DNA of 63,936 bases, counting the filler, from an uncultured Methanosarcinales archaeon (GTDB taxonomy: Archaea; Nanobdellota; Nanobdellia; Woesearchaeales; CAYXTQ01): the NCBI GenBank assembly GCA_964608065.1. It is 10 parts of 10 records of this genome, joined end to end, with 100 filler letters (N's around TTAATTAATTAA, not from the genome) between each part and the next. Parts side by side here need not be neighbours in the genome. Positions count along the whole stretch, not along the records: positions 53,556 to 59,754 come from CAZSMA010000086.1; 9 more parts are not named here. One strand, written 5' to 3'. Below are positions 1 through 63,936 of the stretch, piece after piece. Under the pieces are notes generated by a model. It did not search any database and was not told where the DNA came from. It saw nothing but the letters and a program-made list of their open reading frames with translations. Each line of letters starts with the position of its first letter. Within the stretch, counting starts at the first letter, position 1. Position numbers and translations under genes: made by a program.

Positions 1-151
<151 letters not shown>

Positions 152-281
152 TTAAGTGTTTCTAGGAAGATATTTCATCTGGTTTAGGAATTCATGTTTT
201 TTGATTTTTCGCAACCTAGAGTAATTTGGAGCATTGCAATCCCAAGAGATAATTTGATTTTGTTAAAGGTTTTGGCATTTT

Positions 282-956
282 TCAAGATCCCACTTCTTCC
301 TTAATTTTCTTTTTTAGGCTTCTTTCTTTAATATTCATCCAATATCGAGATACCCGATTAGAAAAGGACGGCAAGAATAAGAATTTATAATTTATATCAT
401 TTATAGTTCCTTGGGCAAATTTCATAGGCTCCTCAGAAACCTTTCCGAGAGTTCCTTTCAGAATTTTATTTTTTATAAAAAAATTTCTTGGTTTTGCCCC
501 AGAACAGATAATTAATTTTGGTTTTATAATATCTATCTGTCTAAACAAGTATGTTTTTGGACATTCTCTTATTTTTTTATCATTCTTTATTTTTTTATTT
601 AATTCATTTTCATCTGATGTTCCAATTTTATAAAGATCTATATTTGAAGAATTTTTCCCAAATTCTATTTCTAATTTTTTTTCAATTTTATTGAAATATT
701 TATGATAATCTTTGCTTTCTCTGTTTTTAAAATAATTTTCATTTCTTTCTATCCATTCATTAATATTCTTATTTTCCAATAATTTCTCAAACCATCTTTT
801 CGTATTTTTATTTATATGTGGGTTAATTCCTATAAAAATTATTTTTGTTTTATAACTTCCAAGCAAATCTTCATTTCTAACATCACAGCCAATACATTTA
901 TTACAGAAAAATAAATCTTCCCTCAGTTTTTGAATTTTTTTTCCTTTCCTCTTCAT
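282..956 (-). CDS. Uracil-DNA glycosylase-like family protein
   Basis: N-terminal CxxCxxC, GINP motif, IKPKLIICSG segment. Confidence 0.55.
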   Translation of the reverse strand: MKRKGKKIQKLREDLFFCNKCIGCDVRNEDLLGSYKTKIIFIGINPHINKNTKRWFEKLLENKNINEWIERNENYFKNRESKDYHKYFNKIEKKLEIEFGKNSSNIDLYKIGTSDENELNKKIKNDKKIRECPKTYLFRQIDIIKPKLIICSGAKPRNFFIKNKILKGTLGKVSEEPMKFAQGTINDINYKFLFLPSFSNRVSRYWMNIKERSLKKKIKEEVGS

Positions 957-1651
957 TTCAAAACCCTCTCCAACCTATTTATTTTGCCTGTCAATTCTTT
1001 AATATCATTTATCTCGAAATCAGCCCTGCTCTTTCCTCTGAATACAGGGGTTTTTACACCATATCTTGCATAACAGGTTTTAATTCCCAGTTTCTTTGGA
1101 ACCTGGATATCTCTTTTTATCCTGTCTCCAACCATCAGAGCTTCTCCTGGCTTGATTTTCAGTTTTCTTAATGCAGTCCTGAACGGAGCAGCATGAGTTT
1201 TTTGCTTTCTCACATCTCCAGCAGTTATTACAACATCAAAAAAATCATCAATATTTAATGCAACCAGCCTAAACCATGCATTTTGCCTAGGAGCATCACT
1301 TATAATTGCCAACTTGTATTTTTTCTTTAATTCAATCAAAACACTTGTTGTTCCAGAATAAGGTGCCATGTATGACTCTCTTAATTTCCTGTAAGCAATA
1401 ATCCCGTGAGCAACAATTCTGTAATCCACTTTTCCATTTAATTTTTTCAAAAGTTTTTCAAAAATATTTTTATATTCTATTCCGTGTTTATCATATAATT
1501 TAAATAGCTCTTTTAGTGCTTTTTTTTTGCTTGATTTTAATCCAACAGCAACCATAGCATCAACAGCAGCCTCGCAGCTTTTTTGTTTCATCTTCATAAA
1601 ATCAATCAGGGTGTTATCCAAGTCAAACAATATTGCTTTTATTACCATCAA
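953..1651 (-). CDS. HAD-superfamily hydrolase (subfamily IA)
   Basis: FDLDNTL motif I, ISD motif II, MVGDRIKRD motif IV. Confidence 0.9.
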   Translation of the reverse strand: MMVIKAILFDLDNTLIDFMKMKQKSCEAAVDAMVAVGLKSSKKKALKELFKLYDKHGIEYKNIFEKLLKKLNGKVDYRIVAHGIIAYRKLRESYMAPYSGTTSVLIELKKKYKLAIISDAPRQNAWFRLVALNIDDFFDVVITAGDVRKQKTHAAPFRTALRKLKIKPGEALMVGDRIKRDIQVPKKLGIKTCYARYGVKTPVFRGKSRADFEINDIKELTGKINRLERVLK

Positions 1652-1718
1652 AGATTTTAAGTTTTAAGACTATATAATATTTATCTATCTTATTTTGTTT
1701 AAACTAAGCATTTTAATT

Positions 1719-1937
1719 TCAATAAACTCCTGCGCCCTTGAGAAAAAAATGAGCTGCTGTAATCATGCATAAAATAAGCAATGCCTCACTCCAATAATTT
1801 TTCATAAGAGAACTTAGTGTTTTACTTTTTGGGAATTTCTTATCAACAACACCTATTACTCCGCATCCGCATAAAATAAAAAATCCATATATAAAAATTG
1901 TAAAGAAAATATTTACAAGAGTAATATAAGTTATCAT
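1719..1937 (-). CDS. Small membrane protein (2 TM)
   Basis: Two hydrophobic segments; last gene of micro-ORF run. Confidence 0.5.
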   Translation of the reverse strand: MITYITLVNIFFTIFIYGFFILCGCGVIGVVDKKFPKSKTLSSLMKNYWSEALLILCMITAAHFFLKGAGVY

Positions 1938-1946
1938 TTTAAATTT

Positions 1947-2060
1947 TTAGGGGGATTTTATTGCAAAAAATATTAAGGTTAACAGAATTATCATTGAGAT
2001 TACATATAGTATGTGATGCCAATTCTTTTTCCAAAATTTTTTATATTTGCTTTGTTTCAT
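1947..2060 (-). CDS. 37-aa basic/hydrophobic membrane peptide
   Basis: MKQSKYKKFWKKNWHHILYVISMIILLTLIFFAIKSP; tightly packed with neighbours. Confidence 0.5.
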   Translation of the reverse strand: MKQSKYKKFWKKNWHHILYVISMIILLTLIFFAIKSP

Positions 2061-2061
2061 T

Positions 2062-2160
2062 TTAAATCACCCCAAATCCCCTTAATGCCAAAGCAATTAT
2101 AATTCCAACTCCAATTATCCATAAAATTAACTCATTATTTCTTTTCCACCAGTTCCTCAT
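2062..2160 (-). CDS. 32-aa basic/hydrophobic membrane peptide (start may be further upstream)
   Basis: MRNWWKRNNELILWIIGVGIIIALALRGFGVI. Confidence 0.45.
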   Translation of the reverse strand: MRNWWKRNNELILWIIGVGIIIALALRGFGVI

Positions 2161-2324
2161 TTTAGTTTTTGTTTTAAATTCTCCACCAATTAACAATTTA
2201 TGATCATCTTTAGGTGCATAATTTACTTTTAAACCAACACTTTCTAAAAAAGGTTTGATCTTTTTCAAAACTCGTGTTTTGCCACTTCCATTGTCCCCTA
2301 TTGCTTTAATTTCAATTTTTACTA

Positions 2325-2432
2325 TTACATTAACCTTATTGCTTGTGAAAGGAAGTAAAAACTAATTAATAACAATATGATTGATTGCCAATGCTTTTTC
2401 AACCAAGTTTTTACTTTTATCCAGTTTTTCAT
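2325..2432 (-). CDS. 35-aa basic/hydrophobic membrane peptide
   Basis: MKNWIKVKTWLKKHWQSIILLLISFYFLSQAIRLM. Confidence 0.45.
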   Translation of the reverse strand: MKNWIKVKTWLKKHWQSIILLLISFYFLSQAIRLM

Positions 2433-2441
2433 TTTAATTTC

Positions 2442-2522
2442 TTATTTTGGTATTAGTGTCCATATAATCCCGCCAATTATAATTGCGAGTGTTATCCAAA
2501 ATACATACCATTCAATTTTCAT
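2442..2522 (-). CDS. 26-aa hydrophobic peptide
   Basis: MKIEWYVFWITLAIIIGGIIWTLIPK; starts 1 nt after upstream stop. Confidence 0.4.
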   Translation of the reverse strand: MKIEWYVFWITLAIIIGGIIWTLIPK

Positions 2523-2523
2523 T

Positions 2524-2691
2524 TTATTTATGCAAAATCTCAAAAACTATCTCATTATCCTTGATTTCCTTTACTTTCCAGTGCTTTTTCTCTCCATCTT
2601 CTGAAGTCAGCTCCAAGTCAGGTATTGAAATTGACTTTTTTCCTCTTACAACCATTTTATATGTGCCTTGTTCAATAATTTTCTCTTCCAT
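2524..2691 (-). CDS. 55-aa hypothetical protein
   Basis: MEEKIIEQGTYKMVVRGKKS...; TATA-like TTTATATA about 25 nt upstream. Confidence 0.5.
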   Translation of the reverse strand: MEEKIIEQGTYKMVVRGKKSISIPDLELTSEDGEKKHWKVKEIKDNEIVFEILHK

Positions 2692-2724
2692 ATGACAACT
2701 TAAACTAAGAATTATATAAATTTG

Positions 2725-2746
2725 TTTGACTACTCAGAGATTAAAC
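2725..2746. repeat. 22-bp direct repeat, copy 1 (TTTGACTACTCAGAGATTAAAC)
   Basis: Identical to 3586-3607. Confidence 0.9.
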
Positions 2747-2771
2747 TACTTTTTACCTTTTCATACAATCC

Positions 2772-3104
2772 TCACAACCACTCCTCTAATTTTATTCTTA
2801 ACAACTCATCCAGCTCTTTATCATGCCTGCGAAAATCATTAGAAATTCCAAGAACAATTATTTCTTTTTCTTCAGCCTCTGGAAATTTCTGGAGAAGCTG
2901 TGTCTTGTGAAATTCTGTGTGTTCATCCATCACAAAGATTGTGCTTGCCCATCTTATTTTCTCACTTGTTATTTTTTTAGAAGAATCCATTGGAAAAAAC
3001 CCAGCAGACCTCGCCTCAACATCTTCTGAATCCTTAAATAAAGCTTCTGCTGCAGGACTCCTGTCTATGCTTGCTCTGCAAATAAACAGCAAATGCTTTT
3101 TCAT
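2772..3104 (-). CDS. Low-molecular-weight protein-tyrosine-phosphatase-like protein
   Basis: LFICRASIDRS (CX5RS), SAG, IFVMD. Confidence 0.85.
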   Translation of the reverse strand: MKKHLLFICRASIDRSPAAEALFKDSEDVEARSAGFFPMDSSKKITSEKIRWASTIFVMDEHTEFHKTQLLQKFPEAEEKEIIVLGISNDFRRHDKELDELLRIKLEEWL

Positions 3105-3109
3105 TTTAA

Positions 3110-3538
3110 TTATCTTAATTTAAAATCTCTTGTATCTATGACATTGCATTTAACTTTGCTGTTTTTGATTTTAGATAAAAATTCTTGAGGCATTTCCACC
3201 AAAGTAATAATAGTTTGCTGTTTGAATGTTGATAATTTGACTAAGGTTTTACTTAAATTTTTTTTATCTATCCTGCCCAAGACATCATCAATTAATAAGG
3301 ATTCATGCAACCCTAAAAAACCATCAAGCATCATCATTATTTGCTCACTATGAGATAATTGGTCATATTTGCTTTTTAGGTAATTAATCACTGTGGATTT
3401 GCCTGTGGCATTTTTTCCTTTAATTATGTTCAAACCACTTTTAAACTCTATATCTGCTTTTTTAATTACCCCACAATCTTTAATTTTAACTTTATTCACT
3501 TTTTTTCTTAAAAACCAAAAACCTTCTGTTGTTATCAT
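3110..3538 (-). CDS. Minimal ABC/SMC-type ATPase (AAA family)
   Basis: GLNIIKGKNATGKST Walker A, LSHSEQ signature-like, LLIDD Walker B. Confidence 0.65.
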   Translation of the reverse strand: MITTEGFWFLRKKVNKVKIKDCGVIKKADIEFKSGLNIIKGKNATGKSTVINYLKSKYDQLSHSEQIMMMLDGFLGLHESLLIDDVLGRIDKKNLSKTLVKLSTFKQQTIITLVEMPQEFLSKIKNSKVKCNVIDTRDFKLR

Positions 3539-3585
3539 TAAAAATCTCCTATTTTGAATTCAAAATTCTTAAATATTTAAACTTA

Positions 3586-3607
3586 TTTGACTACTCAGAG
3601 ATTAAAC
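3586..3607. repeat. 22-bp direct repeat, copy 2
   Basis: Identical to 2725-2746. Confidence 0.9.
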
Positions 3608-3708
3608 CCTTTGCTTTGCCAGTGAATTTTTCATATTGTTTATATCTGAAAAGAAGCAAATAGGACTATAAAAAGCAAGAGAAAGTTATCCACACATATT
3701 GAATTTAT

Positions 3709-3906
3709 TCAAAATCTCAAAAAATAGCCCTCACGAGGTTCAAAGATACTGCAGGTGTCTTTTAATTTATTTATAGCTTCTTCAAATTCCTCTCTGGTAA
3801 TTTCCCTTAGCTTATCAAACAACATCTCTTTAATTATAAGTTTTCCCCATTCATTTTCCAAATCCAGAATTGCAGACATGATTTTGTTTAATTTTTCCTC
3901 TTTCAT
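3709..3906 (-). CDS. Small winged-helix protein resembling the MCM C-terminal domain
   Basis: EEAINKLK...IFEPREGY pattern. Confidence 0.5.
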   Translation of the reverse strand: MKEEKLNKIMSAILDLENEWGKLIIKEMLFDKLREITREEFEEAINKLKDTCSIFEPREGYFLRF

Positions 3907-4085
3907 TTATTATAAAAAAGCCTCTTTTATTTATATTTTTAGAACTACTTAAAGGTGAGTTTATGTTTTTTAAGATTATCTAAAGATATTAAGAAAAATA
4001 TTTTTTAAATTGAGAATTCTGAAAGGAAATAATTTTGAGAAGATTTAAAGAAAAAAAAGAGAAATAAAAAATAAAAAAAATAAAT

Positions 4086-5492
4086 TTATGCTGTGCCGTA
4101 TAATGCTTGGATTCCTGCAATATCTCCTGATTCAAGAGTTCTTTTTTCAGTATCTCCATAACTACTATATCCGAACATTGTTTGTTCTACACATGGTCTT
4201 TGATATAAATCACTTAATCCAAGTCCATGACCGATTTCATGTGTTGCAATGTTTTGAAGATCCATTACTGGTGTTCCAGAAGTTGTTGCATCTCCCCAAG
4301 CAAAATCTGTGTCAAACATTATGTCATATTCAACTATTTCATTTGTGTAAGAGTCATACCATGTTCTACAAACTGCAATTACTCCACTTAATGGATAATT
4401 TCCCATTGAGTAAGAATTTTTATAATCCTGCTCGTCGTTAAATCCAGCAAATTCATCAACAATTCCACCACCAAGCAAATCAAATCCTGTCTCATCATTC
4501 CATGTTCCTATAGAAATTGTCGCTATATCTAATAAATCTTGACTTTGAGCAACATAAGTTGGTGTGTTAGGCCATTTTGGACCCATTAATTTGTAACAAG
4601 CTGGACCTTTTGTTTTATCAGGTTTTACTTTTTTTGCTTCCATATCGTCTTTTCTTAAAATGTGTGTTGTACTATAAATTCCATTGCCGTGATATTTTGT
4701 GTAAGATACACTTTCTGAATCCTCATTGATTAAATTGTTTTCAAAAAGGTATTCTGTTGGATTCCAACCAGATAATTTATCATCAACAATATTCCCACTT
4801 AATACTAACCAGATTTTTGCTCCTTCATTCCAATCAATACTCCAAGGAATTGATGCAAAATCAAATTCTCCTTTGATATTAACATTTCCATCTTCATTAA
4901 CGATTCCTGTTTCTAATATTTCAATTGGATGTGGCCATACTGCTGAACCTATATCTGTTACAGTTAAATCGAATGTTTGGCCAGGACCAGCACAATTACT
5001 TCCTGTACAAGTAACAGTGTAACCTAGATTTATATTATTGTATGTAAGAGTAAACGACTCCAAACTTGTTCCGCTTACATCCCAAGTGATTGCATTATTT
5101 GCATTATAATATCCTGTTCCTGAAAATCCAGATTCATCAAAAGAATTTATCTCCATTGTATGTGTATAAATACCTGAACAACCCACAGTGCACTCAAAGT
5201 TTAATGTATATTTGTTATCGAAATCTGGATAATATATCAAACTATAATCTTCTCCTGACACTAATTTATGCCCATTAAATACAAATTTATTATCTTGATA
5301 CATCATTTTACCCCAAGCACCATCTAATACTTCCCAGGTAGATGGATTTTTTTCATAAAGATATAAATGTTGTGCATTTCCGTTATGAGCTCTTTCATAT
5401 GCTGGTGTTTCTAATTGTTTCCCAGCAACTGCAAATCCTAAAGAAGCCATCACCACAAAAATCATGCACATCGCTATTATTGTTTTTTTCAT
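4086..5492 (-). CDS. Secreted protein with C-terminal matrixin (M10) metalloprotease domain
   Basis: Signal peptide; ATHEIGHGLGLSD zinc motif (third ligand D), TM Met-turn, DIAGIQALYG end. Confidence 0.8.
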   Translation of the reverse strand: MKKTIIAMCMIFVVMASLGFAVAGKQLETPAYERAHNGNAQHLYLYEKNPSTWEVLDGAWGKMMYQDNKFVFNGHKLVSGEDYSLIYYPDFDNKYTLNFECTVGCSGIYTHTMEINSFDESGFSGTGYYNANNAITWDVSGTSLESFTLTYNNINLGYTVTCTGSNCAGPGQTFDLTVTDIGSAVWPHPIEILETGIVNEDGNVNIKGEFDFASIPWSIDWNEGAKIWLVLSGNIVDDKLSGWNPTEYLFENNLINEDSESVSYTKYHGNGIYSTTHILRKDDMEAKKVKPDKTKGPACYKLMGPKWPNTPTYVAQSQDLLDIATISIGTWNDETGFDLLGGGIVDEFAGFNDEQDYKNSYSMGNYPLSGVIAVCRTWYDSYTNEIVEYDIMFDTDFAWGDATTSGTPVMDLQNIATHEIGHGLGLSDLYQRPCVEQTMFGYSSYGDTEKRTLESGDIAGIQALYGTA

Positions 5493-5604
5493 ATTTATTT
5501 TACCTCCTATGATTTAATTAAAAGAACAAAATATGGGAAGTATATATAATTTATTGTGATAAAAAAGAAAAAAAGGGAAGATAAAATCTTCCTTGAATTA
5601 AAAA

Positions 5605-6492
5605 TTAGTTTTCTTCAAACAAATAACTTGTTGGATTCCAAGCAGTCATTCCTTCAGTTCCACAACTTACATCACTTGCTTTAACTAACCAAATTTTAAC
5701 TGGTATGGCTACATCATCTGATTTTAGGGCAAAAGAATACCCTCCAACTAAATCCATATTTCCATCTACATCACTTATTCCTGTTTCAAAACATGCAATA
5801 TTTGACCATCCGCCATATGTCAATAAAGTGTAACTTGTACTTGGCGCTAAATCATATCCCCAAAACTTAAAATCATCTGTATCATAATGAACTTTCCCAT
5901 AAGCTCCATCTATTACAGACCAATCACTTGGATTTTTACTAAATAAATTTAGCAAAGTATATTCATATAGTGTCTCATAGATTAAATTGTTTTCAAACAA
6001 ATATTCATTAGGATTCCATGCATTAAAGCAATCCTCTGCCATATCAGCTGTTGGAACTAACCAAATCTTTGCTCCACTTACACCTTCGTAGTCTCCACCA
6101 AATTCATATGGATAATCGTTAATAACTACCTCGGACATTGCTCCCATGATATGAACATTGCCATCATTATTAGCTTCAGCATTGCCTAATATTGCTGAAC
6201 CACATCCATTCCAAGGTTCCTTATAACTAATCAAAGTATAATCTGTTCCAGCAACTAATCCATGTCCATTGAAAACAAATTTTGCATCAGTGTATGTCAT
6301 TTTACCCCAAGCTCCACCATCTATAATACTCCAATCACTTGAATCTTTCTCATACAAGTATAATTGATTTGCTTGACCTTCATTTTTTAATCCATCAAAA
6401 GATATCTCTGTCTTTGCTTGCTTAGCAAAAACAAACCCAATAGAAACCATTAAAACAGAAATCATCAATAAACTTAAAATTATTTTTTTCAT
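5605..6492 (-). CDS. Secreted protein with two copies of a domain shared with 4086-5492
   Basis: Signal peptide; repeated DWS..DGA.GK...KIWLV...WNP..YLFE.N. Confidence 0.75.
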   Translation of the reverse strand: MKKIILSLLMISVLMVSIGFVFAKQAKTEISFDGLKNEGQANQLYLYEKDSSDWSIIDGGAWGKMTYTDAKFVFNGHGLVAGTDYTLISYKEPWNGCGSAILGNAEANNDGNVHIMGAMSEVVINDYPYEFGGDYEGVSGAKIWLVPTADMAEDCFNAWNPNEYLFENNLIYETLYEYTLLNLFSKNPSDWSVIDGAYGKVHYDTDDFKFWGYDLAPSTSYTLLTYGGWSNIACFETGISDVDGNMDLVGGYSFALKSDDVAIPVKIWLVKASDVSCGTEGMTAWNPTSYLFEEN

Positions 6493-6761
6493 ATTATTTT
6501 TTATTACCTCCTTTCAATTTTATAAATATCCTGCAATACAGGAATGAATAGGAATTTGTGGATTTATTTTCAATTGTATTTGCATTATTTATTAGAACCA
6601 TTAAAACTATAAGATGATTTTATATAAAAGCATTATGTTGGTTAAGAATATATACACTCCTATTTCTTCTTTCTTTTATAAAGGAATTTGCATAATTAAT
6701 TTTTCAACCCTTCTTCCAAATCTTCCAATGAAAACAGAATTCCCCATAAAACCACATCTTG

Positions 6762-6861
6762 NNNNNNNNNNNNNNNNNNNNNNNNNNNNNNNNNNNNNNN
6801 NNNNNTTAATTAATTAANNNNNNNNNNNNNNNNNNNNNNNNNNNNNNNNNNNNNNNNNNNN
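6762..6861. other. Artificial contig linker (also 13618-13717, 20436-20535, 27250-27349, 33925-34024, 40530-40629, 47108-47207, 53456-53555, 59755-59854)
   Basis: N-run + TTAATTAATTAA (stops in all frames) + N-run, same layout each time. Confidence 0.98.
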
Positions 6862-6950
6862 TATATATATATTTTATATTATAATTAATATTAATTTTTT
6901 AGAAATATAATAATATTTTGAAAGTATAGTTTCCAATAGAAACACAGGGG
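6862..6950 (+). promoter_or_regulatory. Archaeal replication origin: AT-rich unwinding region plus ORB (6929-6950)
   Basis: GTTTCCAATAGAAACACAGGGG matches ORB pattern TTCCAxxGAAAC plus G-string, directly upstream of cdc6. Confidence 0.8.
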
Positions 6951-7004
6951 TATGTATATTAAAGTATAATAACACTTATAAAGTTTTTATTTTTGTAAAT
7001 CTTT

Positions 7005-8216
7005 ATGAAACAAAGGAATCTTGGGAGTTTTTTTGAAGATTTTTTGAAAAGAGAATCTTTTTTTATAAACAAAAAAACACTACAATCAAATTTCACTCCA
7101 GAGCTTATAATCCATAGGGATGAACAAATAAAACAAGTAGCAGATATCTTAGCCCCTATACTTAAATTAGAGAGGCCTTCTAATCTCTTTATTTATGGCA
7201 AGACCGGGACAGGTAAGACTCTGTCAGTGAAGTATACTACCGACCAAATAAAAAAGGTTGCTGAGAAAAACAACATACCTCTTACCGTAGTATATATAAA
7301 CTGTAAATTAAAAAAAGTTGCAGACACAGAATATAGGCTGGTTGCACAGCTAGCAAGAGAATTCAAAAAAGAGATACCCCCAACCGGGCTACCAACAGAC
7401 GAAATCTATAAAATATTTTTTTCGGCTTTGGATAAAGAAAAAAAAAACCTGCTTTTGATTTTAGATGAGCTGGATCAACTAGTTAAAAGGGCAGGAGACG
7501 GGATATTATATAATCTTACAAGGATAAATGAAGAATTAAAAAATTCACAGATAACCCTTATTGGAGTGAGTAATGACCTTATTTTTGTGGATAACCTTGA
7601 TCCAAGGGTAAAAAGTTCTCTTTCAGAAGAGGAAATTTTATTTCCACCATACAACGCAATTCAGATAAAGGATATATTGAAACAGCGGATAAACTTAGCT
7701 TTCAGGAAGAATGTAATTGCATTAGGTGCAATAGAAAAATGTGCTGCTTATGCTGCAAGAGAGCACGGAGATGCAAGAAGGGCATTGGAGTTATTGAGGG
7801 TTGCTGCAGAATTAGCTGAGAGGAGCAATTCAACCAAGGTTGAAATTAAGCACATAGATTCTGCAGAGGAAAAAATAGAGAGGGACAGAGTCATAGATAT
7901 AATTAATATCCAGCCAAAACAGTTTCAGTTAATTTTATATTCTATACTTTCATTATACTTAAAAAGAAAAAACATCTTGTTTACAGGAGAGATATACGAA
8001 TTGTATAAAGGCCTTGCAAAAAAAACAAACTTAAGACCCTTAACACAAAGAAGAGTTTCTGACGTGATCTCAGAATTAGATATGTTAGGTATAATAAATG
8101 CTAAAGTAATATCCAAAGGAAGGTATGGGAGGACGAGAGAGATATCTTTGATAACTCCAAGTTCAGTTAATATGAAGATAAAATCTATATTAGAGGAAGG
8201 GTTAGGCTTATCTTAA
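7005..8216 (+). CDS. cdc6: Orc1/Cdc6 replication initiator
   Basis: YGKTGTGKT Walker A, LDELD, HGDARRAL, C-terminal wHTH SKGRYGRTR. Confidence 0.97.
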   Translation: MKQRNLGSFFEDFLKRESFFINKKTLQSNFTPELIIHRDEQIKQVADILAPILKLERPSNLFIYGKTGTGKTLSVKYTTDQIKKVAEKNNIPLTVVYINCKLKKVADTEYRLVAQLAREFKKEIPPTGLPTDEIYKIFFSALDKEKKNLLLILDELDQLVKRAGDGILYNLTRINEELKNSQITLIGVSNDLIFVDNLDPRVKSSLSEEEILFPPYNAIQIKDILKQRINLAFRKNVIALGAIEKCAAYAAREHGDARRALELLRVAAELAERSNSTKVEIKHIDSAEEKIERDRVIDIINIQPKQFQLILYSILSLYLKRKNILFTGEIYELYKGLAKKTNLRPLTQRRVSDVISELDMLGIINAKVISKGRYGRTREISLITPSSVNMKIKSILEEGLGLS

Positions 8217-8270
8217 TTAGCTATGTTTGTGTGCGTTTTATTTTATTAAATAACGTAATCCAAATATTTA

Positions 8271-9749
8271 ATGTTTTTATTTTATAAAATGGAATTAAAA
8301 AATATAAAAGCGGACGAGAAAAAGAAAATTGTTGAGTATTTTCTTGAGCAGGGAATTCTGGTTAACAAGGAGTTATTAGATAAATTAAGTGAAGAAGACG
8401 TAAAAAAGATATGTAGTTTTGGTTCTGTGACTAAGGAAACGATTTTAGATAAAGACACGTTAGATAATTTCAAGAAAGGAGACAAAGGACCTAGATCAGA
8501 GGTTAAAGTTGTGTTTTCCTATCAAGAGGAAGCAAAAAAAAGGAGTATTCAGGACTTTGTAGGATTTTTTAACAGAAGATACGAATCTCTAAAGAACATA
8601 CTTTATAATAGGCAAGAGCTGGAAAACATAACCTCCATCAGCAGAATAAAAAAGAAAACTGAAAGAGAACAGGTTTCTGTAATTGCGATGGTTACTGAAA
8701 AACACACAACCAAAAATCAAAACATAATACTCACATTAGAAGATAATACAGGGAGTATCAAAGCACTAGTAAATAAAAACAAACCCGACCTATACCGTGA
8801 AGCAAAGAACATAGTTTTAGATGAAGTGATAGGGGCGGTAGGGTCAAATTCAGATAATATTGTTTTTTTGAATAATATCTTATGGCCAGACATACCTTTA
8901 GGCAAAGAATTAAAAAAGAATCCTACAAAAGAGTATGCTTTGTTTCTTTCAGATTTTCATGTTGGTTCAGATCATTTTTTAGGAGAACAATTTAATAAAT
9001 TTTTACAATGGATTAATTGTGAGACAGGAAGCGAAGAACAAAAAGAAGTTGCGAGAAATGTGAAATATATTTTTATTGTAGGTGATTTAATAGATGGTGT
9101 AGGGATATATCCTGGGCAGGACAAAGAGCTGGTGATAAAGGACGTTTATGAGCAGTATAAAGAATGCGCAAACTTATTAAAAAAAATCCCGTGCCACATA
9201 AAACTGATAATATGTGCTGGTAATCATGATGCTATGAGGATAGCAGAACCTCAACCAGAGCTTTATAGGGATTTTGCAGAGCCGATTTATGAACTTCCAA
9301 ATATCATTATGGTCAGCAACCCGGGTATAGTTAATATGGGAGCAACTAAAGATTTTCCTGGATTTGATGTGTTGCTTTATCATGGTTATAGTTTTGATTA
9401 TTATGTTGCTAATGTAGATTCAATAAGAAACCAAGGAGGATATGATAGAGCAGATCTAATAATGAAATTTTTACTAAAAAGAAGGCATCTAGCACCAACA
9501 TACACTTCTACATTATATATACCTGATGCCAAAAAGGACCATTTGGTTATAACAAATATCCCTGATTTTTTTATTACAGGCCATATCCACAAGACGTCTG
9601 TGTCCAATTACAGGAACATTACTTTGGTATGTGGTTCTTGCTGGCAAAGTAAAACCCCTTTCCAAGAAAAAGTAGGTCATCACCCAGAACCCTGCAGGGT
9701 ACCTATTGTAGATTTACAGACAAGGGTTGTAAAGATATTAAAGTTTTGA
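8271..9749 (+). CDS. polB: DNA polymerase D small subunit DP1
   Basis: OB fold plus SDFHVGS, GDLIDGVGIYPGQ, GNHD, YHG, GHIH phosphoesterase motifs. Confidence 0.96.
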   Translation: MFLFYKMELKNIKADEKKKIVEYFLEQGILVNKELLDKLSEEDVKKICSFGSVTKETILDKDTLDNFKKGDKGPRSEVKVVFSYQEEAKKRSIQDFVGFFNRRYESLKNILYNRQELENITSISRIKKKTEREQVSVIAMVTEKHTTKNQNIILTLEDNTGSIKALVNKNKPDLYREAKNIVLDEVIGAVGSNSDNIVFLNNILWPDIPLGKELKKNPTKEYALFLSDFHVGSDHFLGEQFNKFLQWINCETGSEEQKEVARNVKYIFIVGDLIDGVGIYPGQDKELVIKDVYEQYKECANLLKKIPCHIKLIICAGNHDAMRIAEPQPELYRDFAEPIYELPNIIMVSNPGIVNMGATKDFPGFDVLLYHGYSFDYYVANVDSIRNQGGYDRADLIMKFLLKRRHLAPTYTSTLYIPDAKKDHLVITNIPDFFITGHIHKTSVSNYRNITLVCGSCWQSKTPFQEKVGHHPEPCRVPIVDLQTRVVKILKF

Positions 9750-9751
9750 AA

Positions 9752-12700
9752 ATGGAAATCAAAAAATATACTGAAGAAATAAACTCGCAATTGAAGAAAG
9801 CCTATAAAATAGCTGTAGAGGCAAGAAAAAAAAAGTATGACCCTGAGCCAGAAGTAGAGATACTTATTGCAAAAAACATGGCAGAAAGAGTAGAAGGACT
9901 GATATCGACAGTTGCGCCACAGATAATTGGTGTAGGAATTGCCAAGAGAATCAAGGAACTGGAAAAAAAATATGGAGTATTGGACTGGAGGATATCATTG
10001 ACTATTGCAGAGGAGGTTGCCAAAGAAAAATTCTGTAAATTTGATAATAAGATAGAAGCAATGGAAGTGGGAATAAGGGTGGGCTTTGCTTACTTGACAT
10101 TAGGTACTGTAGCAAGCCCTCTTGAAGGATTTACAAACATTAAATTAAGGAAAAACAAAAAAGGGGAAGATTATTTTGATATTTTTTATTCTGGCCCTAT
10201 AAGGTCTGCAGGAGGTACTGGGGCCGCAGTTTCAGTTTTAATTGCAGACTATGTTAGGAAAAAAATGGGATATTCAGAATACGACCCCTCAGAAATAGAA
10301 GTTAGAAGGGCAATCACAGAAGTATACGATTATCATGAACGTGTTACAAATTTACAGTATTTACCAAGTGAAGAAGAGATTGCGTTTTTGGTAAAGAATC
10401 TGCCTGTCCAGATAGGTGGAGATCCAAGTGAAAAAATAGAAGTAAGCACCTGTAAAGATTTAGAAAGAGTAGAAACCAATAGGATAAGGAATGGGCCGTG
10501 CCTTGTAGTAGGAGAATGCTTATCACAAAAAGCACCCAAACTTTGGAAACAACTCTCAAAATGGGGAAAATCCTTTGATTTAGAGCATTGGTTCTTCTTA
10601 AAGGATTTTGTACAATTACAAGAAAAAGTCAAGTCCAAAGGGAAATCTAAAGAAGATGAAATAAAGATAAGCCCGGATTATACTTTTATTAAGGATTTGC
10701 CAGCAGGAAGGCCTGTACTTGCTGCGCCTTTAGCTGTGGGGGGTTTTAGGTTGAGGTATGGAAGGTCAAGGACAGGGGGGTTTTCTTCTAGTTCAATACA
10801 CCCTGCTACTATGGTGGTATTAAATAATTTTATTGCTGTAGGCACCCAGTTAAAAACTGAGAGGCCCGGTAAATCAACAGCCTTAACAGTTTGTGATAGT
10901 ATTGAGGGGCCAATTGTTAAGCTTAATGATGGCTCTGTTATGAAACTACAATCAGCGAAACACGCAAAACAGGTTGTCAAAGACATAAAAGAGATATTAT
11001 TTTTAGGAGATATATTGACAAATTATGGAGATTTTTTTAATAGGGCACATATTTTAGCTCCAGCAGGTTATTGTGTAGAGTGGTGGATACAAGATCTAGA
11101 AAAAAAAACAGTTGATATGTTTGGGACCTTAGATTTAGATAAACTCTCAGAGATGGTAGAGATTCCTAAAACATCATTGGAAATCTTACTGAAACAATAT
11201 TTAACAACAAAAATAACAGCATCAGCAGCAATATCCCTCAAAAAAAAAATGGATGTGCCATTACATCCAGAATATACTTATTATTGGAAAACAATTTCAA
11301 TGGAACAGTTTGTGTTATTAGTGAACTGGTTGAATAAATCAAATATAGTTACACAAGATAATGAAATAGAGAAAGTAATATTACCTTTGGAAGAAGGGCC
11401 AAAAAGGGTTTTAGAAGTATTAGGAGTCCCACATACAGTTACAGGTAATGAATTTGTTGTTATTGAAAAAGATACTGCTGCTGCTTTTTGTTTTTCTTTA
11501 GGTATTTCTGATAAAATCGATGGAAAAAAAATAGAGCAGACTATCAAGGAGAATAAAGGTAAAGATGTTTTAGAAATAATAAATTTGATTTCTGATGTGA
11601 AAATTATGGATAAAGCAGGTACTTTCATAGGGGCTAGGATGGGAAGGCCAGAAAAAGCAAAGGTAAGACAGCTTACTGGCAGTCCGCATGTTTTATTTCC
11701 TGTTGGAGAGGAAGGCGGAAGATTAAGAAGTTTCCAAGCAGCACTGGAAGAAGGAATTATAAGGGCAGAATTTCCGATTTATCATTGCCTTAAATGCAAT
11801 AAAGAGACTGTGTTGAGTGTATGCCCTAAATGCGATAAGAGTACTAAGAGGATGTATCATTGTAAATTTTGCGGAGATATTCCAAAAGAGGTATGCGAAA
11901 AACACGGAAAAGCAGAGACTTTTAAAAAACAAAGCATCAATATAAATGAATATTTTGATCTTATATTAAAAAAACTTAAAACAAAAACATACCCTGATTT
12001 AATTAAAGGTGTAAGAGGGACGTCAAATAAAAATCATGTTCCAGAACATCTAATAAAAGGGATATTGAGGGCGAAGAATGGTATATATGTAAACAAAGAT
12101 GGCACAACAAGGTATGATATGACCCAATTAGGAATAACCCATTTTAAAGCAAAAGAAACCGGAACAAGCATAGAAGAGTTAAAAAAGCTTGGTTATGAAA
12201 AAGATATAGAAGGCAAGGAACTAATAGGGGATGACCAGGTTCTAGAGCTTTTACCACAAGATGTGATTTTACCTGCATGTCAAGAAAGTCCAGATGAAGG
12301 TGCAGATAAAGTTTTGTATAAAGTAGCAAAATTTGTAGATGATTTATTAGTTAATCTTTATGGCCTAGAACCTTTTTATAAACTAAAATCAGAAAGAGAG
12401 TTAGTTGGACACCTTATACTTGGTTTAGCACCACATACATCTGCAGCAATTATGGGGAGAATAATAGGTTTTTCAAGGGTACAGGGTTATTATGCACACC
12501 CTTTGTTCCATGCAGCACATAGGAGGGATTTAGATGGAGATGAAAGCTGCGTAATATTATTAATGGATGCGTTATTGAATTTTTCAAAACACTATTTACC
12601 TGCCCATAGGGGGTCTACCCAAGATGCACCTTTGGTTTTAACTTCTACATTAGTTCCATCAGAAGTTGATGATATGGTGTTTGATATTGATATAGCATGG

Positions 12701-13279
12701 AAATATCCTCTTGAGTTTTATTATGCGTGTATGCAATTCAAAAATCCTTGGGAAGTTAAGATAGAGCAGATTGCATCAAGGCTTGGAACAGAAAAAGAAA
12801 GCGTTGATTTCGGTTATACGCATGAAGTTTCTAATATAAACAACGGTGTAAAATGTTCTGCTTACAAGCTGATACCATCTATGGAAGGAAAATTAAAAGG
12901 GCAGATGGAACTAGCAGAAAAAATAAGGGCAGTTGATGAAAGAGATGTTGCAAGATTGGTAATAGAAAAACATTTTTTAAAAGATATAAAAGGGAATTTA
13001 AGGAAATTTTCAATGCAACAAGTCAGGTGTGTTAAATGTAATGCGAAATACAGGAGAGTACCTTTAATAGGAAAGTGCAGTAAATGCGGGGGCAGAATCA
13101 TATTCACTATTTCAGAAGGATCTATAATAAAATATTTAGAGCCGTCTATCAGCATGGCTGATAAATACGATGTTCCTGTTTATGTCAAACAGAATCTGGA
13201 ATTAGCTAAGAGGAGAATAGAAGGCGTTTTTGGTAAAGCAAAGGAAAAACAGGAAGGTTTGGGTAAATGGTTTGGTTAA
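9752..13279 (+). CDS. polC: DNA polymerase D large subunit DP2 (no intein)
   Basis: GPIRSAGGT, GGFRLRYGRSR, RMGRPEKAK, RRDLDGDE catalytic region, C-terminal Zn finger. Confidence 0.97.
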   Translation: MEIKKYTEEINSQLKKAYKIAVEARKKKYDPEPEVEILIAKNMAERVEGLISTVAPQIIGVGIAKRIKELEKKYGVLDWRISLTIAEEVAKEKFCKFDNKIEAMEVGIRVGFAYLTLGTVASPLEGFTNIKLRKNKKGEDYFDIFYSGPIRSAGGTGAAVSVLIADYVRKKMGYSEYDPSEIEVRRAITEVYDYHERVTNLQYLPSEEEIAFLVKNLPVQIGGDPSEKIEVSTCKDLERVETNRIRNGPCLVVGECLSQKAPKLWKQLSKWGKSFDLEHWFFLKDFVQLQEKVKSKGKSKEDEIKISPDYTFIKDLPAGRPVLAAPLAVGGFRLRYGRSRTGGFSSSSIHPATMVVLNNFIAVGTQLKTERPGKSTALTVCDSIEGPIVKLNDGSVMKLQSAKHAKQVVKDIKEILFLGDILTNYGDFFNRAHILAPAGYCVEWWIQDLEKKTVDMFGTLDLDKLSEMVEIPKTSLEILLKQYLTTKITASAAISLKKKMDVPLHPEYTYYWKTISMEQFVLLVNWLNKSNIVTQDNEIEKVILPLEEGPKRVLEVLGVPHTVTGNEFVVIEKDTAAAFCFSLGISDKIDGKKIEQTIKENKGKDVLEIINLISDVKIMDKAGTFIGARMGRPEKAKVRQLTGSPHVLFPVGEEGGRLRSFQAALEEGIIRAEFPIYHCLKCNKETVLSVCPKCDKSTKRMYHCKFCGDIPKEVCEKHGKAETFKKQSININEYFDLILKKLKTKTYPDLIKGVRGTSNKNHVPEHLIKGILRAKNGIYVNKDGTTRYDMTQLGITHFKAKETGTSIEELKKLGYEKDIEGKELIGDDQVLELLPQDVILPACQESPDEGADKVLYKVAKFVDDLLVNLYGLEPFYKLKSERELVGHLILGLAPHTSAAIMGRIIGFSRVQGYYAHPLFHAAHRRDLDGDESCVILLMDALLNFSKHYLPAHRGSTQDAPLVLTSTLVPSEVDDMVFDIDIAWKYPLEFYYACMQFKNPWEVKIEQIASRLGTEKESVDFGYTHEVSNINNGVKCSAYKLIPSMEGKLKGQMELAEKIRAVDERDVARLVIEKHFLKDIKGNLRKFSMQQVRCVKCNAKYRRVPLIGKCSKCGGRIIFTISEGSIIKYLEPSISMADKYDVPVYVKQNLELAKRRIEGVFGKAKEKQEGLGKWFG

Positions 13280-13575
13280 AGTAAGGCTTCTGCGTGAGGG
13301 ATATTTTTTATTTTGATGATATGTTTTTTACCTATGATTTTTGCTTTTAGAGCAAGGTTAATAGATTTTTCTCCAACTAAATTAATTATAGGGGATATTT
13401 TGAATAATTCTAATACCTCTTGTTCGTTTTTTTCTTCACCTTTGTAGAAGTTGGATGTTAAATCTAGCTGTAAATCATTTTCTTCAAATTTTTTACCTAG
13501 TAAATCTGAATCACAAACTGCAAGAATGTTTCTTCCATCGTTTGTTCTATGTATTTTTACAATCATTACATTCAA
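13276..13575 (-). CDS. DUF424 family protein
   Basis: ILAVCDSDLLGKKF...FYKGE...NLVG pattern. Confidence 0.85.
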   Translation of the reverse strand: MNVMIVKIHRTNDGRNILAVCDSDLLGKKFEENDLQLDLTSNFYKGEEKNEQEVLELFKISPIINLVGEKSINLALKAKIIGKKHIIKIKNIPHAEALL

Positions 13576-13717
13576 AGGATACCTTGCACTTTAGTGCAAT
13601 GGTAACCTATTCCTCCANNNNNNNNNNNNNNNNNNNNNNNNNNNNNNNNNNNNNNNNNNNNTTAATTAATTAANNNNNNNNNNNNNNNNNNNNNNNNNNN
13701 NNNNNNNNNNNNNNNNN

Positions 13718-14036
13718 TAAAAGATGCTGAAAACAAAGTTTGGGTTTGAAATATTATATCATAGTCTTGAGTTTTAAGTTTTTTTTCGCAATACTTAGTC
13801 ATTGCTTTAAACGCAAAAGGTATTCTTGTGTAGTTAAGTTTCCATTTCTTTCCGTATAAGTATAATGTTGTCGTAAAGTTCACTATAAGATTATATAATG
13901 AAATCAGATTGATTTTTTTGAGATTTATTGCATCATGCGCATCTATAATATCAAGATTGTGTAATTTAGAAAATTGTTCGATCAAGTTTTCATTTACTTT
14001 TGAAAAATTGCCTATTTTTAAAAATAAGATTTTCAT
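13718..14036 (-). CDS. Probable glycosyltransferase, N-terminal part (truncated by contig end)
   Basis: MKILFL start, YDIIFQTQ; context in glycosylation cluster. Confidence 0.5.
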
Positions 14037-14049
14037 TATTTTCACTATC

Positions 14050-15087
14050 TTAAACCATTGCTTTATTTTTCTTACAGATATCACATACTGTAGGTTTAAA
14101 TCCTTTATTTCTTGCGACAGATTTCCTTGCTGAACGGAAGTTATCATTATTCCATACGGCTTTTACACCTTTATCAAAAACATTTCCGAAATCATATTTA
14201 TAATCATAGTATAATTCACATGTGGAAACAGAACCATTCCAGTTGATAACAAGAGATCTCCAAATCCAAGAACAATTATTCTTAAAAATAATTTTCTTTC
14301 TCTTTTCTTTATAGTTATATAGAGAATATTCTTCATTTTTAGGAAGATAGGGTTTAACTTTATTAAATTGGGTAAGATTATCATTAAATACTTCCCTTCC
14401 ACAATCCCATCTGAGATGTGCAAATTCTATATCATCAATTCCAAATTCTTTTGCCAGTTGTTTTGCTTTAGGGATTTCATGTTCATTATGTTTCATAACA
14501 ATGAACCTCCACTGTAAATATGGAAGCTTTGAATTTGCTTCTTTCTTTTTTCTCACCATCATTTTTATGTTCTTAACAACTTTGTCAAAGTTAGTTCCTT
14601 TCTGATAAGTATGTGCTGTTTTTTGTGAAGCACCATCTAAAGAAATAATTAATGTGTCTAATTTTGAATTGATGACTTTATCTGCTATTTCTTCTGTAAA
14701 CTGGTTAAAATTAGAACTTACAGTAGTCTTTATATCTTTAGAACTTGTATAACCTATCATCTTAAAAATATCCTTGTTTAGAAAAGGTTCTCCCCAGTTA
14801 AACAGCCCTACAAAATAAAGATAATCTTCAAGTTCGTCAATTATTTTCTTATAATTTTCAAAAGACATTTGTCCCTTAGGATAATCAGGACTGTTATTAG
14901 AGGGGCAAGCTTCGCATTTAAGGTTGCAAATATTACATGGATCTATTTGAATCTTATAAGGATAACCCAAAACATAAGAATTTTTTAAAAATGTATGTTG
15001 GAATATTATCAATAACTTATTAAATTTCTTTTTATTATAAGGAGGCAATAGAATTTCCTTAATATAGGCTAATTTTCTTTTGTCCAT
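14050..15087 (-). CDS. Radical SAM/SPASM protein
   Basis: CNLKCEAC, NWGEPFL, C-terminal SPASM Cys pattern; GGAGGA RBS supports start at 15087, not 15429. Confidence 0.9.
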   Translation of the reverse strand: MDKRKLAYIKEILLPPYNKKKFNKLLIIFQHTFLKNSYVLGYPYKIQIDPCNICNLKCEACPSNNSPDYPKGQMSFENYKKIIDELEDYLYFVGLFNWGEPFLNKDIFKMIGYTSSKDIKTTVSSNFNQFTEEIADKVINSKLDTLIISLDGASQKTAHTYQKGTNFDKVVKNIKMMVRKKKEANSKLPYLQWRFIVMKHNEHEIPKAKQLAKEFGIDDIEFAHLRWDCGREVFNDNLTQFNKVKPYLPKNEEYSLYNYKEKRKKIIFKNNCSWIWRSLVINWNGSVSTCELYYDYKYDFGNVFDKGVKAVWNNDNFRSARKSVARNKGFKPTVCDICKKNKAMV

Positions 15088-15132
15088 AATCATATCCTCC
15101 TGATTTATATATTTAAATCTTTCTACATCTTT

Positions 15133-16075
15133 GGCTCTGTAGAAAGTTATAATTAGGTTGGACATCACTTGTTTTAGTAGGAAACCAAAACGGGGTGATG
15201 TCCAGTGGTTAATAAGGTTTTGAGTTATAATAAGCTTGTGGTTAGGACTCGTAGGCTTGTTAAGTGTGCTAAAGTTCCTGTGCATTGGAGTAAGACTTGT
15301 AATGAGAAGTTTGATGTGCATACTGTTTGTGTTCTTTTTGTGCTTTTTCAGATAGAGCAGAAGGATTACCGGTTGTTTTCTGGTTGGCTTAGTATAACAA
15401 CTGCTCTTGGTTTGCCTAGTGTGCCTCATTTCACAACTTTGCAGAAAGCATTTGCACGCTTACCTCCGAGACTTATCCGTAAGCTAATGCAACTAGCAGG
15501 TAAATGTCAGGATAGGATAGTCAGTCTTGACCCAACATATTTCCAGCTCACAAACCCTAGTAAAGGTTATTGTAAGAGAATCGGTAGAGATCCACGAAGA
15601 GATAAGCTCAGAAAAGCAACAGTAGTAGTAAGCACAAATAAGAAAAAAGTATTAGACGTATTCGTTAAAGCTAAAGAAAGGCATGGCATGAAAGACGTGC
15701 CAGAAATAGCAAAAAGCGGGTGCTTCAAGGGAAGAACAGTACTTGCTGATAAGGAATTTGATGCAGAAAAGTTCCACCAAATAGTAGAAGATTCAGGAGG
15801 CAAAAAAAGCATAGTGCCAACCAAATATCCAAACGTACCAATCCACAGAACAAAAGGAAAACATAGAAAAGAACTAAAAAGAAAAGGCATACCTAAAATG
15901 TACACTAAACGATCAGCATCAGAAAGCAACAACAGCGCAATCAAAAGAAGATTCTCACCAGTCCTACAAGGCAAAAACTTCTGGCAACAAGCCAGAAACT
16001 TATACGGCAAATATTTAGCCTACAACTTAACAATCGATTCTTTTTATTTGACAATCAGAAACTTTCTACAGAGCC
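15133..16075 (+). mobile_element. IS5-family insertion sequence (IS903-like ends), 943 bp
   Basis: 16-bp TIR GGCTCTGTAGAAAGTT/AACTTTCTACAGAGCC; 9-bp TSD TACATCTTT (15124-15132, 16076-16084). Confidence 0.9.
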
Positions 16076-16086
16076 TACATCTTTAG
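15205..16086 (+). CDS. DDE transposase (IS5/IS4 type)
   Basis: SLDPT, LADKEFD, YTKRSASE...K (YREK) motifs. Confidence 0.9.
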   Translation: MVNKVLSYNKLVVRTRRLVKCAKVPVHWSKTCNEKFDVHTVCVLFVLFQIEQKDYRLFSGWLSITTALGLPSVPHFTTLQKAFARLPPRLIRKLMQLAGKCQDRIVSLDPTYFQLTNPSKGYCKRIGRDPRRDKLRKATVVVSTNKKKVLDVFVKAKERHGMKDVPEIAKSGCFKGRTVLADKEFDAEKFHQIVEDSGGKKSIVPTKYPNVPIHRTKGKHRKELKRKGIPKMYTKRSASESNNSAIKRRFSPVLQGKNFWQQARNLYGKYLAYNLTIDSFYLTIRNFLQSLHL

Positions 16087-16151
16087 ATTTATATAACAAA
16101 TCAAGCTAAAAAAGATAATTTTATAAGGCTATAACAAGGATTATTAATTAT

Positions 16152-17267
16152 ATGGGAAAAATTACTAAAAAACAGGATATAAACATATTATTTATAGCCC
16201 ACGGAGGAGCACATCCTAAAATATTCAGCATATTACATAATAATTTTCACACAACTTCCTTAATGCAAAAAAAGTTTAAGCATAAATTTGGGCACCATTT
16301 CAAAAGAACCGGAAAAATAGATATCATTTTTCCAAAGTCTCTATTAGATCTTTTCTTCAAAACTAGAAAAAACATGAAAAAAAAGGATTTCATAGTTGCT
16401 AATTGTCCAATTTCTGGGACTATTAGTTATTTAACATGCCTTTTCAGCAATAAAAAAAGAGTTTTTCTAATGTGCCAGGATTATTATGAATATTTTAGTG
16501 TAGCACCAAATTCCAACTTTAAAAAATGGTGGAATGGCAAGCTCCTTAAGCTTATGGTTAGACTTTCATGTAGAAAAGCTTTAGTTATTACATTAAGCAA
16601 CCACATAAAGAATAGTGCAATCAATAAATATGGTGCAAAGAATGTTGAAATTATCCCAGTATACGGTGTTGATATGGATATATTCAAACCTAAAAAGACC
16701 AATATTGATTTTAAAACTAATAAAAAAATAGTTTTAGCTACAGCAAGAGCACAAGCTCCAGAAAAAGGTGTGGATTGTCTGATAAAAGCTATATCTTCAA
16801 TAAAAGATGTTATGTTAATACGTACATGTGATCCTACACTAGATAAAAAACTTAACAAACTTGCTAAAGATTTAGGTATGAAAGACAGATTTAAAGTCGT
16901 TGGAGACCAAGATACAATTAGGATTGCAGACTATTATAATGCGTGTGATATTTTTGTATTGCCTAGCCTAAAAGAAGGATTAGGTTTCTCTAGTGCAGAA
17001 GCAATGGCTTGTAAAAAACCAGTTATCGCATCAAACACTGGAGGAATACCTGATATAGTGATACATAACGAAACTGGTCTGCTTGTTGAACCGGGAAATG
17101 TTGTTGAATTGAAAGAGGCTATAGAAAAAATTTTATCCTCCAAAAAGCTCCGTGACAGGTTAATTGAAAATGGTTATCGGCACGTAAAAAAGAACTATCA
17201 AGAAAAAGATGTTGTTGCAAAATTTATTGATACATTAATTAGGATTAAAAATAAAAAATCTTCTTGA
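16152..17267 (+). CDS. Glycosyltransferase family 4
   Basis: DIFVLPSLKEGLGFSSAEAMACKKPVIAS. Confidence 0.92.
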   Translation: MGKITKKQDINILFIAHGGAHPKIFSILHNNFHTTSLMQKKFKHKFGHHFKRTGKIDIIFPKSLLDLFFKTRKNMKKKDFIVANCPISGTISYLTCLFSNKKRVFLMCQDYYEYFSVAPNSNFKKWWNGKLLKLMVRLSCRKALVITLSNHIKNSAINKYGAKNVEIIPVYGVDMDIFKPKKTNIDFKTNKKIVLATARAQAPEKGVDCLIKAISSIKDVMLIRTCDPTLDKKLNKLAKDLGMKDRFKVVGDQDTIRIADYYNACDIFVLPSLKEGLGFSSAEAMACKKPVIASNTGGIPDIVIHNETGLLVEPGNVVELKEAIEKILSSKKLRDRLIENGYRHVKKNYQEKDVVAKFIDTLIRIKNKKSS

Positions 17268-17270
17268 GTA

Positions 17271-18682
17271 TCATTTATTGATGTGTTTATTTCTAAGAAC
17301 TTGGATTATTCTCGAAGGAGATTTTAAAATCTTCTGAAGAACAACAAAAGGGTGTTCTATAAGATTTCTTCTAAATGCCCTCCATCTAAAATAATCTAAT
17401 TTTTTCCTTCCTTCCCAAAATATTTTTTTGAATTCTTCTACATCAATGCGCTCATCAAGTAAAAGAGGGTTGTTGATTTGTTGGAGTGATAATAATTCCC
17501 AAGCCATATCATCACTTACTTTATTCCTTTGTTTTGCAATCTCCCACATTTCTGTTGCTGGATAAGGAGTCATAACAAATGTAGTAAGTTTGTGAACATC
17601 ATGTTCAATACAAAAATCAATAAACTTTAGTGTTTCCTCCATATCTTCTATAGTTTCTGTAGGTGTACCGAATATTAAACTTCCTGAAACTTTGAGCCCA
17701 TGTTTTTGGCAGGTGATTATAGCTTTTTTATTCGCTGCAACAGTTACGCTTCCTTTTTTGATGTATTTTAATATTCTTTCACTTCCACTCTCAAAACCAA
17801 AACCTACAAGGTTAACTCCTAATTTTTTAACTAATGCGCATCGTTCATCGTCAACAATGTTTGCTCTTAATTGGCAACTTAATTTTACTTTTTTTGTAAA
17901 ACCTTCTTTTTCGAATCTTTTGCATAATTGTTTTAATCTTTCTTTATTGATCGCAAAGGTATCATCGATTACATCAATATAATTTACTTTGTATTTAATT
18001 ATTAGTTCTCTTACTTCTTCTATGATGTGATCCACTGAATGAAATCTTACTGTGTTCCAGAACCTGCAAGTCGAACAGAAAACACATCTATAAGGGCATC
18101 CTCTTGCTGTGAAGATTCTTCCCAATACTCCATATCCACTATTATCTGGGACAATCCTTTTTTCAAAATATCTTTTGTTGATATATTTTCTATCAGGATA
18201 AGGAATACTATCCAAATCTTTAATTAGAGGTCTTTTTTCATTAATCTTAAGTTTTTTATCTTTAAAGTATATTAGATTTTTAATATGGCTAACGTTAGAA
18301 AAGTTTTTTTCTTTTTCATAGTATTTCATAAGTTCTAGTATTGTTTCTTCTGCTTCACCTATCACACCTATATCAAAACAGGGTTTCATAGAATGAGGTA
18401 ATGTTGAGATATGTGTCCCCCCTATGATTATCGGAACATCCATATCTTTTTTTATTTGTTCTGCAGCCTTATGGCATCACCATACTCTATTGTTTTTGCT
18501 GATATCCCTATGATATCTGGTTTTATTTCGTTTATTCTTTCATGGATATCATCATATGTAGCATCAATTATTATGGTGTCTTTAAACCCTATATATTTTT
18601 CTAAATATGTGGCAAGATAGGCTAAACCCAAAGGAGGTGTATAACCATCATACTTTCCCACACTCAATAATGCTAGTTTCAT
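17271..18682 (-). pseudogene. B12-binding radical SAM protein, split by a 1-nt frameshift near 18465
   Basis: PPLGLAYLA B12 N-terminus (18452-18682) and GGTH...RGCPYRCVFC (17271-18443) lie in different frames; could be an assembly error. Confidence 0.8.
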
Positions 18683-18739
18683 TTTTTTTTGTTTAAATAT
18701 AATTTAAAGACAGTTTATATAATCTGTCAATTCTATATG

Positions 18740-20305
18740 TTACTTCTTAACAAACCTATATATGAATTTATTAATTCCCTCAGGCATCATTACAAATTTT
18801 CTCTGGAATTTCAAGAAGATATCATACTCATATAAGTCTATGGTTCTCAAAATCAATAACATAAACAGATTAATTATGAACATAAGACCTGCTAAGAACA
18901 GCAAGATAATTATGTTTGATGGACATATTAATGGGCTTATTAACCATTTGATAACAAACAAAGACACTATGCCTGAAAATATTATTTTTAAAATGGATAG
19001 TTCGAAAGGGAATATTCTTGTAAATGCGTACACCTCTACCATCCTAAGGAGTGCAAAAATAACAAATGAGATAGTAGTGCCTAATGCAGCACCCAAGATT
19101 CCAAACTTAGGGATGAAAATATAATTCAAAATTATATTAAGAGCTGCAACAAATAGTGTATTAAAAAGTATAAGTTTTGTTTTTTTAGAAGCCAATAACA
19201 TACTCTCGAATACCTCTGAAAGTAAAAATGTGAAGAAAGCAACAGAGAGCACTATGAAAGCAAGATAACCTTCTACATATTGACTTCCAAAAAGAGATGA
19301 CAAGATATTTGAAGAGAAAAACAAAAAGAACAATAATATAATGAAATTAAAAGCAAATACCCATTTGAACATTTTCTTAAGAAGATAAGCTATAGATTTA
19401 TTATCTTTTTTTGTGTAAAGTCCTGTCAATATAGGAAGTGCAAGAGTCAATAAGGCGTTAGGAAAGATAACAAGCAACTGTGCTGTGGGCTGTGCTGCAT
19501 TATAAATCCCTATATCATAAGCTTCTTTAAAATAACCTATCATAAATGTATCGGTCCAGCTTATGAAAAATGCGATTGTAGACGCCAACAGCAAAGGAAT
19601 TGCATAAAATAACATCTCCTTCCTTGGATATATCGCTGGGATATTTGATTTTATAATCCTATAAATTTCCAATTTTTTGAAGTATATTGCCGCAACTACA
19701 AAACTTACAAATATTGCAAGCCCATAAGCAAAAGTAGCTCCAATCAAACCATACCCTAAGAATATCAATATAACAAGTAGGATGAATTTTGATATATTTT
19801 CTGCAATATTCTTTGCAATCATAACATTCTTAACTTTCTTAAAACCGAGCATTGTGCTTATGAAACTAGATCTTAATATATCAAAAGGAATAACAAAAGC
19901 AAATATCTTCAACAGCAAGCTTAACCTTATGTCATCAAAAAAAGTAAGGGATATCCAATCTGAAAGGATGAAAAGAAAAAATCCTACAATCAGACTGAGC
20001 GTTAATGTAAATTTAAAAGAGAAAAGGAAAGCTCCTTTTAATCTTTTGTTGTCTGCTTTTTCGTGAAAGTAAGAAACATACCTTATTATGCATGCGGTGA
20101 ATCCAAATAGTGCTATAAACGCTGAAAAGCTAAAGATAACTAGAGCAAGAGATAAAAGCCCATATTGTTCAGGACCGATTCTTGCAACAATAAGTCTTGA
20201 TGCATAGCTAAGGATTTTTGATATAAATAAACCTGCAAAGGCTAGTCCTCCACCTCTTGTTAAAATTGTCAGAGATTTTTCTATATTTAAGTTTGATTTA
20301 GACAT
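18740..20305 (-). CDS. Oligosaccharide flippase (Wzx/MOP family)
   Basis: Many TM helices; IGPEQYG, DTFMIGYF..IGIY, IPKFGILGAA. Confidence 0.9.
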   Translation of the reverse strand: MSKSNLNIEKSLTILTRGGGLAFAGLFISKILSYASRLIVARIGPEQYGLLSLALVIFSFSAFIALFGFTACIIRYVSYFHEKADNKRLKGAFLFSFKFTLTLSLIVGFFLFILSDWISLTFFDDIRLSLLLKIFAFVIPFDILRSSFISTMLGFKKVKNVMIAKNIAENISKFILLVILIFLGYGLIGATFAYGLAIFVSFVVAAIYFKKLEIYRIIKSNIPAIYPRKEMLFYAIPLLLASTIAFFISWTDTFMIGYFKEAYDIGIYNAAQPTAQLLVIFPNALLTLALPILTGLYTKKDNKSIAYLLKKMFKWVFAFNFIILLFFLFFSSNILSSLFGSQYVEGYLAFIVLSVAFFTFLLSEVFESMLLASKKTKLILFNTLFVAALNIILNYIFIPKFGILGAALGTTISFVIFALLRMVEVYAFTRIFPFELSILKIIFSGIVSLFVIKWLISPLICPSNIIILLFLAGLMFIINLFMLLILRTIDLYEYDIFLKFQRKFVMMPEGINKFIYRFVKK

Positions 20306-20535
20306 GAAAATTTAAGAATTAGCAACGTATAAAAATCTTTTGAAACAAAACTTTTAAATATCGTTATTCTTTCAATTAAGAAAATGAGTAAGCATATTGT
20401 TTTGTATAATTCTGCCCAGTCAGGAAGTGAAAAGANNNNNNNNNNNNNNNNNNNNNNNNNNNNNNNNNNNNNNNNNNNNTTAATTAATTAANNNNNNNNN
20501 NNNNNNNNNNNNNNNNNNNNNNNNNNNNNNNNNNN

Positions 20536-20854
20536 GCTATCTGAACAAATGAGAAAAGAGGTGTTTACTTCAGCTGGATTGCTTTTCTTTAGACAAAATA
20601 ATTATCGGGATGCTATAAGTTGTTTACAAATAGCTGGAAATAAAGAAGTTCTTTGTGAACTAGGTGATGAGTTGATGGAAATTAATAGGTTTAGAGAAGC
20701 GGCATTAGCCTATATCCCAACAAAAGACAAGAAAAGGTTAGATAAAGTAGCTGCTATCTGTGCAAAAGAAGGGGAATATAAATTAGCTTTAGAAGCTTAT
20801 AAGGCCTCAGGAAACATAGAAATGGCTTCTTTTATTAATAAGAATCTTTACTAA
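20536..20854 (+). CDS. TPR-like protein, C-terminal part
   Basis: Ala/Tyr-rich helical repeats; at contig start. Confidence 0.55.
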
Positions 20855-21012
20855 AGTAAATTGTCTAAGTCTTTTACTAAATCTGCTACTGAAAGTTCTT
20901 CGTGAATACTGTTATTTCTTCCGCAAAAAGGACAAATCCTTTCGCGCCAAGTATTAGGTCTTTCAAACTTAAATCGGCAATTTTCACATACAAACTTAAT
21001 TTTACTAGACAT
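20851..21012 (-). CDS. Small zinc-ribbon protein
   Basis: CENC...CPFC; likely start MSSKIK. Confidence 0.6.
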   Translation of the reverse strand: MSSKIKFVCENCRFKFERPNTWRERICPFCGRNNSIHEELSVADLVKDLDNLL

Positions 21013-21244
21013 ATAATAAATAAATAATAAGTTCTTAATTAACTTTTCGTACAACTTAATAAAGGAAAAATCCATTATTTTTAGGTGACATGATGGCAAA
21101 ATATAGCCAAGTTTGTGAATACATTTATGGTGGAAAAGAAAGTTATGGAAAGAAACATTGATAAAGCGAAAGTAGACAAAAATTATTATAAATTCTAATT
21201 TTTTAAATAGAAAATTTTTAAGAATAATTTTAGACTGATAAAAT

Positions 21245-21946
21245 TTAATTTAATAATTTTTTAATCTCTTCTAAAATGTTATTATGTTTGAAAATAGTCC
21301 ATTTTTTTTCTTTTGTAAAATCAAATAAATCTAAAGAAGGATTTAATACTATGGGAATACCAACAAGTTCTAACATTTCTATGTCACTAATAGAATCTCC
21401 CATTGCAATACAATTTTCTAGAGGGATTTTCTTTGTATCTGAAATATTTTTTATCTTTTTTCTCTTACCTCCAAGTAAATGGATATTAGTTTTTAATTTT
21501 CCAGTATAAATATTATTTTCAATATGATTTTTTGTTGAATAAGCTTTATACATCCCAAGCTCTAATGCGGCAAGACTAACTACTTCATAAGCTCCTGCTG
21601 ATATAAGCAATAAAGTATATCCTTTTTGTTTTAAATAATTCATTAGACCATAAGATGAATCATATATGTTCTGCTTAAAATTATGAAAAAATTCAGAAGA
21701 TTTAATTTGTATTAAATTAGAGTCTTGTCCTTTTAAGCCGTTTGCCCATTCTTGCCCCCATTTTTCACACCACGCATCATAGGAAAGTTTTCCAGTTTTG
21801 GTTTCTTTAAAATATTGCATTTGTTTTTCATAGCTTTCTTTTGCATAAAGGTTTTCCTTAAAAAGATAATCCATAAAGTCCATAGAAATATAGCCTTGAC
21901 TCAGAGTTCCATCAAAATCACAAAATGCTATTTTTTCTATATTCAT
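21245..21946 (-). CDS. HAD-IB hydrolase (phosphoserine-phosphatase-like)
   Basis: DFDGTL, ISAG, GDSISDIEML. Confidence 0.88.
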   Translation of the reverse strand: MNIEKIAFCDFDGTLSQGYISMDFMDYLFKENLYAKESYEKQMQYFKETKTGKLSYDAWCEKWGQEWANGLKGQDSNLIQIKSSEFFHNFKQNIYDSSYGLMNYLKQKGYTLLLISAGAYEVVSLAALELGMYKAYSTKNHIENNIYTGKLKTNIHLLGGKRKKIKNISDTKKIPLENCIAMGDSISDIEMLELVGIPIVLNPSLDLFDFTKEKKWTIFKHNNILEEIKKLLN

Positions 21947-22050
21947 AAAAATTGGAGTATTTTGCTATTTTATAAGATTTTTGATATGTTTGTCATAAAA
22001 CGTAAATTGATAAAAAGTATTATAAATTCTAATTTTTCTTTACCTTTCTT

Positions 22051-22644
22051 ATGTTATTGAAAGAAGTAAAAAGATTACAGAATAGTCCTATAAGTAAAGT
22101 AATTAGTAACCGGATTAAAGAGTTTAAATCATATCCTAATGATAAATTATTCCAAGAGTTAAGCTTTTGTTTGATGACTGCTAACTTTAATGCTAAAAGA
22201 GCCATTAATATTCAAGATTCAATCAAGGATGGATTTAATAATTTAAGTGAAAAACAATTAAGTAAAAAATTGAAAGAATTAGGGCATAGATTTCCTAATG
22301 CCAGAGCAAAATATATTGTTGAAGCTAGAAAACATGATTTAGGAGTTATTCCTTTTTTAGAAGATAAAAGAGAATATTTAGTTAATAATGTTAAAGGTTT
22401 AGGTTTTAAAGAGGCTAGCCATTTCTTGAGAAATATTGGTTATTCGGACTTTGCCATAATTGACTTTCATATTGTTGATTTATTAGTCAAGAATAAATTG
22501 ATTGAAAGACCCAAGACTTTAAACAAAAATAAATATTTAGAAATAGAATCTTTGCTTTCAAAGTTAGCCACTAAATTAAATTTAAACCTAGATGAGTTAG
22601 ATCTTTATTTATGGTATTTAGAAACAGGAAAAGTTTTGAAATAA
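22051..22644 (+). CDS. ogg: 8-oxoguanine DNA N-glycosylase/lyase
   Basis: FCLMTAN, GHRFPNARA, VKGLGFKEASHFLRNIG, LDLYLWY...GKVLK. Confidence 0.93.
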   Translation: MLLKEVKRLQNSPISKVISNRIKEFKSYPNDKLFQELSFCLMTANFNAKRAINIQDSIKDGFNNLSEKQLSKKLKELGHRFPNARAKYIVEARKHDLGVIPFLEDKREYLVNNVKGLGFKEASHFLRNIGYSDFAIIDFHIVDLLVKNKLIERPKTLNKNKYLEIESLLSKLATKLNLNLDELDLYLWYLETGKVLK

Positions 22645-22646
22645 TC

Positions 22647-24839
22647 TTAAAAATAACCCATTAAATTAATAGTGGCTTGAACATCATTTTCATTATATTC
22701 TACACCTTGATATTTTGCTTCAGTATCTTTTAAGAAAAAAGCCCTTAAATCTAAATTAATAATTAACAAATCATTTATATTTCCGCCAGCAGAAAAATTA
22801 ACTAAATGAGAGTAATGGCCTTTAGCATTTGCATAACCATATCTTGCTTTTAATAAAAAATCTTCATATCCTATAGCAAAATCAACACCATGTAAATTCT
22901 CTAATACATCACTAAAATAACCTCCGCCTACAAAGAAGCTGGAATCTGCACAATATATAGACCTTGCTAAAACTTCATGACCTGAATAGCTTACATTTAA
23001 TAAAATTCCATTTAAGTCTGAAAATAATCTTCTTGAAATTTGGTCTTGGGCAGTAATTTTACTAGGTAAAGGAGAAGCATCAATTTGTTCTGATTGGATA
23101 AAATAATTTTCTAATTTATTATTTCCATGTTTATCAAATAAAGCTGAATAAGCTTCTAAAGTAAATGTTGTTGGTGGATTAAAAGGATGAATTAGCAGTC
23201 TTTGGTAATTAGTATCTTGAATTAACTGTTCTATTGAAACTCTTGCAGCGATATGTGGAAAATTCAAAAAAGTTCCTACCTTGAATGAAGATTCTGGAAA
23301 ACTTCTAAATGAAACAAAAGGACTTATTACATTTCCTTTCAATCCTGCTACAAAATTCAATCTAGGAATAATGCTTAAAGTTTCATTAATTTCATTCCCT
23401 TTATAATTCACTATACCATTATTAATCTCTCTTGTTTGCCAGGTATATTTTTCATTGTTTAATTCAATGCCGGCACTTATTAAGTACCAAAATAAATCTT
23501 TGTTTTCTTGAGAAAAAGCATAAATTAAATTTCTATTTCTATTTTCCATCATGCTTTTCCATAATTCCTTATAATCCCCAGTCAATTCTATATTGCCTGT
23601 ATTTAATATAAGATCTAATGAAATATCACCCTTTTCGTGGAAGATATTCCTTTTTTCATAAATAATTCCAAATCCTTTCTTTCCAAACTTAGATTTATCA
23701 GATAATTCAAATGCTTCAGATAATTTTTCAAATAATTCTGATTTAACTTTTAAGTTTGCATTAAGATAAATATCTTTAAGATGAATATCTATATCATATA
23801 AATCATAAAGAAATATTAACATTGGATCAATATCAAAAACTTCAGAAATTTTTGAACCATCCTTGAATTTCAAATTAAGATCAAATGATGCCTGACCAAA
23901 ACATCTATATTCTGAAGATAAAATGTGGTCAAAGGTTTTAATTTTGTCTCCTAATTTAACCTTATATGAAAAAGATAAGTTCCCTTCGGCTTTTCCCTTA
24001 CCTTCAAGTTTTAGTTTAGCGCTAATAGAATTATCTGTTTTTTCTACATCCATTAAGTTTCCAAAACCTTCTGCTAAATCAAGAATATTTCTTAAAGATC
24101 TTTTTTTGAGAGTAATGCTGTCAAAAGGATCATTGTCTAGTATTCCTTTGATTATATCATCTATTTGTGTTTCATTAAATACATAATCCATATCATTTAA
24201 AAAATCATTAAAGGCTTCTTTTGTTTCTTTTTTTTGTTTTTCACTTACTTTCTGTTCATCAAGATATTCATCTATATTTCCTGTAATCATGCTTGAAATT
24301 AATCCATATACGAATTCTTCAGAATATAGGTCTTTGTAAATATGCAATATTTCTTTTTTAAAACCATAAATATTATCCAATAAGGAATCTCCAATCACGC
24401 CCTTTTCTGAATTGAATAAATTTATGAATGATTCAAGAGTTGTATTGCCAATCATAATTTCTTTCATATAGGTCTTTTCAATATCTTCTAAACTTTTGAA
24501 ATATCCCATAATGGGCATATTATTAAATGAAAAATCTTCTTCTGTTACATTCCATTTAAAGCCTTGCCCAGTTAAAGTTCCGTCTGTATTTAAATGGAAA
24601 TTGTTTGGAAGCTTGAAATAAATTGAAAAGTTCGAGTTAATGCCTGTGTCTAGTATTGTCCAGCCAGGGATTCCTAGTGAGATGTTTTTTTGAGGCTTAT
24701 TTAAATCTTCTTTGAGCTTATCTTCTATTGTTTGTTCTATCTTTTGCTTTTCTTTAGGTTCAGTGCTTACAGCTGGAGAACTAGTAAAAAGGGTTGTTAT
24801 CATTCCCATTGAAACTAGTGTATTTTTCCAAAAAGCCAT
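22647..24839 (-). CDS. Large secreted hypothetical protein, beta-rich C-terminal half
   Basis: 730-aa ORF with signal-like N-terminus. Confidence 0.6.
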   Translation of the reverse strand: MAFWKNTLVSMGMITTLFTSSPAVSTEPKEKQKIEQTIEDKLKEDLNKPQKNISLGIPGWTILDTGINSNFSIYFKLPNNFHLNTDGTLTGQGFKWNVTEEDFSFNNMPIMGYFKSLEDIEKTYMKEIMIGNTTLESFINLFNSEKGVIGDSLLDNIYGFKKEILHIYKDLYSEEFVYGLISSMITGNIDEYLDEQKVSEKQKKETKEAFNDFLNDMDYVFNETQIDDIIKGILDNDPFDSITLKKRSLRNILDLAEGFGNLMDVEKTDNSISAKLKLEGKGKAEGNLSFSYKVKLGDKIKTFDHILSSEYRCFGQASFDLNLKFKDGSKISEVFDIDPMLIFLYDLYDIDIHLKDIYLNANLKVKSELFEKLSEAFELSDKSKFGKKGFGIIYEKRNIFHEKGDISLDLILNTGNIELTGDYKELWKSMMENRNRNLIYAFSQENKDLFWYLISAGIELNNEKYTWQTREINNGIVNYKGNEINETLSIIPRLNFVAGLKGNVISPFVSFRSFPESSFKVGTFLNFPHIAARVSIEQLIQDTNYQRLLIHPFNPPTTFTLEAYSALFDKHGNNKLENYFIQSEQIDASPLPSKITAQDQISRRLFSDLNGILLNVSYSGHEVLARSIYCADSSFFVGGGYFSDVLENLHGVDFAIGYEDFLLKARYGYANAKGHYSHLVNFSAGGNINDLLIINLDLRAFFLKDTEAKYQGVEYNENDVQATINLMGYF

Positions 24840-24892
24840 GATTTGCAGTTAAATAGAATGTTTAAAAGCTTTATTAATTAGTTATTTTAATC

Positions 24893-25168
24893 TGTTATCC
24901 CGAAACTGGTTCGCATCACGAAACTAATTCGCATTTTTAAATGAATCCCAGACTTCTCTAGGAGTTTTATAATGGAGGCTCATATGAAGGCGGCCTTCAT
25001 TATAATGTTTGATAAAGTCTTTCAAGCCAGAGAAGCTTCCAGTTGCAAATTCTGTCTTGTATGTTAGAAAGAATCGTTCTGCTTTGCCATTAGTCTGCGG
25101 TCTATTCACTCTAGCAAGGTATCCTCACCAAAGGTGAGGAGTATATGCGAACTAAAAACGTGATAGCA
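24893..25168 (-). mobile_element. Internally deleted IS481-family element (MITE-like, 276 bp)
   Basis: Imperfect 24-bp TIRs (TGTTATCCCGAAACTGGTTCGCAT / ATGCGAACTAAAAACGTGATAGCA) around an integrase C-terminus PQTNGKAERFF...YN..R.H.SL..KTP. Confidence 0.75.
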
Positions 25169-25186
25169 CATTTGTTAAATTTTGCA

Positions 25187-26743
25187 GTAAGTAATAAGTT
25201 AGGCAGCTATTGTTCTTAGATTTTGAAATAAATTCTTTCCTTGTAATTTCCATGTATGTAATACTGAAACTACAATATCAATCCATCTTTTGCCTTTTTC
25301 ATTTCTGTAACATCCTATTGTCTTTCTTAAAAGAACAATAGGTCTTAATTCTCTTTCTGCATGATTATTATCTAATGGTACACCTTTATAATACAATGCT
25401 GTAAACCAATCTTCGCCTCCATTTTTGATAAGTGTTCTTAGACCTTTTGCTCCTTGAATAACTTTCAAGCATGTTACAATATCATTCAATATCCATTTTG
25501 CTTTTTTTATTTCTTTTTCATCAGGTGGTTTTGTATTAAGCACTTTAATGGTTTCATAAAGTGCTTTTAGTCTTGCATATTGTGTTTCTATTTCTTTATT
25601 GTTTTTAACATAATCTTTGAATTCTCTAATAAGATGCGACCAGCATCTTTGTTTTAAGGGAAAGATATCATATGCATTATATCCATCAACTACGATTATT
25701 CCTTTGAAGTTTTTGAGCAATTCTTGGATATTTATTCTTGCCCTGCTCATTGTTGCACTTAGAATCGATATTGTTTTAGTAAAAACTCCCCACACATAAC
25801 CATTTTGTCCGTCTTTTCTAAAACTTGTTTCATCAGCATGAGCATAACTTGCCTTATTTAACTCTTCCAGCAATGATTCTCTTTTGCTCTCAAGTTTATT
25901 TGCAAACCTATCGGTTATATTTTGCACTTGAACATCACTAAAGCTGAGAGCACCAAGTTCCCTCATGAAATCTGCAATCTTTCCATGAGAATTGGTAAGA
26001 TTCTTGAGCATTACAACAATACTTTGAATATTTTTGCCATAAATCTCCTTAGGCAACGAAACATTAGCTGTAACTATTTTTCCAGTAATTGGAGAAATAT
26101 ATTTCATAATTCGATGCTCAATTACTCTTATTGGCTTGTCAGGAAAATCAATTATTGTCTTCTTCCAATATCCAATTGGTTCTCCCAAGGGCAATCCCGT
26201 AACTGGACAGAAATCAAGTTTGTGTTCTACAACTTCATCAGGTTCAGGAAGTTTTATTCCACCACCATTGCTACCCTTAGGCTTACCTGGAAAACGAGGT
26301 TTATCCTCTTCATTATCTTGATTTTTTTTTGTATTATTTTTTCTTTTCTTGGATGATGGTGTATGCGGATTATCAAAAGCTTTAAGATAATGCTCAATTT
26401 TAATTAAACGTTCTTCAAGATCTTGTCGCATTTTACGTTCTTTAAGAAGTAATCTAACTAATTCACTTTTACTTAGCTTTTTTAATTCCTTTTTTACAGA
26501 CAAGAACAATCACCTCGTCTCCAAGATATTCTTTTGGGCAATCAATCTTTGCCCCTGTTCCAAATTTTGTAACTTTGCGTTCAAAATAACCGCAAATATT
26601 TTTTACAGAAAGTTCATTCAAATAGTTTATTTTGATTTTTCTCATTAATATATATTAAATATATATTAAGTATAAAAAGGTTTCGATATTGCAAAATACC
26701 TATTAAATTGAGTCATTTATAAAGAAACAGACTTATTACTTAC
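25187..26743 (-). mobile_element. IS66-family element, single-ORF type, 1557 bp
   Basis: 13-bp TIR GTAAGTAATAAGT/ACTTATTACTTAC; 8-bp TSD ATTTTGCA (25179-25186, 26744-26751). Confidence 0.92.
25199..26509 (-). CDS. IS66 transposase
   Basis: HADET, VDGYNAY, QRCWSHLIR, DNNHAERELRP. Confidence 0.95.
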   Translation of the reverse strand: MFLSVKKELKKLSKSELVRLLLKERKMRQDLEERLIKIEHYLKAFDNPHTPSSKKRKNNTKKNQDNEEDKPRFPGKPKGSNGGGIKLPEPDEVVEHKLDFCPVTGLPLGEPIGYWKKTIIDFPDKPIRVIEHRIMKYISPITGKIVTANVSLPKEIYGKNIQSIVVMLKNLTNSHGKIADFMRELGALSFSDVQVQNITDRFANKLESKRESLLEELNKASYAHADETSFRKDGQNGYVWGVFTKTISILSATMSRARINIQELLKNFKGIIVVDGYNAYDIFPLKQRCWSHLIREFKDYVKNNKEIETQYARLKALYETIKVLNTKPPDEKEIKKAKWILNDIVTCLKVIQGAKGLRTLIKNGGEDWFTALYYKGVPLDNNHAERELRPIVLLRKTIGCYRNEKGKRWIDIVVSVLHTWKLQGKNLFQNLRTIAA

Positions 26744-26809
26744 ATTTTGCAGTAAACTTTATATATTTTCTCTTATTATTGCAGTTAAATTAGATTTGGA
26801 GGAATAAAA

Positions 26810-27175
26810 ATGAAAAAATTAACACAAATTATAGGACTTTGCTTAGGTATTACAGCATTTATGGCTTCGGGATGTGATAGAAGACTTTCTATAAGCGGCA
26901 CAGTAATAGAACAAAAAGATTCTGAATATCCTTCCTATAAAGTTAAATGTGATGATAAAAAAGAATATCAATGTAAAGTAAGAGATGTTATATGTGCAAC
27001 ATCACAACAATTAGATTTTCATCCTTTAAAAGTAGGAGATAAAGTTGAATTAAGCTTAAACTATTCTAATAATGAGTTTGAGTTGCCTGGAAAATATCAT
27101 GATGGAAAATTTATAGGGTTTAAATGCCATAATATTGAAGAATATAAAATAATTAAAGCTGAAAAAACTGAATGA
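26810..27175 (+). CDS. Putative lipoprotein
   Basis: Signal peptide ending ASGC; GGAGG RBS. Confidence 0.6.
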   Translation: MKKLTQIIGLCLGITAFMASGCDRRLSISGTVIEQKDSEYPSYKVKCDDKKEYQCKVRDVICATSQQLDFHPLKVGDKVELSLNYSNNEFELPGKYHDGKFIGFKCHNIEEYKIIKAEKTE

Positions 27176-27375
27176 AAATTATTATAATTTTTTAGTAATA
27201 CTTTAGCTTTCTGAAGCTAAAATATTATGCATGAAAAATAAAGGGTTTTNNNNNNNNNNNNNNNNNNNNNNNNNNNNNNNNNNNNNNNNNNNNTTAATTA
27301 ATTAANNNNNNNNNNNNNNNNNNNNNNNNNNNNNNNNNNNNNNNNNNNNACTAATAATTATGAATAATGTTCCAT

Positions 27376-27582
27376 TTATAAAACCAGCCAAGAATTTGTT
27401 TTTATTCCTCCACATGAATAAAAGAAGTGATCATTACTTTTAAAATTATCTTCAGCAACTACATCAAAAAGCACACAAGGAATTAAACAAGGCTTGCCTT
27501 GTTCACTCGCAAGATTGAATTTCAAAACCTTGCTGTTCAGATTTACATCAATAATTTTACCTGTTCCGGCAAAAATATTCAT
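27376..27582 (-). pseudogene. Chimeric/truncated ORF (possible OB-fold/SSB-like N-terminus) running into a repeated promoter element
   Basis: C-terminus EDNFKSN is encoded by the repeat shared with 33202-33241. Confidence 0.35.
27414..27453. repeat. 40-bp direct repeat (2 mismatches) with 33202-33241
   Basis: ATGAATAAAAGAAGT(G/T)AT(C/T)ATTACTTTTAAAATTATCTTC. Confidence 0.85.
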
Positions 27583-28384
27583 AGTGCCCCCTTTCTTAAA
27601 AGTTTGAGGCAGCCTGATTTCAATTTGTTACGGAAAAGTTAAGACGTCGGTGTTTATATATTATGTACAAGGATTGGCGTGGGAAAGGTGATGAGAAAGA
27701 AAGGTTAGATGGGGAAGGATGAAGAGGAATAGGGGGATTAAAATATAAGGACAAAAATGAGATAACACAGAAAATACACCGATTTGTATTCTGAAATACA
27801 TAAATACATAAATATTCTATATTCTTAATTAATTAGTAGCTAAAATGTTGAGTGGAATACCCAAACAAACTGCTACCGCCACATAAAATTTTGAAGTTGC
27901 ATATATCCCAATTAATTTCATAAAATCTGCACTTTGCCCGAACTTATTGAGAAGTTACCTAAAATGACAAATTATACCCTAAATCAAGTAAAAAAATACT
28001 TAAATATCTATGGAGACATGGTTCACCAATCAAATGTATTCAAGTATGGCGTTATGTTAGAAGAACATAGGATGGCAATAAGGAAAACACTTGAAAGGAG
28101 CTACTACGGACTTTCCAGATGAATTCAAGGATGACAACTTTAACAATATTATGCATGACTTAGAAGAAGTCTTGAAGAGATAGTATAAAGTAATATCTTC
28201 TATTTCGTAATCTAATTTTCCAGTTATTTTCTGACATGGTTGTTATCTCCTTTGTTTTGGTTTTTGTGCCCTATACCTAATGCTGGAATAATTCCCAAAA
28301 CAAAAAACAGACAACTAAAAGGATTCAAAAAGACAATTTTCACCAAACAAAAAGTTTATAAATCATGTTTAAACAGTAAGTTAT

Positions 28385-28783
28385 ATGGTCAAGGTCTATA
28401 TGCCAAGAGGATATTTTGAAGGTTCAAAAATGAGTAACGCATTGGAATTCTTAGCTGTAGAAGGAATTGATTGTATAAGGATCGGATGTAAAAAAATGGA
28501 TGGATTTAAGACGGTTTATTTCCCAATTAATACATTAATTAGTAGAAATTTTTTAGATGATATCTACAATAGCAATGAGGGGTTTTTAACTGATGATTTT
28601 TTAAGGATAGAAACAGACTATATGAGAGGAGATGAAATAAAGGAACTTAATCCTAAATTATCAAAATTAGAGGATGAAAAACTATATGATGTAATAAAAA
28701 TAAGTTATATAGATCCCAGGCCACTATATATACCAGATAAATCTTACAACCCATTCTGGGATCATAAGCCTATCTCTCAATAA
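28385..28783 (+). CDS. Hypothetical protein
   Basis: 132-aa ORF with TATA (TTTATAAA) upstream. Confidence 0.6.
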   Translation: MVKVYMPRGYFEGSKMSNALEFLAVEGIDCIRIGCKKMDGFKTVYFPINTLISRNFLDDIYNSNEGFLTDDFLRIETDYMRGDEIKELNPKLSKLEDEKLYDVIKISYIDPRPLYIPDKSYNPFWDHKPISQ

Positions 28784-29357
28784 ACTTTTTTCCACTCTTA
28801 TTAATTTTTATTTTATCAATATCGTCCACTTTTATTTCCCTAAACTTTTTCCCCGAATTTAGCATATTATGCATTTCTTTTTCTAAGATCTTCTTTAAAC
28901 CATATTTAAGAGAGTTTAAATTATTATATAAGCTATAATCAACCCCTCTCTGTATCATTTTATATAATAAATATTCCTCTAACCCTTCTTCATCGTATTC
29001 ATAGGATTTTATCTTTAGAAGTTGTTCTATGCTTTGTTTAAATACATTTTTTATAGCATCGTTATTTCTCAGAGTTTTTAATTCTGGAATTTTTAAAATA
29101 TCTTCTTCCTTTGCCTCCTCAATTTCTAATATTAATTCTAACTTTTTTCTTATTACTAAACAAAGGTTAATAATCTCATCATATTCCCTATCAGTTTCAG
29201 CAAGGGGCATTTTATTTAATATAGCAATGTAATTTCTATTTGTCTCTTTTAATTCGGTTTCAAATTTTTTTAGCTCGTCTTCAATTAGTCCTGCCGTGTT
29301 CCGGTTAAATGGTATAGAAATTTCAACACGAGTGATTGGATCTTCATCGACGTGCAT
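28770..29357 (-). CDS. Hypothetical protein
   Basis: Third gene of overlapping 3-gene operon. Confidence 0.6.
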   Translation of the reverse strand: MHVDEDPITRVEISIPFNRNTAGLIEDELKKFETELKETNRNYIAILNKMPLAETDREYDEIINLCLVIRKKLELILEIEEAKEEDILKIPELKTLRNNDAIKNVFKQSIEQLLKIKSYEYDEEGLEEYLLYKMIQRGVDYSLYNNLNSLKYGLKKILEKEMHNMLNSGKKFREIKVDDIDKIKINKSGKKFIER

Positions 29358-29751
29358 ATTTTATACCATACTTTTTAGAGAGCTTACGTATTAGTTGATC
29401 TTTTTTCTCTCTCAGTTGTGATAGGCATCTTTCTTTAATTTCATTTCTTTCTTTAAGAGACAAATTGCCTATATCTATAGAATCAATTATATCGAAATAA
29501 AAACCTTGCGATTCAAGATAGTTCACAATTTTATTAGATGAAGAATAAATATCACTTAAATGAGATGTATAAGGAATTCCCTCATCAAAGATAATATCTA
29601 AAAGCTTCGATTTTTGCTTAGGGTTTTTCAATCTGAAATACACATTGTCTCTTGAGATATCTCTCAAGTTTTCATTTTCAGATACTTTGATTTCATTCTC
29701 CATTTTTTGGGGGGTACATGAATTTTTATTCAGATCTGAAAGTCTAAGCAT
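29344..29751 (-). CDS. Hypothetical protein
   Basis: Overlaps both neighbours. Confidence 0.6.
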   Translation of the reverse strand: MLRLSDLNKNSCTPQKMENEIKVSENENLRDISRDNVYFRLKNPKQKSKLLDIIFDEGIPYTSHLSDIYSSSNKIVNYLESQGFYFDIIDSIDIGNLSLKERNEIKERCLSQLREKKDQLIRKLSKKYGIKYARR

Positions 29752-29950
29752 TACATTCCTCTTCCAAGATTTTCATATATTTATCAAGTCGGCAATCTCC
29801 GTGTCCTTTCTCAAATAGAATATTCGAGAGGCGACCTATGTGGCCCAATGTGATAGGGTCGTTTTTTTGAATACTTTTAAATTCTGGGGTTACCTCTAAA
29901 TAGTTCCTAACTATTTCTCTAACATAATTTGAATTGGTTCTTGGATTCAT
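29744..29950 (-). CDS. Hypothetical protein
   Basis: First gene of operon. Confidence 0.5.
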   Translation of the reverse strand: MNPRTNSNYVREIVRNYLEVTPEFKSIQKNDPITLGHIGRLSNILFEKGHGDCRLDKYMKILEEECNA

Positions 29951-30390
29951 TAAAAGAAGGCGGGTTTTTTCTTTTTATGTTTTATTGTGATAGACTTGTC
30001 CATAATTAATTTTTCAAAATATCTTATGAAACTATTTCTGGAAGTATTTTAAATTTCCGCATATCAGTGTCTTCTGTTTGTCTCTTATAATTTTCCAAAT
30101 ACGCACTTCCTGCATCTTCTGAGGGATTCCACCCACAATCATCTCCAAAGCGATCGATGTGTTTTAATCGATTAGAATAGTAGAGTGCGTCGTCAATATC
30201 AAAGAAAATTTTATACCTTTTCATGTTTCTCGTTACTCGATAGTTAACATTTAATTTCAATCTTTAAAAACTTGTTGCTTATGTTTGCAGTATGCTCGTC
30301 CTATGATATATGTTATGTGAGAACATATATTTTTATTTAATCATTAAGTTAATTTTATATTCGTCCACATTGCATTCAATTCGAAAAGTC

Positions 30391-30723
30391 CTAATACAAT
30401 TTTCTACCGATTGGGATATTCCGTTCTGGCCCAATTAAAACACATTCTCCATCTTCATCAGGAACTCCTAAAGTCAAAACCTCGGATGTTGCTGGTCCAA
30501 TTTGTCTTGGGGGAAAATTTACTACACACATAACTAATTTATTCTTCAGGTTTTCTTTAGTATAATTTTTCACTAGCTGAGCGCAAGATTTCTTAATTCC
30601 AATTTCTTCTCCTAAATCAATCTTTAATTTATACGAAGGTTTTCTTGCTTCTGGAAAATCTTTAATTTCTATTATTTTGCCAACTCTTACATCAAGTTTT
30701 TGAAAATCTTCAAATGTTGCCAT
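30391..30723 (-). CDS. csaA: tRNA-binding protein / CsaA chaperone
   Basis: FEDFQKLDVRVGKI...FPEARKP...VNFPPRQIG..SEVLTLG. Confidence 0.92.
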   Translation of the reverse strand: MATFEDFQKLDVRVGKIIEIKDFPEARKPSYKLKIDLGEEIGIKKSCAQLVKNYTKENLKNKLVMCVVNFPPRQIGPATSEVLTLGVPDEDGECVLIGPERNIPIGRKLY

Positions 30724-30886
30724 AATAAATTAGTATTAATAGAAATTATATAAATGTTACGGGCTTTTCCGAATTTCGAAATTTAGGATTATGTTCTTTG
30801 CTTGAGAACCACTTATCCAACTCCTTAATTTTTATTACTTCAAAAAGATAAGAAAGCTTATTAAATAGTAAAGGAATTATCTGATA

Positions 30887-31171
30887 ATGAATGGGGTACT
30901 ATCTCTAAAAGAAAGGAAAAGAATGGGGCATATCGATGCATATGAATCATATATACCAGAAAGCTCCTTGCTAATTGGAAAGACAGCCGGTGAAGTTCTG
31001 CTAGGAGATGAGGATAAAATTATTATTGACCATATTCACAATTCTCCAAATGGACTTACTACAAGACAACCCGTCAATTATAATACAGTTTTTGATGGGG
31101 GAATGAGTATCAAATTATTTGGTGATTGGGAAAACATTTGTGTCTTTACGGAAAAATACGGTCTTCCATAG
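30887..31171 (+). CDS. TrkA-C (RCK_C)-like small protein
   Basis: IPESSLLIGKTAGEV...P..NTVF. Confidence 0.45.
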   Translation: MNGVLSLKERKRMGHIDAYESYIPESSLLIGKTAGEVLLGDEDKIIIDHIHNSPNGLTTRQPVNYNTVFDGGMSIKLFGDWENICVFTEKYGLP

Positions 31172-31227
31172 TTTTTATATATAATAGGAAATGAAAACTA
31201 TATAAATAATCCTCAGCTGAAACAAAC

Positions 31228-32256
31228 ATGAAATCACAACATTTGGAACCTGAAAAATTTATTGAATATTGCTATCCAACCCAGCGGATTGGGAAGATAT
31301 GCAACATATTTGAACAGCTGGAATATGGGCAACTGGAAAAAGTTGTTGAAGAGATAAAATCTGATCCAAAAATGTATGAACATCTTTTTAAGACTTCTTT
31401 GGATACTTCTCTCGAAGGGAGAGAACAACATACTGTAATGGGTGATTTTATGATAGAGCAATATGAGGGGACAGCAGTGCACTCCCCTTCATACAAATGT
31501 ATAGTGATGGATAAAGATGGTTCGTTTGAGTTTACAAGTGCCGCAACAATCATTGTTTGCATGAAGCCAAATAGGAGTAAGGTTTGGTGTCATAGCTCTT
31601 TGACCAAAATAGGTGACAATCCTGCAACTAAAATAAACAAAAATCAATTTTCTAATTATTTTGAAAAAATCAGCAGAGTAAATGAAATGTATGCTGATAA
31701 ATTATGCAGTTATTTTAAGGATTCTATATCAAATGTCCGACCCGACATAACTTGTAACTGGCTTCATACAATGGATATAAGGGCTGTAAGCTCTTTGGAT
31801 AATTCTATTCAGAAGATTGTCTCGCCAATCAAAAATGAAACACCTTTTTCTGTTATAGAATTTTTATCAGACGAAGAGAGTAAGCCCGTAATTAAAGATC
31901 AAGTATATTTTGTTTTAACTAAAAGTATTAATTCAGTTGAAGATTACAAGTCATTATTTAGAAGTGTTAAAAAGAAATGGGCTAAAGGAAGGCAGTCAAA
32001 AATTGTTCTTGATGATTCATTTTATTATGAAGATTCAATTTTAAAAAAGGGATACCAGTGGTTTGGATATTCCTTTCAGGAAAATCATGCTATTTTCTTA
32101 CGAAGGGAAGATTTGTATAATAACAAGTCTTGTTTTTTTGGAATAGTAACTGATTCCATCGAAAAGATTAAAATTAATGCAGAGGAAGATAATCCCAATT
32201 CCTCTTCTATATCAATTGCTGAAGTTGTTGCAAGAGAATTTACTCGACATATTTAA
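31228..32256 (+). CDS. Hypothetical protein
   Basis: 342-aa ORF with TATA upstream. Confidence 0.65.
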   Translation: MKSQHLEPEKFIEYCYPTQRIGKICNIFEQLEYGQLEKVVEEIKSDPKMYEHLFKTSLDTSLEGREQHTVMGDFMIEQYEGTAVHSPSYKCIVMDKDGSFEFTSAATIIVCMKPNRSKVWCHSSLTKIGDNPATKINKNQFSNYFEKISRVNEMYADKLCSYFKDSISNVRPDITCNWLHTMDIRAVSSLDNSIQKIVSPIKNETPFSVIEFLSDEESKPVIKDQVYFVLTKSINSVEDYKSLFRSVKKKWAKGRQSKIVLDDSFYYEDSILKKGYQWFGYSFQENHAIFLRREDLYNNKSCFFGIVTDSIEKIKINAEEDNPNSSSISIAEVVAREFTRHI

Positions 32257-32626
32257 CTATGAATGTATAATTTTCTGAAGAATTAAACTGTATGATATAT
32301 ATATATATATATTTAAAAATATCAAAATATTTTATTAAGTATAGTCAAAGTTATTGAAAGAACTCCCAAGGAAATAGCCTTATCGGAAAAATTTTCTCAG
32401 TTAGAACAAATTGCAAGAAAATTTGTAGACGAGAAAAACATTTGCTTAAATTCAAACCTAAATTCATTTTCTCTTTATAAAAATTCCATACTTGTTATAC
32501 CTGAATTGAATAGGCTTTTTGTTTATGATTCACAGCAATTTGATTTTGCATTAGATTTAGCAAATTTATACGAGAACACCTGTAATGAAGAATTTATAAT
32601 AAAGAAAGAATATAAGGAATAATAAA

Positions 32627-32917
32627 ATGAATGATAGAAAAAATTATCTGAAAAGTGAAATCTATTTATCAGTTCCGGATTTTCTAAATGGAGCTTCAGA
32701 AAATCATTTGTTCGCAGAAGTGGCTAGGGAAATTGAACTTGAAGATTTGAAAGAATTTTATTCTAAAGAGCAGATGGTTCCAAAATATTGTAGCGAAGAA
32801 GAATATAATTTAATAAAGGCATCTACTTGTAGAGCTGATTATATCAAAGAACAACAAGATATCGCCAACTATGGAATAGGTCTATTTTTTCTTAAGGAAG
32901 TTCTCCTGCCCGTCTAA
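32627..32917 (+). CDS. Hypothetical protein
   Basis: 96-aa ORF. Confidence 0.5.
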   Translation: MNDRKNYLKSEIYLSVPDFLNGASENHLFAEVAREIELEDLKEFYSKEQMVPKYCSEEEYNLIKASTCRADYIKEQQDIANYGIGLFFLKEVLLPV

Positions 32918-32955
32918 ATGGTTATGTGCAACTATCGTTTAAACAAATTAAAGAA

Positions 32956-33201
32956 TTATTCGCTACCTTCATTTGGATTTTTGTGAGGATAACAACATAA
33001 AATATTATCTAAATATTTTATTCCGCAAAAATATGGACAAATAGAAATATTTTTTACACAGCACTTATGTTCATTGGTCTTCTCTATTTCGTTCCAAGGA
33101 CATTTGTTTTGATTCCAATGAATATCTTTTTGTTCTGTTGTTAAATCAATGTCCATATTTGCCCCGTCTAATTTTTTAATAATTTGTTCTTTATTTTCCA
33201 T
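32956..33201 (-). CDS. Small Cys-rich hypothetical protein
   Basis: CPWN...HKCC..NISICPYFCG...LCC. Confidence 0.6.
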   Translation of the reverse strand: MENKEQIIKKLDGANMDIDLTTEQKDIHWNQNKCPWNEIEKTNEHKCCVKNISICPYFCGIKYLDNILCCYPHKNPNEGSE

Positions 33202-33646
33202 ATGAATAAAAGAAGTTATTATTACTTTTAAAATTATCTTCTATTTTGCCATATTCTTTTTTTGGAGGCCAAATTTTTCCTACTTCCTGTTTGATTAAGC
33301 CTCCAAAAATCTTTGCGTTGGATTTCAAATTCAATTTTTCAACTAATTCTTTAAGATGTGAGAAAAAAATAGATTCTATTTCATTATTTATATTAAAATC
33401 ATATCCCACATAAAAATAAATATCTCCTTCACTATTTACAATACCTCTAGCAATTTCATTCATCAGTCCATCTTCCTTTTTAGATATCCAACCTTCTTTT
33501 TCAAACCAAACTGCATGAGAATATTCTAAATTTGGTTCAGCAATAAACAATTTGTTTTGATAAATACAAAACATTCTTCTGCTTCTGTGAAAAGTTCTAA
33601 CCTTCTTATCTTCTTTAATCCCATACTTCTTTTCAAAAATGTTCAT
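33191..33646 (-). CDS. Hypothetical protein
   Basis: 151-aa ORF with TATA upstream. Confidence 0.6.
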   Translation of the reverse strand: MNIFEKKYGIKEDKKVRTFHRSRRMFCIYQNKLFIAEPNLEYSHAVWFEKEGWISKKEDGLMNEIARGIVNSEGDIYFYVGYDFNINNEIESIFFSHLKELVEKLNLKSNAKIFGGLIKQEVGKIWPPKKEYGKIEDNFKSNNNFFYSYGK

Positions 33647-34024
33647 AATGAAAATATCTTATTGAATTATATAAATATTCCTTAATAGAAATAATGATGT
33701 TGGGGCGTTGAACCAATAACATAAATTGTAACATTTTGTGTTACACAATTTGTTACAAAAAGTATCATAAAAAGTGTAACACGTCTCGTGGGGCATTAAT
33801 CCTTAGGATTAAATCTTCTGCATAAACTGAATAATTTTGATATGTTTTAGTTCACTGCTCCGACCGAATCGGAGATACTTTGGACCAGAATAATGGCACT
33901 CTTTTTATTTTTGATTTTAATAATNNNNNNNNNNNNNNNNNNNNNNNNNNNNNNNNNNNNNNNNNNNNTTAATTAATTAANNNNNNNNNNNNNNNNNNNN
34001 NNNNNNNNNNNNNNNNNNNNNNNN

Positions 34025-34241
34025 AGGAAGTGTTAATAAATACAGCGATTTGGATTTAGTTGTAGTATCTAATAAGTTCAAAGGCCTGAAATACAGGAAA
34101 AGAGCTACCAAGATGTATGATTACTGGAATTTAAGTTATCCTGTTGATTTTTTATGCTATACACCTGGTGAATTTAATAGGTTAAAGAAGCAAATAACCA
34201 TAGTTAAATCTGCTTTGAAAGATGGTGTAGAAATAAAGTAA
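34025..34241 (+). CDS. Minimal nucleotidyltransferase (MNT), C-terminal part
   Basis: SDLDLVVVS...VDFLCYTPGEF. Confidence 0.8.
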
Positions 34242-34289
34242 TAGCAATAGATTAGAAAAGCTTTTTAAAAAAAAAAAAGGTGATAAATA

Positions 34290-35033
34290 ATGAAAAAAAT
34301 AATTGTTTTGTTAATATGCTCAGTATTTTTTTTAACAGCTTTAAATTTTGTCTTTGCAGGATGTGGAGACTCTCCTGATTTTGCATGTGAGGCTCCGGCT
34401 GAAAACTGTGAGACATGCCCTATAGATTGCATTTGTACTGGGGATACTGTATGCCAAAGCGGTTCATGTGTTCCATTCAATCCTGCAGCATCACCTTGTG
34501 ATTACCAATATTACACTTCAAACAGTTGCCTAGGCCAGTGTCCTTCAGGTTACGCTTGTACTGAAATGACTAATTCAGACTGTACTTACCCTGAATGCAA
34601 CCAAGATATTTGTTGGTGTAATATATGTACTACATATAACACTGGTATTTATTTTTGTGGAATCCCTATCTATAGTTCTAATACCTGCAACTATAGACTT
34701 GCAGATGACACTGACTGTGATGGAAGCCCTAACTGGATACTGTACCCGTTAAGAACTTGTACTGCTACTAACGGAGTATGCAATCTTTATACAAATAGTT
34801 ATTGTGATACAGCTGCTAATCCTAATCAGTGTTGTAGAATTGGGTGGTATTGGAATGGTGCAGCATGTGAAGAACAAGCACATTGTAATGATATTTGCCC
34901 TTGGGAACCAACAGATGGACAATATTGGTTTGATTCAGATTGTATTTTTGGGGGGGCTACAGAATGTTGTTGTGTAACTGGAAATTATGGAGACCCTGAT
35001 TTCAAAGAATATCTAGATATTGTAGTTTATTAA
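34290..35033 (+). CDS. Secreted cysteine-rich protein
   Basis: Signal peptide; 33 Cys in 247 aa; ENCETCPIDC motif. Confidence 0.8.
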   Translation: MKKIIVLLICSVFFLTALNFVFAGCGDSPDFACEAPAENCETCPIDCICTGDTVCQSGSCVPFNPAASPCDYQYYTSNSCLGQCPSGYACTEMTNSDCTYPECNQDICWCNICTTYNTGIYFCGIPIYSSNTCNYRLADDTDCDGSPNWILYPLRTCTATNGVCNLYTNSYCDTAANPNQCCRIGWYWNGAACEEQAHCNDICPWEPTDGQYWFDSDCIFGGATECCCVTGNYGDPDFKEYLDIVVY

Positions 35034-35908
35034 AGCTCTGTTTCATACCCAGTTCCAGTAAATTTGCTGTTTCTTCTATTATAGAAAGCATTCATAATTT
35101 TAGAATCAATATCTTGCCATCCTCTTAATGCTCCACCAATGCAACTATCTATCCCTTCACTTGGAGCTGAAGCAAGAGCATTACCTGTATGTGTTAATCC
35201 TTGTGCAATTTCTTCATCTATCCGTTCCCATGGAACATTATTCTTTAAATAAACATCACATCTTGTAATATTGCCATTACTAGCTCCAGGCTCTGCATGG
35301 CTGGTTCTGTCGGAATTCAAATGTACAATAAAATTTGCTTCATCTGCACTATCCACAAAATTCTGACCTGCTCTTCCACTTCCAGAAACAGCTAATCTAC
35401 TTTTAGCTAAACTATAGTCAGGGTCAGAAATATTACCATCTATATATGTTAGAATATTGCTATTAAATTTATAAGTGCCTCCTGCAGCAATATTACTATG
35501 GGCAAAAAATCTTTCCCATTCTGTTGGTATTAAAATATGTTCTCTTCCATTTTCTAATCTATTACGCCATTTAACATGGTTATTAACATTAATCTCACAC
35601 TCTGTTGAGTTATTATACTCAGCAGTACACACACCATTAGTTATAGGATATCTTCCTTTATCAGTATCTACAACACCACCTGTAATGGCATTTCCATAAA
35701 AATCTTTTATATAAAGTAAAGCACTTTTAATTATTGGATCAGGTTCATAGGGATTACTTTTTTTACAAGCAGCAATAACACCAGTTAAACCTGTAACGAA
35801 TCCTAAAGTTTTTAAAAAATTCCTTCTCTCAACAGGATTAGAATTTTCATTAAGTTCTTTAAGTTTATCACTACCTTTTATAAGCTTATCTTCAAGTTTC
35901 ATTGCCAT
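35030..35908 (-). CDS. Putative Tat-signal lipoprotein with degenerate zincin/DUF2927-like C-terminus
   Basis: RRNFLK twin-arginine motif, IAAC lipobox, DEEIAQGL. Confidence 0.55.
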   Translation of the reverse strand: MAMKLEDKLIKGSDKLKELNENSNPVERRNFLKTLGFVTGLTGVIAACKKSNPYEPDPIIKSALLYIKDFYGNAITGGVVDTDKGRYPITNGVCTAEYNNSTECEINVNNHVKWRNRLENGREHILIPTEWERFFAHSNIAAGGTYKFNSNILTYIDGNISDPDYSLAKSRLAVSGSGRAGQNFVDSADEANFIVHLNSDRTSHAEPGASNGNITRCDVYLKNNVPWERIDEEIAQGLTHTGNALASAPSEGIDSCIGGALRGWQDIDSKIMNAFYNRRNSKFTGTGYETEL

Positions 35909-35967
35909 ATTCCTAACTTAAAAACAACTCCTATATAAACCTTTCTATTTTATAGTCATTTAGGAGT

Positions 35968-36246
35968 GGTGATAAATACAACTTTCATAAACGAACTGAC
36001 CTAGATTAATGTTCTTAATCTTATCTTAAAAAAATCATTCCATGTCAAAGGTTTGCAAAGCAAACCTTCTCTCATGGCTGGAATTGCTCCTTTCTTTGCT
36101 TCAATAAGATTATGTTGTATGCTAAATATCTCTAATCTGTTTTCAATACATTCCTTCTTCTTTGCAAAGGTTCTTGCTTTTCTTGTAAAGCAAGAAATTC
36201 TCTCACGAAGTTTAGAACAAAAACCATCAATTTGTGTAATACTTAT
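35968..36246 (-). pseudogene. IS1-family remnant (transposase C-terminus 36001-36246 plus one terminal repeat)
   Basis: Start-less frame ISITQIDGFCSKLRER...TRKARTFAKK...HN...PAMREG...LTW; end GGTGATAAATACAACTT resembles an IS1 IR. Confidence 0.65.
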
Positions 36247-36965
36247 CTTATCTTAGCTAATTTCCACATTAATTCAAAATATCTTCTGTAAGCATCTGCT
36301 ATTTCTTTGTTCTTGATCTGTATTGTTAAAGCTTTTTTCTTCCATAATATTAAAACAACCTCATCCCCGCAAATATTTGTTGCAACTGGGCTGTCAAATT
36401 CTCTTGGTAAAGTTCTTGCTTCAGTATATTGTAATTTATTAAGATAATTAATCCTATCTTTAGCGTCAGTATTATAAATATGTTTCATCCATATCTTTTG
36501 TTTAATTCTTTTTTTATGGAATTGTTCTAAGAAAGGCCCTATAAGTTCAGCAACATCACTAATAACTCCATAGACAAGTATTGTTTCCTTTTTCTCCAAT
36601 AAATGATTTAAAATATGTTTAGCCGCAGGTAATCCTTCATGGATGTTTGCTTCGCTTTTTACTGCTAATTCTTTACCTAATTTTAATTGTGGAAGGATCT
36701 TTTTTATTTTATGTTCTTTTTCTTTAAGAATATTTAATAAACTGTTTGGATCTGTAGCTTCATAGTATCTTGCATTATTTTTTGTTATATGTGCTACTAA
36801 TCCTTTTTCTATTAATCTATTTAACACATCATGACAATTTGTCCTATGAACTCCACTTTTTTCAGATATTTTACTGACAGTACTTGAACCTAACTCAATT
36901 AAAGCTAAATATACTTTAGCTTCGTTCTTACTTAATCCAATATCTTCTAAGATATTTTCATTCAT
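36243..36965 (-). CDS. TrmB-family transcriptional regulator
   Basis: LEDIGLSKNEAKVYLALIELG wHTH. Confidence 0.9.
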   Translation of the reverse strand: MNENILEDIGLSKNEAKVYLALIELGSSTVSKISEKSGVHRTNCHDVLNRLIEKGLVAHITKNNARYYEATDPNSLLNILKEKEHKIKKILPQLKLGKELAVKSEANIHEGLPAAKHILNHLLEKKETILVYGVISDVAELIGPFLEQFHKKRIKQKIWMKHIYNTDAKDRINYLNKLQYTEARTLPREFDSPVATNICGDEVVLILWKKKALTIQIKNKEIADAYRRYFELMWKLAKIR

Positions 36966-37070
36966 AATTATTTAAAATAGTTTTTTAGTTTTTAAATATT
37001 CCTATTTATCACTCTAAAGAAGCAAAAAGTTTATATAATCATTTAACATTCTGATTATTGGGGGTGCTTA

Positions 37071-38711
37071 ATGAACTCATTAGAACTTAAAGTAGGAATT
37101 GTTGGAACAGGAAGTGTTGGAAAAAAGATTTCTGAAGAAATATTAAGAGAATACTCTACATTACCTAAAAGAAATAGATTAAAATTAAAGAGTTTAATAT
37201 TGGTTGATAGAGACATAGAAAAAGCAAGAGCTAAATATAGAATATTAAAGGGGCAATATGACACTAAAGGTCTTTTAGTAGATATTGTAGAAACACCTTT
37301 CATACATTATAACAAAGATGATGCATTCAAAGCATATTTAGATAAACTAAAAGAGATGTGTAATGTTATATTTATTTCTTCAGGAGTTAAAGGAGTGAAG
37401 GGCAAAACAGTAAATAGAAATGCAGCATTAGAAAATTTAGAACTTACAGACACTATAATGGATTCATTACAAGGATCTAAGCAATTTGGAAACAATAGGT
37501 TATTAATGTGTATACAAAATCCTGTAGATGCTTGTACATACAAGGCGCTAAAACATTTAAGTAAAAGAGAATTAATACCAAATGTTGTTGGTTTAGATCA
37601 CACAGATACAAAAAGATTTTATGAAATTGTTAAAGAAGTTGTTAAAGAGGTATATGGGATAGAGAAAGAAATAATTGGCGGGGGAGTTTATGGAACACAT
37701 AATAAATTTATGGTTCCAATTTATTCTAGTTTACTTATTGGTGGAAAAAGTTTCTTAGATGAAATCCCAAATTTAAGGAAAGCAATCAAAGAGGAAGTTA
37801 TATCTTATGCACAAAATCTTCTCAAAACATTACATACACATGAAGACCATACCTCTTATGCAGCAATGGATGTTATAAGGACTTTATTAAATCAAAATAA
37901 TGTTGTAAATCTCTCTTATTATCTAAAACTATCAGAAACTGAACTTTTTGATAATACAAAAAAATATAGAGATAATAATGACTTAGTAAAAATCCTCAAG
38001 AATATGGGAAGAAAAAATGAACTTGAAAAGTTTGAATCAATGATTTCTAATATTGAAAAAGAAGATAAAGGACTATGTTTTGGTGTGCCTATTAAATTTA
38101 ATGGTTTCACTCCAGAAATTCAATGGAATTTATTTAATAAGGTTAATGAAGAAGAAGCAACGCTTCTTTTAGAATCCTATTATAATCAAAAAAAAATTTT
38201 GGAGGACAAACTTGGAGAAGGTTATATTTCTTTGCCTCCTAAAAAAATAGACATAGAATTAACACAAAAATCTTTATGTGATCTTTATAAAGTAAAAAAA
38301 AAAATTGATGAATTTATAAAAACAAATTATAAAGGGATACTTCATTCTAGCGAAGCTAAAAAATATAATATAGCTGAAGGTCGTCGTTTTATTTGGGTAT
38401 CAGCTAGTAAAACAATTAAAGATTATAGATCAATGAGCCCAGAATATCATACTGATTTAACTGAAATAAATAATTTTAGTTCTTTAGAAAATGGTGTAAT
38501 TGCTTTTTACATACAAGAAGCAACTAAAGATACTTCAAAATTTGTGGCTACAGTAGCCACTAAAATTAACTCATCAGAGTATACTATTCAATATTTCACA
38601 AATTGGGATAAATATGTGAAAACTCATTTAGATGTATTCAAAACCCTAGAATATCAATGCAAATCATTAAAAGATAAAATTAAGGGTGTGATAAAGTGGA
38701 GAAAGACCTAA
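37071..38711 (+). CDS. LDH/MDH-like NAD-binding protein with long C-terminal extension
   Basis: GIVGTGSVG, LVDRD, NPVD, DTKR, YGTH. Confidence 0.7.
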   Translation: MNSLELKVGIVGTGSVGKKISEEILREYSTLPKRNRLKLKSLILVDRDIEKARAKYRILKGQYDTKGLLVDIVETPFIHYNKDDAFKAYLDKLKEMCNVIFISSGVKGVKGKTVNRNAALENLELTDTIMDSLQGSKQFGNNRLLMCIQNPVDACTYKALKHLSKRELIPNVVGLDHTDTKRFYEIVKEVVKEVYGIEKEIIGGGVYGTHNKFMVPIYSSLLIGGKSFLDEIPNLRKAIKEEVISYAQNLLKTLHTHEDHTSYAAMDVIRTLLNQNNVVNLSYYLKLSETELFDNTKKYRDNNDLVKILKNMGRKNELEKFESMISNIEKEDKGLCFGVPIKFNGFTPEIQWNLFNKVNEEEATLLLESYYNQKKILEDKLGEGYISLPPKKIDIELTQKSLCDLYKVKKKIDEFIKTNYKGILHSSEAKKYNIAEGRRFIWVSASKTIKDYRSMSPEYHTDLTEINNFSSLENGVIAFYIQEATKDTSKFVATVATKINSSEYTIQYFTNWDKYVKTHLDVFKTLEYQCKSLKDKIKGVIKWRKT

Positions 38712-39943
38712 GACTGGATAATTACATAATAAAAGAAAAAGTTGGTGAAGGTGGTTTTGGCACTGTTTGGAAAGCTATAGAAGTGGATACAGATTCTACT
38801 ATAGCTATAAAATTTCTTAATGAAACCTACTCAAAAAACAATAAAGTTGTAAAAAAATTCTTAGAAGGTGTTGAAAGAATATCATCCTTGGATCATCTTA
38901 ACATTGTCAAAGTTTTTGATATAGGAAGTGTTGATAAAATACCTTATTTTGTTATGGAATACGTTAATGGACTAAATTTACAAAAATTAGTTCAAAAAGA
39001 AGGTGCTTTATCATTTGAAAGAAGCATAGATGTTATTACCCAATTATTAGATGCATTAGATTATACACATAAAAAAGGTATAATCCATATGGATATATGG
39101 CCACCAAACATACTTTTTACTGAAGATGGTATCCCAAAACTAACTGATTTTGATTTAGCAAGAGCTAAACAAGAAACTGAAGAATTTAAAGATTTTACGC
39201 AAAATATGAGCCAAGGGGGGTTCATATTAGAAGGCTCAGGTGGTGGAAACCTAGAAAGGATTAGAAGCGTTTCCTCCTTTGGTGCTATACTTGGTTTATA
39301 TGCAAGCCCTGAAGTAGAAAACCCCAAATTATTTGGTCCTATAGATTATAGAGCGGATATATTTTCTTTAGGAAAAGTAGTTTGTTATATGTTAACTGGT
39401 ACTCGTATGTATGGTGTTGAACTTCCTCACCAAATGTTTCCTGATAAAATTCCAGAATATGTAGATGATATATTAAGAAAAGCTATTACTTTTAAANNNN
39501 NNNNNNCCTCTGCAAAAGAGTTTTTAGGAGCATTAAAAAAAGGTCCAAGTTATATTAAAAAAGAAAAATTAAATCCTGAATTTGAAAGTAAATATAAAAA
39601 TTTAACTAATTTGTTGAAAAAAGAAGAATATAATTATGAAGTTACTCCAATAGAAAATGTTTCTTCAACAAAAGAAAAAAACAGAGAGATGATTACATAT
39701 GTTACAGATAAAAACTTAGCAGGAAATACCGAAGTAATGAAAAGATTAAGTGGAATTGAGCAAACGATTAAAAAAAAAAAAGATAAAGACTTCAAAACAA
39801 TTTCTGACTTTCACGCATTTGCTCTTAAAATTAAAGAAGATAAGGCATTATTTGAAAAACATAGATCAGAGTTAAAAGATATTCTAGAAAAACTTGGTTA
39901 TTATGAAAAAGTTTGCAAAGCTTGGGGTCCGCCTTTTGCTTGA
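38696..39943 (+). CDS. Ser/Thr protein kinase, atypical motifs (contains short N gap)
   Basis: GEGGFGTV, AIK, HMDIWPPN, DFD, YASPE, DIFSLG. Confidence 0.88.
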   Translation: MEKDLRLDNYIIKEKVGEGGFGTVWKAIEVDTDSTIAIKFLNETYSKNNKVVKKFLEGVERISSLDHLNIVKVFDIGSVDKIPYFVMEYVNGLNLQKLVQKEGALSFERSIDVITQLLDALDYTHKKGIIHMDIWPPNILFTEDGIPKLTDFDLARAKQETEEFKDFTQNMSQGGFILEGSGGGNLERIRSVSSFGAILGLYASPEVENPKLFGPIDYRADIFSLGKVVCYMLTGTRMYGVELPHQMFPDKIPEYVDDILRKAITFKXXXXSAKEFLGALKKGPSYIKKEKLNPEFESKYKNLTNLLKKEEYNYEVTPIENVSSTKEKNREMITYVTDKNLAGNTEVMKRLSGIEQTIKKKKDKDFKTISDFHAFALKIKEDKALFEKHRSELKDILEKLGYYEKVCKAWGPPFA

Positions 39944-39950
39944 TTTTTGA

Positions 39951-40529
39951 GTGATTAATATGTCAGAAGAAAAATTAGTTGATAAGATAAAAAGAATAAA
40001 AGATTCATTAGAAGGAAAATTAAAAGAATTTGAAAATAGTGAACTAAAAAAAAGTATCATAGATAAAAAAATCCTGATACCAAAAGGGCTAGAAAACTTT
40101 GCTTATGATGTTATCCATAAAGGTAAAACAATATATGAAAAAGAAATAAAAAGTAAATGGAGTTCCATAAATAAACTTGAAAAAAAATTTTATAATACAC
40201 TTTGGTTTAAAACATTAACCCCTACTAGATACACCAAACGTAAAAAATGGGCAGAAGAAAAATTAAGTTTATTATTAAATGAATCTTTCTTAGGAGGTAT
40301 AAAAAATATTGCTTTGAAATTAAGAACTTATGAAACAGAAAATGTACATGATGATAGAACATTCTATGATTTAAATCAGCAAGAGTTGAGATGTTATTTT
40401 TTAGATCTTAGTAAAAATTTAATACCTAAAAATAAATATAAAAAAGATTTAGAAGAAAGAACTGTTTTTATTAATGATTATATCCTAAGATTATTTGAAT
40501 CGTACAAATGGTTTAATCTTTATTTAGAA
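39951..40529 (+). CDS. Hypothetical protein (truncated at contig end)
   Basis: Co-oriented ORF just after the kinase. Confidence 0.55.
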
Positions 40530-40681
40530 NNNNNNNNNNNNNNNNNNNNNNNNNNNNNNNNNNNNNNNNNNNNTTAATTAATTAANNNNNNNNNNNNNNN
40601 NNNNNNNNNNNNNNNNNNNNNNNNNNNNNATTCTGGGGTTTGTAGTTGGGTTGATTATAGTAGCTGTGTTCTGTCATAATA

Positions 40682-41239
40682 TCACCCTAACATAACCAAC
40701 ACATTAACCATATCCTTACTTCCACTGAATTCCATTGCTTTTCCAACAACTGATCCAAAGCACTGCTCCTTACCTTCGCACTTCATTGCATAGCCAGGTT
40801 TGCTGGAAGTGGTTAATAAGTCTCCTGGCTTTACAGAACCGTTTTCATCACTAAACTTGACAGCAACCTTTCCAGCCAGAGCAATAGCAACTCCATCTTC
40901 CTTACTGCCAATTATAATGCCTGGGTCTTCACTTACAATACCAGCTACTTTTGTATTATATTTTGTTTTTGATTTTTCAACTGAGCCGTCTTCTGCAATA
41001 GATACTACATCTCCTGGCTCTAGTTTTTCTTTTGCCTTGAAGTTTTCAGCTAGATCAGCTCCTGAGCCAGTGATGTTTCCTCCGACTATTAAGTTTCTGG
41101 AGATGTTTGCGTCTCCTTCAACTGTTAGTTTATGAGCAGGGTTAGTTGTCCCGATGCCGACGTTGCCTGTGACGTTTAGTGCTTCTGATGGGGCTGTGTT
41201 TGTATTGCTATCTACAGTTATTTTGTTCCGAGGCAGATA
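40682..41239 (-). pseudogene. Start-less C-terminal cassette of a fibre-like surface protein
   Basis: Open frame ...GNVGIGTTNP...GADLAENF...PGDVV...VAGIVS...ALAGKV...PGDLLTTSSKPGYAM...VVGKAME; in-frame stop upstream and no ATG/GTG/TTG until near the 3' end. Confidence 0.75.
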
Positions 41240-41643
41240 TTATTTTTGTTTATTGCATAATGTTTTATGTAGGATGTTAACCATCTTTTAGCAATATCTT
41301 CAACAGCTTTTTGGAATAATTTGTAATCTTGATATTTTTCTTTGCTGCTTTGCATAAAGGCGCTTCCATCAGGTTTTTCTGTTTTTATTATTCCAATAAT
41401 TTTGTTTTTGTTAGTTTTCTTGGCTAATCCTTTGATAACATAGCCATCTGGCATTGTGTAAATTAATGGCTTTAATGCTGTTTCACCTTTTTTTATGACT
41501 AAGGAAGGTTTTAGCTGCTTTATGAGGTCATTTTTGTTTTTAGCGCTAACTATGAAATGATGTTTTTCTCTATCTTCTATTTCAATGGCTTTAGTTCCAA
41601 CTTCTAGCAGTTTTCTTGTGTTCTTGATTTTGGTGTTGCTCAT
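41218..41643 (-). CDS. Hypothetical protein
   Basis: ATGA overlap with upstream gene. Confidence 0.6.
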   Translation of the reverse strand: MSNTKIKNTRKLLEVGTKAIEIEDREKHHFIVSAKNKNDLIKQLKPSLVIKKGETALKPLIYTMPDGYVIKGLAKKTNKNKIIGIIKTEKPDGSAFMQSSKEKYQDYKLFQKAVEDIAKRWLTSYIKHYAINKNNICLGTK

Positions 41644-42791
41644 GTGTTTTTTCCCCCCTCCAATTCTGATAGCTTCTTCTGCTCCTTATCAATAATTTTT
41701 CTCTTCTTTCTTAGCTTATACACAACATGAAGCGGAAAAAACTCATAATAATTCTTGTCATCAAACCATGCGCATCTAAAGTGATAGAGGCGAATTCCAG
41801 TTAGCCTGCTTAATGCTATGGCATATAATGTAAGCTGATCAATTGGCTTTTCTTTTTGCGCAGATGGCTTAAAGTCCATTATGTAAACTAAACCATTTCT
41901 TACCTGGATTAAGTCAATATGGCCTGTGATGTATTCATTATCCTTTAATGTGACAGGGACATTAAAGTTTAGTTCATGCTTGTAATGCCTTATGTCATCA
42001 CTGTTCATTATGACAGGAACTTCAACTGCTACTGTAACAGTGTCATTAGATAACATGAAATCCTGTAATACTTGGTGTCTTAGCTTGTTGTTGGAAACTG
42101 CTTGTGTTACGAAGTTGGCTATTTTAACTGCAGTATTATTTTTTTGGGTAATTTTAACTTCATCAATATTGAATATGTTTTTGTAATCAGACATCCTTTT
42201 TGTTGGTTCTTTGAAAAGCTGATGAGGGCATTCTGCTGTTACTAGCTCTAAAAATTCCTGCAATGGTTTAAATCTGTAATGCCTGAATTCCTCATTAAGA
42301 ATCATATCTGTTTTTGCCCTGTGATACTTGAAGTGATATATTTGTTGATGGATCAACGTTGATTCTTCTATTAGTTCTTTTTGCTTGTACTTCTTTGATG
42401 CAAATTCCCTCATCCTTAGGAAAGGTGTGTATTGCTTGTATTCTTTAAGCCAGTTTGAGATGATACGGGGGCTTATCTTTATGCCGTATCTTCCTTTAAT
42501 TGTATCAGTTATTTTGTCAAGAGGTTCTAGATGGTTGTAGAGGGTTAATGAGTCTATTATTATCCTGAGAGGGTAGGTTTTGTGTTTTGTAATCAGTGAA
42601 GTAAACCTTTTATCGCAGTTTTTGCAGTAATAGATCTGGACTTTCTCGTATTTCTTTTTTCTTGCACCTCTTTTTACTATTTTGCCTTGGCAGTAGGGGC
42701 AGTTAGTGAGAGTTTTGTAGCTATTTTCAGGTGTTGTTTCTTTAGTTAATTTTTCCTGGTTAGCTTTATGGTTAGTCTTAGCACTAATCAT
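41640..42791 (-). CDS. Zn-ribbon/HTH plus PD-(D/E)XK nuclease
   Basis: CPYC...YYCKNCDKRF; TGHIDLIQ...IMDFKP...QL..YA. Confidence 0.8.
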   Translation of the reverse strand: MISAKTNHKANQEKLTKETTPENSYKTLTNCPYCQGKIVKRGARKKKYEKVQIYYCKNCDKRFTSLITKHKTYPLRIIIDSLTLYNHLEPLDKITDTIKGRYGIKISPRIISNWLKEYKQYTPFLRMREFASKKYKQKELIEESTLIHQQIYHFKYHRAKTDMILNEEFRHYRFKPLQEFLELVTAECPHQLFKEPTKRMSDYKNIFNIDEVKITQKNNTAVKIANFVTQAVSNNKLRHQVLQDFMLSNDTVTVAVEVPVIMNSDDIRHYKHELNFNVPVTLKDNEYITGHIDLIQVRNGLVYIMDFKPSAQKEKPIDQLTLYAIALSRLTGIRLYHFRCAWFDDKNYYEFFPLHVVYKLRKKRKIIDKEQKKLSELEGGKNT

Positions 42792-43777
42792 TTTTTATCT
42801 ACCCCTATTAATTTAGATTTTATTTCTTCTTCACTTGGAAGCTTGGTTTTATATTCAGCAACAAAGATTTCCTTTTTTAAATTACCTAAAGCATAATGGA
42901 CAGTTTCCTCATCTTTAGTTTTGCAAATAATTAATCCAATAGGTCGCTTTTGTCCTTCTTGCCATTTGTGTTCTTTATACCAATTAAGATATGAATACAT
43001 CTGACTTACATGAGAATGCTTAAACTTTTCAGTCTTTATTTCCACCAAAATATAGCATAACAAACCAGCGTGAAATAATTCTAAATCTACTTTATCGTAA
43101 TTGCCACCTATGAGTATAGGGGTTTCTCTTCTGCCGATAAAAAAGTTTGAGCCGAGCTCTTGCAGAAATCTTTCTAGTTTATTAAGCAACCCATTTTTTA
43201 AGTCTTCTTCTTTATATTTTGTCTTTAGTTCTAGGAAATCGAAATGATAAGTATCCTTAAATACTTCCTCTGGTTTAATTGTTAATTTCAGTGGTTTTGT
43301 TATCGTTAATTTTCCTTGTTTCTTTATCCGATAATACAACCTCTTCTTGATCTCATCTCTCAGTTTTCTTACACTCCATCTGTTGATTATTGACTGGTTC
43401 TCGTAAAAGTCTCTTTCCTGCTTATTACTTACATACATTAATTCAACATAATGAGACCAGCTTAATTGTTCAGACACTGTCTGAATAATTGGGTATGCGT
43501 TGTAGAACTTTACCATGTAGTGAAGATTTACTTTACCTAACCCTAAGTCAGTAGCTAAACGCACAATAAGTTTATCACCATAATCTGCCCTTTCTTTGTG
43601 TTGCAACTCTTCCCTTACTATTCTCTCACCTATTTGCCAGTAAGTCTGAACTTTTATATTATCTACTGCCTTATAGGCCTGAGCTCTCGCTTTGTCTAAC
43701 AAAAGATGTATATCATTAAGTACTCGGTTGTATCCTTCAAGTTTAACTATTTCTTTTTTTACCATTTTAATCACCAA
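42788..43777 (-). CDS. YhcG/DUF1016 PDDEXK nuclease
   Basis: YWQIGERI, LSWSHY, WSVRKL, KDTYHFDFL, FLQELG, VEIK, PIGLIIC. Confidence 0.92.
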   Translation of the reverse strand: MVIKMVKKEIVKLEGYNRVLNDIHLLLDKARAQAYKAVDNIKVQTYWQIGERIVREELQHKERADYGDKLIVRLATDLGLGKVNLHYMVKFYNAYPIIQTVSEQLSWSHYVELMYVSNKQERDFYENQSIINRWSVRKLRDEIKKRLYYRIKKQGKLTITKPLKLTIKPEEVFKDTYHFDFLELKTKYKEEDLKNGLLNKLERFLQELGSNFFIGRRETPILIGGNYDKVDLELFHAGLLCYILVEIKTEKFKHSHVSQMYSYLNWYKEHKWQEGQKRPIGLIICKTKDEETVHYALGNLKKEIFVAEYKTKLPSEEEIKSKLIGVDKK

Positions 43778-43853
43778 TAAAACGATAATGGCTCTAAGTC
43801 AATTTGGTAGACAATGTCTGCCATTTTTATTTTTTGTAAGTTTTTTTTTTTTT

Positions 43854-44291
43854 TCATTTCTTATCCCCATAAGTTCTATTAGTAAAAACCCTGTCCCATG
43901 CTTTTCTTAAGTTAAGGACTTTTATCTTCTGCCTTTGGTATCCTGTAAGAAGTTTATCCAGGATTTCTTTTGTTTCTTTGTTGTTTGTGAACCTTTCTCT
44001 GAATAAATCTATTTTTGTGATTGCATTGGTGATTAATGTAATTGCTTGGGTGAGTTTTTTATGCGCTAATTCTTTTGAATCAAACCTGTCTCCATAGCTT
44101 TCTGCAATTAGTTTTGGAATTTGCTCTGCTATTGCTTTAATTTCTTCATTGTCCTTTTGGAACTGAGGTTTGTTGAGGAAAGATAGGTTTGTAATTTCAT
44201 CTGATAGTTGTATTGTTTTCTGATAGACTTCTAAATCCCTAAAAGATTTAATTGGGCTTTTAACCCTGTATTTGTAATACATTTTAACCAC
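43854..44291 (-). CDS. Four-helix-bundle protein (IVP/Avd-like)
   Basis: SFRDLEVYQK...IPKLIAESY. Confidence 0.8.
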   Translation of the reverse strand: MVKMYYKYRVKSPIKSFRDLEVYQKTIQLSDEITNLSFLNKPQFQKDNEEIKAIAEQIPKLIAESYGDRFDSKELAHKKLTQAITLITNAITKIDLFRERFTNNKETKEILDKLLTGYQRQKIKVLNLRKAWDRVFTNRTYGDKK

Positions 44292-44822
44292 CTCTTTTAA
44301 TTATTAAATTAATGTTTTTGAGGAAAAATTCAGCATTTTTTATGCTTTCTTTTGCAGGCTCTAGGTTTGCCTGAGGTAATTTTTTGTAGGTGAATTTCCC
44401 TCTTTTGGATCTTTCTTTTATGAATATTCCTAAAAGCTCATCAGCTTTGACTACAATAGACTTGTATATTTTTAGAAGTTCTATATCAATTTCTCCGGAA
44501 AGAGTTAATTTCATGAAAATGCAAGTCATTTTCAGGACACCGAAAATCTCCGATTTTCGCGTGTTTCGAATTCCTCTAAAGTTTTTTTATGTTCATATGG
44601 AGGATCTGTAGCAATATTTTTTGACTTTAATATGGCTTTTGCAGAATAGAAGATACAGTAATAAGCGTTGCTTATTACGTTGCTGAAGAAAGTTGAACTC
44701 TCTTTCAATTCAAATTCCAGCTTTATTTTTTTATCTGTTGAAATCCTGAATATAGCTTTTGCTAAATTAAGTTCGTTTTTTGCCCTTTCCGTATACAATA
44801 TTTCTTTACGGTCTGAATCCAT
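44284..44822 (-). pseudogene. HEPN-domain protein disrupted by a 53-bp insertion
   Basis: AYYCIFYSAKAIL...EHKKT and R..F.Y halves rejoin in frame if 44515-44567 is removed. Confidence 0.8.
44515..44567. mobile_element. 53-bp double-hairpin miniature insertion
   Basis: TGAAAATG-5-CATTTTCA and CGAAAATC-3-GATTTTCG palindromes; 3-nt terminal duplication. Confidence 0.7.
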
Positions 44823-45414
44823 TTTTATGAGCCCCTTTTATTAACTGATAATAAATATCTCCATTGAAAAATAAAATGCGGTTTCTGAATATCTGCTTGC
44901 CCAGATTTTCTTCATCCATAAGCAGCATTTTTATGAATTCATTGAATGTTATATAATGCTCGTCAATATTTGTGCTGTGGCTTAATTTTACTTCATTGAA
45001 ATAAGGTTTAATTTTTTTTTTTTTTTGATTATTATCAACTAAAAAGCAAATATCAAAGTCAGAACTTTCTTTTTGTTTATCGCTTGCGTAGCTTCCAAAA
45101 ACAAGCAAGCAATAATCTTTTATCGGAATGCTTTTTATTGTTTCTACGATAATATCCAGCTTAGGAAAGTTTAAGTTATTTTCAGATTCTAAATACAACA
45201 ATGTTTGAATTAAAAAAGGGTTGTCCAAGTTTAATCTGTAAATATTTAAATTACCTTTTTTTTTTTTTTTTAAAAGATTATATCTTTCCAGTTCACTCAA
45301 AGCATTGAAAACCCAGGTTTTGGTTTTTTTTTTTTTTAATTCCATAATCTCAGATATACTCAAAGAATCAAATATGTTGTTTTTCCATGCTTCCAAAAGT
45401 TTTATTTTTTCCAT
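44806..45414 (-). CDS. wHTH-MNT nucleotidyltransferase (HEPN partner)
   Basis: LVFGSYAS...SDFDI. Confidence 0.88.
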   Translation of the reverse strand: MEKIKLLEAWKNNIFDSLSISEIMELKKKKTKTWVFNALSELERYNLLKKKKKGNLNIYRLNLDNPFLIQTLLYLESENNLNFPKLDIIVETIKSIPIKDYCLLVFGSYASDKQKESSDFDICFLVDNNQKKKKIKPYFNEVKLSHSTNIDEHYITFNEFIKMLLMDEENLGKQIFRNRILFFNGDIYYQLIKGAHKNGFRP

Positions 45415-45493
45415 ATTACCAGAGGTATCATTACTTATTTAAATAATTATCGTTATTTTTTTAAGTAATAACTTTTTTTGATTAATTTTTTTT

Positions 45494-45664
45494 CAATATG
45501 GAAAAGATCACCAAACAGGTTCTCATCTGATTCTTAGACATAAAGGGGAACCACATAGACGACTTACTATACCAAATCACAGAGAACTTGCAAAAGGAAC
45601 ACTTAGAGCTATAATAAGACAATCAGGTCTAACAAGAGAGGAATTTTTAGAACTTCTTGATTAA
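45494..45664 (+). pseudogene. hicA: 5'-truncated HicA toxin
   Basis: QTGSHLIL...TIPNHRELAKGTLRAIIRQSGLTREEFLELLD; no start. Confidence 0.8.
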
Positions 45665-45726
45665 ATGATAAGAACAGATGGAACTGGTAATGTAATCATC
45701 AAACTAGGCTAACCACTTAAACTTGT
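45665..45726 (+). repeat. Conserved tail after each hicA (also 46234-46278 degenerate, 46783-46844)
   Basis: Encodes MIRTDGTGNVIIKLG* / MIRTDGSGNVIRQLS / MMGMDGTGNVIIKLG*. Confidence 0.85.
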
Positions 45727-45804
45727 TTTTTTTTTTTTGCTTTTGTCTTTGAATTGAGAAAAACAACTAATTTTATATAGTAGTTAATAAACCTCTGTTT
45801 CACA

Positions 45805-46005
45805 ATGAAACTAACAATAGTATTAGAACCCCAAGAAGAGGGAGGATATACAGTTTATGTGCCTTCCTTATCAGGATGTATCTCCCAAGGAAATAGTAAA
45901 GAAGAAGCTGTTAAAAATATTAAGGAAGCTATTGAACTTTATCTAGAGCCAAATACTAATGAATTAATAGAGTATAAAGGAGAGCAAATAAAAGTAACTG
46001 TATAA
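45805..46005 (+). CDS. hicB: HicB antitoxin (short)
   Basis: EEGGYTVYVPSLSGCISQG...EEAVKNIKEAIELYLE. Confidence 0.92.
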   Translation: MKLTIVLEPQEEGGYTVYVPSLSGCISQGNSKEEAVKNIKEAIELYLEPNTNELIEYKGEQIKVTV

Positions 46006-46233
46006 TGAAGCTCCCAATTCTTTCTGGATTTGATGTGATTAAATGTCTAAAAAGAAGAGGGTTTATTGCAGTAAGACAAAAAGGCTCTCATGTGAGATTA
46101 GAGAGGTTTGATGGAGAGAAAACTATAAAGATTACTATACCATTACATTCTGAATTAAAAAAAAGGTACACTAAATAGAATAATTAAGGACGCAGGTCTA
46201 ACAAGAGAGGAATTTTTAGAACTTCTTGATTAA
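46005..46233 (+). pseudogene. hicA: HicA toxin with +1 frameshift in an A8 run
   Basis: MKLPILSG...RQKGSHV...IPLHSELKK / GTLNRIIKDAGLTREEFLELLD. Confidence 0.8.
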
Positions 46234-46349
46234 ATGATAAGAACAGATGGCAGTGGAAATGTGATTAGGCAGTTAAGTTTTTTTATTATTTTTCTAAAAC
46301 CATTAGATTTAAATATGTGTGATTATTAACAGATAGTAAGTAAACAAAA

Positions 46350-46583
46350 ATGGAATTTACAGCTGTTATTAAAAAAGGAGAAAAACAATTTGTTGCCTTA
46401 TGTCCTGAATTAGATGTAGTTAGCCAGGGTTATACAATAGAAGAAGCTATAAAAAATCTAAAAGAAGCCTGTGGACTCTATGTAGAAGAGATGGGGGTTC
46501 CTGAAGGAATTAGTTCTGAAGACATTTTAGTTACAAGTTTTGGAGTAAAAAATAATGAAGTTACCAAGACTCTCAGGACGTGA
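46350..46583 (+). CDS. hicB: HicB antitoxin (short)
   Basis: FVALCPELDVVSQGYTIEEAIKNLKEA. Confidence 0.92.
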   Translation: MEFTAVIKKGEKQFVALCPELDVVSQGYTIEEAIKNLKEACGLYVEEMGVPEGISSEDILVTSFGVKNNEVTKTLRT

Positions 46584-46782
46584 AGTTATAAAAACTCTTT
46601 CTAAATTGGGTTTTAGAATAGCAAGACAAAAAGGCAGCCACATAATTCTCGTCAAAGAATCTGCTAAAGGTAAAATAGGGGTTGTAGTACCTAATCATAA
46701 AGAGATTGATAAGGGAACTTTACTTGAAATTATAAGACAAGCAGGTTTAACAAAAGATGAATTTCTAGAACTTCTTGATTAA
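46555..46782 (+). CDS. hicA: HicA toxin (intact)
   Basis: MKLPRLSG...RQKGSH...VPNHKEIDKGTL. Confidence 0.93.
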   Translation: MKLPRLSGREVIKTLSKLGFRIARQKGSHIILVKESAKGKIGVVVPNHKEIDKGTLLEIIRQAGLTKDEFLELLD

Positions 46783-46885
46783 ATGATGGGGATGGATGGG
46801 ACTGGTAATGTAATCATCAAACTAGGCTAACCACTTAAACTTGTTTTTTTTTTTTTGTTATTTGTTTAGTTATGTATTTTATCAT

Positions 46886-47107
46886 TTACATCATACTTAT
46901 AAGTACTCTAATCTCGCACTCTTCATTGCAGCTATCAAGAGCTTTGCCAATAATAGCTCCGAAATCGTTAACAGATGCTTTTTCTGCATAACCTGGTAGA
47001 GCAGAAGAGGTGAGTAAATCAAACTTGTCAACTGGGCCTAAGACCTTGGTTTTTACAACACCCACAATACCAACAGCAACTTTTCCATCTCCCATGCCAT
47101 TGCCAAT
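46886..47107 (-). CDS. C-terminus of fibre-like surface protein, paralogous to 40682-41239 (5' part off contig)
   Basis: VGIVGVV...DLLTSSALPGYA...IIGKAL. Confidence 0.7.
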   Translation of the reverse strand: MGNGMGDGKVAVGIVGVVKTKVLGPVDKFDLLTSSALPGYAEKASVNDFGAIIGKALDSCNEECEIRVLISMM

Positions 47108-47209
47108 NNNNNNNNNNNNNNNNNNNNNNNNNNNNNNNNNNNNNNNNNNNNTTAATTAATTAANNNNNNNNNNNNNNNNNNNNNNNNNNNNNNNNNNNNN
47201 NNNNNNNCA

Positions 47210-47881
47210 TATAACAGAAAACAACAGAAGCTGACATTTGATTTTTATGCTACTAAGACAGAAAAAAAACTCAAAGAAGGAGATATTTTAGATAATAAGA
47301 TATATTGGAATGGTGTATGGAGAGAAAAAGGTTATGTAAAAGAAGATGAAATGGTATGGAGTGGTAGCAATTGGGTAACAAAAGAAGAATATGATAAGGT
47401 AAAAGAGGGGGAAGAGAAGAAAGAAGAGGATATAATACCTGTTGATGATAGATATAAATTAAGAAAAATATTTGGAAATCAACCTAATGAAGTTTATGAT
47501 CAGCTAGTTGAATTTACATTAAAAACAAAGAATAGCGAAAAAACTTTTAAAGTGCATAAAAAAGCCTTGGATGCCTTTGAAAAAGTAAATGGAGATTTAA
47601 AAGACGTTGAGTATGAATTAAAAACGGTTGGTAGTTATAATCCAAGGCTTATAGCAGGAAGTTTTGATTTGAGTTATCATGCTTTTGGTCTAGCTATTGA
47701 TGTTAATGAAGCTGATAATCCTCAATGTGCAAAAGGGGTAATTGACTGTCCTTATGATATGCCTATAGAATTTATAGATGCTTTTAGAAAAAATGGTTTT
47801 AGATGGGGTGGAGATTATAAAACTTCAAGAAAAGATCCAATGCATTTTGAATGGATGGGTTGGAACGAATTAGAAGCATAA
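47210..47881 (+). CDS. M15-family metallopeptidase domain protein (5'-truncated)
   Basis: R...SYHAFGLAIDVN...GFRWGG...DPMHFE; frame open to contig start. Confidence 0.88.
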   Translation, partial: YNRKQQKLTFDFYATKTEKKLKEGDILDNKIYWNGVWREKGYVKEDEMVWSGSNWVTKEEYDKVKEGEEKKEEDIIPVDDRYKLRKIFGNQPNEVYDQLVEFTLKTKNSEKTFKVHKKALDAFEKVNGDLKDVEYELKTVGSYNPRLIAGSFDLSYHAFGLAIDVNEADNPQCAKGVIDCPYDMPIEFIDAFRKNGFRWGGDYKTSRKDPMHFEWMGWNELEA

Positions 47882-48805
47882 TTATTCACTAACTTCTCCT
47901 GCAGACTCACAAACTTCTCCACCACTTTCTCCTTCAGAACACTCTTCAACAACATCATCTATATGTTTTCCATCTTCTGGGTTAACTTCTTCACTATCTT
48001 TTCCTATATTCTCTTCTTGTCCCCCTTTTTTTTCTTCGTATTTTGAATCTTGTTTTCTATTTTCACTTCCTTTTTCATCCTTAACTTTTGAATCTATATT
48101 TTTCCTGTTTCTTCTGCTATAAATTTTCTTTACATTATTATATCTATTTTCTGCAATATCTGCAATTTCAAGCCACATTTTCTTTTCATCTGCATTATCT
48201 GTTTCTTTACTTTTATTTATTGCATACTCAAATACTAATTCTTCAGAATATCTTTCAGCACTAAAAGGATTAAAATTATAGATTAAATTATTCACAATAT
48301 TTCTTGGGGTTTTTGGTGTATGTGCAATTTCATGCAATATAGTATGAAGCTCTACTGACTTAAAACTCTTTCCTGTTTCTCTTGCTTCTTTTGCAATAAC
48401 CTCATGAAATCCCATACTTATAGATGGAGCAGCATTTTGTGTAAACTTATCATGATAAACACCTGCAATTCTTGTTCCTGTTTTATTAATGATAACATAT
48501 CCTTCAGTCTTTGCTGTAGGTCTTCTGGTAGATTTTAGATATTGTCTGAAATCAGTTGCTTCTTTACCTGTAAACATTTTATGAGCTTTATACTCTTGGT
48601 GTTCAAAGTGCCCTCTAGTATTCATTGAATCAATATTATCCCAAACATTGAGATTATTATCCATCATCAAATATAAATCAGGATCTCCTCCTTGATATGT
48701 TATAGTAGATATATAGTTAGCTTTGTTTTTTACAGCTTTAGCTATGTTAAAATTAATTGGACTAATGTTATTCATAGGTACAGCTATTGAATATGTCATA
48801 TTCAT
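47882..48805 (-). CDS. Hypothetical protein with HEXXH motif and acidic tail
   Basis: ILHEIAH. Confidence 0.6.
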   Translation of the reverse strand: MNMTYSIAVPMNNISPINFNIAKAVKNKANYISTITYQGGDPDLYLMMDNNLNVWDNIDSMNTRGHFEHQEYKAHKMFTGKEATDFRQYLKSTRRPTAKTEGYVIINKTGTRIAGVYHDKFTQNAAPSISMGFHEVIAKEARETGKSFKSVELHTILHEIAHTPKTPRNIVNNLIYNFNPFSAERYSEELVFEYAINKSKETDNADEKKMWLEIADIAENRYNNVKKIYSRRNRKNIDSKVKDEKGSENRKQDSKYEEKKGGQEENIGKDSEEVNPEDGKHIDDVVEECSEGESGGEVCESAGEVSE

Positions 48806-48883
48806 ATTTCCAACAAGAACTAGTATTTAAACCTTTCTATTTTGTAGTTACTTATTAGTGGTTAATAATTAATGGATTAAAAA

Positions 48884-49729
48884 TTAAGCTGCCTTTTTAT
48901 CATATTTGGGTTCAGCAGTATATGTTCCTTGCGGTATAAATTTATCTTTTGCATCAATTATCTTACCTTTACCTTTTTTTCTATCATGTGATGTAGGACT
49001 TCTGTAAGTAGTTTTTCTTTGTTTTGCATATGCTAAATCTTGTGATTGAACATGAAGTCCAAAATCTTGGAAAATGTGTGTTGGTGATGCTGATTCATTG
49101 TATGCTGGTCCAAGGTGTTCTCCAGCAAGTTCCCTTAACTTATTAAAGTGTTTTATATCACTTAAAGATCTGTGTAAATCTTGTATTCTTAGTCCATCTT
49201 TATCTTTTGATAAAGCAACATAATCAATAAGACGTCTTAATGGTGAATCTTGTGCTAATTTATCGTAAGATAAATCTTCAGAATCCATCATATTTTTTAA
49301 TAATTCTTCATATGACTCAATTCCTGCTTCTTTTAGAACAGTTCTTATTCTCTTTTCATTTACTTGTTTTTTTAATTGTTCATGTTCTATACCCGGATTA
49401 ACTGATTTTTCATATTCATAAACTAGTTTAGTTACAATGTTTGATGACATTTCTAAAGCTTCTTTTTCTTCCATGCTTTCAAAGCTGTCATTATCCCCTA
49501 GTTCTTTGGCAATTATGCCCTCTAATTTTACTCTATGTTTTTTGACCCTTTTATCTCTTTTTCTTGGTTCATTTACTCTTTTCACAGGATCTATATAGTG
49601 TAGACCTGTGTATTCATCCCATAGTTCCTTAGTAAGAGTAGTATAATCTTTAGGAGGTACTCCTTTAATTTCACTTTCATCTTCCTTATCGTTAGCTTTA
49701 ACCATCTTATCATCACCTTTAACAATCAT
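48884..49729 (-). CDS. Hypothetical protein
   Basis: 281-aa ORF. Confidence 0.6.
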   Translation of the reverse strand: MIVKGDDKMVKANDKEDESEIKGVPPKDYTTLTKELWDEYTGLHYIDPVKRVNEPRKRDKRVKKHRVKLEGIIAKELGDNDSFESMEEKEALEMSSNIVTKLVYEYEKSVNPGIEHEQLKKQVNEKRIRTVLKEAGIESYEELLKNMMDSEDLSYDKLAQDSPLRRLIDYVALSKDKDGLRIQDLHRSLSDIKHFNKLRELAGEHLGPAYNESASPTHIFQDFGLHVQSQDLAYAKQRKTTYRSPTSHDRKKGKGKIIDAKDKFIPQGTYTAEPKYDKKAA

Positions 49730-49939
49730 TAACTTTATATCATCTTAATCTTCATTTAATATAAACTTTTCGCTTTTCCTACTACTTTAAAATCAATAAA
49801 AGTATTTATTTACTACTTTTTAGAGACTAAGTAATATATAAATGTTTCGGTTTTATATTGTCCTTCTAACTACAACACAGATTTAAATAAAAAAATCTGT
49901 TCTTAAACATTAGATTTTCCGGAGAATAAAACAAAACCT

Positions 49940-51115
49940 TCACAACCTCTCCTTCCTATAATCCTCAACAATCTTACCCAATAAAGCAGACTTACCTTTG
50001 CAATTATCCAACTCTTTCTTATCAACTATTGCAAGGTACTTATTCTCTTCTATCTTCAGCTTTTTAGAATCAATGAATATAAATGGCAACTCTTTAATCT
50101 TCTTGCTAATATTCTTATTATACAATATAACTCCAACTTTATTCTTCAGAAAAGAAATTGTCCTATCACTAACAATATTAGGGTCTTCTATAAGCAAAAT
50201 ATCTCCTTTCTGTATATTCAGCAAAGGATTTAATCTCTCAAACTCCCTATAACCTAAATTATCCAGTTTCTTCAGAATATAATTCGTATTAACAGAAGAC
50301 AAGAAATAAAACATCTTAGTGATTTCATCCTGTAATTTACTAATCTCTTCTTCTTTGATAGTTATCTCTCTGGAAAAATTCTGTATTCTTTTCTCCTTAA
50401 ATTTTAATAACTCCTTAGGCTGCTCTACTGACTTCAGATGATATATCTTCTTAGATAAATACTTGTATTTCTCTTTTAGATTTTTTATACCTGACTTCAG
50501 ATTATCATTATGCTCTTTTAAGATATTGTTTTCCTTAACTTGTTTCCTTAGTTTGTTATAGAGCACAAGAAAATCATTTTTATTCAAAACTTTCTCTTCT
50601 TCAACTTTCTTTATTATCTTCTCCTCCACACCAACAGACTCCTCTATTTCAGCCAAAGCATATGTCATACTTTTCTCCCTTAATATAACTACCTCAACAA
50701 TTTCGTTATACAGCCTTTGTTTTTTATGTTCTTTTACAAAATTTTTTATCTTTTTCAGCAAAGGCGTAATCTCCTTAAATGCAAACAATGCAGAAGCCAA
50801 TGCATCCATCTCATGGTCACCATCAAAATCATAATTCTTAGTATTTTTCTTCTTATCTATAACTAGTAAATCTTCATTAGGGCTAATAACCTTAGCACCG
50901 TTCTTTATAGCAAAATTCTTTACAAAATTAGGAACATTCTTCTTGTCACAACCTACAACCAATACTTTCCCTTTTTTTATTACCCTGGAAATAAGCTCAC
51001 TAAAATTAATTTGCTTAGATGACTTAACCTCTAATAAATTTCCATCTATATCTAGAACAGCATATCCTAAAGTAGTTCCTGGATCTATTCCAACAATAAG
51101 TAAATTCATAATCAC
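49940..51115 (-). CDS. DUF460 family coiled-coil protein
   Basis: IVGIDPGTT..AVLD, HEMDALASA. Confidence 0.85.
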   Translation of the reverse strand: MIMNLLIVGIDPGTTLGYAVLDIDGNLLEVKSSKQINFSELISRVIKKGKVLVVGCDKKNVPNFVKNFAIKNGAKVISPNEDLLVIDKKKNTKNYDFDGDHEMDALASALFAFKEITPLLKKIKNFVKEHKKQRLYNEIVEVVILREKSMTYALAEIEESVGVEEKIIKKVEEEKVLNKNDFLVLYNKLRKQVKENNILKEHNDNLKSGIKNLKEKYKYLSKKIYHLKSVEQPKELLKFKEKRIQNFSREITIKEEEISKLQDEITKMFYFLSSVNTNYILKKLDNLGYREFERLNPLLNIQKGDILLIEDPNIVSDRTISFLKNKVGVILYNKNISKKIKELPFIFIDSKKLKIEENKYLAIVDKKELDNCKGKSALLGKIVEDYRKERL

Positions 51116-51531
51116 AAATCAATCAGTTTTAAGTTAAATTCATTATTATTTTTTCTTTTTATATCAGAATCTAATTTATGTAACACAATCTCGCAGGTCA
51201 CTCCAACAACAGCTTCCTCTAAATGTCCCCCATATACATCAAAATTTCTATCACTTAATGTTATATGGCAATGAATCAAAGGTTTATCACCAAAAATCGT
51301 AACATTGCCTGTTAAACATGTTATCTCCATAGGTTCATTAAACTCCTTAAATTCATACTTTTTATCTGAAGTACTAAAAAAACCTATTTTAGCTTCCTTA
51401 ACAACTCCAATTCCATTAAAAACAGCATTCTTTATATTTTCCTTCTCACAGAAATCAATCAATGTCTTAATTATTGGTTCATCTTTTCCTATAACCATAA
51501 TATATTTATCATTAACTTTAGTAAACATCAT
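51112..51531 (-). CDS. PPC-domain (DUF296) protein
   Basis: GIG, EITCLTGN, HCHITL, GGHL, TCEI. Confidence 0.88.
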   Translation of the reverse strand: MMFTKVNDKYIMVIGKDEPIIKTLIDFCEKENIKNAVFNGIGVVKEAKIGFFSTSDKKYEFKEFNEPMEITCLTGNVTIFGDKPLIHCHITLSDRNFDVYGGHLEEAVVGVTCEIVLHKLDSDIKRKNNNEFNLKLIDL

Positions 51532-52217
51532 TTTTCTAGAATAACAATATTGCCCCTGCCTTTCTTTATCTTCTTAACTACTCTTTTATTTTCCAGCTCT
51601 GATATTATCAAAGAAATTTTAGCTTCAGACAAATCAAAATTATTCCTTATATCTTTCTGCGTAGTCCTGCCATCCTGCTTTTTTATAAACTCAACAACCT
51701 TATCAGCTATATCTCCTGTTATAGGTGCGTTATTCTTTCCTTTATTCCTTCTGATATAGTAAACAACAGCAGATATCAAACCAATTATTAATATAGCTAC
51801 AACACCATATATAAAAAAATAAGTTATTCTTATCAGCCTGTCTTTTGCGTTTGTTCCAAGAGTTATCTGGCTTGTTTCCTCTATTAGCTGGTCTTCTTCT
51901 TCAAAGCTTGGAAACAATATAAGATCTACTGTATAATCTCCTTCTTCTTTAATAGAAATTTCTTCTGTTACAGAATATTTCAGTTCATTGTATTCATAGT
52001 ATTCTGCTATTATCTCATAATTACCAACTGGAACTTCAAACTCATAATAACCATTCTTCGTGATATAATTCTGTTTTGGTTCTGTATTTACAGTAATGAT
52101 TGTATTTGGTTTTTTGTCTAAATAAACATCATAAATAGTTCCATGTACTTTAGCTGCATAAGCTATATTGAATGTTAGCAATAATACTATTAATGGAATT
52201 AATGGTTTTAGCCCCAT
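51528..52217 (-). CDS. Membrane-anchored protein with C-terminal wHTH
   Basis: Signal, TM, then TTQKDI...LSEAKISLIISELE...KKGRGN. Confidence 0.8.
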   Translation of the reverse strand: MGLKPLIPLIVLLLTFNIAYAAKVHGTIYDVYLDKKPNTIITVNTEPKQNYITKNGYYEFEVPVGNYEIIAEYYEYNELKYSVTEEISIKEEGDYTVDLILFPSFEEEDQLIEETSQITLGTNAKDRLIRITYFFIYGVVAILIIGLISAVVYYIRRNKGKNNAPITGDIADKVVEFIKKQDGRTTQKDIRNNFDLSEAKISLIISELENKRVVKKIKKGRGNIVILEK

Positions 52218-52532
52218 ATTTAGGATTTTGATATGTTACCCTTTAAAAACTTTATTGAAAAAAGGATATATAAAAAGAACAAATAAAGCCATATAACTAA
52301 AAAAAAGAAAGAATAAAGCTTTGTAAAGTTTTAAAAGTCTAAAATAAGCTTTAATTTTTGGAAAAAAAAAGTTTATTTATAAGTAAAATGTATTTTACTG
52401 CCTATGAGTTGGCTAAAAGCTGGCTCTATTGGCTATCTTTACTTGTGTGGGTCTTCCCACACATTTTTTTTTTTTTTTTTTTTTTTAAAAAATACTACAG
52501 TCATATTAAACAAACGATAAAAGGAGGTAAAA

Positions 52533-53455
52533 ATGTTAAAGAAACTATTTAGTTTACTGATTCTAACATTATTTTTGGCGAGTATGGTGTCTGTTTCTTT
52601 TGCAAAGAATGAGCAAACAGGCGTTATGGCAACAAACCAAATATCAGAAGGTCAAAAAGATGGGACAGATGATGAGGAAGTAAATGGCGTTGATGATGAG
52701 CCTGTTGATGAAGAAGCTCCAAAACCAACTTTAATAGCAGAACCTAAAAAACAATTAAAAAACATTGCAAACCAAGGAGTTGCAGCAAACATTAGAGAAC
52801 ATCAAAAAGATAGATTAATGTTAACTATAGAGAAATGCAAAGAGAATGAGATTGATCCTGAAAAATGCGAAGAACAATTAAGAAAAAGATTAGAATTAGT
52901 AAAGAATCTTGCTGAAAAAGACTTACAAATAATAACAAAAATACAAAGTAAAAGAACTGAACAAATACAAAATTTAGTAAAACTAAAAGAGAAAGAAACC
53001 TTTAAAAAATACAGCGAAGAAGGACTCAAAGCAAGAGTTATAGCTGAAGAAACATTAATAGGGGCAAGATTGAATTATGTTAAAGCTAAAGAAAACTACC
53101 AAAACTCTAAGAAAAATTATGTTAGCGCAAAAAACAAGTTTGAAGCATCAAAAGAATCTATAAAAAAATGCAAAGGGGACGATTCTGAAGAATGCATAAA
53201 TCAAAGAAGACTTATTAGAGCTCATTCTAAAGAACACTTAATGAATATCGCTGACTTAATACTAAAAGAGCTTGACAAGATAAAAAACAAGATTGAGTCT
53301 TCTGAGGATTTAGATGAGGAAGAAGCCAGTGAACTTCTAGGGAACATCAATGAAAGGATCACAAAAATCGGAGAAGCTAAAGTAGTTATAGAGAATCTAA
53401 ACAATGAAAGCACACAAGAAGATATAAAAGAAGCTGCTGAACTAGTAAGGGAAAC
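52533..53455 (+). CDS. Secreted coiled-coil protein (truncated)
   Basis: GGAGG RBS, signal peptide. Confidence 0.7.
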
Positions 53456-53555
53456 NNNNNNNNNNNNNNNNNNNNNNNNNNNNNNNNNNNNNNNNNNNNT
53501 TAATTAATTAANNNNNNNNNNNNNNNNNNNNNNNNNNNNNNNNNNNNNNNNNNNN

Positions 53556-53629
53556 ATCCCATTTTCATCAATTTTTTTAATACCCTCAAATCCCTTACTG
53601 GGACCTGATATTATAATTTGATTAGTCAT
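53556..53629 (-). CDS. Possible DinD/BRO-family N-terminus (truncated)
   Basis: MTNQIIISGPSKGFEGIKKIDENG. Confidence 0.45.
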
Positions 53630-53648
53630 AACCTTATTCTATGTTAAA

Positions 53649-53855
53649 TTAATTCGGGGACAGTCCCCCGTCCGCGGGGGCTGCCCCCGTCATCTGCAAT
53701 GATTTTGATTCGAAAAGAGGTTCCTGACAGGTGTTTTTTGCAAAAGAATTTGCTTTGGCATATTCCCGAAGCAATTTTCTTTGGGCGGGGATAGAATACC
53801 CCTCCTGTTTTTGTTCCTTAGAAGAAACACGGACATAGAGGATAGATTTTTGCAT
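53649..53855 (-). pseudogene. Truncated serine recombinase
   Basis: LYVRVSSKEQ..EGYSIPAQ catalytic N-terminus, then unrelated tail. Confidence 0.8.
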
Positions 53856-53856
53856 G

Positions 53857-54171
53857 TTATTTTTTAAAATAATTTAATTCTCTTAGTCTTCTGTCGGCTG
53901 TTTCTATTTCTTCATCACTAAATAATTTTTTGTATTTTTCTTTATTATCTATTATTAATGCCTCAACTGTTAAATCCAATCTGTCTAATTCGTATAATTC
54001 AGTAAAGCCACTCGAAGTATCATCTTTCGCAAGTAATTTTTTAGCCGTCCCAAGTCCGCCAAAATCATCAAGCATTTTTCTAAAATATCCCGGGTTATAT
54101 TTTGTCTCAGTTATAGTATTAGAATATATTCCCCACATATCCCTGTTGAATTGTAATTCCAATTTTTCCAT
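53857..54171 (-). CDS. Hypothetical protein of a kind often seen beside nucleases/defence genes
   Basis: F..ML...GG..TAKKLL...GF..L....RLDLTVEAL...LF..EEI..A..RL pattern (recalled, not searched). Confidence 0.6.
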   Translation of the reverse strand: MEKLELQFNRDMWGIYSNTITETKYNPGYFRKMLDDFGGLGTAKKLLAKDDTSSGFTELYELDRLDLTVEALIIDNKEKYKKLFSDEEIETADRRLRELNYFKK

Positions 54172-54181
54172 AAATTTTTAT

Positions 54182-55111
54182 TTAGTCTTTTATTATTTCT
54201 TGGAAGGCTTTCTTATAAACTAAATATTTAGGATTTACCGAATAAAGAAAACTGATTTTACCAGCCAAACTCTTTAAATATTTTTCTTTATCAATATTAA
54301 TATCATGTTCATTAAGAAAACCATCAACACCGAATTTTTTGCACAAGTATAGTTCTTTTCTTACTTTTTCTCTTATATTTTTATCCGCGTTCGGCTGATA
54401 ATTTATAATAAGCCCGGTACAAACTTGTCTTTGTTTATTGTCAGTAAATTCGGTTTTAATTTCGTTTAATTTGAATCCTGACTGCTGAAAAATTTTATAA
54501 ATAATATTTTTAAATTTTTTAATTGAGTGGCTACCAGATACAGTTAGATCATCTATCCAAAATGAATGCTTAAGTCCATAACGTTTTAATAGTTTGGTCA
54601 GCCGCATGTCCACTTCAAACAAAATTAATCCTGAAACTTTTGGACTTGTCCCAAATCCTTGAGGCAAATAAAAATCAGCTGTGGTAAGTCTGGTTAAAAG
54701 TCGAGATACATCTGGGCTACATTTTAAAAATCGGTAAACTTTATAAACTACATGATAATCTATGCTAGGGAAAAAATTTGCTATATCGAAATTAGCTACA
54801 TATTTTCTGCCGGAATGAATTGAGGCATTAGTAATAATAGATTTCCCGACTATTCCGCCTTGGATACTATTGGGATATTCAATACAGTCAAGCAATCTGT
54901 TAATTTTTTTATGGACTGTTTTTAAATTATTATTACAATTAAAAAACTTCCTTATTTTTTCCGTTCCATCCTTTTTTATAAATTTTTTATCAAATGTACG
55001 ATAGCTATTATCAATTTGCTCAGAAAGTTTTTCTAGGAAATCAGCCGGCAATTTTAATTGTAACGCCAGTTCGTTTATAGTATTGATATTTATAAACTGG
55101 CGTTTTTTCAT
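54182..55111 (-). CDS. Retron-type reverse transcriptase
   Basis: NASIH (region X NAxxH), DIANFFPSI, LPQGFGTSP, WIDD (YxDD position), VCTG (region Y). Confidence 0.9.
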   Translation of the reverse strand: MKKRQFININTINELALQLKLPADFLEKLSEQIDNSYRTFDKKFIKKDGTEKIRKFFNCNNNLKTVHKKINRLLDCIEYPNSIQGGIVGKSIITNASIHSGRKYVANFDIANFFPSIDYHVVYKVYRFLKCSPDVSRLLTRLTTADFYLPQGFGTSPKVSGLILFEVDMRLTKLLKRYGLKHSFWIDDLTVSGSHSIKKFKNIIYKIFQQSGFKLNEIKTEFTDNKQRQVCTGLIINYQPNADKNIREKVRKELYLCKKFGVDGFLNEHDINIDKEKYLKSLAGKISFLYSVNPKYLVYKKAFQEIIKD

Positions 55112-55455
55112 TTTTTGAGTTTTAATTTCAGCGTTCGTTCAGCAAATAAATTATGGGCTTTATCCACCATCTTATCTATCTGTTTTCTTATTTCTTTTTC
55201 TTCTTTTGTTTTTCCTTTTGGTAAATCTATCTTTTCCCAAATCAAAAGTACCAGCGGAATATTTAATAATTTAGCTATATTTTTGAGAAAATTAATACTA
55301 GGGTCCTTTTTATCATTTTCAACCAATGATATGTAATTTTTACTCACATCAAGCTTTTTGGCCAAATCATCTTGGCTCATCTTATGATTGACCCGGCCAA
55401 ACCTAATTAATGGTCCAATTGTAAGCATAATCTTTTTTAATTTTTTATATCCCAA
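55108..55455 (-). CDS. XRE/Cro-CI HTH protein
   Basis: MSQDDLAKKLDVSKNYISLVENDKKDPS; ATGA overlap with RT. Confidence 0.9.
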   Translation of the reverse strand: MGYKKLKKIMLTIGPLIRFGRVNHKMSQDDLAKKLDVSKNYISLVENDKKDPSINFLKNIAKLLNIPLVLLIWEKIDLPKGKTKEEKEIRKQIDKMVDKAHNLFAERTLKLKLKK

Positions 55456-55726
55456 TTGCCAATAATGGCATTAATTTATAACGGAAAAGCCACTTGCTGA
55501 TAATTTCTTTAATGATACTAATCACTACAACCGTTGTCTCCTTTACAAAATTAACACTGACTTTACTTTCTTTTAACAAAGAAAGTATTTGATTGTTAAT
55601 CTTTAAAGCCTCAGCAAGCAGGCCGAGAGCCTGACGATTTTTAATCTTCAACTTGGTTATTTTAAGTAATAACTTGTTAAAATTAATCAACAGGGTCATC
55701 ACTCTTTGTTTGTTTGTATATTTCAT
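55445..55726 (-). CDS. Small basic amphipathic protein, candidate retron effector
   Basis: AAAGGA RBS; overlaps HTH start; K/L/I-rich helices. Confidence 0.65.
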   Translation of the reverse strand: MKYTNKQRVMTLLINFNKLLLKITKLKIKNRQALGLLAEALKINNQILSLLKESKVSVNFVKETTVVVISIIKEIISKWLFRYKLMPLLAIGI

Positions 55727-55757
55727 ATGGTTTCCTTTAGTTAATATTTCTGATTAC

Positions 55758-55854
55758 AACGATTCGGCATCTTCTTTTATCGCAAGCCAACTACCAGCTC
55801 TCGGCTCTTTGGGGGTAAATTGGCCTGCGACTTAATTAAAGCGACAGAACCGTT
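55758..55854 (-). ncRNA. Structured leader, candidate retron msr/msd RNA
   Basis: Nested stems AACGGUUC/GAAUCGUU, UCGCAGGCCAAU/GUUGGCUUGCGA, UACC/GGUA, AGC/GCU; G-U pairs favour the minus strand. Confidence 0.65.
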
Positions 55855-56291
55855 AAACCTACGCAAATTAGTATAGTTATTGCTTATAGATTGTTTTACC
55901 TGTATCCAACATATTTTATTTGTAAAATATAATTTATAACTATTAAGCAATTAATGTTAGTGCTTAAATAATGTCAATTACAAACATTCAAATATATGCC
56001 GGGGCAAAATACCTTCTCTAACGAGAAGTAAGAGAAAAAAATCTCTTTTCAATCGGAGGGAAAATCCCTGTGAGAACTTGGGCTTACTCATTTTAGAGTG
56101 ATGTACTCTCTTATATTTACTTTCAAAGAGCTTAGAGGATGAATCATCCTCGCTTACTAACCTAGCATATATTAAAAATAAGTCAACATAGTTTGACTTA
56201 TAGTTATACACAGATATAAATTAATATGTTGCCACAGTTACTTTACTGTTGGGCTTTGACAAGTATTTTGTTTCTCTTAATCTTTCTTTTA

Positions 56292-57395
56292 TTATTCGTT
56301 TTGTATTAATCCGATATTAGCATAATTTCCTAAAGTAACCCAAGTTGGTTTACCAATTTTGCAAATTGTTCCTTTTTTCACTGTACCGTATATATTTGTC
56401 TGATCTTTGACAAGTTTAGTTATCGCAAGCCCACCAGAATTACCACTATCTATAATTGCTGTAGTAAAATAGGCCTCTAGAATATCACGACCCAAGTCAT
56501 CTTTTTCTCTCCCCGTATTACCGCTTATAATGCCATCCGTAATCGTTAATCTAGCAATATTGTTTACAACAGCATAACTGGGATATCCAAAAATATAAAC
56601 ATTCATACCGGTTTCCTTAAAGAGACAACCAGAAGTAATATTGTCTTGTACTCTTTTTTCTAAATCAGAACTACCATTAATTACTTGTTCTATATATAAA
56701 AATGCCGTGTCTATATTTCGTTCAGGCTCAAAGCCAAACCAAGCCAAGCTAGTCGCATATGTAGATTCAAATCCTGTTTTTTCAGACAAACCTACATAAG
56801 GTAAAGATACCGTACAGTTAATAGGAGGTGGATCAGTATGAATAGGGACAGAATCAAATATTATATGGGCATTTGTGGCTACCATATATTTACCCGAAAC
56901 TCCAGAAGATAATACTCCTGAGCCCGTTTGAGTATAATTATCAAAATAACATTTTACATAAACTATTTTTTGTGATATTTTAGCAACTTCTTCACTTGTA
57001 AGTTGATCGTGCGAATTAATTGTTTCTTTCTGAATTATAACAGGTGGCTTTTCCTTAAGTGCCTCTATCTCTTTTTTTAATTCTTCTATTAATTCTTCTG
57101 TAGAAGTTGCTTTAGTTTCGGGAGTAGAGGTTGCTTCAGTTAATCCCTTATTAGTTTCTTGTCCAGATTTAAAAAGAATAGAAGAAATATTATTTAATGC
57201 AGATTTAATTTCTCCTTTGTATTTGATTATTCCAATAGTAGCAACGACAGAAATAGAAATAAGTAAAATAATCACAATGAGAATTGGAATTTGAATAAAA
57301 CATTTTTGTTTAATTTTTTCTTCCATAAATTTATTCAATTTGAGCGCCAGTAATATAAGAATCTCTATCAAATTGATTAATTTCGTATACGGCAT
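56292..57395 (-). CDS. Trypsin-like serine protease, membrane anchored
   Basis: GSG, TNAHI, GYP, DSGNSGG. Confidence 0.85.
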   Translation of the reverse strand: MPYTKLINLIEILILLALKLNKFMEEKIKQKCFIQIPILIVIILLISISVVATIGIIKYKGEIKSALNNISSILFKSGQETNKGLTEATSTPETKATSTEELIEELKKEIEALKEKPPVIIQKETINSHDQLTSEEVAKISQKIVYVKCYFDNYTQTGSGVLSSGVSGKYMVATNAHIIFDSVPIHTDPPPINCTVSLPYVGLSEKTGFESTYATSLAWFGFEPERNIDTAFLYIEQVINGSSDLEKRVQDNITSGCLFKETGMNVYIFGYPSYAVVNNIARLTITDGIISGNTGREKDDLGRDILEAYFTTAIIDSGNSGGLAITKLVKDQTNIYGTVKKGTICKIGKPTWVTLGNYANIGLIQNE

Positions 57396-58890
57396 CTAAA
57401 TCCCATCCATTTCTATTTAAGGCCTCTATTGTTTTTATATATCTTTTTTCTCCAGTATCTCCTTGAGGATATAATTTATAAATTTTATCATCTCCTACAG
57501 CTCTTACTAATTCTGATGTAGTAAAAGAATCTATTACTGATTGCTCAATGTCCATAATGTCTTCCCATTTTAAATGTCCGTAATTATTAAATACAGATGG
57601 ACTAAGTACAAGTCGCTTAAATTTTTTATCACCAACATATTTCACAATATAAACATCTATACCATTTTTGGCACGAATAATAGCTCCTTCTGGAATCGAT
57701 TCTGGACCGTAGTGATAAATCCAATTCGCAACTTCAGAGTATCCATACTCAAAATCATCATCACAAGTCCAAGTATAAGGGTCCATCAGATCTGATTCAG
57801 CAAAAACTTGTATGTAATAATCACCGTATCCTTCGTCTAGTTTTATGGTACTTCTTAATGGCTTACCAATTGCACCATCCAACTTACCTGAGTATTCACT
57901 ATCATAAGGGTTTAAAGGTATTTCTTTCCCTATATGATACCAATAAACTGGTGTTTGAAGGTTGTCTATGGGACAATTTACAGGACGGATATATTCTGAT
58001 GCTGGTACACCATCTAATTCGATATATAAATAATTATAATCGTTAGTTTTGTTTAAATCTAATTCATCTTCTGAATATATTAGCGTATCACCCTCTTGAG
58101 ACATACTTTCAAATGGATATATATGTAGTTTAGCTTTAGACATATCTACAATTTGAAATTTACTAGTATCAATATCTATTGGCGTCAAGGTGTTGGGCTC
58201 TATACTCTTTATAGTTTGTTCATATTGATTCCCAAGTAAATTTGTTAACCAGTTTTTCAAATAATCGATATTGAGGATATAGCTTATATTGTTTAGTTTT
58301 CCTTTAATTACTGCCGTAGGAATGCCGATAAATTTTCCTATAGAATTATAAGCAGCACCGCCCGAATTACCTTGTTCTAACGGAGTTGTAGTTTTTATAT
58401 ACTCATCTAAATAACCGCTCATAATTCCCGAAGTATATGTTAGCGTCGCTCCGCCAATCGAGGGAAATCCTATGGCTTCTATTTTTTCACCCAAGGACAA
58501 GGAGCCGGTAGAATCTGAGAATATATCAATATATGGAAATACATAATCATTCTTATTGTCCATGTACACTATAGCTGCGTCGTAGGTGGTAGAATAATAT
58601 TTTGTTTCTGCCACATAATCAAAACTTGGTTTATCAGATATCGAAGAAATAGTGCCAACAGCACATTTAGAAATAATATTGTTATATTTGTCAGTAACAA
58701 CATGTTTATTGGTCAATATTATTCCCTTAGGATCAATTATTGTTCCTGATCCCATAAACCAATTACCATAATCATCGGGACAAATTAATTGAACTTCAGC
58801 GTTAATTTGACTCTGCGTAACTGCATTGATAGAAGCAAGTGGAATTAATCCTAAAATAATTAAGAATGATAAAATTATAATTTTTTTCAT
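57331..58890 (-). CDS. Secreted trypsin-like serine protease with CPR-type C-terminal domain
   Basis: GSGTII, TNKHVV, GNSGG; tail IPEGAIIRA...KFKRLVLSPSVFNNYGHLKWED. Confidence 0.88.
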   Translation of the reverse strand: MKKIIILSFLIILGLIPLASINAVTQSQINAEVQLICPDDYGNWFMGSGTIIDPKGIILTNKHVVTDKYNNIISKCAVGTISSISDKPSFDYVAETKYYSTTYDAAIVYMDNKNDYVFPYIDIFSDSTGSLSLGEKIEAIGFPSIGGATLTYTSGIMSGYLDEYIKTTTPLEQGNSGGAAYNSIGKFIGIPTAVIKGKLNNISYILNIDYLKNWLTNLLGNQYEQTIKSIEPNTLTPIDIDTSKFQIVDMSKAKLHIYPFESMSQEGDTLIYSEDELDLNKTNDYNYLYIELDGVPASEYIRPVNCPIDNLQTPVYWYHIGKEIPLNPYDSEYSGKLDGAIGKPLRSTIKLDEGYGDYYIQVFAESDLMDPYTWTCDDDFEYGYSEVANWIYHYGPESIPEGAIIRAKNGIDVYIVKYVGDKKFKRLVLSPSVFNNYGHLKWEDIMDIEQSVIDSFTTSELVRAVGDDKIYKLYPQGDTGEKRYIKTIEALNRNGWDLDAVYEINQFDRDSYITGAQIE

Positions 58891-59108
58891 ATCATTTGCT
58901 CCTTTTGTTTTTTTGAATACTTCTCTAAATCTTTTATATATTTTATTTTTTGATTATTCAGAACAAATTCAAGCTGAACCAGGATTATAGTTAGAGCGAC
59001 AATAACCGCAAATTCAAAGCCCTTGATTAAATAAGATAAAACCATTATGCCAATCATACCAACAGCTGGAGCATAACGATGATATAGTATTCCTTTGTTG
59101 TTTTTCAT
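58887..59108 (-). CDS. Small membrane protein
   Basis: Two TM segments; AAGGA RBS. Confidence 0.6.
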   Translation of the reverse strand: MKNNKGILYHRYAPAVGMIGIMVLSYLIKGFEFAVIVALTIILVQLEFVLNNQKIKYIKDLEKYSKKQKEQMI

Positions 59109-59156
59109 ATTATTTATCCTTTTTATTTAAAAACTTTTTTGATTTTCTACTTTTAT

Positions 59157-59184
59157 ATTATAACAAAAAATTATCGATAGTCAA
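59157..59184 (-). promoter_or_regulatory. Bacterial sigma70-type promoter
   Basis: TTGACT-16-TATAAT with extended -10 TGn. Confidence 0.6.
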
Positions 59185-59196
59185 GAATAGAGCACG

Positions 59197-59436
59197 CTAC
59201 CACTCGCAAACCCTCTTGTCGTTGTCTCCGTCTAAGCCGTGGACATCATCGCCGGTTTTGAGCAGACAGCAGTCGTAAATCATTTGCGCCTCTTTATTGG
59301 ATTGAAAATCCGCGCAATTGTATTGGTCGGTTTCGCAATAGCAATCCTGTTTTGCTTTTATGTTTTCTTGATTTGATATTAAATGATAACTAACCGCCAA
59401 AATCAAAAGAACGAATAAAAATATTATTTTATACAT
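59197..59436 (-). CDS. Excalibur-like calcium-binding secreted protein
   Basis: YNCADF...EAQ...DVHGLDGDNDKRVCE. Confidence 0.8.
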   Translation of the reverse strand: MYKIIFLFVLLILAVSYHLISNQENIKAKQDCYCETDQYNCADFQSNKEAQMIYDCCLLKTGDDVHGLDGDNDKRVCEW

Positions 59437-59455
59437 AAGTTAAATTTAAGAAAAC

Positions 59456-59562
59456 AAAAAGCCCGCCGCCAGCGATAGTCCGAAGACCATCCACACCCCT
59501 TTCGAGGCATGACCCAATACAGGTACTCGACGACGAGCTCTTTATCCTGTATTGGGCTTTTG
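59456..59562 (-). ncRNA. Structured 5' leader RNA (unassigned family)
   Basis: 12-bp stem, GAAA and cUUCGg tetraloop hairpins, loop-to-3' pairing, U-tract. Confidence 0.65.
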
Positions 59563-59625
59563 CGCCATATCTCTGAATAGAGACTTAGGCACCGACAAAA
59601 TTGTCTATTTAATTTTTATGTTTGT

Positions 59626-59654
59626 ATTATATCAATTATCCGCGGGAAAATCAA
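59626..59654 (-). promoter_or_regulatory. Bacterial sigma70-type promoter upstream of leader RNA
   Basis: TTGATT-17-TATAAT with extended -10 TGn. Confidence 0.65.
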
Positions 59655-59994
59655 TTACCCCAACCGCCAGGACTAATCAATTAAAAAACCCGCGTGGGAG
59701 CGGGGTTATGGGGATAGGTGAAGCGTTTCTTCAGGAACTGCTGCCAAGCAAAGTNNNNNNNNNNNNNNNNNNNNNNNNNNNNNNNNNNNNNNNNNNNNTT
59801 AATTAATTAANNNNNNNNNNNNNNNNNNNNNNNNNNNNNNNNNNNNNNNNNNNNTGTTTTCACCTTTATAATATTTTTTGTTTTTCATAATAAAAGGTGT
59901 TTGCAAGCAACCCTAAGCGACCTGCAAACACCATTTAGTTGAGGCATGAATATAAACAGCCTTAGGATAAAAGAGGTTCTAAACCCAAGGCTGT

Positions 59995-60210
59995 TTATGT
60001 TTTAATCTTTTTATTCAATTCTTTCAATAAATTATTAATATCAATACCATGACCTTGAGCAGCTTGTTCTAATGTTTCCCATGTAGCAATATGGCATCCT
60101 ACACAATGCATTCCATTTTCCAGCATTGTTTCAACAACTTCAGGATGTTTTTTGACAACATCTCCGACCAACATATTTTTTGTTATTGTTTTTTGTTTCA
60201 TTGATTTCAC
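59995..60210 (-). CDS. DUF1858 domain protein
   Basis: ITKNMLVGDVV..HPE...GMHCVGC...ETLEQAAQGHGID. Confidence 0.9.
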   Translation of the reverse strand: MKSMKQKTITKNMLVGDVVKKHPEVVETMLENGMHCVGCHIATWETLEQAAQGHGIDINNLLKELNKKIKT

Positions 60211-60416
60211 CTCTTAGTCTTCTTCTTATTGCCTATAATCCACTTATACGTACTCCAGAATATTATAGCAAAAACAAATGCTACTAAAATCCACCATAAA
60301 ATTCCATAAAACCCCATTCCACTACCCATCATTCCGTAACCACACTCTGATCCGTTGTCTGCTAAAACAGAAGGTATCATCAATGTTGCTATCAAAGATA
60401 TAATTGTTTTTCTCAT
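60207..60416 (-). CDS. Small membrane protein
   Basis: Signal, GYGMMG, TM. Confidence 0.7.
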   Translation of the reverse strand: MRKTIISLIATLMIPSVLADNGSECGYGMMGSGMGFYGILWWILVAFVFAIIFWSTYKWIIGNKKKTKR

Positions 60417-60557
60417 TTAATATCACCTTTGAAATATAAGCATACTAAGGAATATATAAAGATAATCACTATAAAATATAAGTAAAACAACAACAAAAGC
60501 TATAAATAAAAGGAAAAGTATATAAATATTAACTGATTTTAACTAAAATATAGGAAG

Positions 60558-61125
60558 ATGTCTAAAGAAATAACCTTCAAAAAACTTGAAGAATTCAAGA
60601 AAAAGATACATTTTAATGAAAAGCTTGGATTAGATGACAGAGACAACACTATATTATCTTTAATACAAAATAACCAAAATATTTCTCAGGAAGATATTGC
60701 TAAAAAAATAAAAATATCACAGCCATCAGTTGGAGCAAGAATAAGAAAACTGCAGCAAAAAGGAATCCTATCTAATNNNNNNNNNNAGATTAGTTGATCT
60801 AAGCCTTGCTAAAGTTGATGTAAATGCAACTGATACAGCCTCAATAATCAATGCATTCAAAGACTGCCCTTTTTTTCTCAATGCTTTGATAACATCAGGC
60901 AGACATAATCTATGTTTATTCTTCACTGCAACTGACCTTAAAAGATTAGAAGGTATTGTTAACTATCATCTTAGAGGTAATCCAAAAGTCAAAGATGTTG
61001 AACTGAACATTGTTATATCCACTGCAAATGATTTTATACTTCCTTTGAATATTGATTATGAGAATAAAAGACAAGTCTGCTGTGAACAGCCTTGTGAAGA
61101 TTGTGAAACAAATAAATTTAAATAA
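60558..61125 (+). CDS. Lrp/AsnC transcriptional regulator (spans short N gap)
   Basis: LDDRDNTIL...SQEDIA...SQPSVGARIRKL plus RAM domain. Confidence 0.85.
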
Positions 61126-61148
61126 AACAAAACAAAAGAGGTTAATAG

Positions 61149-61646
61149 ATGTTAAGTCAAATAAGCTTTAATGTAATATCTGACACTTCTTTCTCTAAAC
61201 TTAGCTATATGTTCACTAGGGTTTTAATAAGAGTTGAAAACAAATTCATGTTATACTTTTTTATTGCTTTAATCTTAGCTTTTTTTATTACCTTCATCTA
61301 TTACAGATATGTAAGCAGACTGTTAAGAATAGAAGAAATGAAAGTATTGAATATGCTAAAAAAAGTTTTTAGACCAATACTGGCAGTATTCAGAAGAAAA
61401 GAAAAAAAGAAAAAAAGATTGACAGAACATGATATTTTCATAAAAAGGCAGGAAAAAAAAAAAGGAGAAAGAGAAAAAACATTAGATCTTTTTGGAAGCA
61501 CTGAAGTAAAGAAAGAAGAGCCTTTCAAAAAGGAAGAAAAATTTCCTGAAACCTACTCTGAAGACGGATACGTGATGTGGCCTCCAAAATCCAAAGAAGA
61601 GCAAGAAAAAGAAAAAACATTTGATGAATTATCAAAAATAAAATGA
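61149..61646 (+). CDS. Membrane-anchored hypothetical protein
   Basis: One TM, charged tail. Confidence 0.55.
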   Translation: MLSQISFNVISDTSFSKLSYMFTRVLIRVENKFMLYFFIALILAFFITFIYYRYVSRLLRIEEMKVLNMLKKVFRPILAVFRRKEKKKKRLTEHDIFIKRQEKKKGEREKTLDLFGSTEVKKEEPFKKEEKFPETYSEDGYVMWPPKSKEEQEKEKTFDELSKIK

Positions 61647-61699
61647 AAATAAAACTTCGTTATTTTCAAAATTAAAATTTCAAGGAGAAATTTTAACAA

Positions 61700-62314
61700 A
61701 TGATAGACAAAGAAAAAGTAAAATTCATATTAAACAGAAAAAAAATTATCACCATAATAGTATTATTCTTATTAATATTTATATTGCTTATATTTATCGA
61801 TATAAACGCAAACTCTTATCCTCCAAAAGTGGTTTTTGTAGATCAGGAAAGCAATGATCTTTTAGATGGCAGTGTTTTATTGGATGATAAATCTATAGGG
61901 GAAACATCTGATGGAGGATTTAAAAAACTACCAGATGATTTCTGTAAAAAAGAACATCAAATAATCCTGGAAATAGATGGAGAACAATATTCCTGGCAAA
62001 GTTTTCCTTCAGACTGCAGACTTAATTATATTATCTTCAAGGTTGACAAAGACAAGTTAGTGGAAGAAAAGGACATAACAATGAAATTTTTTATAAAAGA
62101 AACACAAGAGCCTGTGAAAGGCACATTATACTTTGATGGAGAATCCATAGGTGAAATAGATGGAGAATATACTGTTGACATGGATAAATGCAACAGCATC
62201 AAAGACATAAAAATAAAAACAGAAACTGCAGATTTGGAATGGAAACACCATAGCATATGGTGTGAAAGCTACGATTCAATAGAATATTCTATATCTCAGG
62301 ACGAATTAGAGTGA
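61700..62314 (+). CDS. Membrane-anchored protein with internal duplicated domain
   Basis: Two F..E....G....D..SIGE..G...C..I....W....C repeats. Confidence 0.65.
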   Translation: MIDKEKVKFILNRKKIITIIVLFLLIFILLIFIDINANSYPPKVVFVDQESNDLLDGSVLLDDKSIGETSDGGFKKLPDDFCKKEHQIILEIDGEQYSWQSFPSDCRLNYIIFKVDKDKLVEEKDITMKFFIKETQEPVKGTLYFDGESIGEIDGEYTVDMDKCNSIKDIKIKTETADLEWKHHSIWCESYDSIEYSISQDELE

Positions 62315-63013
62315 TTTTTGAAATTCTTTTATAGCTTCTTTGAAATGCTTTGTTTTGAAATCAGGCCATAACTTGTTTGAATAATATACAAAACCCCCTA
62401 CACTATCCCATAATAATAAGTTAGAATTTTTCCTTTTCCCATTCTTTATTATAATATTTGGAGGTAAAAAATAAGATGTATATATGTTTTCTTTTATTGA
62501 AGATTTGTCAATAGATTCTATATCCAGTTTTTCTGCTTTTACCTGCCTTACTATCAGTTTGCATGCATCTACTATCTCTTCCTGCCCGTCATAATTTATA
62601 CAGAAATTTACAAAATAGTCGTCATATTCTTTGGTTTCATCTAATGCTCTCTTTATAGGATCAACTACTCTTCCTGGCAAATCATACCATTTTCCTAATA
62701 CTGATATTTTTATCTTATTGTTTTTAACCAATTTCATCTTTGGCAGTTCATTAAAGAACATAACCAAAAAATCAACTAATTCTGAAAATGGTTCAAAATC
62801 TTTTATCTTTGTTGATAAGATATAAAATGTAGTTATAGGGATCTTAAGCTTAACCTGTTCTTTTATTGTGTCCTTTATATTGATTAAACTCTGCCTGTAT
62901 GCTTCTTCTAAAGATTTCTTATTCATCTTTGCCCATCTTGTCTTTCCGTCTGTAGTTAAAGCTACATGTCTTGGAATTACATCTGGTTTTACTATTTTTA
63001 CTTTATCAAGCAT
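62306..63013 (-). CDS. uppS: cis-prenyltransferase (UppS family), divergent
   Basis: IPRHVAL..DG..RWA, NYDGQEEIVDA, LWPDF. Confidence 0.8.
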   Translation of the reverse strand: MLDKVKIVKPDVIPRHVALTTDGKTRWAKMNKKSLEEAYRQSLINIKDTIKEQVKLKIPITTFYILSTKIKDFEPFSELVDFLVMFFNELPKMKLVKNNKIKISVLGKWYDLPGRVVDPIKRALDETKEYDDYFVNFCINYDGQEEIVDACKLIVRQVKAEKLDIESIDKSSIKENIYTSYFLPPNIIIKNGKRKNSNLLLWDSVGGFVYYSNKLWPDFKTKHFKEAIKEFQKSL

Positions 63014-63105
63014 TTTCGCTGTTATAGAGTGATGAATAGTATATAAATGTTTTTATAAATTTAAAACAGAAAACATTAAATAATGTTTATTATTAAAAAT
63101 TCTTA

Positions 63106-63936
63106 ATGATACTCTTGATAATAGCTTTGATTGCACTTGTTATAGGGTCTTATACAGACATTAAGACAAGAGAGGTTCCTGACTGGCTGAATTACAGTTT
63201 AATATTCATTGGATTAGGAGGAAGATTGATATTTTCCTTAGTAAAGTTTGATTTCAGCTATATAATAGAAGGATTGTTAGGATTTGTGATATTCTTAGCT
63301 TTAGGCTACTTGATGTATTACACAGGCCAGTGGGGTGGTGGAGATTCTAAGATGCTGATGGGTTTAGGAGCTTTAATTGGATTACAAATAAACCCTAATG
63401 GATTATTAATAAGTTTTTTCATAAATGCTTTGTTTGTAGGAGCAGTCTATGGCTTAATTTACAGTTTGTATTATGCAGTATCTAATAAAAAAAAGTTTGT
63501 TAAAGAATGGAAAAAAATCTTTAACAAAAAGATTATTTTAAAATTAAGAATTTTATCTTTAATAATACTTTTATTGTTAGTTATCTTTCTTTTATTTAAC
63601 AAAGACTATCTCTTAAGAATGCTTTTATTAACATTAGGACTATTCATATTGTTTACATTCTATATCTATGTATTTGTTAAAGCTGTTGAAAAAAGCTCTA
63701 TGTTCAAGTATGTTAAGCCTAGTGAATTAACAGAAGGAGACTGGATAGCTAAAGACGTCAAGGTTAATGGAAAACGTATATGTGGCCCTAAGGATTTAGG
63801 TGTAGAGAAAAAACAGATTAGAAAATTAGTCCAATTCTATAAGAAAGGAAAAGTAAAGAAAATATTGATTAAGATTGGAATTCCATTTGTTCCTTCATTT
63901 TTAATAGCTTTTGTCATAAGTTTATTTTTTGGTAAC
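63106..63936 (+). CDS. A24 prepilin/prearchaellin peptidase (runs to window end)
   Basis: YTDIKTREVPDW, GGGDSK, LTEGDW, GIPFVPSF; absent from ORF track because no stop in window. Confidence 0.9.
   Translation, partial: MILLIIALIALVIGSYTDIKTREVPDWLNYSLIFIGLGGRLIFSLVKFDFSYIIEGLLGFVIFLALGYLMYYTGQWGGGDSKMLMGLGALIGLQINPNGLLISFFINALFVGAVYGLIYSLYYAVSNKKKFVKEWKKIFNKKIILKLRILSLIILLLLVIFLLFNKDYLLRMLLLTLGLFILFTFYIYVFVKAVEKSSMFKYVKPSELTEGDWIAKDVKVNGKRICGPKDLGVEKKQIRKLVQFYKKGKVKKILIKIGIPFVPSFLIAFVISLFFGN

Follow-up and report, generated by a model that had tools for sequence, protein, structure and literature searches.

Conserved complementarity between a leader hairpin loop and codons of the small-protein gene in a type VI retron from a Patescibacteria-like genome

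The type VI retron locus

The window, that is, the whole analysed stretch of 63,936 nt, carries on its minus strand a structured leader that precedes a gene encoding a 93-aa small protein (SP), followed by HTH and reverse transcriptase (RT) genes. The host genome is AT-rich and Patescibacteria-like. The genes and the signals read around them are as follows.

54182..55111, minus strand: RT gene, encoding a 309-aa retron reverse transcriptase; its start and the HTH stop share 4 nt
55108..55428, minus strand: HTH gene; relatives have an ATG aligned to the one at 55428, while the ORF list starts it at TTG 55455
55445..55726, minus strand: SP ORF of 93 aa, putative effector, from the ORF list
55724..55736, minus strand: RBS-like purine run (55736-55733) and SP start codon (55726-55724), read from the sequence
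56159..56186, minus strand: candidate promoter, with a -35-like hexamer (56186-56181) and an extended -10-like element (56167-56159)

The best PADLOC model for the RT is RT_VI (2e-64, 215.5 bits), with RT_III-A as the runner-up (1.1e-62). The protein also matches Pfam RVT_1 (2e-14), and its matches to retron RTs in NCBIfam are all below the threshold. The HTH protein, of the Cro/C1 type, matches PADLOC HTH_VI (1.8e-22) and Pfam HTH_3 (1.2e-13). SP could not be assigned to any family in Pfam, PADLOC or NCBIfam, and has ten protein relatives with 56-67% identity. Its predicted structure is helical, with a mean pLDDT of 67.8, and hence the model is too weak for a fold search. The toxicity of SP is predicted solely from Retron-Vpa2 and Retron-Sen3.

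For comparison, we used 12 loci obtained from one genome scan. In eight of these 12 fetched loci, tblastn matches to SP lie upstream of HTH-RT. The fit of RT and HTH to the type VI models and the conserved SP-HTH-RT order identify the locus as a type VI retron, and this membership predicts that it would produce RT-dependent ssDNA and act in phage defence. The RT has 76 protein relatives, of which roughly 60, at 48-84% identity, were covered as proteins alone, and the named ones come from Parcubacteria, Falkowbacteria, Bacilli, and Pseudomonadota MAGs. A search of the plasmid collection with the RT protein returned 191 records, of which the best 15 all had less than 35% identity and no visible type VI locus; the annotated matches among these 15 were retron RTs of the Ec67 and St85 families or generic reverse transcriptases. 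A scan of positions 53000-57000 against Rfam with E up to 10 yielded six matches, all weak and irrelevant, and none to a retron RNA family.

Both hexamers of the candidate promoter fall within blocks conserved across the window and loci L001-L008 in the upstream alignment, and the transcript probably starts there. This conserved pair was not among the 15 promoter-like sites listed by a generic promoter and terminator scan, with 13.1 expected. The position of the pair upstream of the 5' stem-loop, together with helices that span the leader and the ORF, is consistent with a single RNA. Another conserved dyad-like block is located immediately upstream of the -35 hexamer.

Leader structure and the P6 loop

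The leader includes a covarying 5' stem-loop, inverted repeats, and msr- and msd-like hairpins. Its elements are listed in the order of transcription.

56135..56151, minus strand: leader paired element; 5 pairs, 3 of them altered in both strands; across 10 loci, 100% of cells are paired
56118..56131, minus strand: 5' inverted repeat (a1-like); its core 56131-56124 pairs with loop bases 55811-55804
56072..56078, minus strand: 7-nt element directly ahead of the first msr-like stem-loop; partner 55802-55796 in the loop
56013..56069, minus strand: three short conserved msr-like stem-loops (56069-56057, 56047-56030, and 56028-56013), from folds of nine loci and the window
55863..56009, minus strand: long msd-like hairpin (~56009-55894) and small variable hairpin (55883-55863), from folds; alignment columns poorly conserved
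55757..55855, minus strand: leader hairpin P6, with the basal stem 55855-55847 with 55765-55757, the upper stem 55831-55819 with 55791-55779, and the loop 55818-55792, from the RNAalifold consensus
55796..55811, minus strand: loop hub (a2-like), with complements in the 5' inverted repeat, in the 7-nt element, in an element of the coding sequence (CDS) and, to a weaker degree, in the SP 3' region

Pairs were formally counted in ten loci, whereas L009 and L011 were assessed by swap tests, as the MAFFT alignment of all 12 loci misaligned the P6 loop and the ORF in both. Among the msr-like stem-loops, the second (56047-56030) has two compensatory pairs in the helix scan. The long hairpin varies both in sequence and in length, and may be called msd by analogy only.

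P6 is the leader hairpin of the first-pass annotation of this DNA. Its upper stem has 13 pairs, two of them compensatory and 96.9% paired; in L009, as read from the sequence, the stem is retained and three of its inner pairs differ in both strands. P6 is conserved with an open loop of 23-28 nt, about 25 nt long in the window. The same annotation described a mini-stem at the apex, around loop bases 55803-55799. This mini-stem does exist in the window, but is absent from the other nine loci with the element, where its 3' side differs and the segment simply lies within the open loop. With the apex mini-hairpin seen in just one of ten loci, the originally suggested kissing complex of two small hairpin loops finds no clear support.

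The P6 loop holds the 3' inverted repeat of the retron. With the 5' repeat, it forms 13 pairs (two compensatory, 91.5% paired); in swap tests, duplexes within a locus range from -11.5 to -19.9 kcal/mol, and those between the main clade and L009 or L011 from -2.7 to -7.4 kcal/mol. With the 7-nt element, the loop forms seven pairs (three compensatory, 98.6% paired), a helix also picked up by the unbiased scan; here the swap test was ambiguous between clades. Both the 5' repeat and the 7-nt element co-evolve with the loop. Because the 5' inverted repeat has the leader loop as its 3' partner, the earlier wording "a1/a2-like pairing" turned out to be apt.

The elements that lie in or pair with the coding region are the following.

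56095..56103, minus strand: leader strand of the second leader-CDS helix; partner 55705-55697; a perfect 9-mer in the window
55697..55705, minus strand: CDS strand of the second leader-CDS helix, SP codons 8-10, covarying
55611..55633, minus strand: codon-embedded RNA element, SP codons 32-39, with the local hairpin 55633-55619; 55631-55622 are complementary to the loop hub (9-10 nt), and the 3' half 55621-55611 pairs with 55500-55490
55564..55587, minus strand: covarying hairpin within the SP ORF; 10 pairs, 5 compensatory, from the unbiased scan in seven lineages
55490..55500, minus strand: SP 3' region strand, paired with the 3' half of the CDS element and recovered by the helix scan

An RNA-level element in the SP codons

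The observation that started this analysis was an exact match between the leader loop and the putative toxin gene. It is correct as described: on the minus strand, leader bases 55805-55797 match 55630-55622 of the 93-aa ORF as an exact reverse complement, 55828-55822 do so with 55624-55618, and the coding side forms a hairpin at 55633-55619 with five base pairs and a 5-nt loop. The coordinates also place the RBS and the start codon between the paired segments. A perfect leader-CDS 9-mer of any composition is common by chance (640 of 1000 dinucleotide shuffles), and the window holds a second one. The flagged match was, however, said to be G+C-rich in AT-rich DNA, and in this respect it stands out, as a 9-mer with at least seven G or C was found in none of 1000 dinucleotide-shuffled CDS (the window has 31% G+C). 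When the window loop was compared with shuffled CDS, 3 of 500 shuffles were equally good. The duplex energy of the whole leader with the whole CDS is unremarkable, with 171 of 200 shuffles equal or better.

The complementarity is kept in 10 of 12 related loci. In these ten, the best duplex of the loop with the CDS is located at the codon element, with 2-24 of 500 shuffles equally good, and the helix is 99% paired across ten pairs. In L009 and L011, the most distant loci, complementarity is absent at the homologous position (-4.6 and -6.0 kcal/mol), and a search of the entire ORF found no significant duplex in L009 (244 of 500 shuffles equal) or in L011 (385 of 500, with the whole hairpin rather than the loop as the query). 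The SP alignment compared with the SP of L009 by hhalign gave a probability of 1.1%.

The coding side of this helix hardly changes. The codon element is identical over 21 nt in eight of nine loci, L002 having two changes, and the five consecutive SP codons 33-37 each use a single codon in all nine. Among the other invariant degenerate columns, just 3 of 18 use one codon (Fisher p 0.0017 compared with codons 33-37, a value that, like the other p-values, is indicative since only about seven independent lineages and L010 were available). Moreover, the codons are rare ones in the window, CTC, CTG, and GGC making up 3.4%, 6.0%, and 10.5% of their families, and the probability of the codon string under the window usage is 1.6e-6. 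The 11-nt core is identical even in L010, though the SP proteins compare at BLASTP E = 19; no HTH gene adjoins the RT in that locus. The codon element is therefore under RNA-level constraint, being held constant at synonymous sites and frozen at the nucleotide level.

In the flagged helix itself, none of the ten pairs is changed on both sides (six are invariant, and four vary on one side). The sole coding-side change, in the tenth pair in L002, breaks the pair. In a different reading, the codon element is kept for its own structure, both locally and within the gene, and as an RNA hairpin bound by protein in the RT-HTH-RNA complex, the loop has the 5' repeats as its only true partners, and its match to the codons is a by-product of a reused purine/pyrimidine motif. 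Similar short motifs are indeed repeated in the leader, and covariation joins the loop to the 5' repeat and to the 7-nt element but is lacking with the coding element. The SP 3' region supplies a separate partner for the 3' half of that element, with 11 pairs, two of them compensatory (both from L010), and ~96% paired. Local hairpins are predicted as well: the short coding hairpin, which has a loop of just 5 nt, has five pairs, one compensatory, and is fully paired in 8 of 10 loci, and its outer G-C pair flips in L010. The coding bases have further conserved partners in a longer local hairpin and in both arms of P6. Finally, purification of the Retron-Vpa2 hyRNA brings down RT and HTH with it, according to the preprint (10.1101/2025.10.22.683967). 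Still, in 10 of 10 loci not one of the five bases in the hairpin loop varies, two synonymous positions among them, and a stem alone fails to explain this. By our own estimate, an exact 9-nt complement between a 25-nt loop and a ~27-nt element has a chance of ~1e-3, and no shuffle reached it at this G+C. The two loop substitutions of L010 within the nine-base core both lead to G-U pairs with unchanged coding bases, retaining the pairing. We consider this by-product reading rather unlikely, and the flagged match a real, conserved, and probably functional RNA element.

The element might also act as DNA, either as an operator bound by a dimer of the HTH protein, the dyad having a 5-bp spacer, or as an intrinsic terminator of antisense transcription. 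The DNA does form a 5-bp dyad, and the plus-strand scan lists a terminator-like hairpin with a T-rich tail, but the latter is a mere complement of Lys and Asp codons, and in L010, as read from the sequence, the hairpin is followed by no T run on the antisense strand. L010 keeps the core with no HTH gene beside the RT, the dyad is broken in L002, and the conserved dyad-like block just upstream of the -35 is a better operator candidate. Both DNA-level readings are highly improbable, and we set them aside.

Other parts of the ORF are also tied to the leader. The second leader-CDS helix involves SP codons 8-10; its leader strand shifts by 1-2 alignment columns between subgroups, and so the helix was assessed by duplex and swap tables. 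In other loci both strands differ yet pair, with compensation at three codon third positions. Own-locus duplexes range from -11.1 (L002) to -17.9 kcal/mol, while swaps between the window/L003 type and the type of L001, L004, L006, and L008 give -7.2 to -11.6 kcal/mol, the exception being the window linker with the L006 CDS (-15.6 kcal/mol). The suggestion that the retron leader and the effector ORF are coupled is thus supported by the covarying codon 8-10 helix and by the synonymous constraint, but not by compensatory changes in the flagged helix.

Folding programs are of limited help here. The pseudoknot-free folds of whole hyRNA-length regions do not decide between the alternatives. In nested thermodynamic ensembles, the loop-CDS pairing has a probability of ~0 in seven of eight loci and 0.08 in L001; these ensembles favour closed P6 and the local hairpin, and such programs cannot represent a contact of a loop with a distant strand while P6 is closed. 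The RBS and the start codon are unpaired in the window fold. In a leader-only fold, the RBS is joined to part of the 5' inverted repeat; by our reading of the alignments, the other loci have no matching complement. RNAalifold found no consensus structure at the RBS or the start codon, and several relatives have no RBS-like purine run at the aligned position of the alignment.

A possible switch and known systems

We propose that the P6 loop is a hub that can pair either with the 5' repeats of the retron or with the toxin codons, the codon element being a cis decoy of the 5' repeats. The evidence leaves this reading about evenly balanced between true and false. The window duplexes with the loop have energies of -21.7 kcal/mol for the CDS element, -16.3 for the SP 3' region, -13.5 for the 5' repeat, and -11.1 for the 7-nt element, so that the duplex with the codon element would be by far the most stable. 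When bound to the loop, the codon element would close off an arm in which the first 31 codons lie together with the RBS and the start codon. The occupied loop would be unavailable to the 5' repeats, which prepare the priming of reverse transcription; the low basal msDNA that has been reported in other type VI retrons would agree with this. If the loop and the 5' strand of P6 were then taken by the RT/HTH complex or by cDNA synthesis, the coding element would be freed and SP could be made; the converse, a passing ribosome releasing the loop, would also be possible. The switch is plausible, and we infer the formation of the loop-CDS duplex, its exclusivity with the 5' repeats, and the direction of switching.

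A stronger version would make the 16-nt loop the decision point of the retron. If the toxin-codon element is a decoy of the 5' priming repeats, then RT priming and toxin translation would be mutually exclusive uses of one RNA, and the decoy may be older and better conserved than the toxin protein itself. The age of the decoy is read from L010, where the element is identical, SP has no detectable protein similarity, and the HTH is missing. We regard this version as possible, but on balance doubtful.

A third reading assigns the functional contact to DNA and RNA, as has been proposed for Retron-Vpa2: accumulating msDNA would open the coding hairpin, and the RNA-RNA loop match would be secondary. 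If the 5' strand of P6 were the 3' end of the template, the cDNA would complement the 5' arm of the coding hairpin, as this arm is a direct repeat of the P6 arm. In 7 of 9 loci, the two arms do repeat each other directly over 6-7 nt, and the site, beside the 3' inverted repeat, would sit at the msDNA 5' end, where Zhang et al. place a conserved 7-nt direct repeat required for SP translation in the available text of their preprint (10.1101/2025.10.22.683967); there, msDNA made in trans derepresses SP. However, the direct repeat is shortened in the window and broken in L002, copying of the P6 5' strand is an assumption made by analogy, the invariant hairpin-loop bases are left unexplained, and the Vpa2 repeats are described, as far as that text goes, in loops rather than stems (10.1101/2025.10.22.683967). 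We deem a primary DNA-RNA contact decidedly unlikely. This reading is compatible with the RNA hub.

The general idea of the first-pass annotation is the published hyRNA model of type VI retrons, and a hybrid ncRNA/mRNA architecture with long-range pairing of the SP region is already described for Retron-Vpa2 and Retron-Sen3 in the accessible text of preprints from 2025 and 2026. On how reverse transcription leads to the release of a small toxin in type VI retrons, the two preprints, so far as they are accessible, differ, one placing the control at translation and the other after it. The present lineage supplies a compact candidate link, a single hairpin loop that could engage the 5' repeats of the retron or a codon-frozen element of 9-10 nt, and it has a second leader-codon helix that already has compensatory evidence. 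If the competition is true, a few point mutations with compensations would separate priming from translation, and the motif could be searched for in other retron types. The locus extends a hyRNA-like architecture to Patescibacteria-like genomes, and its SP ORF is a clear example of codons constrained more by RNA structure than by protein.

In canonical retrons, the 5' repeat (a1) pairs with a 3' repeat (a2), the two flank the template, and their pairing covaries. Here the 5' repeat likewise pairs with a 3' repeat and covaries with it; unlike the canonical arrangement, a conserved hairpin carries the 3' repeat in its loop, and the repeat has an extra partner inside the effector ORF. Loop-mediated RNA contacts that grow into longer duplexes are known, as is the silencing of toxin mRNAs, hok among them, by long-range 5'-3' pairing. 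Similar stems with complementary loops and a toxin mRNA that would be held closed by long-range pairing recall these systems by analogy, whereas the contact described here is intramolecular, occurs in a retron RNA, is coupled to the reverse-transcription template, and is known from sequence alone.

In relatives of Retron-Sen3, long-range pairing links the ncRNA and the SP region and alternative conformations are proposed, as stated in the available text (Garcia-Rodriguez et al., bioRxiv 10.64898/2026.04.27.721009). To the extent of that text, our locus resembles the Sen3/cl2075 group in its long variable internal hairpin, the long-range pairing of ncRNA and SP region, and the alternative conformations, which in both cases are proposed. 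The SP ORF is under RNA structural selection in both, as seen from 18 covarying pairs in Sen3/cl2075 and from a 10-bp covarying hairpin and two long-range helices here. The partner, though, lies here in codons 32-35, and a further helix at codons 8-10 covaries. The control in Retron-Sen3 is reported, in the text available, as post-translational (10.64898/2026.04.27.721009), and, as far as can be told from it, our SP family falls outside the named Sen3/cl2075 study clusters.

A further close parallel is Retron-Vpa2. As described in the accessible part of the preprint, its hyRNA has three arms joined by inverted repeats, its non-coding part represses SP translation, and msDNA releases the repression; the study lists 81 hyRNA hits (Zhang et al., bioRxiv 10.1101/2025.10.22.683967). 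Measured against that description, the differences are that the contacts here are inside the ORF (codons 8-10 and 32-39), whereas those of Vpa2 are described with stem-loops at the RBS and start and with a wrap-back of the 3' end; that the flagged elements lie in inverted orientation on the RNA, while in Vpa2 the pair is directly repeated and is proposed to work by way of msDNA; and that the RBS has no visible sequestration in the window, the host is Patescibacteria-like, and the evidence comes from sequence only. The likenesses, again relative to the text available, are the SP-HTH-RT operon, the single structured RNA, predicted here, with both a reverse-transcription template and the SP ORF, the arms that meet at a node via inverted repeats, and the conserved short repeats in loops. 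We also count as a likeness the repression of SP by the non-coding part, which at our locus is predicted by analogy. Long-range inverted repeats that tie the non-coding part to the SP region, a hyRNA trait, are present here as the helices at codons 8-10 and 32-35.

Retron locus and its relatives

The retron locus of the window consists of a leader followed by three genes:

about 56157-55727, minus strand: leader of ~430 nt, first in locus order
55726-55445, minus strand: ORF of a 93-aa small protein (SP), the putative effector, from the ORF list
55428-55108, minus strand: HTH gene (HTH_VI, 1.8e-22; Pfam HTH_3)
55111-54182, minus strand: reverse transcriptase (RT), 309 aa (RT_VI as the best defence-system model; Pfam RVT_1)

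This gene order is the SP-HTH-RT layout known for type VI retrons, as given in the accessible text of Garcia-Rodriguez et al. (2026; bioRxiv 10.64898/2026.04.27.721009). Among the defence-system models, RT_VI scored best for the RT (2e-64), with RT_III-A nearly equal (1.1e-62). SP had no family match in Pfam, PADLOC or NCBIfam, and its AlphaFold model is weak (pLDDT 67.8). By analogy with its relatives, SP may be toxic, and the locus may produce msDNA and function in defence.

Downstream of the RT (53649-54171) are a 104-aa ORF without a family and then a 68-aa resolvase-like fragment, which matches only the N-terminus of serine resolvases (Pfam, 5e-5) and adjoins a masked run (X in translations); these ORFs may be left over from a mobile element. 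Immediately upstream of the retron are two large ORFs (367 and 519 aa; 56292-58890, minus strand) with signal-peptide-like N-termini.

The RT has 76 protein relatives, of which the few with a named source trace to Parcubacteria, Falkowbacteria, Bacilli and Pseudomonadota MAGs; SP has 10, at 56-67% identity. One genome scan yielded twelve related loci (L001-L012). SP, HTH and RT occur together in 8 of the 12 (L001-L008; tblastn with SP). L009 and L011 carry HTH and RT, and their small ORF looks unrelated to SP; in L010 (920-2167) a small ORF directly precedes the RT, and an HTH gene is absent from the vicinity; L012 is a fragment only. The main clade was counted as seven lineages, since L004 and L005 are 99% identical, as are L006 and L007. 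In L002, SP is frameshifted and has stop codons (about 1470-1560); either the gene is decaying or the assembly is wrong here.

Leader architecture and the P6 loop

The common architecture of the leader, derived from folds of nine loci and from alignments, is as follows:

56186-56181 and 56167-56159, minus strand: element 1, conserved promoter-like pair
56151-56135, minus strand: element 2, 5' stem-loop, three of its five pairs compensatory
56131-56118, minus strand: element 3, 5' inverted repeat, followed by a linker (element 4)
56078-56072, minus strand: element 5, 7-nt element
56069-56013, minus strand: element 6, three short conserved stem-loops
about 56009-55894, minus strand: element 7, long hairpin of variable sequence and length, followed by a small variable hairpin (element 8)
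55855-55757, minus strand: element 9, P6, conserved hairpin with a 23-28-nt loop

Just upstream of the -35-like hexamer, a block with a dyad-like repeat (56187-56213, minus strand) is conserved in the window and in L001-L008; it is a better candidate for the HTH operator than the hairpin in the SP coding region. When the leader is folded alone, three stretches at or just upstream of the RBS-like run (55733-55747) pair with three others, all of them short, within the 5' inverted repeat or directly behind it (56113-56129). This was seen in the window alone, and by our own reading of the alignments the pairing is not conserved in the relatives.

The partner of the 5' inverted repeat is the 5' half of the P6 loop (window core 56131-56124 with 55811-55804, an exact 8 bp). 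Over ten loci this helix has 13 pairs, two of them compensatory, and is 91.5% paired. The repeat and the loop of L009 and L011 have quite different sequences, yet match each other. Own-locus combinations yielded -11.5 to -19.9 kcal/mol, compared with -2.7 to -7.4 kcal/mol for swaps between the main clade and L009/L011 in both directions. Given the swap test and the covariation, the P6 loop therefore represents the 3' inverted repeat, similar to a2. The 3' half of the loop (55802-55796) pairs with the 7-nt element (7 pairs, 3 compensatory, 98.6% paired), and this pairing was recovered independently by an unbiased scan for conserved complementary runs; its cross-clade swap result is ambiguous. 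A helix with a stretch inside SP, referred to here as the coding element, would draw on the same loop bases (55805-55796).

Predicted duplexes of the P6 loop in the window
Coding element: -21.7 kcal/mol (strongest in the window)
SP 3' region: -16.3 kcal/mol
5' inverted repeat: -13.5 kcal/mol
7-nt element: -11.1 kcal/mol

The coding element and its predicted pairing with the loop

The complementarity between leader and ORF proposed in the first-pass annotation is present in the window: on the minus strand, 55805-55797 and 55630-55622 are exact reverse complements, a second match joins 55828-55822 and 55624-55618 just as exactly, and a 5-bp hairpin (55633-55619) is possible in the ORF segment. 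The leader segment lies within a hairpin with the upper stem 55831-55819 with 55791-55779. The apex mini-hairpin as originally drawn occurs in the window alone and is absent from the relatives. On the plus strand, a T-rich tail complementary to Lys/Asp codons comes after the coding hairpin (55619-55643), which a scan classes as terminator-like.

Of 1000 shuffled ORFs, 640 contained a perfect 9-mer complement to the leader, and the window has two; none of the 1000 had one with at least seven G/C, at a window G+C of 31%. The duplex energy of the whole leader with the whole ORF is unremarkable, as 171 of 200 shuffles were equally good. For the P6 loop, the coding element is the best ORF duplex in 10 of the 12 loci. 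Shuffles reaching the observed energy (out of 500) numbered 3 in the window, 2 in L001, 22 in L002, 24 in L003, 3 in L004, 3 in L005, 5 in L006, 6 in L007, 9 in L008 and 7 in L010. No significant duplex was found in L009 (244/500) or in L011 (385/500, using the whole hairpin rather than the loop). At the homologous position, the duplex has -19 to -26 kcal/mol in ten loci, versus -4.6 in L009 and -6.0 in L011.

On the ten-locus alignment, the helix of 55805-55796 with 55631-55622 is 99% paired, with no pair changed on both sides, six invariant and four varying on one side. Both loop substitutions in the nine-base core of L010 lead to G-U pairs with unchanged coding bases, and the sole coding-side change, in L002, removes the tenth pair. 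The second match is 97% paired in the relatives, but has no compensatory changes and two pairs broken in L010. It is conceivable, though we consider it rather unlikely, that the coding element is locally structured or protein-bound and its match to the loop incidental.

Judged from codon usage and alignments, the coding element is constrained at the RNA level. Around the site, 21 nt are identical in 8 of 9 loci, L002 having two changes. At SP codons 33-37 (Ala, Leu, Gly, Leu, Leu), each position has the same codon in 9/9 loci, with a different codon for each of the three Leu; 2-4 codons occur at the other invariant Leu columns. By hand count, single-codon use occurs in 3 of 18 other invariant degenerate columns (Fisher p 0.0017, indicative since the lineages are not independent). 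The codons are rare in the long ORFs of the window (CTC 3.4%, CTG 6.0% and GGC 10.5% of their families), giving the string a probability of 1.6e-6 under window usage. L002, whose frameshift lies upstream of the element, retains it with these two base changes. In L010 an 11-nt core is identical at a similar distance from the start, while BLASTP detected no similarity of the L010 small protein to SP (E = 19). As this locus keeps the core without an HTH gene, roles at the DNA level are weakened; moreover, by our own reading, no T run follows the hairpin on its antisense strand, and we regard such a role as very improbable.

Other parts of SP also pair. The second perfect 9-mer of the window joins 56103-56095 with SP codons 8-10 (55705-55697) and covaries: both strands differ between subgroups with pairing retained, and in three successive codons it is the third base that carries the compensation. 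Own-locus duplexes range from -11.1 (L002) to -17.9 kcal/mol, and swaps between the window/L003 type and the L001, L004, L006, L008 type from -7.2 to -11.6 kcal/mol, except for the window linker with the L006 coding sequence (-15.6 kcal/mol). A helix of 11 pairs, 2 of them compensatory, joins the 3' half of the coding element (55621-55611) to 55500-55490, and a hairpin within the ORF (55587-55564; 10 bp, 5 compensatory over seven lineages) showed the strongest covariation in the unbiased scan. The ORF is therefore woven into the RNA structure. A small G+C-rich hairpin at the last SP codons (55457-55470), terminator-like in the plus-strand scan and with a stem conserved in the relatives, might serve to mark the 3' end of the leader-SP transcript or to protect it.

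Topology and comparison with known retrons

Three helices are mutually nested: 5' repeat and 5' half of the loop, coding element and 3' half of the loop, and 55621/55500. Formed together, they would create a three-arm node, with the template side in one arm, the RBS, start codon and first 31 codons in another, and the remaining ORF in the third. Three other helices that show covariation, namely the P6 stem, the 7-nt-element helix and the codon 8-10 helix, are crossed by this set, so the RNA must either be pseudoknotted or alternate between conformations. Pseudoknot-free folding favours a closed P6 and the local coding hairpin, with a loop-ORF pairing probability of about 0 in 7 of 8 loci and 0.08 in L001; it neither supports nor excludes the loop contact. 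We infer that the coding element would be a decoy of the 5' repeats of the retron for the a2-like loop, so that priming of reverse transcription and accessibility of the SP message would be coupled. A DNA-RNA contact made by msDNA, modelled on what the accessible text of Zhang et al. (2025; bioRxiv 10.1101/2025.10.22.683967) proposes for Retron-Vpa2, seems improbable to us.

Literature searches on type VI retron translation and msDNA and on retron hybrid RNA turned up no further primary work on this RNA. In the accessible text of the Zhang and Garcia-Rodriguez preprints we found neither a contact to the 3' inverted repeat from within the ORF, nor its competition with the 5' repeats, nor a Patescibacteria-like lineage. 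The same parts of both preprints describe a hybrid ncRNA/mRNA whose non-coding part represses a small toxin, and the concept of its release by reverse transcription. The general switch concept is already known, and the window holds a possibly new variant of it. According to the available text of Garcia-Rodriguez et al., relatives of Retron-Sen3 also have the 5' stem-loop first, then the 5' repeat and then the long variable hairpin, and their SP region is likewise interwoven with RNA structure. The node proposed for the window resembles the three-arm description of the Vpa2 hybrid RNA in the available part of Zhang et al.
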